A program made the position numbers and the translations under genes. DNA of 63,907 nt, counting the filler, from Octopus bimaculoides (lineage: Eukaryota), in assembly GCF_001194135.2 (NCBI RefSeq). It is 7 parts of 7 records of this genome, joined end to end, with 100 filler letters (N's around TTAATTAATTAA, not from the genome) between each part and the next. Parts side by side here need not be neighbours in the genome. Positions count along the whole stretch, not along the records: positions 1 to 10,124 come from NC_069007.1; 6 more parts are not named here. The stretch is one strand, 5' to 3'. Below the pieces are notes generated by a model, which worked only from the letters and a program-made list of their open reading frames with translations, searched no databases and was not told the DNA's origin. Shown here one piece after another: positions 1 through 63,907 of the stretch. Every line of letters begins with the position of its first letter. Position 1 is the stretch's first letter.

Positions 1-365
1 GGTTGCGACGACTAGGGTTCCAGTTGATCCGATCAACGGAACAGCCTGCTCGTGAAATTAACGTGAAAGTGGCTGAGCACTCCACAGACACGTGTACCCT
101 TAACGTAGTTCTCGGGGATATTCATCGTGACACAGTGTGACAAGGCTGACCCTTTGAATTACAGGCACAACAGAAACAGGAAGTAAGAGTGAGAGAAAGT
201 TGTGGTGAAAGAGTACAGCAGGGTTCGCCACCATCCCCTGCCGGAGCCTCGTGGAGCTTTACGTGTTTTTGCTCAATAAACACGCACAACGCCTGGTCTG
301 GGAATCGAAACCGCGATCTTATGACCGCGAGTCCGCTGCCCGAACCACTGGGCCATTGCGCCTCC
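1..365 (-). mobile_element. tRNA-derived SINE family A (in intron 3 of the VWA gene)
   Basis: Minus-strand head ggaggcgcaatggcccagtgg (A box) ... ggtttcgattccc (B box); highly similar to the copies at 7252 and 8297. Confidence 0.9.
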
Positions 366-795
366 ACTCAATTCCAGTAATTAATCATTATATCGGGCAA
401 AGTCTCATCAGGGAAGTAGAAAAGACATAACGTTAGGTTATTTGATGTTATATTTCCAAATCATCTCAACGGACTCTATTACACACACAGACTCCCCCAC
501 AACACGCACGCACACGCGCATAGACATACACATACATACATACATACATACATACATACATACATACATACATACATACATACATACATACGTAAAAATT
601 CGAAGTGAAAATTTACGTAATTTTTCCCGTTTTAGAGATTTGAGTGGGACATTGCCAGAGAAAATTTAAGATCACCAATTTAATGCAATTCTTATGAAGT
701 GACACTCAAATGTCTCAAACCACAAATATTACAAAAATTATCACTTTGAAATTTTATGTAAACGGATAATGACAATTATTAGACGTCAGACTTAC

Positions 796-1353
796 CTTTA
801 CAAGAATCAGATTCAATTTCTTTCACAATAAAACCAATTTCATTATAATCTTTCAAGTTGATGAAATGTGTACAACTGGGTTCACTTGCTGCTGCAATTA
901 ACTCGGACACTTTTGGATTGACAACTCCAATCGTAAATATAGTGACGCCATCATCTTTCAGTTTTTCAGCCGCCGCTATTGTTTCATTTTCATTATTTGA
1001 CTTTCCATCAGTCACCAAAACTAAAACTTTGGAAGCAACAGATTTTCTTGTATTTGTGAAGACACTGGTACGTGCTTTGTCAAGAGCAGTGTCCGTAGCA
1101 GTACCAGTACCATCGTAAATGATAGCGTCAATAGCATTTCTTACTGCAAAGTTCGTATTGTGGTCTCCTAAGAAAAATGATACGTTAGGTGTATCTGCAA
1201 ATCTAATCACTGCAACACGTGTCTTTTCTGGACTAATGTCTAGGTTATACACAATATTTTTCAAGAAAGTTTTTGTCTTCTCAAAGTCAGGCTTTTCAAC
1301 ACTTCCGGATGAATCAATAAGGAAAACAAGGTCGATCTGGGCACTGGCGCAAT
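796..1353 (-). CDS. Coding exon 3: von Willebrand factor A (VWA) domain, matrilin/collagen VI/XII-like; gene continues beyond window start
   Basis: Acceptor atatttccag| and donor AAAG|gtaagt; 558-nt phase 1-1 exon. DLVFLIDSSGS (DxSxS), GTAT and LVLVTDGKS give an intact MIDAS; flanking Cys in DC...SCK. Confidence 0.93.
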
Positions 1354-1479
1354 CTGGAAATATATTTAAAATCAAACTTATGTTTATGAATCTGTAAATA
1401 TTAAATTATTAAATTTATGCATTTGATTGTTATCAAATTATAACTGCTAGAATAAAAATAGGACGGAGAAAGTTCAGAG

Positions 1480-1750
1480 AGCCATTATACTTGCTGGCAA
1501 CAAAAGATCTCTCTGCATAAAGATGCAGATTGTAAGATTTTTGTAGATGAAGAGCAATGCTGCATGTGGGAAAGAGGGGACTTTGTTAGTTTGGACATGT
1601 GATGTACATGGATGAAGACTGTTGCATAAAGAAAAGGAGTCGTCTAAAATGGATAGAACTTGCGGAAGGAGAAGAGACATGAGTTGTGGAAAAGAGAGAT
1701 CTGTGTTGGTCTGGCCATGTGATATTTTTGGATGAAAGCAGGTACATAAA
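1480..1750 (+). mobile_element. RTE-clade LINE 3' ORF remnant
   Basis: Translates to L-C-*-FGHVMYMDEDCCIK, matching the LRWFGHV motif; related to the end of the 54401-55975 element. Confidence 0.65.
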
Positions 1751-2056
1751 GATGTGGCCATCGCTTAAAATAGATGGAACTTTACTGTTTTTGCAAATAC
1801 TGAATATATATTTTTATATATATTCTTTAATTGGACTGCACCGGCGGACTTGAATGCTTGGCATCCCGTACGCTGTGCCACAGTTTCCATCTCACAAATT
1901 CCATTTCCAGAAGCTATTCTCAAAGACATTTACTTGCCCAAAATGTTACATTGTGTGATCAGATTCGGAATAACTTTGTTATTTGTACCTCAATGCCTGG
2001 TCCTTCTCTCCATGACAAATATCTATCATAGAAATCTAAACAATATCTTTACTTAC

Positions 2057-2345
2057 CATTCCTCTGTTCTAATTTATTTGCTAAGCGTCTGAAGAAAAGC
2101 TTCTGGCCATTTGACGTGATATGCTGCTTCCAGAAATCTGCCTGCAGTTCAATGCTGACCGGGATTGACGTTCTTAAGTTTAAGATAAACAAGCTCATTA
2201 CCAATGCAGAATGTAAAGGTTTTTCTAGGTCAGACATTGTTGCGGTCGACACATCAACACCGAAGTCAGTTTGGACTTTACTGCAATTTGCTTTGAGCAT
2301 ATTCTTGCAAGCATTTTTGACGGTTGTCAATTGGTTGTAGGTTAC
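2057..2345 (-). CDS. Coding exon 2 (rest of N-terminal lysozyme-like domain, 96 aa + 1 nt)
   Basis: Acceptor tttgttttcgcag| at 2346 and donor G|gtaagt at 2056. Open frame VTYNQL...FGVDVSTATMSDLEKPLHSALVMSLFIL...IPVSIELQADFWKQHI...KLEQRN. Phase 0 joins exon 1 to give GGIWR-V; phase 1 joins exon 3. Confidence 0.85.
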
Positions 2346-2566
2346 CTGCGAAAACAAAGGACAAAAGCATTTATGTGCTGACCTGTTAGAAATAGCAAAT
2401 AAATCTACCTCAAATTACATCTTACTGTTATTAAAACGGGGATATATATATATACATATATATATATATATGTATATATATGCCCTTCTTTTATAACAGT
2501 AAGGTGTACTTTATAAATATATATATATATATATATCTATATATATAATGTATGTATAAACACACG

Positions 2567-3575
2567 CAGAGGTTGAGTCGAAACGGTTTCGAATTTTCAC
2601 TGATGATTTTGATAACCTGTATCTCCATGTTGTTTTGCATCTGTGATAATGGATGGCGAAAAAATTTGCAATTAGAACCATTTTACGTAATATGTGAAAA
2701 GTAGGGTTGAATGCAAGAGCAGTGGCAAAAGCTATCTCAAGGAATGTGACAGTAGTCTCGAAGACTTAGGGAGACATTTTGCTTTGGAAGATGAGGCCTT
2801 ACTTGAAACGGCTGACCAACGGGCAAGCATAAGCACTTGTACATTGTCCGTAGGACTTAGTCCATCACAAAGCATCATCAGTCGACATCTCTGTAAGTTC
2901 GGCTTTCTGAACAGATGCAGTCAAGTATTTTCTTATGAATTGACCAACAATCAGGTGCAATCACGAAGATTTGCAAACAAGTGCTGACAATTCCTGGAGA
3001 TGCCAAGTTTTGGTATAAACTTGTAACTGAGGATGGAAAATGGATCTGTTTCGTAACCCTAATGAGAGAAATTAGCGGCTTCATACCAGCCAGGCTTCAG
3101 AACCTGTTGTCAAACAAGGTGGTTTTAATAAAAGGTCTCGTTGTATGTTTGGTTGGATTTCGAGGAGGTGTGGCACTTTGAGCTTGTCCCACTATGAACA
3201 ATTAGCCTTCTGTTCAACACCTGCAGCGAGTATATGATGCTTTGAAAGCGTGCTACATGGCAATGATCAATCAGGGACGTGAATTCTTATCACATGGCAA
3301 TGCCCCTAGCAGATGCTACCAATGTGACCAAGTGAGGAACTTGAGGGGCTGGAAGTGCTCCCACACTACACCTACAGTCCAGGCTTTGCACCATCGGATT
3401 ACTATCTTTACTGAGCCCTGGCTCATTTGCTGAACGGATATGCTGGAAAGAAGAAAGTAACATCGACAAAAGGAAATTCATTAAGTTGGCTAACAATGTT
3501 TGGAGTTTGAAGACCAGTGGCACATCATATACAATCAAGTGGGGAATCGTAGAGAAATATTAACAATTTTAAAAA
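2567..3575 (+). mobile_element. Decayed mariner (Tc1/mariner) transposase pseudogene
   Basis: KLVTEDGKW (cf. IVTGDEKW); GWEVLPH-PYSPxxAPSDYYLF remnant at ~3345-3410; many stops and frameshifts. Confidence 0.8.
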
Positions 3576-3591
3576 TATTTTTTTACTGTAA

Positions 3592-3810
3592 AGGCGTAGG
3601 AGTGACTGTGTGGTAAGTAGCTTGCTTACCAACCACATGGTTCCGGGCTCAGTCCCACTGCGTGGCACCTTGGGCAAGTGTCTTCTACTATAGCCTCGGG
3701 CCGACCAAAGCCTTGTGAGTGGATTTGGTAGACGGAAACTGAAAGAAGCCCGTCGTATATATGTATATATATATATATTATATATATATATATATATATA
3801 TGTGTGCGTG
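3592..3810 (+). mobile_element. tRNA-derived SINE family B (CORE-like), truncated by gap at its internal microsatellite
   Basis: aggcgtaggagtgactgtgtggtaag... accttgggcaagtg (CORE-like) ...gaagcccgtcgtatatat; same family at 28700, 30240, 50880 and 60283. Confidence 0.9.
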
Positions 3811-4635
3811 NNNNNNNNNNNNNNNNNNNNNNNNNNNNNNNNNNNNNNNNNNNNNNNNNNNNNNNNNNNNNNNNNNNNNNNNNNNNNNNNNNNNNNNNNN
3901 NNNNNNNNNNNNNNNNNNNNNNNNNNNNNNNNNNNNNNNNNNNNNNNNNNNNNNNNNNNNNNNNNNNNNNNNNNNNNNNNNNNNNNNNNNNNNNNNNNNN
4001 NNNNNNNNNNNNNNNNNNNNNNNNNNNNNNNNNNNNNNNNNNNNNNNNNNNNNNNNNNNNNNNNNNNNNNNNNNNNNNNNNNNNNNNNNNNNNNNNNNNN
4101 NNNNNNNNNNNNNNNNNNNNNNNNNNNNNNNNNNNNNNNNNNNNNNNNNNNNNNNNNNNNNNNNNNNNNNNNNNNNNNNNNNNNNNNNNNNNNNNNNNNN
4201 NNNNNNNNNNNNNNNNNNNNNNNNNNNNNNNNNNNNNNNNNNNNNNNNNNNNNNNNNNNNNNNNNNNNNNNNNNNNNNNNNNNNNNNNNNNNNNNNNNNN
4301 NNNNNNNNNNNNNNNNNNNNNNNNNNNNNNNNNNNNNNNNNNNNNNNNNNNNNNNNNNNNNNNNNNNNNNNNNNNNNNNNNNNNNNNNNNNNNNNNNNNN
4401 NNNNNNNNNNNNNNNNNNNNNNNNNNNNNNNNNNNNNNNNNNNNNNNNNNNNNNNNNNNNNNNNNNNNNNNNNNNNNNNNNNNNNNNNNNNNNNNNNNNN
4501 NNNNNNNNNNNNNNNNNNNNNNNNNNNNNNNNNNNNNNNNNNNNNNNNNNNNNNNNNNGATACATACATACAAACGTACACACACACACACACACACACA
4601 CACATCTTGCCTTTTATATATGTACGGATTTTCAG

Positions 4636-5545
4636 TGAAAGAAGCTCCCTGGCAATGTTTAAATTTTGTCAAAAATGAAGATTTTGTTACAGGGTTAGAA
4701 ATAGACAGCAGCAAAGTAGTGAAGATGATCAGAGACACGAGGAATAGGAAAGCTGAAAGTCTGCTAGGGATAATTGCAGAGATGTTCAAAATGTCTAAAT
4801 GAGGTAGGGTATATGATTATACGATTATTACCCAGATAGTTAATCAACTTATACAAGAAGTTGTAATACCCAATGACTGACGTAGCAATATCTTGTAAAG
4901 TGCTACAAAGGCAAAGCAGATGCCTTAGAGAGAGGAAACCATAGAAGAATCGCACCACTGGATCAAGGTATGAAGATCACAAAGAGAGTCATAACCCAAT
5001 TGATCTATGATGGAGTAGACCAGCACGAGATGCAGTTTAGCTTTGTTGCCAGAAGAGGTATACCACAGATGTAATCCTACTAGTGAAGCAACTGCAGGAG
5101 AAATGCTTGGCTAAGAATAAACCACTATTTCTGGCATTCGTTGACTTGGGGAAGGCATTTGACTGAGTGTTACTGTAATCTGATGGCCACTTAAGAAACT
5201 AGGCATTGATGAATGGCTTGTGGGAATTATACAAACCATGTAGATAGATGTAGTAAGTGAAGTGAGAGACAACAATGAATTTGGTAACGAATTTAGTATG
5301 CAGGCCGGAGACTATTCAAGGTTCTGTCCTTAGCCCCTCCTTTTCTCATATTTCTAAAGGGCATCAGAGAGAGATTTAAGATCGGTCAACTACTGCGATT
5401 CCAATATGTTGATGATTTAGTTCTCGTAGCTGAATTAATAGGGAAATTAAAGAGGAAATTCTGAGCGTAGAAGCTAAACTTTGACTTGAGAAGTCTTCAT
5501 ATAAACTTAGCAAAGACGAAGGTTTTAGTAAGAAGGGGAGAAGAC
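4636..5545 (+). mobile_element. RTE-clade LINE reverse transcriptase fragment (decayed)
   Basis: Remnants of CYKGKxDAL, QLQEKCLAKNKPLFLAFVDLGKAFD and YVDD; collinear with 54401-55975. Confidence 0.85.
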
Positions 5546-5748
5546 AGGATGCTTGTTCGCTCAAATACATATATATATATAGTTCTTATAGTTATACACA
5601 CACACACACATGTGCACGCAAAGCACACAAACGCATACACCCAATACATCTTCAATCTGGAATCACATCTGGGATTAATATCTATGTATGTATGTATGTA
5701 TGTTTGTGAGTGTGTGCTTGTGTGTATATTAGCATATCTTGTACTTGC

Positions 5749-5976
5749 CCTCCATATTCCACCCGTTGTTGCTGCGATAGACTTCGTCTGGGCCTCTGCT
5801 AACCGTCTCAGGAAATAATAGTCTTGTACCAGAATACATTTCGTTCTGATTCTTCTTATGGTTGCATCGATTACAGCATTACTGGTCTCACCAGGTTTCA
5901 GGGTCAAATCTACGGCATAGACGTGTCTGGCAATGCCAAGACAAATGCCCACAAACAGAAGATATTTGATGGACAT
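5749..5976 (-). CDS. Coding exon 1 of secreted lysozyme-like-domain + VWA protein (signal peptide and start of N-terminal domain, 76 aa)
   Basis: ATG at 5976; MSIKYLLFVGICLGIARHVYA is a hydrophobic signal peptide ending in a VYA cleavage-like site. It is followed by VDLTLKPGETSNAVIDATIRRIRTKCILVQDYYFLRRLAEAQTKSIAATTGGIWR. The exon ends AGG|gcaagt (GC donor, phase 0). Confidence 0.85.
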
Positions 5977-6048
5977 TGTTGGAAATGTTTTCGCCTCTCC
6001 TTAAACGATAAAATTCAGACAGCTGCCCTCGATCCTAAACTAATCGTT

Positions 6049-6080
6049 TGGAATCCTCTCCTCAACTTCACTCTTTTATA
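6049..6080 (-). promoter_or_regulatory. Candidate TATA-box core promoter of the VWA gene
   Basis: Minus-strand TATAAAAG at 6080-6073, a CA dinucleotide 31 nt downstream (6050/6049), and the ATG ~73 nt further on. Confidence 0.45.
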
Positions 6081-6203
6081 TGAGAAGAAATTTTCTCGGA
6101 AATGAAAAGAGTGGTGGAGGTTAGAAATAACAAAATGTAGTGACACGTATGTGATAGTACTTTATATAATTGTACATACCAGAATGTCTACTGCGTAGGT
6201 TTG

Positions 6204-6244
<41 letters not shown>

Positions 6245-6504
6245 CCAACTGGTTTAAAAAATCAACCAATGACAAATGAACTTTGGAAATTCCAGAAGAA
6301 TTTTTCCAAGTACAGATTTCAAATAGAAAATGCGTGACACAAAAACCTCTTCAACTCACCATCACCCCCCACTCTCCTTGACTTCTTCTTCCTTCTCTAG
6401 ACCTTCCTTTTTTTTTCTTTTTTTTTTTCCTAATCTTATCTCACCACTTATCTACACTTAATGTTTCAATTAAATTTGATTATTTACTAATTTTGTTTGC
6501 AAAA

Positions 6505-6797
6505 ATAATTTCGAAGACCAAGTGATCCTTGGTACGCTGAGAACCCCTCCTACATCTTTTTTGTTTCCTTGGTTACGTTTCTTCCTGTGCCAGAAAAGTG
6601 TATTCTTTACCGCACATATTCCAGTGAGTATCTCCCAGATTATGTCTAGGCATTCTGTGGGACGGCAGTTTCCCACAATATTCCCCTTTCTTCTATCTTT
6701 CGTAATAAATGTTGTCCTCCCAGTCACCATCCACGCGGGGACTGTATCGTTCTGGACACGCTCATTCAATTGGCCTGCTAGTCTTTCATGCACCACG
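6505..6797 (-). mobile_element. R4/Dong-like non-LTR element, RT N-terminal fragment (inverted relative to adjacent 3' part)
   Basis: HERLAGQLNE...VPAWMVTGRTTFITKD..KGNIVGNCRP..CL, then (frameshifted) QKRCRRGSQRTKDHL. Confidence 0.85.
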
Positions 6798-7710
6798 TGG
6801 CATCTCTTACGACCACAAACCCGAAGACATCATCGAAAATGATAATGCAAAGATCCTGTGGGATTTTATGATTCAGTGCAACCATGAGATAGAAAATAGG
6901 AAGCCAGACATAGTGTTAATTGAGAAAGAAAGTAAACTATGCTGGATCATAGATATAGCATGGTCAGCTGACAACAAGGTATGCGATAAGGAAGAAAGAA
7001 AAGTCGATACATATGACAGGTTAGCTTGGGAGGTAAAGCAGTTGTGGTCGATGAAAAAGGTGGTAGTGGTACCAATAATTATCGGAGCCCTAGGAACAGT
7101 GAGTAAAAATCTCGAGTTCATGGAACAAATAGGGGCTGCAATAAGGGTGGAGCACTTGCAGAAAACAGCACTGCTTGGAATCGCTCAAATACTCCGGAAG
7201 GTGCTCGAAAAATAAGAGCTGTTACCTTAGTTCACTGGTAGTGAACAGCTGGGAGGCGCAATGGCCCAGTGGTTAGGGCAGCGGACTCGCGGTCATAGGA
7301 TCGTGGTTTCGATTCCCAGACCAGGCGTTGTGAGTGTTTATTGAGCGAAAACACCTAAAGCTCCACGAGGCTCCGGCAGGGGATGGTGGCGAACCCTGCT
7401 GTACTCTTTCACCTCAACTTTCTCTCACTCTTACTTCCTGTTTCTGTTGTGCTTGTAATTCAAAGGGTCAGCCTTGTCACACTCTGTGTCACACTGAATA
7501 TCCCCCGAGAACTACGTTAAGGGTACACGTGTCTGTGGAGTGCTCAGCCACTTGCACGTTAATTTCACGAGCAGGCTGTTCCGTTGATCGGATCGACTGG
7601 AACCCTCGACGTCGTAAGCGACGGAGTGCCAACAAGACAAAGTGAACAGCTGTCACTGTAGTACATCTCTAGCGTTAGAAGCTGTGCAAAGGCAATGATA
7701 ATAATAATTC
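6798..7710 (+). mobile_element. R4/Dong-like non-LTR element 3' part (restriction-like endonuclease + 3' UTR, (TAA)n tail), interrupted by SINE A
   Basis: KILWDF...NRKPDIVLIEK...IIDIA...K..Y..L...VVPIIIGALG...LQKTALLG..ILRKVL* (RLE, PD-(D/E)xK). The 3' UTR resumes at 7653 and ends gataataataat. Confidence 0.9.
7252..7640 (+). mobile_element. Full-length SINE family A with 12-bp target-site duplication
   Basis: TSD agtgaacagctg at 7240-7251 and 7641-7652; A and B boxes in the head. Confidence 0.93.
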
Positions 7711-7865
7711 TTTCAAATTTTTCATACAAGGCCAGCAATTTTCGGGACAGAGGGATAGCTGATGGTATTGACCCCCAATATACTACTGGTATTTTATTTT
7801 ATCAACCCTGAAAGGATGAAAGGGAAATAAGCCGTTGGCAGAATTTCAACTCAGAATATTTTAGA
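7705..7865 (-). mobile_element. SINE family C, decayed
   Basis: Contains the family-C core (minus: tttcatcctttcagggttgataaaat...taccag) and an (ATT)n tail. Confidence 0.7.
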
Positions 7866-7914
7866 ATAAATACTCGTATGCTAGGGCTGCTGCTGTATTC
7901 CATTTCTAAATACA

Positions 7915-8296
7915 GGAGTTGATGTCTCATCAAGTAGTGAATCAGATGTTTCCGCCTCTTCTACCATGACATCTACTCAGGGCCGGCCACCGATATAAGC
8001 AACAAAACTCCTACACATGAACACAAGCTTTGGTGAGTCAGATGTTGTGACTCAGATCCAGATGTTTCTATAATCCTCTTGCTGTACCATTTGTCCTCTC
8101 TCTTGAGCAAGATGTAATAAAGGCTTGCTTTGTGATAGCTTCTGACAGTTTTTTTCTAACATCTTTTCTTTCCTTGGCAACGACTTCAAGACTCCCGAGC
8201 AGCGAATGAACCCTCTAACACCTGTTTCTACAGGAACGTATATTACTTCCTACCCTTTCTATCCGTTCTTTTCAAAGAGTTCAACCGTCTCACTGT
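7915..8296 (-). mobile_element. HERO-like (R2 superfamily) RLE LINE 3' remnant
   Basis: Minus strand gives YVPVETGVRGF and QASLYYILLKREDKWY (cf. PVEVGCRGF...ASRWLWLKR..W), followed by a 3' UTR ending gatgagacatc. Confidence 0.6.
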
Positions 8297-8457
8297 GGAG
8301 GCGCAATGGCCCAGTGGTTAGGGCAGCGGACTCGTGGTCATAGGATCGTGGTTTCGATTCCCAGACCAGGCGTTGTGAGTGTTTATTGAGCGAAAACACC
8401 TAAAGCTCCACGAGGCTCCGGCAGGGGATGGTGGCGAACCCTGCTGTACTCTTTCAC
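8297..8457 (+). mobile_element. SINE family A 5' part, cut by gap
   Basis: Near-identical to 7252-7410. Confidence 0.9.
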
Positions 8458-9139
8458 NNNNNNNNNNNNNNNNNNNNNNNNNNNNNNNNNNNNNNNNNNN
8501 NNNNNNNNNNNNNNNNNNNNNNNNNNNNNNNNNNNNNNNNNNNNNNNNNNNNNNNNNNNNNNNNNNNNNNNNNNNNNNNNNNNNNNNNNNNNNNNNNNNN
8601 NNNNNNNNNNNNNNNNNNNNNNNNNNNNNNNNNNNNNNNNNNNNNNNNNNNNNNNNNNNNNNNNNNNNNNNNNNNNNNNNNNNNNNNNNNNNNNNNNNNN
8701 NNNNNNNNNNNNNNNNNNNNNNNNNNNNNNNNNNNNNNNNNNNNNNNNNNNNNNNNNNNNNNNNNNNNNNNNNNNNNNNNNNNNNNNNNNNNNNNNNNNN
8801 NNNNNNNNNNNNNNNNNNNNNNNNNNNNNNNNNNNNNNNNNNNNNNNNNNNNNNNNNNNNNNNNNNNNNNNNNNNNNNNNNNNNNNNNNNNNNNNNNNNN
8901 NNNNNNNNNNNNNNNNNNNNNNNNNNNNNNNNNNNNNNNNNNNNNNNNNNNNNNNNNNNNNNNNNNCTCACTCACTCACTACGGGTATAAATTTTTCCAA
9001 CTTCATCACAACCACCCCACTTACAATATTATACAAAGAATTGTCAAGCAATGAGAGTAGCATTTAAAATTTCATGCGGCATTTACGTGTGTTTGCTTAA
9101 GTACCATTAGACAAATGGGTATGAAACTATAGTAGAGGA

Positions 9140-9960
9140 ATTTTGATACCTATTGAAGAACAATGTCAAAACCAATTTTAAGTAAGAGACGAGAAACACG
9201 AAACAGAATCACGATTTTTAAACACTTTAGGATTTGAAAGTATTTCAAGGTTTAAGTGGAAAAAATTTCAAAAAGCCATTTCATTGAATGAGTTTACTCC
9301 GGATATGTTCGAGTCTTTCATTTTTGTTCAAGGGCTTACTGCGAAAAAAGATAGAGATGTACAAGATAGAGATATTAGCAAAATTAGATCAGGATCCAAT
9401 TTAATCCTGCAGGCGGTAGTAGAAGAATGTGAGTGTGTTGTTAATTTGTGACATGACGCAAATAAAATTGAAGAGAAAGATTGCTCTCGGATTCAAGTGT
9501 GTCAACTGGCATCGGATAAGAAGAAAACATGAACACTGAATCTATGTTATAGGTGCTGTGATATATGTTTTAAAAATAACTGTCCGTTCAAAAATATAAA
9601 ATGCTACAAGTGTGGTGAAATAGACTATAAAAAGTCACATTGTTGGACAGAACCTGAAAACGGTTCAACAGAAAAAATCGCGTAAACGGACTACCCTTGA
9701 TAAAAAATACGAACGAGCCTCAAAAAAATTTGTGTATGTAAAAATTTATAACACAAACGTAGTTACAATTGGATTCAGGCAGCGACATGTCAATAATTAA
9801 CACAGATACATGGAGAATAATCGGGAGACTTTGATTAAATAAAACCTCGAAAATTGCCCGTGGTGTTTTAGGAAAAAATTATATTTTAAGGGCGAATTGA
9901 TAAGTAATATTATATTTCAAGGAATTAGGTCAGGTGGATCGTCTATCAAGGCTAACTTCA
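9140..9960 (+). mobile_element. Ty3/gypsy LTR retrotransposon gag-protease remnant
   Basis: FIFVQGLT...VVEECE (gag), CYRC...CPFKNIKCYKCG....SHC zinc-knuckle remnants, LQLDSGSDMSIIN..TW aspartic protease motif at 9773-9830. Confidence 0.8.
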
Positions 9961-10124
9961 AAAACATGCGGAGCCATTTGAAGACACCGTTATTGCTACT
10001 TTGCGAGCAGAAAATGAAATACAAGGATATATATATATATATATATATATATATGGGAGAATATACGAAAAAACAACAACAGACGAGGACAGGTGGTGTA
10101 AATAACAAAAGGATGTATTAGTAT

Positions 10125-10224
10125 NNNNNNNNNNNNNNNNNNNNNNNNNNNNNNNNNNNNNNNNNNNNTTAATTAATTAANNNNNNNNNNNNNNNNNNNN
10201 NNNNNNNNNNNNNNNNNNNNNNNN
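10125..10224. other. Artificial scaffold spacer 44N+TTAATTAATTAA+44N (also 26525-26624, 39354-39453, 48764-48863, 58458-58557, 62770-62869)
   Basis: Six identical 100-bp structures; the 12-mer puts stop codons in all six frames. Confidence 0.95.
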
Positions 10225-10243
10225 CATGTATGTACATACCTTT

Positions 10244-10342
<99 letters not shown>

Positions 10343-10904
10343 ATACATATATATATATGTTGTATATTATATACTCACACTTATACATATGTGTACATAT
10401 ATGTGTGGTTGTGTGTGTGCTCTGCGCGTGTGTTTGTACGATGTACGAATATACGCAAGCAAGTATGTATGTTTGTATGTATGAGCGTGTATTATGTATG
10501 CATTTCTGTCCATGTTTGTATATGTGTGCCTGCGTGCATGATTGTTTATACTACGGACAACTATACATATAAGCAAACGAATATTGTCTAACAAAAAAAA
10601 ACGAGTATAAAAGTTTTCGTTCCAAGATTAAATTTAACCATTTGTTGATAGCAATCTTTTCTTTTACTTTCAACAGACATCAATTTCCTGTTGGCTCGTC
10701 TTTTACAATGACCATCAACAAATTGTATATATTTTCGCACTTAATTCTATAATAGCTTTCAAAACATTTCATTAAGACATAATTGATGACACGAGAATAT
10801 AATTAACGGCACGGGTACATTAGGATAGTGTATGATATGTATATGTGATATATTATATATACGATTTATATATATATCTAATATGGTATATTTAATATAT
10901 ATTC

Positions 10905-11330
10905 GCTAAGGCGGCAAGCGGGCAGAAGCGTTAGCACGCCGGGCGAAATGCTTAGCAGTATTTCGTCTGTCTTTACGTTCTGAGTTCAAATTCCGCCGAG
11001 ATCGATTTTGTCATTCAACCTCTCGGGGTCAGTAAACTAAGTACCAGATGCGTACTTGGATCGATCTAATCGACTGGCCCCCTCCCGCGAAATTTCTGGC
11101 CTTGTGTCGAATGTACAAAAGATTATATATACGATTTATATATATTTAATATAGCATATTTAATATATATTCGCTAAGGCAGCGAGCTGGCAGAAACGTT
11201 AGCACGACGGGCGAAATAGTTAGCTGTATTTCGTCAGTCTTTACGTTCTGAGTTCAAATTCTGCCGAGGTCGACTTTGCTTTTCATCCTTTCGGCGTCGA
11301 TAAATTAAGTACCAGTTGTGTACTGGCATC
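10905..11330 (+). mobile_element. Two tandem SINE family C copies
   Basis: aaggcggc.agc.ggcagaa.cgttagcacg.cgggcgaaat... heads at ~10907 and ~11176, each preceded by the same ~50-bp flank. Confidence 0.9.
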
Positions 11331-11642
11331 NNNNNNNNNNNNNNNNNNNNNNNNNNNNNNNNNNNNNNNNNNNNNNNNNNNNNNNNNNNNNNNNNNNNNN
11401 NNNNNNNNNNNNNNNNNNNNNNNNNNNNNNNNNNNNNNNNNNNNNNNNNNNNNNNNNNNNNNNNNNNNNNNNNNNNNNNNNNNNNNNNNNNNNNNNNNNN
11501 NNNNNNNNNNNNNNNNNNNNNNNNNNNNNNNNNNNNNNNNNNNNNNNNNNNNNNNNNNNNNNNNNNNNNNNNNNNNNNNNNNNNNNNNNNNNNNNNNNNN
11601 NNNNNNNNNNNNNNNNNNNNNNNNNNNNNNNNNNNNNNNNNN

Positions 11643-11683
<41 letters not shown>

Positions 11684-11828
11684 GAATATATACATGTCTT
11701 CGTGTGTTCTTCCATCTTCCATTTTCCAAGAAACCTAACAAAACTTCTGTGTAAGCATCTGTCACTCCTTACATGAGACTCCTTTATGTACCTATTCACA
11801 TGTTTTTGCATTCATGAGTAGGTGCGTT

Positions 11829-11868
<40 letters not shown>

Positions 11869-12071
11869 CTCCCGTGAAATCCAAGGAAAGCTTATAAAAC
11901 CTCCATCCATTAGCATTACTTTCGTAGAAAATGTGATTGTCCTTAAATAACATGGACTGTTTTTTGTTGGAACTTTTATTGCATGTGTCTCTTTCTATTA
12001 CATGCTTCTCTTTCTCTTCCTCTGCCCTTCCCCCCTCCCTCTATCTATCTCTTCTTATTCTTCCTATTTTC

Positions 12072-12131
<60 letters not shown>

Positions 12132-13575
12132 NNNNNNNNNNNNNNNNNNNNNNNNNNNNNNNNNNNNNNNNNNNNNNNNNNNNNNNNNNNNNNNNNNNNN
12201 NNNNNNNNNNNNNNNNNNNNNNNNNNNNNNNNNNNNNNNNNNNNNNNNNNNNNNNNNNNNNNNNNNNNNNNNNNNNNNNNNNNNNNNNNNNNNNNNNNNN
12301 NNNNNNNNNNNNNNNNNNNNNNNNNNNNNNNNNNNNNNNNNNNNNNNNNNNNNNNNNNNNNNNNNNNNNNNNNNNNNNNNNNNNNNNNNNNNNNNNNNNN
12401 NNNNNNNNNNNNNNNNNNNNNNNNNNNNNNNNNNNNNNNNNNNNNNNNNNNNNNNNNNNNNNNNNNNNNNNNNNNNNNNNNNNNNNNNNNNNNNNNNNNN
12501 NNNNNNNNNNNNNNNNNNNNNNNNNNNNNNNNNNNNNNNNNNNNNNNNNNNNNNNNNNNNNNNNNNNNNNNNNNNNNNNNNNNNNNNNNNNNNNNNNNNN
12601 NNNNNNNNNNNNNNNNNNNNNNNNNNNNNNNNNNNNNNNNNNNNNNNNNNNNNNNNNNNNNNNNNNNNNNNNNNNNNNNNNNNNNNNNNNNNNNNNNNNN
12701 NNNNNNNNNNNNNNNNNNNNNNNNNNNNNNNNNNNNNNNNNNNNNNNNNNNNNNNNNNNNNNNNNNNNNNNNNNNNNNNNNNNNNNNNNNNNNNNNNNNN
12801 NNNNNNNNNNNNNNNNNNNNNNNNNNNNNNNNNNNNNNNNNNNNNNNNNNNNNNNNNNNNNNNNNNNNNNNNNNNNNNNNNNNNNNNNNNNNNNNNNNNN
12901 NNNNNNNNNNNNNNNNNNNNNNNNNNNNNNNNNNNNNNNNNNNNNNNNNNNNNNNNNNNNNNNNNNNNNNNNNNNNNNNNNNNNNNNNNNNNNNNNNNNN
13001 NNNNNNNNNNNNNNNNNNNNNNNNNNNNNNNNNNNNNNNNNNNNNNNNNNNNNNNNNNNNNNNNNNNNNNNNNNNNNNNNNNNNNNNNNNNNNNNNNNNN
13101 NNNNNNNTATATATATATATATATGTTCTCTATGTGGCCTGTGTGTTTTCTGTACTCCGTTTATCATTTTGTCCACGTTTTTTTTTGCAACGTCCTGTAC
13201 CCAGATATGCACCTATATATACATGTAGATGTAGGTATGTACATACATGTACGTATTCAACTTCATAGGCTAATATCATAACTTAACAACACTTCTCACT
13301 TACTCTGCTTTCTAACGGTTCCAAGACCGATATGCTATACAATGTCAATACCTTTCATGTATTTTCAACTTGTTTATACACATGTAATTCTAGGACAATT
13401 ATGAATGTTGTCTGTTTTTTACTGTCTGCTATGAATTAATCAAATCTGACCCTGAAGAGATACAATATTCCATATATTATAATATGCATGAGTTAGTCTG
13501 GATATTGCATTGAAATGATCATAGGTCATAATAAAGTTTTTACAACGGATCACCTTTTAGCTCTTATTTAAATTG

Positions 13576-13608
<33 letters not shown>

Positions 13609-13666
13609 CATACATACATACATACAAACGTACGTACATACAAACATACATACATACATACATACA

Positions 13667-13698
<32 letters not shown>

Positions 13699-13699
13699 A

Positions 13700-13870
13700 A
13701 CACGTGTGCGTGTGTGTTGGTGTCTGTGCTTCTGTTTTTGTTTGTCTGCCACCATTGCCTGGCAACCGTTGTTGGTGTGTTTACGTCCCCGTAGCTTAGC
13801 CTCCCGGCAAAAAATACTGGCTTCGATTCATTTGACTAAAAAGTTGGTGTCCAGGCATACCCGCAGTTTT
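13700..13870 (+). mobile_element. SINE family B 3' half, decayed
   Basis: ttgcctggcaaccg..ggtgtgtttacgtccccgtagcttagc...ggcaaaa matches the family-B 3' region. Confidence 0.7.
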
Positions 13871-14516
13871 ATGACTGCAACAAGTAAAAAGATTAAAAAA
13901 AAGAAAAGAAAGGAAGATATATAAAGCATAAATTCAAGATGTGTGAGAGGTGAAGATAGATTTATTTATCAAGTATGACTTCCATATGCTAAGTTCAATT
14001 TGAAACGGGATTTTTCTAACATAGTCAAAGTTGATTTCTTGTAGATTGCTATCTAAAAGGTTAACTGCGAATTTTTCCTCGAAACATCCGACTTTCATAA
14101 AAAATAAAAGATACAGGGGAGAGAAAGGAATATTCTAGATGTGATTTAATTCAGTAAACTCAATCATCCGTTAAATAGAAAACAAGACAACGAGTTACAG
14201 AGTTATTATAATCTTGAAGGCCTTATTTCAAAATGGCTGCAAATCCAACGTCTAAATCTGAAAAATGAAATATAATAATAAAATGAAATAGAAACAAAGA
14301 AATGAAGCTAAAAGAAAAATATATTGAGTAAAAGTGTCTGGCAAACGTAACAAACACCAGCATAACGAGAGAGTATAGTCACAGAAATTACGTTGTTACG
14401 CTCATAATCATATTTTCGTGAGGTTCTGTTGCATCGAAGAATTCTTAATAAGATTAGCCGTCTGCCTAAGGTCATACGTCGAAAATACATTTGTTCTTGT
14501 CGTCCAGAATACGCCC

Positions 14517-14564
<48 letters not shown>

Positions 14565-14775
14565 ACACACACACACATGCACACACACAAATACACACAC
14601 ACACATACACACACACACACATACACACACACACATACTCGTACATCACACTCCCGTAATTTCGGCTTCTGACATACATCATGAATGCCATGATGAAGAA
14701 TGCATAGACCGCCATTCTTGTATATGTGATGTGCATGACGTGTATATGTATGTTTGTATGCATGTAGGTGTATAT

Positions 14776-14823
<48 letters not shown>

Positions 14824-14920
14824 AACAAACACAACGTACGCACACATACATACATTCATACATAATACAAAGACTGGAATATATACATACGCACACAAAA
14901 CACACATACATACATGCATG

Positions 14921-14951
<31 letters not shown>

Positions 14952-15069
14952 GTGTGGCGGTGTACGTCTCTATCTGAGTGTTTGTACGTGAATGTGTAAG
15001 TGGTCTCTTCCTCTCTCATTCTCTTTCGCCATCTTTCTTTATCTGTATGTGTGTATGTATATATATATA

Positions 15070-15123
<54 letters not shown>

Positions 15124-15216
15124 ATATATAAATTCATACATATATATATACATTTCTATACACACACACACATATATATANNNNNNNNNNNNNNNNNNNN
15201 NNNNNNNNNNNNNNNN

Positions 15217-15295
<79 letters not shown>

Positions 15296-15583
15296 CATAC
15301 ATGTGCGCTCGTATGACTGTGTGTTTGCGTGTGTGTGTGTATATATGTGTGTGTGCACGTGTACACGCACGTGTATGTGACCCACGGCATAAACGGCAGT
15401 GTCGTGGTCGACGAAGCCGTTGTTCTTGTCACTCATTACACCTCGGGCTATTTTATAACTCGGATGCTGAACTTCTTCTGCATACCAGCTAAACCGTGTT
15501 TAAATGTATGTTTACAAGTATCGAATTCGCTGAAATAATCAATACGCCAAATGGTAACTTAAGCAATATTTTCCTGTAGGCTC

Positions 15584-15657
<74 letters not shown>

Positions 15658-16839
15658 NNNNNNNNNNNNNNNNNNNNNNNNNNNNNNNNNNNNNNNNNNN
15701 NNNNNNNNNNNNNNNNNNNNNNNNNNNNNNNNNNNNNNNNNNNNNNNNNNNNNNNNNNNNNNNNNNNNNNNNNNNNNNNNNNNNNNNNNNNNNNNNNNNN
15801 NNNNNNNNNNNNNNNNNNNNNNNNNNNNNNNNNNNNNNNNNNNNNNNNNNNNNNNNNNNNNNNNNNNNNNNNNNNNNNNNNNNNNNNNNNNNNNNNNNNN
15901 NNNNNNNNNNNNNNNNNNNNNNNNNNNNNNNNNNNNNNNNNNNNNNNNNNNNNNNNNNNNNNNNNNNNNNNNNNNNNNNNNNNNNNNNNNNNNNNNNNNN
16001 NNNNNNNNNNNNNNNNNNNNNNNNNNNNNNNNNNNNNNNNNNNNNNNNNNNNNNNNNNNNNNNNNNNNNNNNNNNNNNNNNNNNNNNNNNNNNNNNNNNN
16101 NNNNNNNNNNNNNNNNNNNNNNNNNNNNNNNNNNNNNNNNNNNNNNNNNNNNNNNNNNNNNNNNNNNNNNNNNNNNNNNNNNNNNNNNNNNNNNTATATA
16201 ATATGTACACATATATAACTGCGTGTTTCTGACGTGGTCACCTCACCTCCGCAGTGGCTGGCCTCCGAGAATGAGCCTTTAATCTACTTTGAAAATAGCT
16301 GCTTCAATGGATATGTAATTAATTAATTGATTAATTGATAAATTAATTAACCAAGATATCTACACAGTCCAATGAGAGAGTCTCGATGTGGTCAATAATT
16401 TCTCAGAAACAGTAAATAAATGACTTGTTATACTGAGACACTGGCAGCACTTTGGTAAAGTGTCTCCTACTGTAGCCCCTGGGCCGACTGATGCCTTGGG
16501 AGTGAATTTAGAAGACGGAAACTGCGTGGATCCGGTCTTGTGTATATGTGTATATGTGTATGCATATATCGCGGTTCACCAGTCGCAGTTTATTATTTAA
16601 GCTTACGTCGATTCCTCCGTGCCGTTGTTTTGCAATAATATTAAAATAAATATATACAAATCATAAAAATATTTTTTTAAAAATACAGTACAGTACTGCT
16701 TTTTCTTCACGGATTTTCACCTATCAGGGTGGGTATGGGAACGTAACACCCGCGATAATCGAGGAATTACCGTATAAATATATATATATATATATATATA
16801 GATAGATATATATAAACAATATATGAGTATATGCATATA

Positions 16840-17060
16840 TATGTACATGTATGTACATACCTTCATCTACATGTACATATAGATACATAACTGGGTACAT
16901 GACGTGGCAAAAGAACATGGACAAAATGATAAACAGGTACAACAAACAAGCAAGCCACATAGAAACATCTCCTTCATCAGCTGCCACCATTAAAACACCG
17001 GCGTTTCGAAGAATTAAGGCAGTACGCATCGTTGAAATGGTTCTTCCTACGAACACAAAT
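16840..17060 (+). mobile_element. Dispersed repeat family E (Penelope-end-like); other copies at 13125-13260 (-) and 38690-38870 (+)
   Basis: Shared gggtaca.gac...catggacaaaa...aagccacat...ccttcatcag blocks in three loci. Confidence 0.55.
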
Positions 17061-18159
17061 TAAATTATTTTCGTGGAGGGTAATGGCGGACGGAAAACAC
17101 GACAGGAAAACGAACGGTGAATAAACAACAAGCAAAAAGGCTGTNNNNNNNNNNNNNNNNNNNNNNNNNNNNNNNNNNNNNNNNNNNNNNNNNNNNNNNN
17201 NNNNNNNNNNNNNNNNNNNNNNNNNNNNNNNNNNNNNNNNNNNNNNNNNNNNNNNNNNNNNNNNNNNNNNNNNNNNNNNNNNNNNNNNNNNNNNNNNNNN
17301 NNNNNNNNNNNNNNNNNNNNNNNNNNNNNNNNNNNNNNNNNNNNNNNNNNNNNNNNNNNNNNNNNNNNNNNNNNNNNNNNNNNNNNNNNNNNNNNNNNNN
17401 NNNNNNNNNNNNNNNNNNNNNNNNNNNNNNNNNNNNNNNNNNNNNNNNNNNNNNNNNNNNNNNNNNNNNNNNNNNNNNNNNNNNNNNNNNNNNNNNNNNN
17501 NNNNNNNATATATATATATATATACCGGAGCTAAACAACAGTAACATCGTCCCTTGCCAAATAGCCTTTACTTTGAAAGAACTGTTACTGAATATCTCTC
17601 TTTGAGAGATTTAGAAATAATAATATTTCTTTTTTATTAGATCAGTGATTGTGTGTCACTTTGAAAACTATATATATTCGAACGGTGAATTCAGCAACGC
17701 CACCTAGCCAAGCTCCTACTCTGTGTTGATAACGTGCAATAACCCAGAAACCGGTCCACAGATGTTGTTTTGTAGTCAGGTGGGAGTGCTGAACTCCTTG
17801 CTCGAAAATATAAGGACACAGATATTGTGTCGTACAGCCAGCTGGAAACGATGTTTCCTGGGGCTAAACAGCAGTAATGTGGCTGTCCCTTCCAGGACAG
17901 AATTCCAATGAGAAAGTCTCGATATGGTCGAGTCAATCACAGGGTGATCGCCAGTCAATCACAGGGTGAACTGAAGCAACATGAAACGAAATGCTTTGTT
18001 GAAGAATACAACGCACCACCCCATTCCGGGAATCGAAACCACTAGCAACGCAGCACCACTACACACCGGATAATTGTAATCCTTTATACATAGCCCCGAA
18101 AACCAGACACAAAGACATACACACACATAGATGTACTGATACTACTATGGCGTGTGATC

Positions 18160-18333
18160 TACAACTAGTCGATTACATCGACCCCAGTGTTTCACTGGTA
18201 CTTAATTTATCGACCCTGAAAGGATGAAAGGTAAAGTCGACCTCGGCGGAATTTGAACTCAGAACGTAAGGACAGACGAAATACCGCTGAGCATTTCACC
18301 CGGCGTGCTAACGATTCTGCCAGCTCGCCGCCT
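18160..18333 (-). mobile_element. SINE family C
   Basis: Minus: aaggcggcgagctggcagaatcgttagcacgccggg...gttctgagttcaaattccgccgaggtcgactttacctttcatcctttcagggtcgataaattaagtaccag. Confidence 0.92.
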
Positions 18334-18346
18334 TAATAATAATAAT

Positions 18347-18405
<59 letters not shown>

Positions 18406-18413
18406 TAATAATG

Positions 18414-18483
<70 letters not shown>
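18334..18483 (+). repeat. (AAT)n microsatellite
   Basis: About 50 AAT units running into a gap. Confidence 0.95.
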
Positions 18484-18886
18484 NNNNNNNNNNNNNNNNN
18501 NNNNNNNNNNNNNNNNNNNNNNNNNNNNNNNNNNNNNNNNNNNNNNNNNNNNNNNNNNNNNNNNNNNNNNNNNNNNNNNNNNNNNNNNNNNNNNNNNNNN
18601 NNNNNNNNNNNNNNNNNNNNNNNNNNNNNNNNNNNNNNNNNNNNNNNNNNNNNNNNNNNNNNNNNNNNNNNNNNNNNNNNNNNNNNNNNNNNNNNNNNNN
18701 NNNNNNNNNNNNNNNNNNNNNNNNNNNNNNNNNNNNNNNNNNNNNNNNNNNNNNNNNNNNNNNNNNNNNNNNNNNNNNNNNNNNNNNNNNNNNNNNNNNN
18801 NNNNNNNNNNNNNNNNNNNNNNNNNNNNNNNNNNNNNNNNNNNNNNNNNNNNNNNNNNNNNNNNNNNNNNNNNNNNNNNNNNNNNN

Positions 18887-19395
18887 GTCACAGAAAACGA
18901 GAAAGCAACCATACTCTGGGATATGCCAATACACACAGACAGAGAAATTAAGGCAAATAGACCAGATATCGTTGTCAAAGATCATGAAGGAAAAAAATGC
19001 TTTCTAATTGATGTATCAATACCAGCAGATGACAACGTTTCTCTAAAAGAAATGGAAAAACTTTCAAAATACAAAGACCTGGAAATAGAGATAACTCGAA
19101 TGTGGAATCTAAAAACAGAAACAATTCCTATCATAGTAGGTGCCTTAGGTATAATAAAAAAAATATTCAGACAAATACATAACAAAAACACCAGGACTTA
19201 CAAATATATATAACATACAGAAAATTGCACTACTGGGTACTGCACGCATTCTACCCAAAACACTTTCAATGCAGTAACCATAAGAGCACCACAGCAGACC
19301 ACAGTACATACCCAAGGCGCACAGAGCTGCACTCGGTAGTGAAGTGAAAGCACGTTATAAAAATAAAACTACTGAACAATAATAATAATAATAAT
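18887..19395 (+). mobile_element. R4/Dong-like LINE 3' end (RLE + 3' UTR) in (AAT)n
   Basis: ATILWDMPIHTDREIKANRPDIVVKD...CFLIDVSIP.D..VSLKEMEKLSKYKDLEIEI.RMW...IPIIVGALG; tail actactgaacaataataataat. Confidence 0.92.
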
Positions 19396-19726
19396 GTATG
19401 AATAAAGCCCTGACGCTCTATAGTAAATATTATTGAATGTAGAAAAGGCACGTAATTAAGACCTTTGAATTGTGTTTACAATATTTTTATACATGAATGT
19501 ATGGGTGTATAAATATATGATTATATTTTGTGACACATAGCTTTGAACACAGTATCCATTTCTTCTTCAGTTGTAATGGTCCAATAGAATATATTTCAAT
19601 TCTTAATAACGTACAATACACATTCGTCTGGTAACTTTTTGAACTTTTTATCTATATTTGCCAATTTGATACATAATATCAACGGCTATCTCTGACATTC
19701 GAGTGATTTATGTCTTTGTGTGTCGG

Positions 19727-19779
<53 letters not shown>

Positions 19780-19796
19780 ACGTGTTTATGCGCGTT

Positions 19797-19841
<45 letters not shown>

Positions 19842-21354
19842 TGTGTGCATATATATATATATATATGTATAAATATGTGCGCATGTATTATGCAAGTGTG
19901 TATAATGTAAATAGTAAACTCTAAGTTGGACAGTAAAAGAAGAACGTATTTGACAAATAGTGTATTAGATCTAATATTTGAGAAGCTGAGAGTAATTTAT
20001 CGTCCTAAAAGTTATACATATATATACTGTGCGTATGTGTATACACATATATATGTACATAAAAGTAATTATATACACACATACACACACACATACACAC
20101 ATATCTGTATTTTCTTTTAACCATTATCCTGTAAAATCACTGATTCTCACTGGGGGGGGGGAGACATATGTTCCCAATGGCGTGAGTTTGTTTAGGATAG
20201 AGATCTCCTTGTCAAGGGGGTCCCCACGCACTACGGCCCAAATTCCTTCTGCCGCGGCACTACTTGGAGTGACATGCAAGGTCCGGAATATGGGTTGCAA
20301 CGGAATGCCGCTTCCTCCAATGTCATTAGAGTTGCACCTTTCTAGCCAGTCCATCTGGCATTGCCCTCTTTCCCAAAGATCAATCGTTGAATTCGGAGGA
20401 TCTAGCTTCCTTCGCTTGATCCACAGTTAGGGGNNNNNNNNNNNNNNNNNNNNNNNNNNNNNNNNNNNNNNNNNNNNNNNNNNNNNNNNNNNNNNNNNNN
20501 NNNNNNNNNNNNNNNNNNNNNNNNNNNNNNNNNNNNNNNNNNNNNNNNNNNNNNNNNNNNNNNNNNNNNNNNNNNNNNNNNNNNNNNNNNNNNNNNNNNN
20601 NNNNNNNNNNNNNNNNNNNNNNNNNNNNNNNNNNNNNNNNNNNNNNNNNNNNNNNNNNNNNNNNNNNNNNNNNNNNNNNNNNNNNNNNNNNNNNNNNNNN
20701 NNNNNNNNNNNNNNNNNNNNNNNNNNNNNNNNNNNNNNNNNNNNNNNNNNNNNNNNNNNNNNNNNNNNNNNNNNNNNNNNNNNNNNNNNNNNNNNNNNNN
20801 NNNNNNNNNNNNNNNNNNNNNNNNNNNNNNNNNNNNNNNNNNNNNNNNNNNNNNNNNNNNNNNNNNNNNNNNNNNNNNNNNNNNNNNNNNNNNNNNNNNN
20901 NNNNNNNNNNNNNNNNNNNNNNNNNNNNNNNNNNNNNNNNNNNNNNNNNNNNNNNNNNNNNNNNNNNNNNNNNNNNNNNNNNNNNNNNNNNNNNNNNNNN
21001 NNNNNNNNNNNNNNNNNNNNNNNNNNNNNNNNNNNNNNNNNNNNNNNNNNNNNNNNNNNNNNNNNNNNNNNNNNNNNNNNNNNNNNNNNNNNNNNNNNNN
21101 NNNNNNNNNNNNNNNNNNNNNNNNNNNNNNNNNNNNNNNNNNNNNNNNNNNNNNNNNNNNNNNNNNNNNNNNNNNNNNNNNNNNNNNNNNNNNNNNNNNN
21201 NNNNNNNNNNNNNNNNNNNNNNNNNNNNNNNNNNNNNNNNNNNNNNNNNNNNNNNNNNNNNNNNNNNNNNNNNNNNNNNNNNNNNNNNNNNNNNNNNNNN
21301 NNNNNNNNNNNNNNNNNNNNNNNNNNNNNNNNNNNNNNNNNNNNNNNNNNNNNN

Positions 21355-21423
<69 letters not shown>

Positions 21424-22253
21424 GGACTGAGGCCGGGGTGACCGTCTCATCTTCATTTGTACAAACCCATATCATTCATCTTCATATGTTATATGTCTCC
21501 ACATGTCCTGAATTGTCCCCTCTTCGCTGGCCCCCTAGTGGGCAATAAAGAAATCTCTCTCAAATTCGCTCTTTCTGTCTGTATGAGCACATTCTAATGC
21601 GCGCGCGTGTTCGTTCTATGTGCTTATGCGCCCGCATTTGTGTGTGTGTGTGTGTGCATGTGAGTGTGTGTGTGTATGTGTGTGAGAGAGAGAAAGAGAG
21701 GGGGAGAGTGTGCGTCTGCTTCGCGGATAATATAATATGAATGTTATATGCATAACAGAAGGACTTCAATGTCGTTACATTGTTTATTAGTCTATTAACT
21801 TATGATTAGCATAAACGTGCTTATAATAGGTTATGTCTACGATTTTGCTCATAATATAAAGTCATAATAAATACGTAGACCATAATAGAATAATATTTCC
21901 GATTATTAATCATTGAACTAATATTAATTATCTCTAATTAACGTCTTGATGCTGGCTGCATTAAATGTCTATATTTCATTTTAACTATATAGCATTACTG
22001 CATTATATACTATAATGTATTTTATCATTGCTTATGTATTCTTTTATAGTCTGCTAAGCTGCATAGAGGTATACGCTCTTGTTTTACATTGGTCTAAGAA
22101 ACTGTATTGTACAAGCGGACTTAAGCGTAATTGCTTTGACGTTGATGTTCCGGCACGGCTGACGGAACATTAAGTCTGTTTTGGCGATAGTACTTTTTAG
22201 CACTGGAGACGAACATACATTCACACCCACGCAAACACATTCACACGCACAGA

Positions 22254-22284
<31 letters not shown>

Positions 22285-23266
22285 GTGCAAACACACACTC
22301 GCACATGCAATGGAATCTTATAAATTCTTTATCTGTTAAATTAATTCTGATTTTAATCGAGAAAGTAAGCCCACCATCGCCTATCATAGACAGAACGCCT
22401 GGCAGGGGCTCTGTCAATTCGTATATTCACGAGCCCTTCGAGGGAGAGATTAAATTGTATTATCGATTTCTTTACCTCTTTATAGATATAGTTTCTTTAA
22501 TCGCTAATCTTCTACAGTTTGAATGCAAATTCATTTCTTCACAAACATTAAAGACTAGCTTTATCTACAACACGAATAAAAACTGTGATTTGAGCTGATT
22601 TTGAGGTTGATTTCGGTACTTTTGTCGATAACCACTGAAAATTAACTAACCTCTAGTTAATTTTCTGCTCTTTCCGTTAGTTAACGTTTCCAAGTGGTTT
22701 TGTCTTTTCCGGGTAGAAAACTTCAACAACTGCCGCAAGGCACTCTTTCGTAAATTCTCCATCAATGAATTTGAAGAATTTTAGAATGTGTTTTTAGTTA
22801 ACAGCATTGATTACGCGTATAATTTCTTTTACAATCTTTGTGCCTTTTAGCCAAACGTTAATTCAGGATGAACCCAATCTGTTTGTTTCAATTTTAAACG
22901 TTTTTCATATTTCCTTTTAGTTTATCATACCCACAGTGTTTAGAAATGTAACGACTCTTAACGTTAAATTCTTCAAACACGGAACGGTATTAGGAATATA
23001 TTAAACAAGCTGGTTTGCTTTTCATTCTTATCTTTGAAAAAGCATTAATGTTTAACTGAAATCATTAGGAGAGTATTTAACATGTTTGCAGTATAAAAGA
23101 CTAAGGTTAAGTATTCCCAACCGGCTTTAAGATCACAAGCTATCGTATATCAAGTAACATCACAGAACGCAGACATTTGCATTAGACGAAACAGCTGTAA
23201 GTCAAAATTACTACAACAAAGCAGAATATGTAACGACCATTATTTATGCCTTGTCGTGGAGCGCGT

Positions 23267-23520
23267 GGAGGCGCGTGGCTTAGTGGTTAGGGTGTCAGCA
23301 TCATGATCATAAGATTGTGGTTTCGATTCCTGGACCGGGCGATGCGTTGTGTTCTTGAGCAAAACACTTCATTTCACGTTGCCCCAGTCCACTCAGCTGG
23401 CGAAAATGGGTAACGCTGCGATGGACTGGCGTCCCGTCCAGCTGGGGGCAACACATACGCCATTGAAACCGGGAAACCGGGCCCATGAGCCTGGATAGGC
23501 TTTAAAAGGGGGCATTTATT
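23267..23520 (+). mobile_element. tRNA-derived SINE (family A-like head, CORE/V-like body, distinct 3' tail D)
   Basis: A box tggcttagtgg, B box ggtttcgattcc; cttgagcaaaacactt...ctgcgatggactggcgtcccgtccag; the tail is shared with 53322-53430. Confidence 0.85.
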
Positions 23521-24082
23521 TATATTTTTTATAACTGGAGCGCAGCTTCGGATTTACTTTTAGGATAATGATGAACTATGACCTCTGACCCTGCCGCAAG
23601 AATACGCGAAGTTCTTTTACAATATTGTTAGCCTGATATAATACCAACAGAGAGCTTATAAAGTGTTTTGCCTGGATTGATAACTGATAACTCCTCGCTA
23701 ATTACTCTGTTTATATGTACGTGTGTGCGTGTGTGTATGTGTGTGTTTGTATAATCTAACAGGCTTACCTTTCTGCCAACCATTTCAATATCTCACCTAA
23801 CTACCAACACATCCGCCCACTTAACTATCTCGCTGTCCCCCTGGCTGTTTGTCTATCCGTTTATCAAACATTCTTATCGCTAAATATTGATCACAATTAT
23901 CACCAAGTCTCTTAAAGACCTATGATACAGTAAACAATTTTTTCTTGCATCCAACCGCAAAGAAAAGGGGAAAAAAACGAAACTTTATCTTCCTATTGCG
24001 CTCGTGTTTTCTCACTCTAACGATCATTTATCGCAAGCTATCGGATTATCGGTATTATTGTTTCTGTTCTTCTTTCTCTTCT

Positions 24083-24117
<35 letters not shown>

Positions 24118-25138
24118 TTGTTGTTGTCGTCGTTATTATTATACTTAAGTTCTTTTTTTTTAACATCTGATACTGATGCAGACAGATCATATATATTTGT
24201 TTTCATGCCTTATTTACACAAATACGCAAACCCACACACCCACACAGATATATACACATACACACAACACATATAGCATACCTATATACACACAAAAGTA
24301 ATATATAGATTATATGTATATATATATATATATATATATTAATAAAATAAAGTATATATCAATAAATATATATTAATAAAATAAAGTAGTGAAATAATAA
24401 AATAATATTTATTTGTCGCTGAAACTCCACAAAATTTCTTTTGCTTCACGTTTCCGATTCTCAAACGATAACAGAAATGGAAGAAAGAAAAACGAAAGCA
24501 GTAGTTCTTTTTCTAAGAAGCCCAAGCAATCACATAGAAGATCGTTCGTCCACTTGCCAACATAAATAAACTTATGGTAATGGTGTATATATGTGCGTGT
24601 CTAAGACTGTTTATATATATGNNNNNNNNNNNNNNNNNNNNNNNNNNNNNNNNNNNNNNNNNNNNNNNNNNNNNNNNNNNNNNNNNNNNNNNNNNNNNNN
24701 NNNNNNNNNNNNNNNNNNNNNNNNNNNNNNNNNNNNNNNNNNNNNNNNNNNNNNNNNNNNNNNNNNNNNNNNNNNNNNNNNNNNNNNNNNNNNNNNNNNN
24801 NNNNNNNNNNNNNNNNNNNNNNNNNNNNNNNNNNNNNNNNNNNNNNNNNNNNNNNNNNNNNNNNNNNNNNNNNNNNNNNNNNNNNNNNNNNNNNNNNNNN
24901 NNNNNNNNNNNNNNNNNNNNNNNNNNNNNNNNNNNNNNNNNNNNNNNNNNNNNNNNNNNNNNNNNNNNNNNNNNNNNNNNNNNNNNNNNNNNNNNNNNNN
25001 NNNNNNNNNNNNNNNNNNNNNNNNNNNNNNNNNNNNNNNNNNNNNNNNNNNNNNNNNNNNNNNNNNNNNNNNNNNNNNNNNNNNNNNNNNNNNNNNNNNN
25101 NNNNNNNNNNNNNNNNNNNNNNNNNNNNNNNNNNNNNN

Positions 25139-25187
<49 letters not shown>

Positions 25188-25883
25188 CCCCCAAAAAACC
25201 GCGTATCTCGGGAATCCGTGGTCCGATATTCGCTAAACTTGTTTTATTCCGTTTGTATTCATATTTCAGGGGTTACTTGCTTTCAGAGTATTTTCCCATT
25301 ATTCGCCGATTTGGCTGTATTATATTACAGACAAGCACACACACAAGCAAGCAAGCAAGCAAGCACACAGTTTTAGTAGTAAATAGATAGATATAACTTT
25401 TGATAACCAATAGAAATACCATACCGAATATAAGACAGGATTCTAATGAAAAAGACAGAATTCTTTCGCTGTAGTAATTCTTCATCCCATTCTTGATGGA
25501 TAGCAATCTTTTTTCGAAAATCAATAGAATCACTGGTGTGCGAAGAATTCGCTTGAACTTGGAAAAGAATATCAGACACGCATTTACTAACTAGAAGCAC
25601 TGGTAGGAAAATAAAAATAAGNNNNNNNNNNNNNNNNNNNNNNNNNNNNNNNNNNNNNNNNNNNNNNNNNNNNNNNNNNNNNNNNNNNNNNNNNNNNNNN
25701 NNNNNNNNNNNNNNNNNNNNNAGCCTTGTGAGTGGATTTGGTTCATGAAAACTGAAACCACCACATCACACAAGTACAAATATACGTGTGTGTGTGTATG
25801 TGTCTATATGTATATAATGTTAGCTGAATTAAAGGTTAAAATATTAATAATGTTATCATTATTATTATTATTATTATTAATAT

Positions 25884-25957
25884 TCAGGTCACTGCCTGGA
25901 ATTGAACTCGGAATTTTGGGTTTAGTAGCCCGCGCTCTTAACCACAACGCCATATGC
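25884..25957 (-). mobile_element. Short tRNA-like SINE head with (AAT)n tail
   Basis: Minus: ggcatatggcgttgtggttaagagcgcgggctactaaacccaaaattccgagttcaattccaggcagtgacctgaata(ata)n; A and B boxes present but no paired acceptor stem. Confidence 0.7.
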
Positions 25958-26281
25958 CTATATAAACTGAGAGTATGTGTGTGTTTGTGCTTCTATGTCT
26001 GCGTTTGTCCCTCCCAATGCTGCTTGACAACTGATGTTGGTATGCTTTCATCCCTGTAACTTAGCAGTTCGGCAAAAGAATCGATAGAATAGGTTTACAA
26101 ACAATAGATAGGTCCAGTGTAATCCGTGGGTAGGAGAGGCGCAGCCGGAGAGTGTAGAGTTCAGAATAAAAAAAAAAATCCAGAATAAATAAATCCAGAA
26201 TGAAAGAAGGTAGAATCCAGAAGTTCGTGTTTGATGAGTAGAGACAGGATTAGCTGGTGCGACCACGTGAGCGTGTATTAT

Positions 26282-26520
26282 ATATGGGAGAATTTACGAA
26301 AAACAAACAACAGACGAAGACAGGTGCTGTAAACAACAAATGGATGTATTAGTTTAACGCTCGGTAAAAGAGAAAGTCATTGACGTTTCGAGTCTATGCT
26401 CTTCAACTGAAAGGAACACAGAAAGAAACAAGGAGAGAAACAAGGAGAAAAAAAATATAAATGTAGTGGTCAGCGATCTATCATGGCGATTGCCGGACAA
26501 AAGGATCACGTCCTGGGGTT
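26282..26520 (+). mobile_element. Dispersed repeat (Penelope-end-like); second copy at 10053-10124
   Basis: atatgggagaat.tacgaaaaa.aa.aacagacga.gacaggtg.tgtaaa.aacaaa.ggatgtattagt shared; contains gacgtttcg...cttcaa. Confidence 0.55.
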
Positions 26521-26624
26521 GATTNNNNNNNNNNNNNNNNNNNNNNNNNNNNNNNNNNNNNNNNNNNNTTAATTAATTAANNNNNNNNNNNNNNNNNNNN
26601 NNNNNNNNNNNNNNNNNNNNNNNN

Positions 26625-26668
<44 letters not shown>

Positions 26669-28704
26669 TATATATGTAAGTATTTTCATGGATATTTAGC
26701 GTGAGTGTGTGGCGATATATTGACTGTAATAACAGAACTCTTAACAGACGTTTTTCCTGCAAATATTAAAACTCATTACACGATTTATGATATTGCGAAA
26801 TTTTGTAATCTAAACATATTAGACCTTTCTGCATATGTGGAAAGATTCGGAACACACACATACATACATACATATGTCTGTCAATCTATCTACTTATACA
26901 TTTACCTCTCTATCTCCCTCTATCTCTTTATCGCTCTATCTCTCTCTCTCTCTCCCTCTCTANNNNNNNNNNNNNNNNNNNNNNNNNNNNNNNNNNNNNN
27001 NNNNNNNNNNNNNNNNNNNNNNNNNNNNNNNNNNNNNNNNNNNNNNNNNNNNNNNNNNNNNNNNNNNNNNNNNNNNNNNNNNNNNNNNNNNNNNNNNNNN
27101 NNNNNNNNNNNNNNNNNNNNNNNNNNNNNNNNNNNNNNNNNNNNNNNNNNNNNNNNNNNNNNNNNNNNNNNNNNNNNNNNNNNNNNNNNNNNNNNNNNNN
27201 NNNNNNNNNNNNNNNNNNNNNNNNNNNNNNNNNNNNNNNNNNNNNNNNNNNNNNNNNNNNNNNNNNNNNNNNNNNNNNNNNNNNNNNNNNNNNNNNNNNN
27301 NNNNNNNNNNNNNNNNNNNNNNNNNNNNNNNNNNNNNNNNNNNNNNNNNNNNNNNNNNNNNNNNNNNNNNNNNNNNNNNNNNNNNNNNNNNNNNNNNNNN
27401 NNNNNNNNNNNNNNNNNNNNNNNNNNNNNNNNNNNNNNNNNNNNNNNNNNNNNNNNNNNNNNNNNNNNNNNNNNNNNNNNNNNNNNNNNNNNNNNNNNNN
27501 NNNNNNNNNNNNNNNNNNNNNNNNNNNNNNNNNNNNNNNNNNNNNNNNNNNNNNNNNNNNNNNNNNNNNNNNNNNNNNNNNNNNNNNNNNNNNNNNNNNN
27601 NNNNNNNNNNNNNNNNNNNNNNNNNNNNNNNNNNNNNNNNNNNNNNNNNNNNNNNNNNNNNNNNNNNNNNNNNNNNNNNNNNNNNNNNNNNNNNNNNNNN
27701 NNNNNNNNNNNNNNNNNNNNNNNNNNNNNNNNNNNNNNNNNNATATATTTATATACGTATATGCACTTGTGAATATACTACTCTAGCAAGTAATAAGTAA
27801 ACATACCACAATGTAGGCGTACAGACCTATACATGTGTATACTTACACATATTAATCATTACATACCAATACACGCTTAGAACAATACATACTCTCACGA
27901 ATACATATGAGTATAGTTGCATAGTGTACTTATAAATATATAAATATATACATACCCTTACATAAATGTACACATCACTGCTTATAACCATTATATACAC
28001 ACATATACATGCGTGCATACATACATACATACACACATAATTATGTCACTTCCTATATCGATTTTCTAAAGCTTCAGACAGAAAAATCAAATCATAGACA
28101 ATTTTCATTTTAGCTACACATTTGACAGTGAAATCCAAATTGCAATTCCAATGCCCCCACAGAGATTACAATATATGTAACGTATATGTTTTGAAGATAC
28201 ATCCTCTCTATATATTTTCTACCGTACCCTTTATTATTTTGCTCAAGATATCTAAACGGTCGCATGAAGACAGAAAGACCACTCTAACCCATTGTACGGG
28301 TAATCTTTTAGAATCCTGAAGCTATCTTAAAAATCCGGTTGCTATAAACAATGGACAGACAGGTCCAAGCTATGCCATTCGTAAAATATATTAAGATGGC
28401 GTCCACCCAGTTCGATCATGTCTGTAAGTCGACAAAAATTTACAAGCCAATATATCAAATTCCAATCAATTTCTCTTATATATGTCGAAGACTGCTGAAA
28501 TTACCCAAATATATGTGTAAATATTAGAATATGTTTCTGTCAGAGGTCCTGTATATTTTTCTTTCGTATTTCACTCACTGGATTGAAACAATACCACTAC
28601 TTAATTTGTTAAGCCGCTAATTTATTAGAATGTAAACACACTAGCACCGGTTAGCTAGGAGTGGTGGGGAACAAATACAGACACAAAGACACATACACGC
28701 CCTC

Positions 28705-29025
28705 ATCTTGGGCAAGTGTCTTCTGCTATAGCCTCGGGCCGACCAAAGCCTTGTGAGTGGATTTGGTAGACGGAAACTGAAAGAAGCCCGTCGTATATAT
28801 GTATATATGTATATGTGTGTGTGTCTGCGTTTGTCCCCCGTAGCATTGCTTGACAACCGATACTGGTGTGTTTATGTCCCCGTCACTTAGCGGTTCGGCA
28901 AAATAGATCTATAGAATAAGTACTAGGGTTACAAAGAATAAGTCCCGGGGTCGATTTGTTCGACTAAAGGCGGTGCTCCAGCATGGCCGCTGTCAAATGA
29001 CTGAAACAAGTAAAATAGTAAAGGA
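28705..29025 (+). mobile_element. 5'-truncated SINE family B nested inside an older minus-strand family B copy (28641-28704 + 29026-29210)
   Basis: Plus copy runs from the CORE-like region to the aagtaaaatagtaaa tail; the flanks are the two halves of a minus copy split at its internal (TA)/(CA) tract. Confidence 0.8.
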
Positions 29026-30239
29026 GTATATATATATATATATATATACGATGGTCTTCTTTAGTTTCCGTCTGCCAAATCGACTCATAAGTCTTTGATC
29101 GGCCCAAGGCTATAGAAGAAAACATTTTCCGAAGATGCCATGCAGTGGGACTGAACCCGGAGCCATATGGTTGGGAAGCAAGCTTCTTACAGCACAGTCC
29201 AACTGCGCATAATGTATATGGTTTCCTTAGCCTTAGGTTTCATAATTCTGGTTACTCATAATCTTTGACGCATAAGTAACCGAAAATACAAACCTCTGAA
29301 CGCGTCGCCAGACGTTTGCAAGACTGAAGAAATTTTGAGGTGAGTGTTATGTTGTTTGCCTCAACCCCACTATTTTACGTGTACTTTATTTGATTGGCCA
29401 CGAAGCGATGAAAGGTAAACTCCAATTCAATCGGATTCGAACTCGCAATGTAATGAAGCGGTATAAATTCTGTGAAGCATTTTGTTCGCTGTGCTATCGA
29501 TTCTGCCAGCTTACCACCTTAGGTAATACTAGTTTCAAATGTTGACACAATTTCGGGGGAGTGTTAACACAATGAAATTGGCCCGTGCTGAACAAATACT
29601 TATTTTATCAAGCCGAAAGGGTCAAAATCAAAATTGGTCCCAATGCAAACTTATATTACCCCTGGATTAATATGTTTTCTGTCCTCCTTATCAGCATAAA
29701 TTAGTTAGTGTCTTGCAACTAACAATATTTAGACTACGGAATTAAAAGTTAGGAAGATTTGTACAATTCATGTTAAAAAACAAAATGTAAAATCTCTAGA
29801 AGTTTCCCCATATGAAATGACGCGTTTATAAAGGCAAAACCATGTTCAGTATTTCCAATATCGGACACTATAATCTCGACAGAATCTACTTAACACTACG
29901 TAACACTGTGCATCCAATAGATTAAGCTTACGTATATGAAGGAAATGACGTAATTCGAGTTTAAAACTCATTCGACAGGACGTATTCTCCGTCTCATAAG
30001 CATAATAGAGAGAGGTATAAAATGAAAAAGGAGTGGTGGGGACAGGAAATAAGCCGTATATATTGTGTAGAATTTTCCTCTTACAATGACTGTTTGAGTG
30101 TATTTTGCTAGATATATAATTTACTTTTACACTTCTTTAGATAGAAACCAGAATATAGTTATATAGTTTTTAGTTTTCTTTACATATTCTTTTTTTTTTC
30201 TACATAATCTACAAAAACGAGTATTGAGCTAAATTGTCT

Positions 30240-30448
30240 TTCTCTTTTACTTGTTTCAGTCAATTGACTGCGGCCATGCTGGAGCACCGCCTTTAGTCGA
30301 GCAAATCGACCCCAGGACTTATTCTTTGTAAGCCTAGTACTTATCCTATCGGTCTCTTTTGCTGAACCGCTAAGTGAAGGAGACGTAAACACACCAGCAT
30401 CAGTTGTCAAGCGATGTTTTGGGGACAAACACAGACACACAAACACAA

Positions 30449-30487
<39 letters not shown>

Positions 30488-30962
30488 NNNNNNNNNNNNN
30501 NNNNNNNNNNNNNNNNNNNNNNNNNNNNNNNNNNNNNNNNNNNNNNNNNNNNNNNNNNNNNNNNNNNNNNNNNNNNNNNNNNNNNNNNNNNNNNNNNNNN
30601 NNNNNNNNNNNNNNNNNNNNNNNNNNNNNNNNNNNNNNNNNNNNNNNNNNNNNNNNNNNNNNNNNNNNNNNNNNNNNNNNNNNNNNNNNNNNNNNNNNNN
30701 NNNNNNNNNNNNNNNNNNNNNNNNNNNNNNNNNNNNNNNNNNNNNNNNNNNNNNNNNNNNNNNNNNNNNNNNNNNNNNNNNNNATATATATATATATACA
30801 TATATACGACAGGCTTCTTTCAGTTTCCGTCTACCAAATCCACTCACAAGGCTTTGGTTGGCCCGAGGCTAGACACTTGCCCAAGGTGCCACGCAGCGGG
30901 AATGAACCCGGAACCATGTGGCCGGTAAGCAAGCTACTTACCACACAGCCACTCCTGCGCCT
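30240..30962 (-). mobile_element. Full-length SINE family B with gap inside internal (TA)n
   Basis: Head aggcgcaggagtggctgtgtggtaag at 30962 and tail aaacaagtaaaagaga at 30240. Confidence 0.92.
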
Positions 30963-31677
30963 GTTCAAAATTTCTTAACATCGTATTTTGTTTTGTTTAA
31001 TATGTGTAGATATTTTTAACATAGTGTAGACAATATGATACATACATACGTGTGTATGCGTGTGCGTGTGTGTGTATTTGTGTGTGTGTGTGCGTGTGGG
31101 TGTGTGTATTTGTGTGTGTGCGTGTGTGTGTGTACGTGTGTGTGTGATACATGTACATATATAATATTGGTTTCAACATTTCGATTCAATTTCGGGAAAG
31201 GGGCTAAGTCGATTACATCAACCCCAGGGTCTAAAAGGTATTTATTTTATCCACTCCGAAGGATGAAAGGCACATCAATCTCGGTGGAATTTGGAGTCAG
31301 AACTAGAAGACGGACGTACATTCATTTGAATCTACAGTTGTGTACGTCATCTATGTTATTTCGTTCACTGCGACTGTGTTCAAATCCAATGATAGCGATA
31401 GGACCTGCTCTCTGTTATGAAAATACGAAAGTAGACCAGGCGTTGAGTTTTGTTGAGATAGGTGAGAAAATCTAGAGCAAATTATGCAACGAAGAATATA
31501 ATTTTCAAGGATATTTTCTCCGAAGTGTATACTTTTAAGAGCTACTTATGTCGGCTGTCGTCACTTAAAAATGGTTTCAAATGACATTTTGTATTTTGTT
31601 GTTCTCTAGAAAATTCCTTCAATTACCTAGTCTCCAATTGTGGAAAGGTCCACGAATAACAACTGTTATTATCAATA

Positions 31678-32100
31678 TTATTGTTCAGTAGTTTTATTTT
31701 TATAACGTGCTTTCACTTCACTACCGAGCGCAGCTCTGTGCGCCTTGGGTATGTACTGTGGTTTGCTGTGGTGCTCTTATGTTTACTGTATTGAAAGTGT
31801 TTTGCGTAGGATGTGTGCAGTACCCAGTAGTGCAATTTTCTGTATGTTATATATATTTGTAAGTCCTGGTGTTTTTGTTATGTATTTGTCTGAATATTTT
31901 TTTTATTATACCTAAGGCACCTACTATGATAGGAATTGTTTCTGTTTTTAGATTCCACATTCGAGTTATCTCTATTTCCAGGTCTTTGTATTTTGAAAGT
32001 TGTTCCATTTCTTTTAGAGAAACGTTGTCATCTGCTGGTATTGATACATCAATTAGAAAGCATTTTTTTTCTTCATGATCTTTGACAACTACATCTGGTC

Positions 32101-32104
<4 letters not shown>
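31678..32104 (-). mobile_element. R4/Dong-like LINE 3' end in (AAT)n
   Basis: NRPDVVVKD..KKCFLIDVSIPADDNVSLKEME.LSKYKDLEIEITRMW; same 3' UTR as 18887-19395; 5' flank is (TAT)n 32100-32205. Confidence 0.92.
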
Positions 32105-32193
<89 letters not shown>

Positions 32194-32212
32194 CATTATT
32201 ATTATTAGTGTT

Positions 32213-32425
32213 AAGGCAGCAATCTCGCAGGATCGTTAGCAGACTGGGCAAAATGCTTGGTAGCGTTTCGTCCGCGCTTATGTTCTGAGTTGAAATTCAA
32301 CCGAGGTCGACTTTGCCTTTCATCCTTTCTGGGTCGATAAAATAAGGAGCAGTTGCGCACTGGGCTCGATGTAATGGACTAGCCTCATCTCCCAAAATCT
32401 CAGGTTGTTTACCTATAGTAGAAAG
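32213..32425 (+). mobile_element. SINE family C
   Basis: aaggcagc...aggtcgactttgcctttcatcctttctgggtcgataaaataag...; tail gaaaggattattatt. Confidence 0.85.
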
Positions 32426-32565
32426 GATTATTATTTTTTTTTTAATGTTGTGGTTGTTGATGTTGCTTTTATAATCAACATCGTCACTGTCATCGTTATA
32501 ACCATCGTCATTTTCACCATTATCGTCGTTATCATCCTCCCTATCATCCTCCTCCTCTTCCCTTT

Positions 32566-32621
<56 letters not shown>

Positions 32622-34134
32622 ACCTCATCATCAAATGCAAGATGCTCTGATCAATAAACAACGACATTCTGTAAGTTTACATCGATTTTCGTAAATGTTT
32701 CCAACGAAAATTTTTAATTTTTATCGTCATGATTGCTTAAGACATTAACGAGAGAAGAAAAAAATTAGGAGTTAAAAATTCTTAGTGTCTCTCCTAATTA
32801 TGAAAGGTACAATTATTTCCTCCCACTCCGACGTTGATGGCCAGCAAAACAATATTTTTTATTAAAAATGTCAATAAGTTTGACGTTTGGAGAGAGGGAG
32901 AGAGTGAAGGGAGAGAAAGGGGGAGGTGCGAAACAGTCATGATAACACTGGTTGTAGCAATACTTAAGCTGTCGTCTGTCTTGAAGATTTTGCTTGTCAA
33001 GGCGGCGCATAACAGCTTCGATGTAAATAACAACGTGAGCAACAACATCAACAACGAAAACAAGAAGAACAGCAGCAGCTGCTGCAGAAGCGAACTTGAT
33101 AGTTTAACAGTGGTATAACCAGGAAAAAAAACACGAAAAGAAAAAAATTGACGCTAGGAGGTGGAAAAGATAAAAATGTTACCAACGATAAAAAGGTCAA
33201 GAATGTAAAGGAGAAGTCAAATGGAACAAGAAACACCAATATGATGCCCAAGAAAGAAAAGGGAAAAAAAAACGACAACAATAACACAAACAGAAGCTAC
33301 ACGATTATAAACATAACTCTAATAACAAAAACAATAACGAACGCAAGATTAACATCAACAAATTTAGCTTGAGTCACTAGCAGATGGACTGAACACAAGA
33401 TTCAGTTTAAATCTGACGTATAATCTTTACTAATGCGAATATAAAGAGTCCTGAGATGCTGTTGATCTCCTTTCGATTCTTCGATCCGTAATAGTAATAA
33501 AGTAGTTTCCCGTCTCTTGTAGTTCTTTGCATTGGTATTCTCATGGTCATTTGAACTGCATGTATTGGTTAACAGAGGCTACACAGTGCTGTGCTCCCTA
33601 GCATAGTCTATTTCGCCATATTCACAGTTGGTTGTAGATCCATCTGAACAAAGCAAATTTTGATCGTCGTATTTCCATTCTCAAGCAGCTGAGTGTCTTT
33701 CACAGAATCTCTGATGGTTCTGAGCTACAAAGGAGATCTTTAGCACTAGCTGAGATTCCAATATTACTTGGAGGAGGGCCATTCTCACGTTTTTCTATCT
33801 AAAGTTGGTGACTGGTTTTCTCAGAGATGTTGCCAGGGGTTGAACATCATCGAGGAAGGTTTTTGATTTCATTCGCAAAACTAGAAGTTGACGTCCTTGA
33901 AGGAGAGACATTCTACATTGAAGCTTTTTTCATCTTGATTCATCTAACCACACACCATTTAAAGGATATAGCTGATGCAAGAAAATGACATGAACTACAA
34001 TTTACTCAACTTCTTTAAAAAAAATGCTTTCTACTATAGATAGAAAATCTGAAGTTTTATCCGGAGTGGCTAGTCGATTATATCGACCCCGGTGCTCATC
34101 TGGGATCGACACTTATTTTATCGGCCCCGATATG

Positions 34135-34697
34135 GGTCTATAATATTTTGGTCCATTAGTTTCTTCATGTTTTTTGAAGTAGGAATGTTACACCATTAAC
34201 TAACCAATAAGGAATCATACTAGGTTGTAAAACATTGATGTAAAGTTTTATTAGCAGTTCATGGCTCTCTGAGAAGACATTCAAACAGAAGTCAAGAATT
34301 TCATCTTTTCTTGGAGATTTTCCGTTTGCTTGACGTCCTGAGAACAGATCATACATCCTCTACCATGATACCCTCCCGCTCTTTCTCTTCTAAGAAGTCT
34401 ATGTCTGTAGATAGTCTATCAGTCCAAGGGGCCTTTTTATTGGGCGTTTTTCCTTCTGCCCAAATGTTATTCCAAAATTCCTGCACTTCTCTTGATGGGG
34501 CAGACTTTACTGTAACTGGTATTTTCTCTACCTTCCTGTAAAAAATTTTGGGGTTAATTTTTAACATCATGTTGTCCTAACGCGCTTTGCGTACCTTGCT
34601 ATGCGGGCAGCTTTAGAACACACCTTTTGCTTGGTGGTTTCTATAGTGGTATCAGTGTCAAATATGGTTTTCATATTATATTTTTCTTTAGCACATT
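34135..34697 (-). mobile_element. R4/Dong-like LINE fragment upstream of and including RT start
   Basis: KQKV.SKAARIARY.KR...NPKIFYR...FWNNIW...W; KSP..DEI..F...PYWLVNGVTFLL.K...YYRPI. 5' flank is (TTC)n 34698-34843 and (TAT)n 34844-34912. Confidence 0.8.
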
Positions 34698-34843
34698 TCT
34701 TCTTCTTCTTCTTCTTCTTCTTCTTCTTCTTCTTCTTCTTCTTCTTCTTCTTCTTCTTCTTCTTCTTCTTCTTCTTCTTCTTCTTCTTCTTCTTCTTCTT
34801 CTTCTTCTTCTTCTTCTTCTTCTTCTTCTTCTTCTTCTTCTTC

Positions 34844-34914
<71 letters not shown>

Positions 34915-36794
34915 TGGTGTAGGAAACGGCAGCATAATCAAAACGTGAATTTCTACTATCCATACAAGCCTGTAGATTTGAACTGCGGCAAATGTTTATC
35001 AAAACGAGATATGTACACAAGCGTACACAATTGGTATGTATACAATTTGTCATTATGAAATATATAGATGTAGACGATTTGAATTAGGAACCCTCCGTCC
35101 ACGAAGAAACGAGATAAAATTGACAAGCCGTCGAAGAAGCTGGCTGTTCTGTAGTCTGTAAGTTTGCTGAAATTGGACACAAAATTTTGTCAAAACACAT
35201 GTTACTGTTTTAAGAATAAAAAGACACAACTAGTCTGGATATTTCCATACAGAACTCGATCAAGCTGTTATTGATTAGAAACTGCTCAGGACTGAAACAA
35301 CACACACATACACACATGTACACTAGCACACAGATTCAGAGACTCACTGACACATATATCTAACTGTAATCGATAGAAGTTTTACTTGGTTACTGGTTTG
35401 ATAGCTCCAGTCACCTTTGATATAATCAGGACAGTGCTGAAGAGACACAGAAGAGCTAAATAACAGATATGGATTGTGAATATAATAGATCTAGATCGAG
35501 TACACTTAATTGGTTATGTGGCAGGCAATGAGTTTAACACATCACAAAATTATACTTAATCGCTTCAGTGAAGGAAACAAATACATAAATATTAAAGAGC
35601 TTTTTATAATACATCATTGTTTTACAATTCTTGGCACAACGGTATTTGTGACGAACAAAATACTTGGCGGCATTTCATCCGTCTTCAAATTCCGCCGAGG
35701 TTGATTTTGCTTTTCATCGATTCAGAGTCGATAAAATAAGTACCAGTTGAACAATAAGGTTTGTTTAATTGACTTACACACGACTTCGAATTTACTGGCT
35801 TTGTGCTAAATTTTGACACCGTTATTATGCATTTGTTATTATGCACCGTTATTACTCAACATGTTGATTCGTAGAAAATAAGGCGTTGTTATATATATAT
35901 ATATATATATATATAGAATATATATATATANNNNNNNNNNNNNNNNNNNNNNNNNNNNNNNNNNNNNNNNNNNNNNNNNNNNNNNNNNNNNNNNNNNNNN
36001 NNNNNNNNNNNNNNNNNNNNNNNNNNNNNNNNNNNNNNNNNNNNNNNNNNNNNNNNNNNNNNNNNNNNNNNNNNNNNNNNNNNNNNNNNNNNNNNNNNNN
36101 NNNNNNNNNNNNNNNNNNNNNNNNNNNNNNNNNNNNNNNNNNNNNNNNNNNNNNNNNNNNNNNNNNNNNNNNNNNNNNNNNNNNNNNNNNNNNNNNNNNN
36201 NNNNNNNNNNNNNNNNNNNNNNNNNNNNNNNNNNNNNNNNNNNNNNNNNNNNNNNNNNNNNNNNNNNNNNNNNNNNNNNNNNNNNNNNNNNNNNNNNNNN
36301 NNNNNNNNNNNNNNNNNNNNNNNNNNNNNNNNNNNNNNNNNNNNNNNNNNNNNNNNNNNNNNNNNNNNNNNNNNNNNNNNNNGTGTGTGTGTGTGTGTGT
36401 GTGTGAGTGTGTTTGTGTGTGTGTGCGTGTGTGCGTGTGTGTGCGTCTTTGTGTACACACACTATTCAAATAAGAACTACAAATAGTTACCTGAAAACAT
36501 GAAAATCCGTTCAGATTTATAGAACATAACTTGTATTTCCATGCAATCTTTTAGACTCGGTGAAATGATATTTATCTCCAACAGGATGAAGTACTTTTTT
36601 TGTTGATCCTACCTATAACGGCAGAGAAAATTATCACAACAAATATGCGTGCGTTTGCATATATGCATATATGTGTGTGTGTTTGTGTATGTCTGTGTAT
36701 TTATATGTGTATATATATTTATGGAAACTTACATGGAGATAGAAAGAAAGAAAGAAAGAAAGAATCAAAGAAACAAAGAAAGAAAGAAACAAAG

Positions 36795-36878
36795 AAAGAG
36801 AAAGAGGGGTGGAGAGAGAAAGAGGGGTGGAGAGAGAAAGAGGGGTGGAGAGAGAAAGAGGGGTGGAGAGAGAAAGAG
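36795..36878 (+). repeat. 18-bp purine-rich minisatellite (agagagaaagaggggtgg)x4
   Basis: Four essentially exact tandem copies. Confidence 0.9.
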
Positions 36879-38552
36879 ACATAATATCAGTTTGGTAGCC
36901 AGCAACCTATATTTCTAATTATAACTTTTAGAAAATTACGAACATTTTTAATGAAATTTTATAGCGATAGGTTTTCCCTGCAGAAGAATCTGGGAATGCT
37001 GATAAAAATTTAGGAAAAATAAGATACAATTATTGTAAAGATTAAAATGGAAAATTTGCTTAATTTTATTTGATGTTAAAAATATTTTCTTGTGAAAATT
37101 AGCATTCATTCTATTCTTTTGTATGCGTAGCAAGAAATTTGATAAAAGTTGAAATTTTTATGTAATACAAATTTCATTAATTATTTGTATGCAATATTTC
37201 CTTATGCCCACAATCTCGGAAGTATTTTCCCAGTGTTACGCATCATATGACGGGTAAAACTATATTATCTATCATAATTCCATCTTGTTTGTTGGCGTTT
37301 AGCTTTTGGTCTGTAACACATTATAGCCGAAAGAGCTGTAAGCTACTGCAAAAGATTGTATGCCTTTTGTTTTATGGTCATTACTTTTACTGAATAACTA
37401 TATATATATATATATATATATATAGTTGGGGATGTTCATGTTGCTACTTTAAACAATAAAAACACACGCACTATATATTTGGTGTTAATATGCTTCAACT
37501 TTATATTGCATTAATCGTATTTCGGCCAGAGTTCTTTCGTCACACTTCTGTGACCTCATCAGTGGTCCTTTGCTTTCTTCTTTCTTATTTTTGTGTCCCC
37601 CCTTACTAACGATCAACCATTTTGTATTTTGTATTCCTATTGTATGTGTTTATATTTGCGCATGCGTATCCCTCTATGTGTGTCTATGTTTAGTAAGTGC
37701 ATGTGTGNNNNNNNNNNATGCGTATCCCTCTATGTGTGTCTATGTTTAGTAAGTGCATGTGTGTGTATGGGAAGTGCCTGTATTATCTGTATCCCCTGTT
37801 TATACATGCTCGTTTAATTTGTCTTTATTTATATATATATATATATATTTCCTCATGAATACCTATAGATTTTAAGACTACCACAGACACCTACTACTCT
37901 CTCTAAATTCCTTTAATTTTCTTGTATTTTTTACCCTTTCTTCCTCTACTTCCTGTTCCTCTCTCTTATCTTCTCGACTACCCCGTACACAATTCTTAGA
38001 CACTATACACCTATACACCTTAATTTATCCTATAGACAATCCTTAAGTTTACCACCATCTTACTCTATCTACCCCTCTTTCTAATTTTTTTCTTTTCTTT
38101 TCTTTTACAGCTTAATAGCCACCTCCACTACCACTGTTATTTAACGTTGACATACTCACGTCTTCTTTTCTCTGGATGTCTACTATAGGATTTTAACCCA
38201 AATGGAGCTACGCAGAATTGCACCTAAGAACTTATGCTATTGTTTCTATAACGTCAGAAAGTTGAACTATGAACTTTTATGCTTCTTTGTTCTTCTTTCT
38301 TTCCATCTCATTCTTTATCCCCTTCCTTTCTGTCATCATCTCATTAATATATACCATTGTCATTTGTCCCTACTTTTCCCTATTTGTCTCTGATGACAGA
38401 ATATCCCATACTCGGGGATGTCCCAGAAATAACTGTAAGACTGAATTATTTCCATAATAATATTGTATACGACTTGAGATGTTTGCCTAGCCTTAACGTT
38501 TGTTATCCTCTTTAACAAATCTACACACACACACAAACATACACACACACAC

Positions 38553-38619
<67 letters not shown>

Positions 38620-38930
38620 ACACACATACACGGGTATATATATATATAGAATACAAATATGTGAGCATATGCATATATACATACAAATATGTACATATAT
38701 GCATATCCGGGTACAGGACATCAAAAAAACATGGACAAAAAAGGAACGGGAACATAAATAAAGCACAAAAAAACGAACTTTTTTTTTCTGACAAAAGAAT
38801 GAACACATAGGAAAACAGACAAGCCACATATGGAACTTTTCCTTCATCAGAATCCTCTATTCTAAACTAGGCGTTAGAAAATTAATATGAACAGCAGTTT
38901 GCAATTTTTCACCAAAAAGTAAAATTACGA

Positions 38931-39329
38931 ATGTCACTAAATGCAACTAGGGTGTTAGAAAACAACTACATTGCTGGAAATAAGAGCTAAAACGGTATAA
39001 CGTTGTAGTTAACGCACATAAATGAAAACATATACAATAACGTATCATAATCGTTCGAAAAGTGCCGATCGAGACTTCTTAATACTGACGTGTCAGTTTC
39101 GGCAATTTCCGTCGCCTCAAGTCGAGCTGTCGCAAATATGAGGCGACGGAAATTGCTGAAACTGACGCGTCAGTATTAAGAATTTTCTATCGGCATTTTT
39201 CGACCGATTATGACCCCTGTTATTGTATATATTTTCATTTATGTGCGTTAACTACAATATTAGAGTGGTTTAACTCTTATTTCTAACAATGTAGGTGTTT
39301 TCTAACACCCTAGTCACATTTAGTGGCAA
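38931..39329. mobile_element. ~400-bp foldback / long inverted repeat (MITE-like)
   Basis: ~190-bp arms (38931-39119 vs 39139-39329), reverse-complementary along their length, with a 19-nt loop. Confidence 0.9.
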
Positions 39330-39459
39330 TATATATATATATATATATATATANNNNNNNNNNNNNNNNNNNNNNNNNNNNNNNNNNNNNNNNNNNNTTA
39401 ATTAATTAANNNNNNNNNNNNNNNNNNNNNNNNNNNNNNNNNNNNNNNNNNNNAAATGC

Positions 39460-39730
39460 TTCTTTTGGCTGTCTCCAGTGGTCGGAAATAAGCTAAAGTC
39501 CCAGCTCTGGTGCGCTAAATACCGGAAACAATTCTGCAGAAGATAAGTCACTGCAGTACCCTCCAAGGCACAATTCAGGGCAAGGTTGTTTATGGAAGAC
39601 CAGCAGTCGCCCATTCATACCGGCCTCCCCTCTCCACGCCACCAGTATTATCCACGGGAAAAGCAAAAGCCGATACAGCTTGGCACCTGTGACATCGCAA
39701 CTCATTTCTACAGCTGAGTGAACTGGGACT
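39460..39730 (-). mobile_element. CORE-SINE-like / RTE 5'-region repeat remnant
   Basis: Minus: ccagttcactcagctgtagaaatgagttgcgatgtcacaggtgccaagctgtatcggc...catgaatgggcgactgctggtcttccataaacaacc; family assignment from memory only. Confidence 0.4.
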
Positions 39731-39913
39731 TTTGAAAATAACCCTAATGTAATCGGTAGAACTGTGCACATGTCTAATTTTATGTGGACAACTCGTGTAT
39801 TGTTCTGCAAATTATATTGAATTAGAACGGTCGTACTCATGAGCCACGGACGTGTTACATAGGTAAATTTGGCGTTAATGGCGAAACCGGTCTACGATTA
39901 ATTCTTTATTTTG

Positions 39914-39982
<69 letters not shown>

Positions 39983-40205
39983 TTCAAGTTTGTCTTTATG
40001 TTCAGTTATAATGCAAAACAATTTTACATTAATCTAATGGGTTACCGCATACTTTTGTAGGGTAGAAATTTATTATTCTCAAACAGGAATATTATTGACA
40101 GTGACATCGATGTTTCGGTAGTCCAGCGATGGCTTAGCGGGCTGAAACTTCCAAGTTACTGGCAATAATATTCAATTTTTAAGAAAACTTGTTAAACAGA
40201 TAGAT

Positions 40206-40236
<31 letters not shown>

Positions 40237-41184
40237 GACAGACAGACAGACAGACAGAGACAGACAGAGACAGACAGACAGACAGACAGACAGAAAGACA
40301 GACAGACAGAGACAGACAGACAGAGACAGACAGACAGACAGAAAGACAGACAGACAGAGACAGGCTGAGGCAGACAGAAAGACAGAGACNNNNNNNNNNN
40401 NNNNNNNNNNNNNNNNNNNNNNNNNNNNNNNNNNNNNNNNNNNNNNNNNNNNNNNNNNNNNNNNNNNNNNNNNNNNNNNNNNNNNNNNNNNNNNNNNNNN
40501 NNNNNNNNNNNNNNNNNNNNNNNNNNNNNNNNNNNNNNNNNNNNNNNNNNNNNNNNNNNNNNNNNNNNNNNNNNNNNNNNNNNNNNNNNNNNNNNNNNNN
40601 NNNNNNNNNNNNNNNNNNNNNNNNNNNNNNNNNNNNNNNNNNNNNNNNNNNNNNNNNNNNNNNNNNNNNNNNNNNNNNNNNNNNNNNNNNNNNNNNNNNN
40701 NNNNNNNNNNNNNNNNNNNNNNNNNNNNNNNNNNNNNNNNNNNNNNNNNNNNNNNNNNNNNNNNNNNNNNNNNNNNNNNNNNNNNNNNNNNNNNNNNNNN
40801 NNNNNNNNNNNNNNNNNNNNNNNNNNNNNNNNNNNNNNNNNNNNNNNNNNNNNNNNNNNNNNNNNNNNNNNNNNNNNNNNNNNNNNNNNNNNNNNNNNNN
40901 NNNNNNNNNNNNNNNNNNNNNNNNNNNNNNNNNNNNNNNNNNNNNNNNNNNNNNNNNNNNNNNNNNNNNNNNNNNNNNNNNNNNNNNNNNNNNNNNNNNN
41001 NNNNNNNNNNNNNNNNNNNNNNNNNNNNNNNNNNNNNNNNNNNNNNNNNNNNNNNNNNNNNNNNNNNNNNNNNNNNNNNNNNNNNNNNNNNNNNNNNNNN
41101 NNNNNNNNNNNNNNNNNNNNNNNNNNNNNNNNNNNNNNNNNNNNNNNNNNNNNNNNNNNNNNNNNNNNNNNNNNNNNNNNNNNN

Positions 41185-41237
<53 letters not shown>

Positions 41238-41326
41238 AATATTTTAAAATATGTGTATGTATGCATACATACGTACACACATACACACACGCACACATAC
41301 ATACATAGATTCATATTTATATACAT

Positions 41327-41365
<39 letters not shown>

Positions 41366-42099
41366 TGATACGTAGGATGCAGAGTGGAAGCTTAAGCTTA
41401 ACTTTTATGTTTTCGTCTGAAATTCTTCTCATATTCGAGGGCCAGGCAGTAGGTATCTGACTAATGTATTTTAGACGTCACTAGAATTTAAAGAAGGAAA
41501 GAATATTTAAAAGGAATATGAAATATGTTGAAAGAAATAAAACACATATCCTAGCCAATCATTTGTTCTTTTGTTTACGTTTAATCGTCATCAATTATTC
41601 ATAGGTTTTCATTAATCTTCATACAATCCATATTATATGTATACATGTGCTAACATGCTATGTTAAAGAAAGCGTATTTAACATTGTCATTTGTGTTCGC
41701 TTCTGGTGATCTTCATTTTAAAAGCTGATGTGTGGTTTGAGGAAAATTTGGCATGCTATTTCTGGCTTCGGTGGACCTCCCAAGAAAGCCTTCTATCCGT
41801 CTTTGTGTGTGTGAGAGATTATATTCTCCATTCACAAATCGGTAAGATGTAATGTGTTTTGTGGGAGCTTTGATTGCTATTTTTATCATGTCGATCTTCT
41901 GAGTAGGGGCTACTTTGGTTGTTATTGTTTATCCTCGAGTTAAGTCTGATCGAGCACACCAATATTAAAACATCTTTACGACCGTGACCATCCTGGCCAT
42001 CAAAGACTACATTGGCACACGTGTCCTTCTTTGTTTTATGATTAGGATGTGTGAGCTGAGAGAGATTCAGCTGCTATTTTTGGAGGTTTGGACGATTGC

Positions 42100-42765
42100 T
42101 CAGAGGCTCTAATGACAAATGTGTGCTTCATGAGTTGAAACCACCTCCTAATCGCATTGAAACATGGAATGTCCGTGGATTTTACGTGATAATGGATGAG
42201 ACAGCAAGCGTTATGGAATGGAACCCACTGAAGCACCAAAACACTTGGCCAAACTGAAGCTGCATCAAAAGAAGCTTATGACTATTGTTCTGTGCCTGTT
42301 AAATGGAGCCATCCACTTTTATTTCTTGAACCATGGCGGAACCATTTCAGCAGAGAAGTATTGCAAAGTTGACATCCAATATTGACCAATGAAAAAAGGA
42401 CCAATTCATCTCCATAACAACAGCTAACCATTTCTCTCACAACTTATTCCGTAGAAATTAAGGAAACTGTCTCTACACCTTCCATCTTATTTCCCTCACC
42501 TTCCCTGAACCATTTTTTTAATTCCAAGATTCTCGATAACCTTCTGCAAAAAAAAAACAAAAAAAAACACAAATAGCAGCTATAAAAATCCTTCGAAGGA
42601 TTTCACGATTGCAGAACCTTCAGAATTCATTGCTAGCGAAACAAGTATTATTTGGAATAATGTCAAGATTTGAATCGTTAATAAGATTATTTGGAGCTGA
42701 GACATATTGCCATAAAGTTATTAAAGACTGCGATGATATTTTTTTTTTTTTTGCCAACCCATTAG
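42100..42765 (+). mobile_element. Decayed mariner transposase 3' half
   Basis: CVLHEL (cf. WVPHEL), EAPKH.AKLKLHQKKLM, GTISAEKYC, KGPIHLHNN (cf. LHDN); TIR-like ttgccaacccatta end. Confidence 0.7.
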
Positions 42766-42927
42766 ATACGCGCGCGCACACATCTGCGTGCGTTTTATTA
42801 AAACCAATGGCTCCTTTATCCGAAGATATTTCAGAGGTATATTGATCTTCAGACCAAGCAGTTTCAGTTCCTTAATGTCGGCAACCTAATCCTGTGAAAG
42901 CAGTAACCCTATACATACCCGCGCACG

Positions 42928-42971
<44 letters not shown>

Positions 42972-43540
42972 NNNNNNNNNNNNNNNNNNNNNNNNNNNNN
43001 NNNNNNNNNNNNNNNNNNNNNNNNNNNNNNNNNNNNNNNNNNNNNNNNNNNNNNNNNNNNNNNNNNNNNNNNNNNNNNNNNNNNNNNNNNNNNNNNNNNN
43101 NNNNNNNNNNNNNNNNNNNNNNNNNNNNNNNNNNNNNNNNNNNNNNNNNNNNNNNNNNNNNNNNNNNNNNNNNNNNNNNNNNNNNNNNNNNNNNNNNNNN
43201 NNNNNNNNNNNNNNNNNNNNNNNNNNNNNNNNNNNNNNNNNNNNNNNNNNNNNNNNNNNNNNNNNNNNNNNNNNNNNNNNNNNNNNNNNNNNNNNNNNNN
43301 NNNNNNNNNNNNNNNNNNNNNNNNNNNNNNNNNNNNNNNNNNNNNNNNNNNNNNNNNNNNNNNNNNNNNNNNNNNNNNNNNNNNNNNNNNNNNNNNNNNN
43401 NNNNNNNNNNNNNNNNNNNNNNNNNNNNNNNNNNNNNNNNNNNNNNNNNNNNNNNNNNNNNNNNNNNNNNNNNNNNNNNNNNNNNNNNNNNNNNNNNNNN
43501 NNNNNNNNNNNNNNNNNNNNNNNNNNNNNNNNNNNNNNGT

Positions 43541-43720
43541 CTCCAGCTAGATCCCACCTCCTACCCCATTTTCCCCAACCCACCTTTGACCTCCTTTAAA
43601 CGCGCCCGAAACCTACGCGATCTACTGGTCCGTAGCACCTTCTGTCTCCCACCTCATCCCCACCCGGATACTTCCCTTGCTCTAGATCCCGCTGCCACAC
43701 CTGCCCTTCCATCACCAACA
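43541..43720 (+). mobile_element. Penelope-like element ORF fragment (linker before GIY-YIG)
   Basis: LQLDPTSYPIFPNPPLTSFKRARNLRDLLVRS then PGYFPCSRSRCHTCPSI (cf. PLE ..RxxNLRDxLV...PC...RCxTC). Confidence 0.8.
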
Positions 43721-43919
43721 TCCTTTGTTTCGTGTAGCAAATCGAGAATATGAAGGCGTGGGGAAAAAGACCTATTCTGGTGAGACCCTCATTTACAACT
43801 GAGTAGACTGGGGCACCGTAAGACGGTGTGTCTTGCTCATTGTACACGTATTGTCCGATCTGTCCGATGTGTGTGTGTGTGTGTGTGTGTGTTTGTATGT
43901 ATACATAGATATTTTTTAA

Positions 43920-44163
43920 TATTTACATACATACAAACATACATACATACATACATACATGCGTACATACGTACATAGATACATACATACATACACACAC
44001 ACACACATACATACATACATACATACATACATACATACACACACATACATACATAATACATACATACATACATGCATGCGTACATACGTACATAGATACA
44101 TACATACATACACACACACACACATACATACATACATACATACACACACACACATACATACAT

Positions 44164-44194
<31 letters not shown>

Positions 44195-44199
44195 TACAT

Positions 44200-44232
<33 letters not shown>

Positions 44233-44334
44233 TACATACATACATACATACATGCATGCATACGTACGTACGTACATACATACATACATACATACATAAT
44301 ACATACATGCATGCATACATACATACGTACATAG

Positions 44335-44365
<31 letters not shown>

Positions 44366-44415
44366 TACATACATACATACATACATACATACATACATAC
44401 ATACATACATACATG
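43920..44415 (+). repeat. Compound (CATA)n/(CA)n microsatellite array
   Basis: Direct inspection. Confidence 0.95.
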
Positions 44416-44469
44416 ATGGCTGTTCACTCATGACCGAAGAAGACCATCACAGTCTATTAAGAACATTGT

Positions 44470-45225
44470 GAATTCAAGCAGCAATGCCCTTGCAAAATGT
44501 TGGCAATGCCTGTGCAAAATTTTAGGCCTAAAATGGCTCTTACGACACCCCATAAGCCCTCTCCACCCAAATGACATCATCCAGAGTCAAGCCGAGGAAA
44601 ACTGTCAAATGCGAATACGGATCGCTGGCTCAAGAATGTAGGAACACCATAGTCACTTCACTCCCAGAAGCTTATCATTTAAATATATACCAGCTTGTCT
44701 AGATATGCAATTATATGCATGAGAATACATGTATAAAGCAAAACATACAAATCTGCACATACATACATACATACAAATATACCCTGTTGCTGATGTTGAA
44801 ATTCCAATGAAGGAGCCTTGAATTTAGGTTCGAAACCGGCTCTTTCTCTGTTGGCAAGAAATTTTGAAATAAAACTGAACAATGACATACATACATACAT
44901 ACATACATACATACATGTGTATGTATGTATGTATGTATGTGTGATTTGTATGAGGAAATGCTTGAGTCATGCAGACCTGGTAAACCATCAAAGAAGCCAC
45001 AGGAATCGATCCCTTGTAAATTGTGAGGCAGCTATTTTTCACACCAGTACATGCGCAACCTGTGAAAGGTGTGCCGTTCAGTTGGTGGTTTAAAAAGACA
45101 TGTCAAATGACTTCATACTGTAGTACCGGTCCTTTCTGCCAACCAGCACAACTGTGTATTATGTAATAAAATCTGCAAATCCTTGGCGGAGCACAAGAGT
45201 TATAAAAAGGCCTCCCATTGCATTA
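44470..45225 (+). mobile_element. RTE-clade LINE 3' remnant with C-terminal C2H2 zinc fingers, interrupted at ~44680-44937
   Basis: QCLCKILGLKW (cf. RCLRKILGIKW); CVICMRKCLSHADLVNHQRSH (C-x2-C-x12-H-x3-H) at 44938, followed by two further decayed fingers. Confidence 0.65.
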
Positions 45226-46089
45226 TCAATGACTCATTTCAATGAATCTTTCTAGCAATGGCTTTGCTCGTGTATGGGAAAGCAATCACTATATATGTAT
45301 GTGTGTGTGTATGTATGTAGCATATGCACATCACTCTTTATATGGTGAAGAGTCCGACATCCAAGTTGAACAGCAACCCAGTAACCCAGAGGGCCATTAT
45401 ACGAAACTAAATGTTTGCATCCACAGAATTTCTTCGTTCCAGTGTTGTGTGGCTTAATCCATAAATTACTTTGTAGCACTTTGTAGATAATGTATATGTG
45501 TGACCTAGAAAATAACAAGATTCGGAGGGTTTCAACATTCCAGTCTGTAATTGTATATCTTCTTGTTCGGCCCGAAAAATCACTGCAAAATGAGAATGCA
45601 AAATACATATTGGGTCGTGCTCTGAATTAATTTCATAGGAAGACAATACAGACCTGGTGAATCACATATAGTGATTTAGACCTAATTGGCTCTTGTTTAA
45701 CTTAGGCGTAACCAGAATCACGTAGAGGTTTGTATTTTTCTAATCGGAACGGGTGACAAAAAAAAATTGCCCCAGAATATAAAATACAAGAAGTCCATCT
45801 CACAAGATAGTAATTAAAATATTGATAAAATAAGAATGAAGAGAATGCGATAATAATTTTAATAAAATGGCTTCAAGTCGGTTATACAATTCATTAACAT
45901 TTATAACAGTTGAGTGAGGAGCGGACATATACCACAGATTATTAAATGAAAATTACTTTAGATTCGCGTAGAAAATTAAACGTTATCATGTCAAACAGGA
46001 AGAGTGTTAGACTGAATTGATGTGGAGAACTAAATCAAACATCAGCATATATATCTATATGCGCATGAAGGTCTAATATAGGCATGTGT

Positions 46090-46322
46090 TATTTCTTTAC
46101 TACCCACAGGGGGCTACATACAGACGGGATAAACAAGGACAGACAAACGGATTAAGTCGATTATATCGACCCCAGTGCGTAACTTGTACTTATTTAATCG
46201 ACCCCGAAAGGATGAAAGGCAAAGTCGACCTCGGCAGAATTTGAACTCAGAACGTAGCGGCAGACGAAATACCGCTAAGCATTTCGCCCGGCGTGCTAAC
46301 GTCTCTGCCAGCTTACCGCCTT
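46090..46322 (-). mobile_element. Full-length SINE family C with 16-bp TSD
   Basis: TSD taatataggcatgtgt at 46074-46089 and 46322-46337. Confidence 0.92.
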
Positions 46323-46515
46323 AATATAGGCATGTGTCTAATATNNNNNNNNNNTTATATCGACCCCAGTGCGTAACTGGTACTTATTTAATCGACCCCG
46401 AAAGGATGAAAGGCAAAGTCGACCTCGGCAGAATTTGAACTCAGAACGTAGCGGCAGACGAAATACCGCTAAGCATTTCGCCCGGCGTGCTAACGTCTCT
46501 GCCAGCTTACCGCCT

Positions 46516-46620
46516 TAATATAGGCATGTGTCTAATATAGGCCTGTCTAATATAGGCCTGTCTAATATAGGCCTGTCTAATATAGGCCTGTCTAATATAG
46601 GCCTGTCTAATATAGGCACG
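46516..46620 (+). repeat. 15-bp minisatellite (tctaatataggcctg)n
   Basis: About 6 tandem copies, decaying into tatagacatg-type units up to ~46710. Confidence 0.9.
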
Positions 46621-46711
46621 TGTGTCAGTATAGGCATGTTTGTCTATATAGACAGTTATATCTGTAAAGACGTGCTAGATATATAGACATGCATATTTAT
46701 ATAGACATGTA

Positions 46712-48142
46712 TAGGGTTGGCAACTAAGTTCCCACGGCTTTTTTAAATTTTGGAATTTATTGCGTTTTAAATTTTGGAATGTATCTTTTTTTTTTTTCGA
46801 GAATTCTATTTTTGAATCATTTTGGAATCTATTTTTTGTTTTCTTTTTTCTTTTTTTTGTTTTTTAAGTTAATTTTAGTTAATTTTTGTTTATTTTCAGA
46901 TCATTAAAATGGAATGTCAAGTTAAGAAAAACGAGCGTTTTCAACACCTTCTTTTTGCTTTTAATCAAGGTTCTAAGGCCGCAAAAGCTGCTTGCAACAT
47001 TTATGCTGTGTATGGAGAGGGTGCCATAGCTGAAAGAACCGCTCGTGATTGGTATACCAAGTTAAAAAATGGAAACTTTGACCTCAAAGANNNNNNNNNN
47101 NNNNNNNNNNNNNNNNNNNNNNNNNNNNNNNNNNNNNNNNNNNNNNNNNNNNNNNNNNNNNNNNNNNNNNNNNNNNNNNNNNNNNNNNNNNNNNNNNNNN
47201 NNNNNNNNNNNNNNNNNNNNNNNNNNNNNNNNNNNNNNNNNNNNNNNNNNNNNNNNNNNNNNNNNNNNNNNNNNNNNNNNNNNNNNNNNNNNCTCGTCAA
47301 ACGACAAGGGTACTGGCAGAGAAAATGGAATGCTCCCACACTGCTATAGAGAAGCATCTTTACTCGATGGAAAAGGTTCAGAAGTATGGAGCATAGGTTC
47401 CGCATGCTTTAAGTGACAACAACAAAAATTAACGAGTCACAGTCTCCGCTGGTTTGCTTGCTCGTCACCGCTCAACTCATGGATACAAGCAACGATTTCT
47501 TTACCGAATCGTTACTGGCGACGAAAAATGGTGCCTGTACATCAATATGAAGCAGCGTAAGGAATGGCTTAGCCCCCGGAAACAAGCGACACGGCGCATG
47601 AAACAAGATCTTCATCCGCGTAAAACGATGTTGTGCGTATAGTGGGACTGGGAAGGGATTATCCATTATGAATTGCTTGAACGGAACCAAACGGTCAACG
47701 CGAAACTCGTTCAACAGATGGAACGACTCAACACGGCTATTCGAGAGAAAGGACCTAATCGTCAGCATGGATTTCTTCTGCTGCACGACAACGCCCGGCC
47801 TCATATCGCCAATATGACCAAAGAAACCATTCAAACGCATGGCTGGGAAGTGATGCCACACCCGCCGTACTCTCTTGATTTGGCACCAACGGATTTCCAC
47901 CTCTTTCGATCTCTTTCAAATGCTATGTGCAGAGTTTCGTTCAATACTGGTGCAGAATTGAGAGTTTGGTTGGATCAATTTTTCGAGTCGAAATCGGGTG
48001 ATTGAAAATCTTGTTGAACGTTGGGAAGAAGTAGTAAACAACAAGGGTGAATACATTATTGATTAATTAGCCGTTATTTTTTATTAAATCTTTAAAAAAA
48101 TTTAAATTTAAAAAAACAGCGGGAACTTAGTTGCCAACCTAA
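46712..48142 (+). mobile_element. Near full-length mariner (DD34D) element with TIRs and TA TSD; transposase pseudogene from ATG 46909
   Basis: TIR (t)agg(g)ttggcaactaagttccc at both ends with TA flanks. HTH region, WVPHAL (W>TAG), YRIVTGDEKW, LLHDNARPH, HPPYSLDLAPTDFHLF; internal stops and a gap. Confidence 0.95.
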
Positions 48143-49989
48143 TATATGTAGATCTTTATCTATACAGACATGTATGTGTATGTATATACATATGTGTGTG
48201 TGAGTGTGTGTGTGTGTGTGTGTGTGGTGGGGTGCATAGACAAGTATATCTATATAGCCATGTATTTTTATATATGTCTTTATGTATATATAGACATATA
48301 TGCCGATATTGACATGCAAAGCAGTCATCCTTGCTTTTCATATTTTTTAACTAACATACAAAACATCCATGCTTAAAAGCGGGTATTCACTCTCACACGC
48401 ACGTACACCTACGCATATATATGTGTGAATGTGTGTGTGTGGGTGTGAGTGTACAAAGTTGTGTCATTTAATTTCAAGTCAACAGTATCCAAATGATTAA
48501 ACGCGATGCTTGTTTATTGACCATTCAAAATTCTAATGAATAGAAAATTCATGTTTTTTTTTTCTCCTTTAAAAGTTCCAAGTCGCAGCTTTGCATTATC
48601 CAACGGCCATTATTAAAACGAACAATAACATCACAAAATGAGTATCATTTATTTTTAAAACATTTAAAGCATATTTTACTCAACAAAATGGAATGTGCAC
48701 ATTAAAAATTCTGAAGAAACAAATCGTATGATATTAATATTTGGTCGGGTTCCTGAAAGTTTTNNNNNNNNNNNNNNNNNNNNNNNNNNNNNNNNNNNNN
48801 NNNNNNNTTAATTAATTAANNNNNNNNNNNNNNNNNNNNNNNNNNNNNNNNNNNNNNNNNNNNATATATATATATATATATATATATATAATTGTGGATA
48901 TATATATACTTATATATATATATATATATATATAGCTGTAGATATATGTATATATATATATATACATACATACTCATATATACAATATATACATATTCAT
49001 ATATACATGTGTATTTTTGTACATACATGATTGCTTTTATATATACATATACATACATAAACACATATATACATAATTCATGCACACAGTCACACACACA
49101 CAAAACATGCATGCACATTCTTATACATTGCATATATATATATATACCTACAAATATACATCTATTTATACATAAGCATATATCCACCTATATATATATC
49201 TATCTATTTATCCCTCTCTCTCTATATATATGTGCATATGTCTACATCTATGTACAGATATATANNNNNNNNNNNNNNNNNNNNNNNNNNNNNNNNNNNN
49301 NNNNNNNNNNNNNNNNNNNNNNNNNNNNNNNNNNNNNNNNNNNNNNNNNNNNNNNNNNNNNNNNNNNNNNNNNNNNNNNNNNNNNNNNNNNNNNNNNNNN
49401 NNNNNNNNNNNNNNNNNNNNNNNNNNNNNNNNNNNNNNNNNNNNNNNNNNNNNNNNNNNNNNNNNNNNNNNNNNNNNNNNNNNNNNNNNNNNNNNNNNNN
49501 NNNNNNNNNNNNNNNNNNNNNNNNNNNNNNNNNNNNNNNNNNNNNNNNNNNNNNNNNNNNNNNNNNNNNNNNNNNNNNNNNNNNNNNNNNNNNNNNNNNN
49601 NNNNNNNNNNNNNNNNNNNNNNNNNNNNNNNNNNNNNNNNNNNNNNNNNNNNNNNNNNNNNNNNNNNNNNNNNNNNNNNNNNNNNNNNNNNNNNNNNNNN
49701 NNNNNNNNNNNNNNNNNNNNNNNNNNNNNNNNNNNNNNNNNNNNNNNNNNNNNNNNNNNNNNNNNNNNNNNNNNNNNNNNNNNNNNNNNNNNNNNNNNNN
49801 NNNNNNNNNNNNNNNNNNNNNNNNNNNNNNNNNNNNNNNNNNNNNNNNNNNNNNNNNNNNNNNNNNNNNNNNNNNNNNNNNNNNNNNNNNNNNNNNNNNN
49901 NNNNNNNNNNNNNNNNNNNNNNNNNNNNNNNNNNNNNNNNNNNNNNNNNNNNNNNNNNNNNNNNNNNNNNNNNNNNNNNNNNNNNNNNN

Positions 49990-50109
49990 NNNNNNNNNNN
50001 NNNNNNNNNATTATTATTGATATCATACTTGTCATTCCTTCTATTCTATTTATTTTTCTTATTACTTCTATTATCATTATTATTTCCATTGTGGATATTA
50101 CTAATATTG

Positions 50110-50143
<34 letters not shown>

Positions 50144-50162
50144 CATCACTATGCTTGTTATT

Positions 50163-50193
<31 letters not shown>

Positions 50194-50268
50194 TTATTAT
50201 TGTTATTATTATTATTGTTATTATTATTATTATCATTATTATTATTATTATTATCATCATCACTATGC

Positions 50269-50313
<45 letters not shown>

Positions 50314-50359
50314 TTTTTATTTTTATCATTATTATCCTTATGATCATTACTACTACTAC

Positions 50360-50395
<36 letters not shown>

Positions 50396-50515
50396 CATTA
50401 TTATCCTTATAATCATTACTGTTATTATTATTATCATTATTATTATTATTGCTATCATTATTATTATTGTTATTATTGTTATTATTATTATTATTATTAT
50501 TGCTATTATTATTTA
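49990..50515 (+). repeat. Long imperfect (ATT)n/(ATC)n microsatellite
   Basis: Direct inspection. Confidence 0.95.
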
Positions 50516-50653
50516 GTACTGAAGGATCTTTCTTTTTATGGCATGTGTTACACTGCACAACCTAGTGCTCTCTCTCTGTGACTGAGGCATTATACTTTTG
50601 CGTTTTGTATGGCATTGTCTAGTTTTTCTTTTATACTGATAGTACTATAAGCA

Positions 50654-50689
<36 letters not shown>

Positions 50690-50879
50690 ATATGCAAGCA
50701 TGTATGCATGTCTGATCATGCCATTTTCTCTATGCCATGCATGTACATGTTAAGCTACGAGGTACACTACTTCATATGTGTGTGCAATACTTAGATGATT
50801 TTCAATCAATCAACATTGTGAATTCATTTGTTCAGTTCACTGAATTGTCTGCCCTTGGATTAACCTGGTTGAGTATTCC

Positions 50880-51096
50880 TTACTCTTTTACTTGTTTCAG
50901 TCATTTGACTGCGGCCATGCTGGAGCACCGCCTTTAGTCGAGCAAATCGACCCCGGGACTTATTCTTTGTAAGCCCAATACTTATTCTATCGGTCTTCTT
51001 TTGCCGAACCGCTAAATGACAGGGACATAAACACACCAGCATCGGTTGTCAAGTAATGCTAGGGGGACAAACACAGACACACAAACATACATACAT

Positions 51097-51148
<52 letters not shown>

Positions 51149-51280
51149 GACGGGCTTCTTTCAGTTTCCGTCTACCAAATCCACTCAGAAGACTTTGGTC
51201 GGCCTGAGGCTATAGTAGAAGACACTTGCCCAAGGTGCCACGCAGTGGGATTGAACACGGGACCATGTGGTTCGTAAGCC
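50880..51280 (-). mobile_element. SINE family B with internal (TA)/(CA) tract
   Basis: Collinear with 30240-30962. Confidence 0.9.
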
Positions 51281-51504
51281 TTAGAAACATTTCTTCATGA
51301 TTTAATTTTCTCTGTAACACCTCATCACAACCATCTTTAATGCTCTTTCCCTCTGCTCCAACCTATCCTAATATAATGCACTTGATGTTGCTTCACTCAA
51401 AACAAAATCCTGGCTGGAAAAGGCCTCAAAAATATTTAAGTGAACCTCAATGGAATTTGAACCCAGAATGTAAAGACAGAGAAAATGCTACTAAGCATTT
51501 TGTT

Positions 51505-51775
51505 CATCATCATCATCATCATCATCATCGTCGTTTAACGTCTGCTTTCCATGCTAGCATGGGTTGGACGATTTGACTGAGGACTAGCGAACCGGATGGC
51601 TGCACCAGGCTCCTATCTGATCTGGCAGAGTTTCTACAGCTGGATGCCCTTCCTAACGCCAACCACTCCGAGAGTGTAGTAGGTGCTTTTACATGCCACC
51701 GGCACCAAGGCCAGTCAGGCGGTACTGGCAACAGCCACGCTCAGAATGGTGTTTTTTACGTGCCACCTGCACTGG
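51505..51775 (-). mobile_element. Non-autonomous RTE-derived retroelement with (GAT)n tail
   Basis: Minus: ggttggcgttaggaagggcatccagctgtagaaa (RTE 5'-UTR-like) ... acccatgctagcatggaaagcagacgttaaacgacgatgatgatg. Confidence 0.65.
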
Positions 51776-51864
51776 CAATGTACTAATTAATGATCCTTTA
51801 CATGTGCCAATGTACTAATTAATGATCCTACCAGCTTACTGCCTTAACAACAACAGCAACATCA

Positions 51865-52088
51865 ACAACAATCTTTTCTATTATATGCACAAAGGCAGAA
51901 ATTTTGGGGCGGGAAATGGTCGATTACATCGACCCCAGTGCATAACTGGTACTTATTTCATTAACTCTGAAAGGATGAAAGGCAAAATCGATCTTAGTGG
52001 AATTTGAACTCACAATGAAAAGAGGAACGAAATGGTACTAAGCATCTCGTTCAGCATGCTAATGGTTCTGCTAGCTCACCACCTTAAC
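51865..52088 (-). mobile_element. SINE family C inserted in (AAC)n
   Basis: Family C head and core; (AAC)n on both flanks. Confidence 0.85.
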
Positions 52089-52845
52089 AACAACAACAAT
52101 AATATTAGATGTACTGGTGTGAATTGTTGTGGTAATGGTTATAGTAATAACTACAACTGTGGTAGTAGTAATAATTGTATCATCACTTTGGCATGAAAGT
52201 ATAATTGTTTTGGCACACTTGGGGGACTAAATGATGTTTATAATAAGTCCACTACGAATTTTAGCAATATAAGTGTTGATGGAGTTGCTAACACATATAA
52301 CAATTCTACTGATTATCACTGTGTACCAAAATTAGTATGAATAATCTACCCACAATATTTCCATCCTGATATTAACTAGATAATGTAATTGTAAGAAGAA
52401 ATTTGAATACCCACCAGAAAATAAATGCCTGACCAAAACCATGGTATATAAAACTAATCTACATATTTTCATCTATTTAAGTTCCACTTCCATTTTTGAA
52501 TCAAGATTACGTAGTTTTCTTCATAAATTTAGAAGATATAAAGTACAAACAACATCGCTCTCTGTGAAAAACTGGGAGTAAAAGGACAAAAATATCGATT
52601 TTCCTCTGGCATACTAAGTTGTTTGTTAGTGATAGATGTGGTTGTAATCTCTGTTGTTTGGAATTGTTAAAACGCCTAGGAAAAATTATCAATAGATCAG
52701 ATGAACTAATGATAAAATGCCTGCATTATATCAGTAAAACTGTTTTATACTTTAAACCAATTCCATAAGGCTTCAATGAGAGCTGTATATGTATCAATTT
52801 CCCTACAATATAAACCTTAATCTCTAGTTGCGGAATTTACAGATA

Positions 52846-52990
52846 GCGAGGGGGGGGGGGTGCTGAAAACTTTTTGGCTTTAAGGGCATCATGAAAGGTG
52901 TGATTGAAGGTCCAACCTTCCAAGTTCTTTTACAAGGCTTAGAAAAGCCGAATATTTTGGTAGCAAAGTGTGTTCAATAAATTATTTTTA
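52846..52990 (+). mobile_element. Mariner-type MITE remnant
   Basis: Begins cgaggggg..tgctgaaaactttttggcttt, a mariner TIR-like start; the right end was not found. Confidence 0.45.
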
Positions 52991-53321
52991 TGTACAGAAG
53001 TTAACCATCACTGTAATATCACATAATTTAGACATCTTTTATAGTTTGATTGAATAATTCTTTTCAGTTTGCTTCTAGCCTTATGTAATATTCTTTTAAT
53101 CTTTTTCTTGTTTCAGTCATTTGACTGCAGCCATGCTGGAGCACCGCCTTGAAAGATTTTTTAGTTGAACAAATCAAGACCAGTACTTATTCTATCAGTC
53201 TGTTTTGCTGAACTGTTAAGTTACAGGAATGTAAACATACCAACACTGGTTGTCAAGTGGCTGTGGGGGACAAACACACACACACACACGCACGTATGTA
53301 TATATATATATATTTTTTAAC

Positions 53322-53605
53322 TATGTGCCCTTTTAACGCCTAACCAGGCTCATAGGCCCAGTTTCCTGGTTTCTATGGCGTATGTGTTCCCCCCAGCTGG
53401 ACGGGACGCCAGTCCATCGCAGCGTTACTCAAGAAACAGGAAGAAAGAGTGAGAGAAAATTGGGGCAAAACAGTACAACAGGGGTCCACACCACCCCTTG
53501 CTGGAGCCTCGTGGACCTTTTTAGGTGTTTTCACTCAATAAACACACACAACGCCTGGTCTGGGAATCGAAACCACGATCCTCCGATCGCAAGTCTGCTG
53601 CCCTC
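53322..53605 (-). mobile_element. Chimeric SINE: family A head and body + D tail
   Basis: 53430-53605 matches family A; 53322-53430 matches the tail of 23267-23520. Confidence 0.85.
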
Positions 53606-53606
53606 A

Positions 53607-53826
53607 AATGTGACACGACAAGCACTTGACAGGAACCGGCAAGGGAAAAGGAAGTGAGGATGCCCGGAGCAGGCATGGAAGCGGAGCATTTTGGATGAGC
53701 TCAGGACCACTGGCCTGACATGGGAAGCAGCCAAGAAACACACCAATGACTGCAGAAAGTGGAAAATAACTGTTCAGGCCCTATGCTCCACAAGGGGCAA
53801 AAAGGACGAAGAAGAAGAAAAAGAAG
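53607..53826 (+). mobile_element. RTE-clade LINE extreme 3' end with (GAA)n tail
   Basis: VTRQALDRNRQGKRK*GCPEQAWKRS...LTWE...WKITVQALCSTRG. Confidence 0.8.
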
Positions 53827-54275
53827 CTGAACAGTGAATGCTGAGTATCGTACCCATGTTTGAGTAGTACGGAGTACATTCTATGTTAACATATGTTTTT
53901 GCAATCTGTTATTTTTAGATAACCACAACCAATTATTTATTTGTGTAATAACATAACAGACATCTATAAACTTGGTATTTAATTAAGATATATTTATATC
54001 TTTAAGATGACACTAATTATTGCCCACACTGCGTTCATTAATCTAGGAGGCATAATTATTTGTTTATGCCAATACCGTTTTCATGTCAATGCATTGACCA
54101 CTTTCTCTTATTCTATTTTTGCTATTTTATTCTCCATTTTCTTCCTATAATCACTCCCCCACCCTCAAAAATTTCACAGAAAACATCTCTGATCTGTGGT
54201 TTTTCTCTAAGTTATCCTTCCTGAAATATAATTAGTTGGATCACCATTAGTTCTAATAAATATGATGTTAGTTCT

Positions 54276-54400
54276 AAGGCAGCGAGCTGGCAGAAATGTA
54301 AGCATGCCGGGCGAAATGCTTAGTTGTATTTCATCTGTCTTTACGTTCTGAGTTCAAATTGTACCGAGGTCGACTTTGCCTTTCATCCTTTCAGGGTTGA
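54276..54400 (+). mobile_element. SINE family C (3'-truncated)
   Basis: aaggcagcgagctggcagaaa...aggtcgactttgcctttcatcctttcagggttgat. Confidence 0.88.
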
Positions 54401-55975
54401 TTCTGCAAATGATTCTGCAAAGAAACAGGCTTGGAAATGCCATAATGAAAGACTGCTGAATGTGGAGAATGAATGGGTTGAGGAGAGTCTGCCAGATGTT
54501 GACCCAGCTGAGGGACCAGCCATCTGAATCAACAGTACCTTGATAGATAAAGTAATTAGAGATATGAAGACAGGGAAAGCCCCCGGCCCTTCAGGAATCA
54601 CTGCAGAGATGCTCAAAATATCTGGCAGTGTCAGCTATAGCCTAGTCACCCGTATTGTTAACCAGGTGATACACGAAGGAGTCATACCCAATGACTGGTG
54701 TAGCAGCACCATAGTCAACTGCTACAAAGGTAAAGGTGATGCTTTGGATAGAAATAATTACAGAGGTATCAAATTGTTGGATCAGGTGATGAAAGTTAGA
54801 GAGAGAGTCAAAGCCCAACTAATTAGGGAGAGAATTAGCTTAGATGAGATGCAGGGGGAAGTACTACTGATGCTATATTTCTTGTAATGCAGCTGCAGGA
54901 GAAATACAAAACCAAAAATAAACCTCTGTAATTGGCTTTTGTTGACTTGGGGAAAGCCTTTGACTGGGTCCCCTGATCCCTTATCTGGTGGTCAATGTGG
55001 AAACTAGGGATAGATGAGTGGTTGGTGAGAGTGATAGAAGCCATGTACAGGGATGTTGTCAGTAAGGTGATGGTTGACAATGAGTACAGTTTAGAATTCA
55101 GGGTACAATTAGGGATTCACCAAAGATCAACCCTTGTCCCACAGGCAATAACAGGAATTCAAGACAGGATACCCCTGGGAGCTCCTCTATGCTGATGATC
55201 TTGTTCTTATAGCTGAATCACTACCAGAACTAGAGAAGTTTCAGGTATGGAAGCAAAGTTGGAATCGAAGGGCCTTAGAGTTAACCTAACTAAAACCAAA
55301 TTCTTAGTAAGTAGGAAGACAGACAATCATGAAAACCTTCAGGTAGATTGCCCTGCTTCATCTATATAAAAGGCATAGGTAGAAACTCTTTAAGATGTAC
55401 ATGGTGTAAGCTATGGTCACATTAGAGGTACAGCAATATCAGAAGAAGGTTACTGGGAAAATAGCTTTTGTGTGTGGAAGATGCATAGGTACAATAAACA
55501 CCGAAAATGTACAGAAAATAGACTCCATCAACTGCCAGGCAGGTAAGCTAGAAGTAGTAGATAGCTTCTGTTACTTAGGTGGCCAAGTTAGTAGTGGAGG
55601 TGGACGTGCCAAGAGCAAAACTGTGTGAATAAGAATAAGCTGGGTAAAGTTCAGAGAACCCCTACCTCTGTGGTAACAAAGGGCCTCTCCCTCAGATTGA
55701 AAAGCAGATTATATGATGCCTGTATGCGAACAGCTATGCTACATGGTAGTGATACATGGGCTTTGACAGCTGAGAACATGCATAGGTTTGAAAGAAATGA
55801 ATCCAGTATGCTTCACTGGATGTGCAATGTCAGTGTGCATGTTCAACAGAGTATAAGCATCTTGAGAGAAGTTAGACGTAAGAAGCATCAGATGTGGTGA
55901 GCAAGAGAGACGACTGCACTTGTATGGTCATGTGATGTGTATGGACAAGGACAGCTGTGTAAAGAAGTGTAAAAT
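54401..55975 (+). mobile_element. RTE-clade LINE reverse transcriptase pseudogene (~1.6 kb)
   Basis: GKAPGPSGITAEMLK, IPNDW...YKGKGDAL..NYRGIKLL, LAFVDLGKAFD, LLYADDL, DSFCYLG, LYGHV; frameshifts and stops. Confidence 0.93.
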
Positions 55976-56481
55976 AGACTTTGCAACTCAGTAACATGTC
56001 ACACAAAGCTTAGAATTTTGAAAATCATGCAAATGCGAAACCAGTTGGGGTTATTAACATTAATATAAACATTTTGAAACATTCACTGTGCGTTTTTCAG
56101 ATTCATTTATTTCTGCTATACTACTACTACTACTACTACTACTACGTTTGTTTGCTTGTTTGTATGTATGTGTGTGTGTATATCTAATCTCTGTCTGTCT
56201 GTCTATCTATTTATCTCTGTCTATATATCTATCTATCTATGCCTGTGTGTGTATGTGTGTGTGTCTGTCTGTACACATGCATGCATACATGAATTCCTAC
56301 GCACATACATACCAACATACATGCAATGACCAATGGCTGAATAGAAACACTGGTACAATGGATTTCTTAAAGACAGCAAATACACAGTCCAAAAAAGGGT
56401 GAAGGATGGAGAAGAGGAAAGAGAGATAAATGAAGGGGGCAAGAGGGATAGAAAGAGGGACTGGAAGAAGGAAGCTACAAC

Positions 56482-56579
<98 letters not shown>

Positions 56580-56900
56580 TTGTATACACACACATATATG
56601 CATATACACACATAGGTGTGTGTGTGTGTCTTCACATGTGTGTGAGTGTATATTACAACATTATATATACATATATGGTATATATTTATGTATATGCACA
56701 TTATTTTTATAACATACACACGCACATACAGACATATATATATAAGCCAATATATATATGTAAATATATATATATTTGCATATAGACATATATATATATA
56801 TATGTAAATATATATATATAAATATATATTTATATAAAGTTATGTATATACATATATGGATAAATATATATGAATATATATATATACATATATTTATTAA

Positions 56901-56932
<32 letters not shown>

Positions 56933-57565
56933 CACACACACACACATATATATATATGTATATATATCTATATATATGCGCACACACACCCACACATAGA
57001 CTTATGTATTTACTTATGTAGATATATATATTTGTACATGTATGGAGATATACACACACATACACACACACACACACACACACATATCTATATATAGCCA
57101 CATACTTACACACTTATTAAAACACACACACACACACACACACACGCAAAAAAAAAAATGAAGTACTGTGTATACAAACAGCAAACGTAAGCTATAGACG
57201 CATTCACGTAGAGACGTTCCAAGCATGCTTCTAGCAAGTTATCACCAACTCTGTACGACCATCGATATACAAACAAACAAAACTGGATTGAGACGCATCA
57301 CAGAGTGTACGAAACAGAAAGATGCATACTGTCTCAGCCTTTTTCTTTTCTAGAAAGTTCTTCTTTGGCTCGCAGCCATCCAACGTCTATAGAATTTGGT
57401 GTATTGTAAGTTAGTGGATTTGGTGTGTGTATACGTGTATCTGTGTGTATATATATTGTGCATAAATTGTTTTTGTATGCGTGTATAGTTGTGCAATGTG
57501 CTGCAGTGTAGTGTTTTATTATTTCAGTGCAAATAGCTTATATATACATATATATATATATAAAT

Positions 57566-57600
<35 letters not shown>

Positions 57601-58557
57601 TACATATTTATACTTATATGTACATATATACATAAATATATTTACATTTATGTGTACACACACACACACATATACATTCAGATATATTCATGTTTTTATA
57701 TATATGTATGTATATATTTGTATATATATATATATATGTATGTATATATATGTATATATATGTTTCAAATATATGTATATATATATATATGTATATATAT
57801 NNNNNNNNNNNNNNNNNNNNNNNNNNNNNNNNNNNNNNNNNNNNNNNNNNNNNNNNNNNNNNNNNNNNNNNNNNNNNNNNNNNNNNNNNNNNNNNNNNNN
57901 NNNNNNNNNNNNNNNNNNNNNNNNNNNNNNNNNNNNNNNNNNNNNNNNNNNNNNNNNNNNNNNNNNNNNNNNNNNNNNNNNNNNNNNNNNNNNNNNNNNN
58001 NNNNNNNNNNNNNNNNNNATATATATATATATATCTGTATATACACATATATATATATATATATATACATATATAAATACATAGCTATATATACACATAT
58101 ACACTCATACGCACACACACACATATATGAACAAGTACATGTATAAATACATATCTATACACACACCTACCCACACATATGAACAAACGACTTGCCCATT
58201 CAGTTAATAGTGTACAAAATTACAGGACTACTTTAAACTGTGGTTGTATGTGTTTTTCTCCAACTGGGCCATAAATCTCTAAAGTTGTGGCCTTGACAAG
58301 CCATCCTGGCTATTATAAACAGAACACAGGATTTGAGGCTTCTCTTACAACTGTAACAAATAATTCATACAGGAAAAAGGAACACCATAATGAAACAATA
58401 GATTAATGTCACTGAAATAAAGAATGAATACATATGTGTGTTTATATATATATATATNNNNNNNNNNNNNNNNNNNNNNNNNNNNNNNNNNNNNNNNNNN
58501 NTTAATTAATTAANNNNNNNNNNNNNNNNNNNNNNNNNNNNNNNNNNNNNNNNNNNN

Positions 58558-58597
<40 letters not shown>

Positions 58598-58602
<5 letters not shown>

Positions 58603-59074
58603 TAGTCTTATTTTTTACGTGCTTTCACTGCACTACCAAGCACAGCTCTGTGTGCCTTGGGTATGTGCTGTGGTTTGCTGTGATGCTCTTATGGTTACTG
58701 TATTGAAAGTATTTTACGTAGGATGTGTGCAGTGCCCAGTAGTGCTATTTTCTGTATGCTATATATATTTGTAAGTCCTGGTGTTTTTGTTATGTGTTTG
58801 TCTGAATATTTTTTTATCATACCTAATGCGCCTACTATGATAGGAATTCTTTCTGTTTTTAGTCTCCACATTCGAACTACCTCTATTTCCAGGTCTTTGT
58901 ATTTTGAAAGTTTTTCCATTTCTTTTAGGGAAACGTTGTCATCTGCTGGTATTGATACATCAATTAGAAAGCATTTTTTTTACTTCATGATCTTTGACAA
59001 TTACATCTGGTCTATTTGCCTTAATTTCTCTATCTGTGTGTATTGGCATATCCCAGAGTATGGTTGCTTTCTCA

Positions 59075-59075
<1 letters not shown>
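58598..59075 (-). mobile_element. R4/Dong-like LINE 3' end flanked by (ATT)n on both sides
   Basis: EKATILWDMP...MEKLSKYKDLEIEVVRMW...IPIIVGALG...IQKIALLGTAHILRKILSIQ*; same 3' UTR as the other copies. Confidence 0.92.
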
Positions 59076-59110
<35 letters not shown>

Positions 59111-59140
59111 GTTATTATTATTATTATTATCATTATTATT

Positions 59141-59265
59141 AAGGTAGCGATTTTACAGAATCGTTAACTCGCCGGAAAAAGATGGCTTAGCGGCATTTAA
59201 ATTCTGCCAGGATCGTCTTTGCCTATAACCCTTTCGAGGTTGGTAAAATAAGTACCAGTTTAGTA
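59141..59265 (+). mobile_element. SINE family C, diverged and internally deleted
   Basis: aaggtagcga...cagaatcgttaac...gcttagcggcattt...ctttcgaggttggtaaaataagtaccag. Confidence 0.7.
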
Positions 59266-60282
59266 CCTATCTCGTGAAAGAGCTAAAGAAAGAAATATGA
59301 ATATTTTCTGAGTCTACGTGAGAGCATTATGTAGCTGAGAGTGAAACAATAAGCTCTTCTTCCTTCAATAAAGCAACAGTTTCATGTCAATAAGTATAGC
59401 AATCATACCACTCCTGGTGATTCAGCTTAGCAGCTAACATGGCAGTTGCACAGAACCACTTGTCTACTTTGGCTGTTTGAGTGTGGTGCATGACGTATAC
59501 ATATCGGCTTTTATGTTTACTGAATGTTACACTATTTACTGAATTTCATGGCACTATTTGCGATAATAACACGTGACGGGAATACGAGTGATACTAGGTT
59601 TCTATTGTAACAAGTTAGCCACAAAGTAGTGTCATCGACTTGGAGTGTATATTAGGTACATATGTACGTGTGTGAGAGTATGCACGTGATTGCCTTTTAC
59701 GGTTATATTAAATGAAAGTCATGGGATATTTGTTACCAAAAACGACTCTCATACTTACTAATAATGAGAATATAAAATTACTAGAATATAATAATGTACG
59801 AACAGAATGATTATCCCTATAGAGTTACTGATAGCATAAAAATGTGATACAATATATAATACATATATAACCGAAAATAATATATATACAACCTAATATA
59901 ATATTTCTGCAAATATTGATATCAAATTACTTTATTTTTCAGATTCAGTAAGCATTTTAGATTTTTCATGAAACTTGCCAAGAAACATTAATAGTTATGA
60001 CTTTAATAATAAAATAACATTTAAAATTTATGAAGCCAAGGCTACAAGCATTGCACGAAGAATTTGAGTGAGAAATGTTATGGTACTCTTTACAATTTCA
60101 TTTTCTGCATTGTTTCTATATCTATAGGAAGAAACAGGGCGAAAACTTTCACAATATTTAATATGATGAATCGGCTTAAGAAGTTTCAAACTAATAAATT
60201 AGTAAAAGAAGATAAAATGAAGATAAGATGGAGATTAAAAAAATCTGATGCTGAATGATCATCGACAACATGAAGTCTCTTT

Positions 60283-60676
60283 TACTCTTTTACTTGTTTC
60301 AGTCATTTGACGGCGGCCATGCTGGAGCACCGCCTTTATAGTCAAGCAAATCGACCCCAGGACTTATTCTTTGGATGCCTAGTACTTATTCTATCGGTCT
60401 CTTTTGCCGAACCGCTAAGTTACGGGGACATAAGCACACCAGCATCGGTTGTGAAGCGATGTTGGGGGGGGGACAAACACAGACACACAAACACATATAT
60501 ATATACATACATACATATATACGACAAGCTTCTTTCAGTTTCCGTCTACCAAATCCACTCACAAGGCTTTGGTCGGCCCGAGGCTATAGTAGAAGACACC
60601 TGCCCAAGGTGCCACGAAGTGGGAATGAACCCGTAACCATGTGGTTGGTAGTAAGTTACTTACCACACAGCCACGC
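60283..60676 (-). mobile_element. SINE family B, near full length
   Basis: Collinear with 30240-30962; short internal microsatellite. Confidence 0.92.
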
Positions 60677-61124
60677 CAAGTCTGCTGCCAAAACATAAAT
60701 ACTTTAACTGAAATAATGGAAGCGAAATATGAAACGTCAATCTTCATCAGTCTGAAAACCGGCATTATTTGAAAAAAGCGGAAGCTGGCAGAACTACTGG
60801 ACCCTCAGGTGAAAATGCCTTATAGTAGTTCTTCCGACTCTTTTTTTTTTTTTTTTCAAATGCCACTGAGATTAGCTTTGCCTTTCATCCTCGCATGGTC
60901 GATAATATAATCCCAGCTGAGTACTAGGGTCGGTGTAATTGACATATTTCCCCCTCTACCCATGCTTTCTCGTCTAAAATTGCTGACCATATTCCAAAAT
61001 TTCATACCATTCTTTGGTTGGAGAAATAATCGCTGTTAACTTGCAGTCATATTTTATTGCGTCTGATTTGGAATTTCAAAGGCAACTCAAAGATTACTCC
61101 CAGCTATAATATTCTGAGCTGAAA

Positions 61125-61205
<81 letters not shown>

Positions 61206-61573
61206 GCTGCTGCTGCTGTTGTTGTTGTTGTTGTCATTATATTCTCGAAAAGTACAAAAACAAACAAGAAAATTCAGAAATCGGTTAATGGTACCTATTA
61301 AATTACTTTAACCATTGATATTTGGGTAGCTACAACAATCAGTTCTATATTTTCAATATAAAAGTGCACTATCTTCACATCATTTTATCTGTTTATTCGT
61401 TCCAGTCATTGGACCGCTGTCATGTTGGTACACTCTCTCGAATGAAGTCTACACAATTTCACAAATCAGTTTGAACAAGAAAGAGATGATTTGCAAATTG
61501 TTTCTTTTGTACTCTTTAATACAGATGCATGAATAAGTGAAGAATGAAACCATGTTAACAAATTGCTTTCTTT

Positions 61574-61611
<38 letters not shown>

Positions 61612-62059
61612 TTATTTTAATTGTTTCAATGAGTGGACTGCAGGCATGCGTGGGCACCACTTTGAACGATTTAGTCGATATTGGCCCCAGTTTTTAATTA
61701 TTAAGCCTGGTACTAATTCTATAGATAAGAATTGCGTGATTCTCGTGCAAATATGGTAGCTAGAGTGAAGAATTGTTGTTTACAGTCACTATAATGTTTC
61801 ATATATATATTTCATCTTTCATTGAATGAATCTATATTTGCTCAGCCAGCTGTGAAATCTATTAGCACAACCACTTGACATATTGTCAAGCACTAAATAT
61901 TCTGCTGTAAATCTGTGCAAGTTGGCAGAATTACAGGAACAGCTAGGTTCAAAGTAACATAGATTGATTCAGGATGTGTCTACTTGCTGGAATTCAATAT
62001 TCTAAACGCGGGAAAGAAATACTGAACAGCGAAATGTCCCTGTTATATATGCTATAGAT

Positions 62060-62205
62060 CAGACATGGGCATCCTTTTCCGAGAGGTGGGCCGCATGAGA
62101 TATGACTCATCATCAAGCAAGCTGCACTTCTAAAAGATTCAAAATAATTTTTCATTCAGTTGTGCCAGGCAGAAAGTCCCGCGGGCTGCAGGTTGCCTGT
62201 AACTG
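62060..62205. mobile_element. hAT-type MITE
   Basis: Imperfect TIRs cagacatgggcatcc / ggttgcctgtaactg; 8-bp TSD ctatagat (62052-62059) vs ctataaat (62206-62213). Confidence 0.7.
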
Positions 62206-62869
62206 CTATAAATAGTCACTTTCCTACGGAAGGTGATTATCAGTTGTCTCCAGCAGAAAAAATGTTGTTTAGCTTATAAAACTATTCGAAGCAAGCAAGA
62301 AGCCTCTTTCTCGTTAATTATCCCGCTAATTCAAACTACGAAATTACCCATATCAAAGGCAAGTATTTCCTTTGCTGGAATTCTTACCACAGAGCTTTAA
62401 TTTTTAGATAAGGGTTGATTTTCAGCATATTTGGAAAATATGTCTTTGCCTTTTTTTTTTCCAAAGAATATATATGGTATAAAAAATAACTTGGTTAATT
62501 TGGAAAAATGTAGATTCTTCAGAATGGAAAGAGAATTCAATTTAAGACTTTTTTTTATTTCTGAAGGGTGATATTTTTCAAATATATTTGATAAGTTTGC
62601 TTCTGATAAACGGAAGAATGGTGAGAAGCAGATATCTCAGAGGAAGAACCAAAGAATGAATGAAACGGACCAGTAAAATTTTTCATTTTAGTAAAAAATT
62701 TGAAGGATATTTGAATTTACATTTGCTACCAAGACATGAAGCTCGTGGTGGAGAAATTCAAAAGAAGTTNNNNNNNNNNNNNNNNNNNNNNNNNNNNNNN
62801 NNNNNNNNNNNNNTTAATTAATTAANNNNNNNNNNNNNNNNNNNNNNNNNNNNNNNNNNNNNNNNNNNN

Positions 62870-63907
62870 TACGAACGAACGAACGAACGATCCAACACAC
62901 GTAACTACGTAGGAATGTATGAACGAACGAACGAACTTACGTACGTACGTATGTATGAACGATCAAACGAACGAACTTATGTACGTACGCATGTATGACC
63001 GATTGAACAAACGATCGAACTAACAAACGAACGAGTGAAAGTACTAACGAACAAACGAACGAAAGAACGAACGTTCGTGCGAACGAAAGAACGAACGAAC
63101 GGTCGTAAGTAAGAATGACTGAATGAACGAAGGAACGAACGAAAGAATGAAAGAACGAACGTACGTACGTACTTAGGTACGAACAAACGAACGGACGAAA
63201 TTACGCAGGTACGTATGTATGAACGATCAAACGGACGAACTTACGTACGTACGTATGTACGTACGTAAGTTGATACATACAAATGAGCGAACGAACCAAC
63301 ATATGTACGTACGTACGGACATACGTACAAACGTATGTACGAATGTACGAACGAACGAACGAACTAACGAATGAACGTACGTACGTACGAATGAAACAAC
63401 GAAAGAACGAACGTACGTACCAACGAACGAACGAACGAACGATCAAACTCACAATCGAAAGAACAGAACGTACGTACGCACGAACGAACGAACGAACGAA
63501 CTAAGGAACGTAAGTACGCAAGTACGTATGAAATAACGATCGAACGAACGAACAAACGAATGAACGAAAGTACGAATGAACGAACGAAAGAACGAACCAA
63601 AAAAACTTACGTATATACGTACGAACGAACGACCGAACGAACGTACGTACGTACGCACAAACTAACACAACGATCGAACGAACGAACACACAAACGAACA
63701 AACTTACGTACGAACGAATGTACTTACATACAAACGAATGAACGTACGATACTAACGAATGAACTAGCGAATGAACATATGTAGGTACGTAAGTATGTAA
63801 GAACGAACGAAAGAACGAACGTAAGTAGGTACGTAAGTACGTACGTGAGTACGTACTTATGGACGAAGGAACGAACGTACGTCAGTAGGTACGTACTTGC
63901 GAACGAA
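62870..63907 (+). repeat. CpG-rich complex satellite built from (ACGA)n and (TACG)n
   Basis: More than 1 kb of acgaacga / tacgtacg units with a recurring ~40-bp higher-order block. Confidence 0.93.

What the first reader, a model, noticed from the sequence alone, without database searches (positions are those of the whole stretch)
796..5976. Secreted protein fusing a lysozyme/transglycosylase-like domain to an intact VWA domain
Seen in sequence: three phase-compatible exons give a signal peptide, a ~150-aa helical domain and a VWA domain with full MIDAS, and the gene continues leftward. Inference from recalled homologues: the N-terminal domain aligns motif by motif with an uncharacterised invertebrate domain. 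The matches are RRLAEAQT vs RRxAYVES, GGIWRV vs GGIWQV, FGVDVSTATMSDLEKPLHSAL vs FGIDWxxVxWxDLxKPLYSGL, and IPVSIELQADFWKQH vs IPxxxxxQAxYWKxxYN. That domain resembles phage/bacterial lysozyme-fold proteins. Automated pipelines would label the gene only as matrilin/collagen-like. A glycan-recognition module coupled to an adhesion module could be an undescribed matrix or innate-immune (opsonin-like) system, possibly with an anciently horizontally acquired domain.
Basis: partly seen in the sequence, partly recalled or inferred. Interest (0 to 1): 0.72.

Follow-up and report, generated by a model that had tools for sequence, protein, structure and literature searches.

The report
Octopus protein with phage-derived lysozyme-like domain
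The window holds the first three coding exons of an octopus gene for a secreted protein that joins an uncatalogued helical domain, related to a phage and bacterial family of probable cell-wall-cutting enzymes but lacking their conserved glutamate, to an intact VWA adhesion domain; this architecture is widespread in molluscs and has no Pfam model.

Summary
On the minus strand, three phase-compatible exons (5976-5749, 2345-2057, 1353-796) encode a signal peptide, a ~150-aa all-helical domain and a VWA domain with a complete MIDAS. The gene runs off the left edge. The N gap (3811-4558) lies inside intron 1, and six homologous gene models show no residues missing at either junction.

The N-domain belongs to a large family: 572 representatives in the search library, with no Pfam model and no sequence match to any solved structure. 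Named members come from cephalopods, gastropods and mites. Of 82 long members, 59 carry VWA and 27 carry chitin-binding CBM14.

The family is homologous to phage family phrog_3108 (hhalign 99.4%, E 2.5e-21). An HMM built only from phage and bacterial sequences hits the window's own domain at E 2.5e-6. The phage genes sit beside holins.

The link to GH23 lysozymes and transglycosylases is suggestive, not proven. GH23 tops Foldseek for two models but is not significant, and the E-S...GLMQ motifs align at P 5e-4 to 5e-3.

The window protein has Gln where 75% of the family has Glu. It most likely binds rather than cuts, probably in a matrix, cuticle or recognition role. That function is inferred.

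The parts
5749..5976 (-). Coding exon 1. ATG at 5976-5974. Signal-peptide-like residues 1-21 (5976-5914). First half of the N-domain, up to GGIWR.
   Evidence: tblastn with six homologues covers 5976-5749
5788..5790 (-). Codon CAG = Gln63, at the position where 130 of 172 family domains and all the aligned phage relatives (phiKO2 gp54, PSA28, PMBT28, B8b_026, LR756504) have Glu (the catalytic-like E-[ST] motif).
2346..5748 (-). Intron 1, GC-AG type (donor AGG|GCAAGT, acceptor ttttcgcag|). It contains the assembly gap and repeat debris.
   Evidence: homologues show no missing residues
3811..4558 (.). Assembly gap, entirely intronic. It is flanked by (TA)n at 3756-3801, (AC)n at 4578-4604 and a high-copy repeat at 3586-3806.
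2057..2345 (-). Coding exon 2, the second half of the N-domain (VTYNQL...KLEQRN). Its phase-1 donor G|GTAAGTAA also reads as an in-frame stop (TAA at 2051-2049) if the intron is retained.
1354..2056 (-). Intron 2 (GT-AG). It carries about two copies of a ~120-bp repeat (about 1564-1782) that is present in five or more tandem copies in the O. sinensis relative's intron.
796..1353 (-). Coding exon 3, holding the whole VWA domain (residues 173-358) bracketed by Cys174 and Cys357. It ends at a phase-1 donor AAAG|GTAAGT.
   Evidence: Pfam PF00092 E 1.5e-42
1301..1315 (-). MIDAS motif D186-S-S188-G-S190. The other MIDAS positions are Thr255/257/259 (codons starting at 1108, 1102 and 1096) and Asp288 (1009).
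1..795 (-). Start of intron 3. No further coding exon lies in the piece. Homologues have three more exons (about 155 aa or more), and two of them (P0004, P0008) end in a hydrophobic tail.
   Evidence: no tblastn match beyond residue ~364 of P0004; six-exon structure of the O. sinensis relative

Best explanation
The piece holds the 5' half of a member of a fast-evolving, tandemly duplicated cephalopod gene family. The encoded protein is secreted. It consists of a signal peptide, a ~150-aa all-alpha domain, a VWA domain with an intact metal-ion site, and, outside the window, a C-terminal region with a hydrophobic tail.

The N-domain descends from a phage and bacterial family (PHROG 3108). That family sits in phage lysis cassettes or at the C-terminus of 800-1000-aa phage proteins, and it most resembles GH23 lysozymes, lytic transglycosylases and chitinases.

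Small single-domain animal members mostly keep the conserved Glu and are probably enzymes. In this protein the Glu is Gln. The most likely mechanism is therefore a non-cutting module that binds a GlcNAc-type polymer (chitin or peptidoglycan), tethered to a VWA domain that binds protein partners through its metal site. Such a protein would cross-link or decorate a chitin-containing matrix or cuticle, or mark microbial walls.

Shown: gene structure, domain homologies, the Glu-to-Gln change, and the recurrent link with VWA and CBM14. Inferred: secretion, glycan binding and the biological role.
For: - Exons, phases and splice sites.
- VWA E 1.5e-42 with MIDAS.
- Collinear annotated models in O. 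sinensis, O. vulgaris, O. bimaculoides and Acanthosepion. Same exon boundaries in L013.
- Family of 572 representatives. Of 82 long members, 59 have VWA and 27 have CBM14.
- Haliotis member is N-domain + VWA + 3 CBM14; the cuttlefish member and O. vulgaris P0014 carry CBM14.
- Phage homology: tblastn 5e-10 to 3e-5; phrog_3108 E 9e-15; hhalign 99.4%, E 2.5e-21 over 147 columns; phage/bacteria-only HMM against the window's own domain 33 bits, E 2.5e-6, no reversed decoy hit; Foldseek BFVD E 1e-5, TM 0.73, rmsd 2.6 A.
- Lysis context: a holin lies next to the gene in PSA28, PMBT28 and L039. The complete PMBT28 genome has no other annotated lysin.
- GH23 link: top PDB hits are MltE, Slt70 and g-lysozyme for one model and GH23 chitinase, MltC and Cj0843 for the other. 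hhalign P 5e-4 and 5e-3 against 0 of 150 column shuffles.
- Gln63 against Glu in 130 of 172 domains. Loss of Glu is commoner in VWA-fused members (23 of 59) than in single-domain members (8 of 57), Fisher p 0.003.
Against: - No RNA evidence for this locus. The exon 1 donor is the rarer GC type.
- A gap sits in intron 1 of a multi-copy family, so the scaffold could join two paralogues.
- dN/dS against the O. sinensis relative is 0.67, which indicates weak constraint.
- The GH23 relationship is below significance in Foldseek, and Pfam SLT does not match.
- No binding or activity data exist for any member, phage or animal.
- The octopus proteins themselves have no CBM14, so the chitin link is by association with relatives.
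- The Fisher test ignores phylogenetic non-independence.
- The structure models are of a 68%-identical paralogue and a 29%-identical relative, not of the window protein itself.
Confidence: 0.55

Rival explanations
1. Two products rather than a fusion. Exons 1-2 make a stand-alone 174-aa secreted protein ending at the TAA inside the exon 2 donor (..EQRNGK*). The VWA exon then belongs to another transcript, or is joined only in a minor isoform.
For: RefSeq models P0001 and P0002 are exactly such 174-aa proteins. The GGT[AG]AGTAA sequence, which is both a donor and a stop, is conserved in three loci. Many family members elsewhere are single-domain.
Against: Both 174-aa models sit on contigs that end 150-370 nt after exon 2, so no downstream exon could be called. 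Models on longer contigs or chromosomes splice the same phase-1 donor to VWA or CBM14 exons, with the conserved junction N|D-C.
Confidence: 0.1
2. The N-domain is still an enzyme (lysozyme, transglycosylase or chitinase) that uses other residues. The protein would then be an immune effector anchored by its VWA domain.
For: The family conserves several further polar or aromatic positions that the window keeps (D52, R57, R58, W75, D115, Q144, W148). [quoted passage not shown] 2013, cited in PMC13281251).
Against: Gln replaces the single most enzyme-like residue. The window and its octopus paralogues also diverge at other highly conserved positions: G32S, D66S, G67I, W108V, Y121H. Glu is lost preferentially in fused members.
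Confidence: 0.15
3. The domain is not lysozyme-like at all. It is a helical protein-interaction or other module shared with phages, and the GH23 resemblance is motif-level chance.
For: No PDB Foldseek hit reaches E <= 0.001, and rmsd is 5-10 A. Pfam, NCBIfam and PDB sequence searches find nothing. The hhalign match covers only 34 columns with probability 7-31%.
Against: GH23 proteins rank first for two independently built models. Weaker BFVD hits are all lysozyme-superfamily (SLT, phi29 gp13, destabilase, GH19, LT_GEWL). The aligned motifs are the two catalytic GH23 motifs in the right order and spacing, and 0 of 150 shuffles reach the score. The holin-adjacent and virion-protein contexts are those of phage wall-degrading domains.
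Confidence: 0.15
4. A decaying or mis-assembled copy: a pseudogene, or a chimera of two tandem paralogues joined across the gap.
For: The donor is GC. The gap lies in intron 1. Exon 1 is closest to one O. bimaculoides model (91%, P0024), whereas the second half of exon 2 is closest to O. sinensis LOC115230178 (77%). dN/dS is 0.67. No identical protein is in the database.
Against: All three exons are open, in phase and full length. AG|GCAAGT matches what I recall as the consensus of working GC-AG introns (from own knowledge). The MIDAS and the flanking cysteines are intact. Exons are more conserved than flanking introns (about 84% against 74%).
Confidence: 0.1

Closest known systems
PHROG 3108 phage family (e.g. 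Klebsiella phage phiKO2 Gp54, Pseudomonas phage PSA28 QVJ13210, Salmonella phage PMBT28 AUZ95556), annotated 'unknown function'
   Same: Homologous over about 147 columns (hhalign 99.4%). Shared motifs are E-T...G-[LIV]-x-Q-[VI]-D, F/G-[IV]-D, IP....A.YWKKYYN. Both are all-alpha domains of about 150 aa. Foldseek TM is 0.54-0.73 to predicted phage structures.
   Different: The phage proteins have no signal peptide, stand alone next to holins or lie at the C-terminus of large proteins, and the five aligned phage relatives keep the Glu. The octopus domain is secreted, fused to VWA, and has Gln.
Glycoside hydrolase family 23 (goose-type lysozyme, Slt70/MltC/MltE lytic transglycosylases, Ralstonia A-471 GH23 chitinase)
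   Same: Same motif order and spacing: Glu at the end of a helix followed by Ser/Thr, then G-[LI]-[MW]-Q-V-D about 20 residues later, and an aromatic-rich C-terminal helix (AQYYKQH in GEWL, QADFWKQH here). GH23 gives the top-ranked PDB fold matches for two models.
   Different: The Pfam SLT model does not match. Foldseek E is 0.6-0.8. No beta-hairpin is predicted. The window protein lacks the Glu. The relationship is probable but unproven.
Molluscan VWA + chitin-binding matrix proteins (Pif, BMSP, Pif-like)
   Same: Secreted, with VWA followed in relatives (Haliotis, cuttlefish) by one to three CBM14 domains, a molluscan matrix-type architecture (PMC11291548; bioRxiv 10.1101/2021.07.10.451900).
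   Different: Pif and BMSP are described without this N-terminal domain. The octopus members have no CBM14 or laminin-G domain; instead they have an unclassified C-terminal region that in two of them (P0004, P0008) ends in a hydrophobic tail. The preprint reports that no Pif or BMSP was found in cephalopods. Orthology was not tested.
Matrilin / collagen VI-XIV-type VWA proteins (the names given by annotation pipelines)
   Same: A single Cys-bracketed VWA domain with a MIDAS. The best non-family VWA hits are mussel 'cartilage matrix protein-like' and 'COL6A' models.
   Different: No EGF, coiled-coil, FN3 or collagen repeats in any homologue. The resemblance is limited to the VWA domain.
Other bacterial or phage wall-acting enzymes domesticated by animals (dae amidases of ticks and mites, GH25 and phage-type lysozymes); from own knowledge, not tested here
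   Same: Patchy animal distribution (molluscs, mites) of a secreted domain whose relatives are bacterial or phage cell-wall enzymes.
   Different: A different fold family. Here the domain is built into multidomain matrix-type proteins and often loses the catalytic-like residue.

Membership tests
VWA domain (Pfam PF00092) | Profile match above the gathering score | tested here: met
   146.2 bits against a cut-off of 23.8, E 1.5e-42, residues 180-349
VWA domain (Pfam PF00092) | Complete MIDAS (DxSxS, Thr, Asp) | tested here: met
   D186, S188, S190; Thr at 255/257/259; D288 in VTDG
PHROG 3108 / phage-bacterial family | Significant profile match of the window's own domain | tested here: met
PHROG 3108 / phage-bacterial family | Conserved Glu-Thr/Ser motif | tested here: not met
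   The window has Gln63-Thr64. The five aligned phage relatives have Glu-Thr at this position, and 108 of 144 phage/bacterial domains match the E[ST]..G[ILVM]x[QH] pattern. 130 of 172 animal domains have Glu.
GH23 / SLT lysozyme-like | Match to the family sequence model (Pfam SLT or related) | tested here: not met
   No such Pfam hit at E <= 10 for the window protein or E <= 1 for ten relatives and two phage members
GH23 / SLT lysozyme-like | Lysozyme-like fold | tested here: inconclusive
   The top PDB hits are GH23 for both models, but with E 0.64 and 0.77 and TM 0.39-0.53. Weak BFVD hits are to SLT, GH19, destabilase and phi29 gp13.
GH23 / SLT lysozyme-like | Catalytic Glu-Ser followed by a GLMQ-type motif | tested here: inconclusive
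   For the family the motif is present and aligned by hhalign (P 5e-4 for phage, 5e-3 for animal; 0 of 150 shuffles). In the window protein the Glu is Gln and only GGIWRV remains.
GH23 / SLT lysozyme-like | Muralytic or chitinolytic activity | not testable with these tools
   No biochemical data for any member were found
Pif / BMSP shell-matrix proteins | VWA plus chitin-binding (CBM14/ChtBD2) domain(s) in the same protein | tested here: not met
   There is no CBM14 in the window or in the full-length octopus homologues P0004, P0006, P0007 and P0008. It is present in cuttlefish P0012 and Haliotis P0033.
Matrilin / collagen-type | EGF and coiled-coil, or collagen/FN3 modules | tested here: not met
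   None were found in the homologues scanned

The most novel reading that the evidence does not exclude
An unrecognised class of phage endolysin (PHROG 3108, a distant GH23 relative) was captured once, early, by an animal lineage. It then spread as a secreted single-domain enzyme family in molluscs, mites and other invertebrates. In molluscs it was repeatedly built into VWA and CBM14 matrix proteins, where it often lost its catalytic Glu and became a chitin- or peptidoglycan-binding module. The octopus tandem family would be the shell-less cephalopod offshoot of that system.
Probability: 0.45. Interest if true: 0.75.

Novelty: new variant of a known kind. Interest (0 to 1): 0.6.

Why it matters
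If correct, three things follow.

1. A sizeable invertebrate protein family with no Pfam model (572 representatives at 50% clustering) gets a structural and evolutionary assignment.

2. A common phage gene family of 'unknown function', found in at least 441 IMG/VR contigs and 146 bacterial species genomes, becomes a testable endolysin candidate. This includes phages such as PMBT28, where no lysin has been annotated.

3. Molluscan VWA and chitin-binding matrix proteins gain a previously unnoticed N-terminal module. That bears on how chitin-based matrices (shell, cuttlebone, beak, cuticle) are organised, and on how foreign wall-acting enzymes are turned into binding modules in animals.

For genome annotation, the work shows that 'collagen/matrilin-like' labels and several gene models in this family are misleading. 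These include 174-aa truncations, fusions to an OSGIN2-like gene, and an 837-aa tandem merger.

Tried and rejected
- The N-domain alone gave only 3 hits in the word-indexed search. The full spliced product and the exhaustive profile search were needed.
I modelled paralogue P0001 (68% identical) and relative P0070 instead.
- Pfam, NCBIfam and PDB sequence or profile searches gave nothing for the N-domain.
- hhalign against g-type lysozymes alone was not significant (P 0.22).
- The Mytilus 'COL6A' and 'cartilage matrix' hits with high coverage are triple-VWA proteins without the N-domain, so they were rejected as family members.
- Look-ups of the O. sinensis LOC115230178 isoforms failed, so synteny across the gap could not be checked.
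- No paper names these loci. The Pif/BMSP paper does not treat this domain.
- ARAGORN finds no tRNA in the SINE-like copies. TRF misses the ~120-bp intron repeat.
- Pfam finds nothing in five TE-looking ORFs (one search was a coordinate error).
- The NJ tree has no support values and is used only as a rough guide.
- The neighbour TM-count survey has no baseline and is used only as context.


Full report
**1. What is in the sequence**

The gene lies on the minus strand. Exon 1 (5976-5749) starts at an ATG and encodes 76 residues. The first 21 (MSIKYLLFVGICLGIARHVYA) have the n-h-c layout of a signal peptide, with V-x-A before the predicted cut. This is read directly from the sequence; no predictor was available. 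Exon 2 (2345-2057) and exon 3 (1353-796) follow in compatible phases (0, then 1). Acceptors are ttttcgcag| and atttccag|, and donors are AATG|GTAAGT and AAAG|GTAAGT.

Exon 1 ends at AGG|GCAAGT, so intron 1 is of the GC-AG type. The two paralogous loci I fetched have GTAAGT at that site.

The spliced product is 358 aa and ends in phase 1, so the gene continues to the left. No further exon lies in 1-795. The O. sinensis relative has three more coding exons, the first about 1.8 kb downstream of its VWA exon.

**2. The gap**

The N run 3811-4558 is inside intron 1. It is bordered by (TA)n and (AC)n microsatellites and by a repeat that occurs 13 or more times in a 35-kb O. sinensis locus. That explains the assembly break.

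No reading frame crosses the gap. The window protein aligns without any indel at residues 76/77 and 172/173 to annotated models from O. sinensis (P0004, P0027), O. vulgaris (P0005, P0007) and O. bimaculoides (P0006). A cuttlefish model (P0012) matches the same three exons in order by tblastn. So no coding exon is hidden in the gap.

What remains open is whether the scaffold joins two tandem paralogues. Exon 1 is most like an O. bimaculoides exon (91%, P0024). The second half of exon 2 is most like O. sinensis LOC115230178 (77%). I could not fetch that locus.

**3. The VWA domain**

Pfam VWA matches residues 180-349 at E 1.5e-42. D186-S188-S190, the Thr-rich 255-259 loop and D288 make a full MIDAS. 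Cys174 and Cys357 bracket the domain.

**4. The N-domain is a real, large family with no Pfam model**

Pfam, NCBIfam and PDB sequence searches give nothing. A profile of two octopus paralogues plus the two window exons found 572 representatives at E <= 1e-3 and 185 at E <= 1e-10, among 1.84 billion cluster representatives.

The computed consensus is LRRIAYVE[ST]xDG..GGIWQVD..FxIDW..W.DL.KPLYSGLAARL..IP..QAxYW..YYN.

The domain almost always follows a signal peptide at the N-terminus. Members that carry names come from Octopus, Argonauta, Acanthosepion, Haliotis, Aplysia, Patella and two mites, Medioppia and Halotydeus. Most other members are unnamed ENA or Logan assemblies, so the full taxonomic range is unknown.

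Of 82 members of 300 aa or more, 59 carry VWA and 27 carry CBM14 chitin-binding domains. Examples:
- a Haliotis protein with N-domain + VWA + 3 CBM14;
- a cuttlefish protein with N-domain + VWA + CBM14;
- O. vulgaris P0014 with N-domain + CBM14;
- an unnamed 1401-aa protein that adds EGF, SRCR and Kazal domains.

The fusion is thus a conserved architecture, not an accident of this locus.

**5. Phage and bacterial relatives**

A Glu-bearing animal member (P0070) hits phage genomes by tblastn: an uncultured 636-kb phage at 5e-10, Pseudomonas phage PSA28 at 4e-6 and Klebsiella phage phiKO2 Gp54 at 3e-5. It hits phrog_3108 ('unknown function') at 9e-15.

The AlphaFold model of paralogue P0001 (pLDDT 87, all helical) matches predicted phage structures in BFVD. 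The best is a 1021-aa uncultured Caudovirales protein (E 1e-5, TM 0.73, rmsd 2.6 A). Four further proteins of 148-162 aa match at TM 0.54-0.67.

Relatives occur in at least 441 IMG/VR contigs and 146 bacterial species genomes.

Genomic context in phages:
- In PSA28 and PMBT28 the gene is immediately upstream of a holin, followed by a membrane-anchored coiled-coil ORF.
- In an IMG/VR contig the holin is immediately upstream.
- In phiKO2 the gene lies between a small multi-TM ORF and two small ORFs.
- The complete PMBT28 genome has no other annotated lysin, and its authors named only the holin.
- In other contigs the domain ends proteins of 794-937 aa.

A lysis cassette and a large protein carrying the domain at its end (possibly virion-associated) are, to my knowledge, the two usual settings of phage wall-degrading domains. 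I therefore infer a muralytic role for the phage family. No experiment supports this yet.

**6. Is it lysozyme-like?**

Foldseek against the PDB gives no significant hit for either model. The ranking is nevertheless consistent:
- For P0001: MltE (E 0.64, TM 0.39), g-type lysozyme and Slt70 among the top eleven.
- For P0070 (pLDDT 87): the GH23 chitinase of Ralstonia sp. A-471 (E 0.77, probability 0.80, TM 0.44/0.53, rmsd 4.9 A), then MltC and the Campylobacter Slt. The GH23 assignment of that chitinase comes from PMC13281251.

Weak BFVD hits are also lysozyme-superfamily: SLT, phi29 gp13, destabilase, GH19 and LT_GEWL.

I built a small GH23 alignment from goose, swan, ostrich and salmon g-lysozymes and from E. 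coli K-12 MltE, Slt70, MltC and MltD. The g-lysozyme sequences were verified against the PDB, and the E. coli ones were read from the genome.

hhalign aligns the family's E-[ST] with the catalytic E-S, and G-[IL]-x-Q-V-D with GLMQVD. P is 5e-3 for the animal family and 5e-4 for the phage family, with probabilities of 7-31%. None of 150 column-shuffled GH23 profiles reaches those scores: observed 25.2 and 30.8, shuffle mean 11, sd 1.9, maximum 17.7. MltD even reads GIWQI.

I rate a GH23-like fold as probable (about 0.75) but not demonstrated. Family membership by the sequence model is not met.

**7. The window protein lacks the conserved Glu**

At the position of the E-[ST] motif, 130 of 172 animal domains have Glu and 21 have Gln. 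All five phage relatives I aligned (phiKO2 gp54, PSA28, PMBT28, B8b_026, LR756504) have Glu-Thr there. A looser motif search finds E[ST]..G[ILVM]x[QH] in 108 of 144 phage/bacterial domains. The window (AEAQT, codon 5790-5788) and every close octopus paralogue have Gln or Lys.

The octopus clade also departs at other highly conserved positions: G32S, D66S, G67I, W108V and Y121H.

Loss of the Glu is commoner in VWA-fused members (23 of 59) than in single-domain ones (8 of 57). Fisher p is 0.003, not corrected for relatedness. This pattern suits a shift from enzyme to binding module.

**8. Evolutionary state of this copy**

Against the O. sinensis relative (75% aa identity), dN/dS is 0.60 for the N-domain and 0.68 for VWA, with dS 0.23. 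Exons are better conserved than the flanking introns, about 84% against 74%. All frames are open. This looks like a fast-evolving but functional member of a tandem family.

In a rough NJ tree, 124 of 126 eukaryote-type domains form one clade apart from 71 phage and bacterial sequences. Two more phage-like members fall outside. That is compatible with one or a few old transfers, but there are no support values and taxon sampling is incomplete.

**9. Rival gene model**

If intron 2 is retained, the frame stops at once (..EQRNGK*, 174 aa). This is exactly the length of RefSeq models P0001 and P0002. Those contigs end 150-370 nt after exon 2, so nothing downstream could be called. Models on long contigs use the same donor to reach VWA or CBM14 exons. 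An intron-retention isoform remains possible.

**10. Comparison with what is known**

The closest known relatives by homology are phrog_3108 phage proteins. By probable fold and motifs the closest is GH23. By architecture the closest are molluscan VWA + chitin-binding matrix proteins (Pif, BMSP, Pif-like). Those are described without this N-domain, and one preprint reports them absent from cephalopods. Pipeline names (collagen XIV-like, VWA domain-containing 2, uncharacterized) reflect only the VWA domain. No paper in the library names these loci.

**11. Verdict**

- The fusion and the phage kinship are solid.
- The lysozyme-type fold is probable.
- Catalysis is unlikely in this protein.
- The matrix or immune role is inference.

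I rate it a new variant of known kinds (a lysozyme-like superfamily domain and VWA matrix proteins), with interest 0.6.

Noticed in passing
L011 3001-3339 (Salmonella phage PMBT28 46661-47158); L008 2902-3399 (PSA28); L007 2842-3333 (phiKO2 gp54): PHROG 3108 genes of 'unknown function' lie directly beside holins. PMBT28 has no other annotated lysin. This looks like an unrecognised endolysin class; in some IMG/VR contigs the domain instead ends proteins of 794-937 aa.
   Followed up: partly
window 2049-2056 (minus strand); L001 ~13625; L002 ~6125: The exon 2 donor G|GT[AG]AGTAA doubles as an in-frame stop in three paralogous loci. RefSeq 174-aa models (LOC106882095, LOC115227331) end there, but their contigs stop 150-370 nt later, so these models are probably truncated.
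   Followed up: partly
window 5741-5748 (minus strand): Intron 1 has a GC donor (AGG|GCAAGT), whereas the paralogues have GT. It is either a working GC-AG intron or a first sign of decay.
   Followed up: partly
window 175-367, 7252-7442, 8294-8455: Three copies of a roughly 190-bp interspersed repeat with a tRNA-like head (ggcgcaatggcccagtggttagggc...). They are 88-91% identical to a copy in the O. sinensis locus. ARAGORN calls no tRNA. The third copy runs into a second assembly gap (8458-8966).
   Followed up: partly
window 3586-3806: A high-copy repeat (13 or more copies at 87-93% identity in 35 kb of O. sinensis) abuts the gap, together with (TA)n at 3756-3801. (AC)n at 4578-4604 lies on the other side.
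   Followed up: partly
window ~1564-1782; L013 13033-13671: A ~120-bp unit in intron 2 is present about twice here and in five or more tandem copies in the O. sinensis relative's intron. TRF does not report it in the window.
   Followed up: no
window 6709-7215 (+): An intact 168-aa ORF upstream of the gene, flanked by repeat copies, has no Pfam match. It may be derived from a transposable element. Broken ORFs at 2694-3433 and 4620-5530 in intron 1 also look like element debris, but this is untested.
   Followed up: partly
proteins P0023, P0024, P0003 (O. bimaculoides); P0027 (837 aa); P0010: Several public gene models in this family look chimeric. Some splice a family exon 1 to an OSGIN2-like FAD/NAD(P)-binding gene. 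One merges two tandem paralogues. One skips most of exon 2.
   Followed up: no
proteins P0004, P0008, P0012, P0033 (region after the VWA domain): Homologues share an unclassified domain of about 150 aa (QCGVVTVY.SFNNSYPN..DYDY...ATD..PGK...C.NP.Y), present once or twice. Two of them (P0004, P0008) end in a hydrophobic tail (..INAWIYAGLLLLWQMA) that could be a GPI signal or a membrane anchor. This region lies outside the window.
   Followed up: no
proteins P0028, P0029, P0037, P0051, P0060, P0175, P0176: Some unnamed family members consist of three tandem copies of the N-domain and nothing else. This is a different way of multiplying the module.
   Followed up: no
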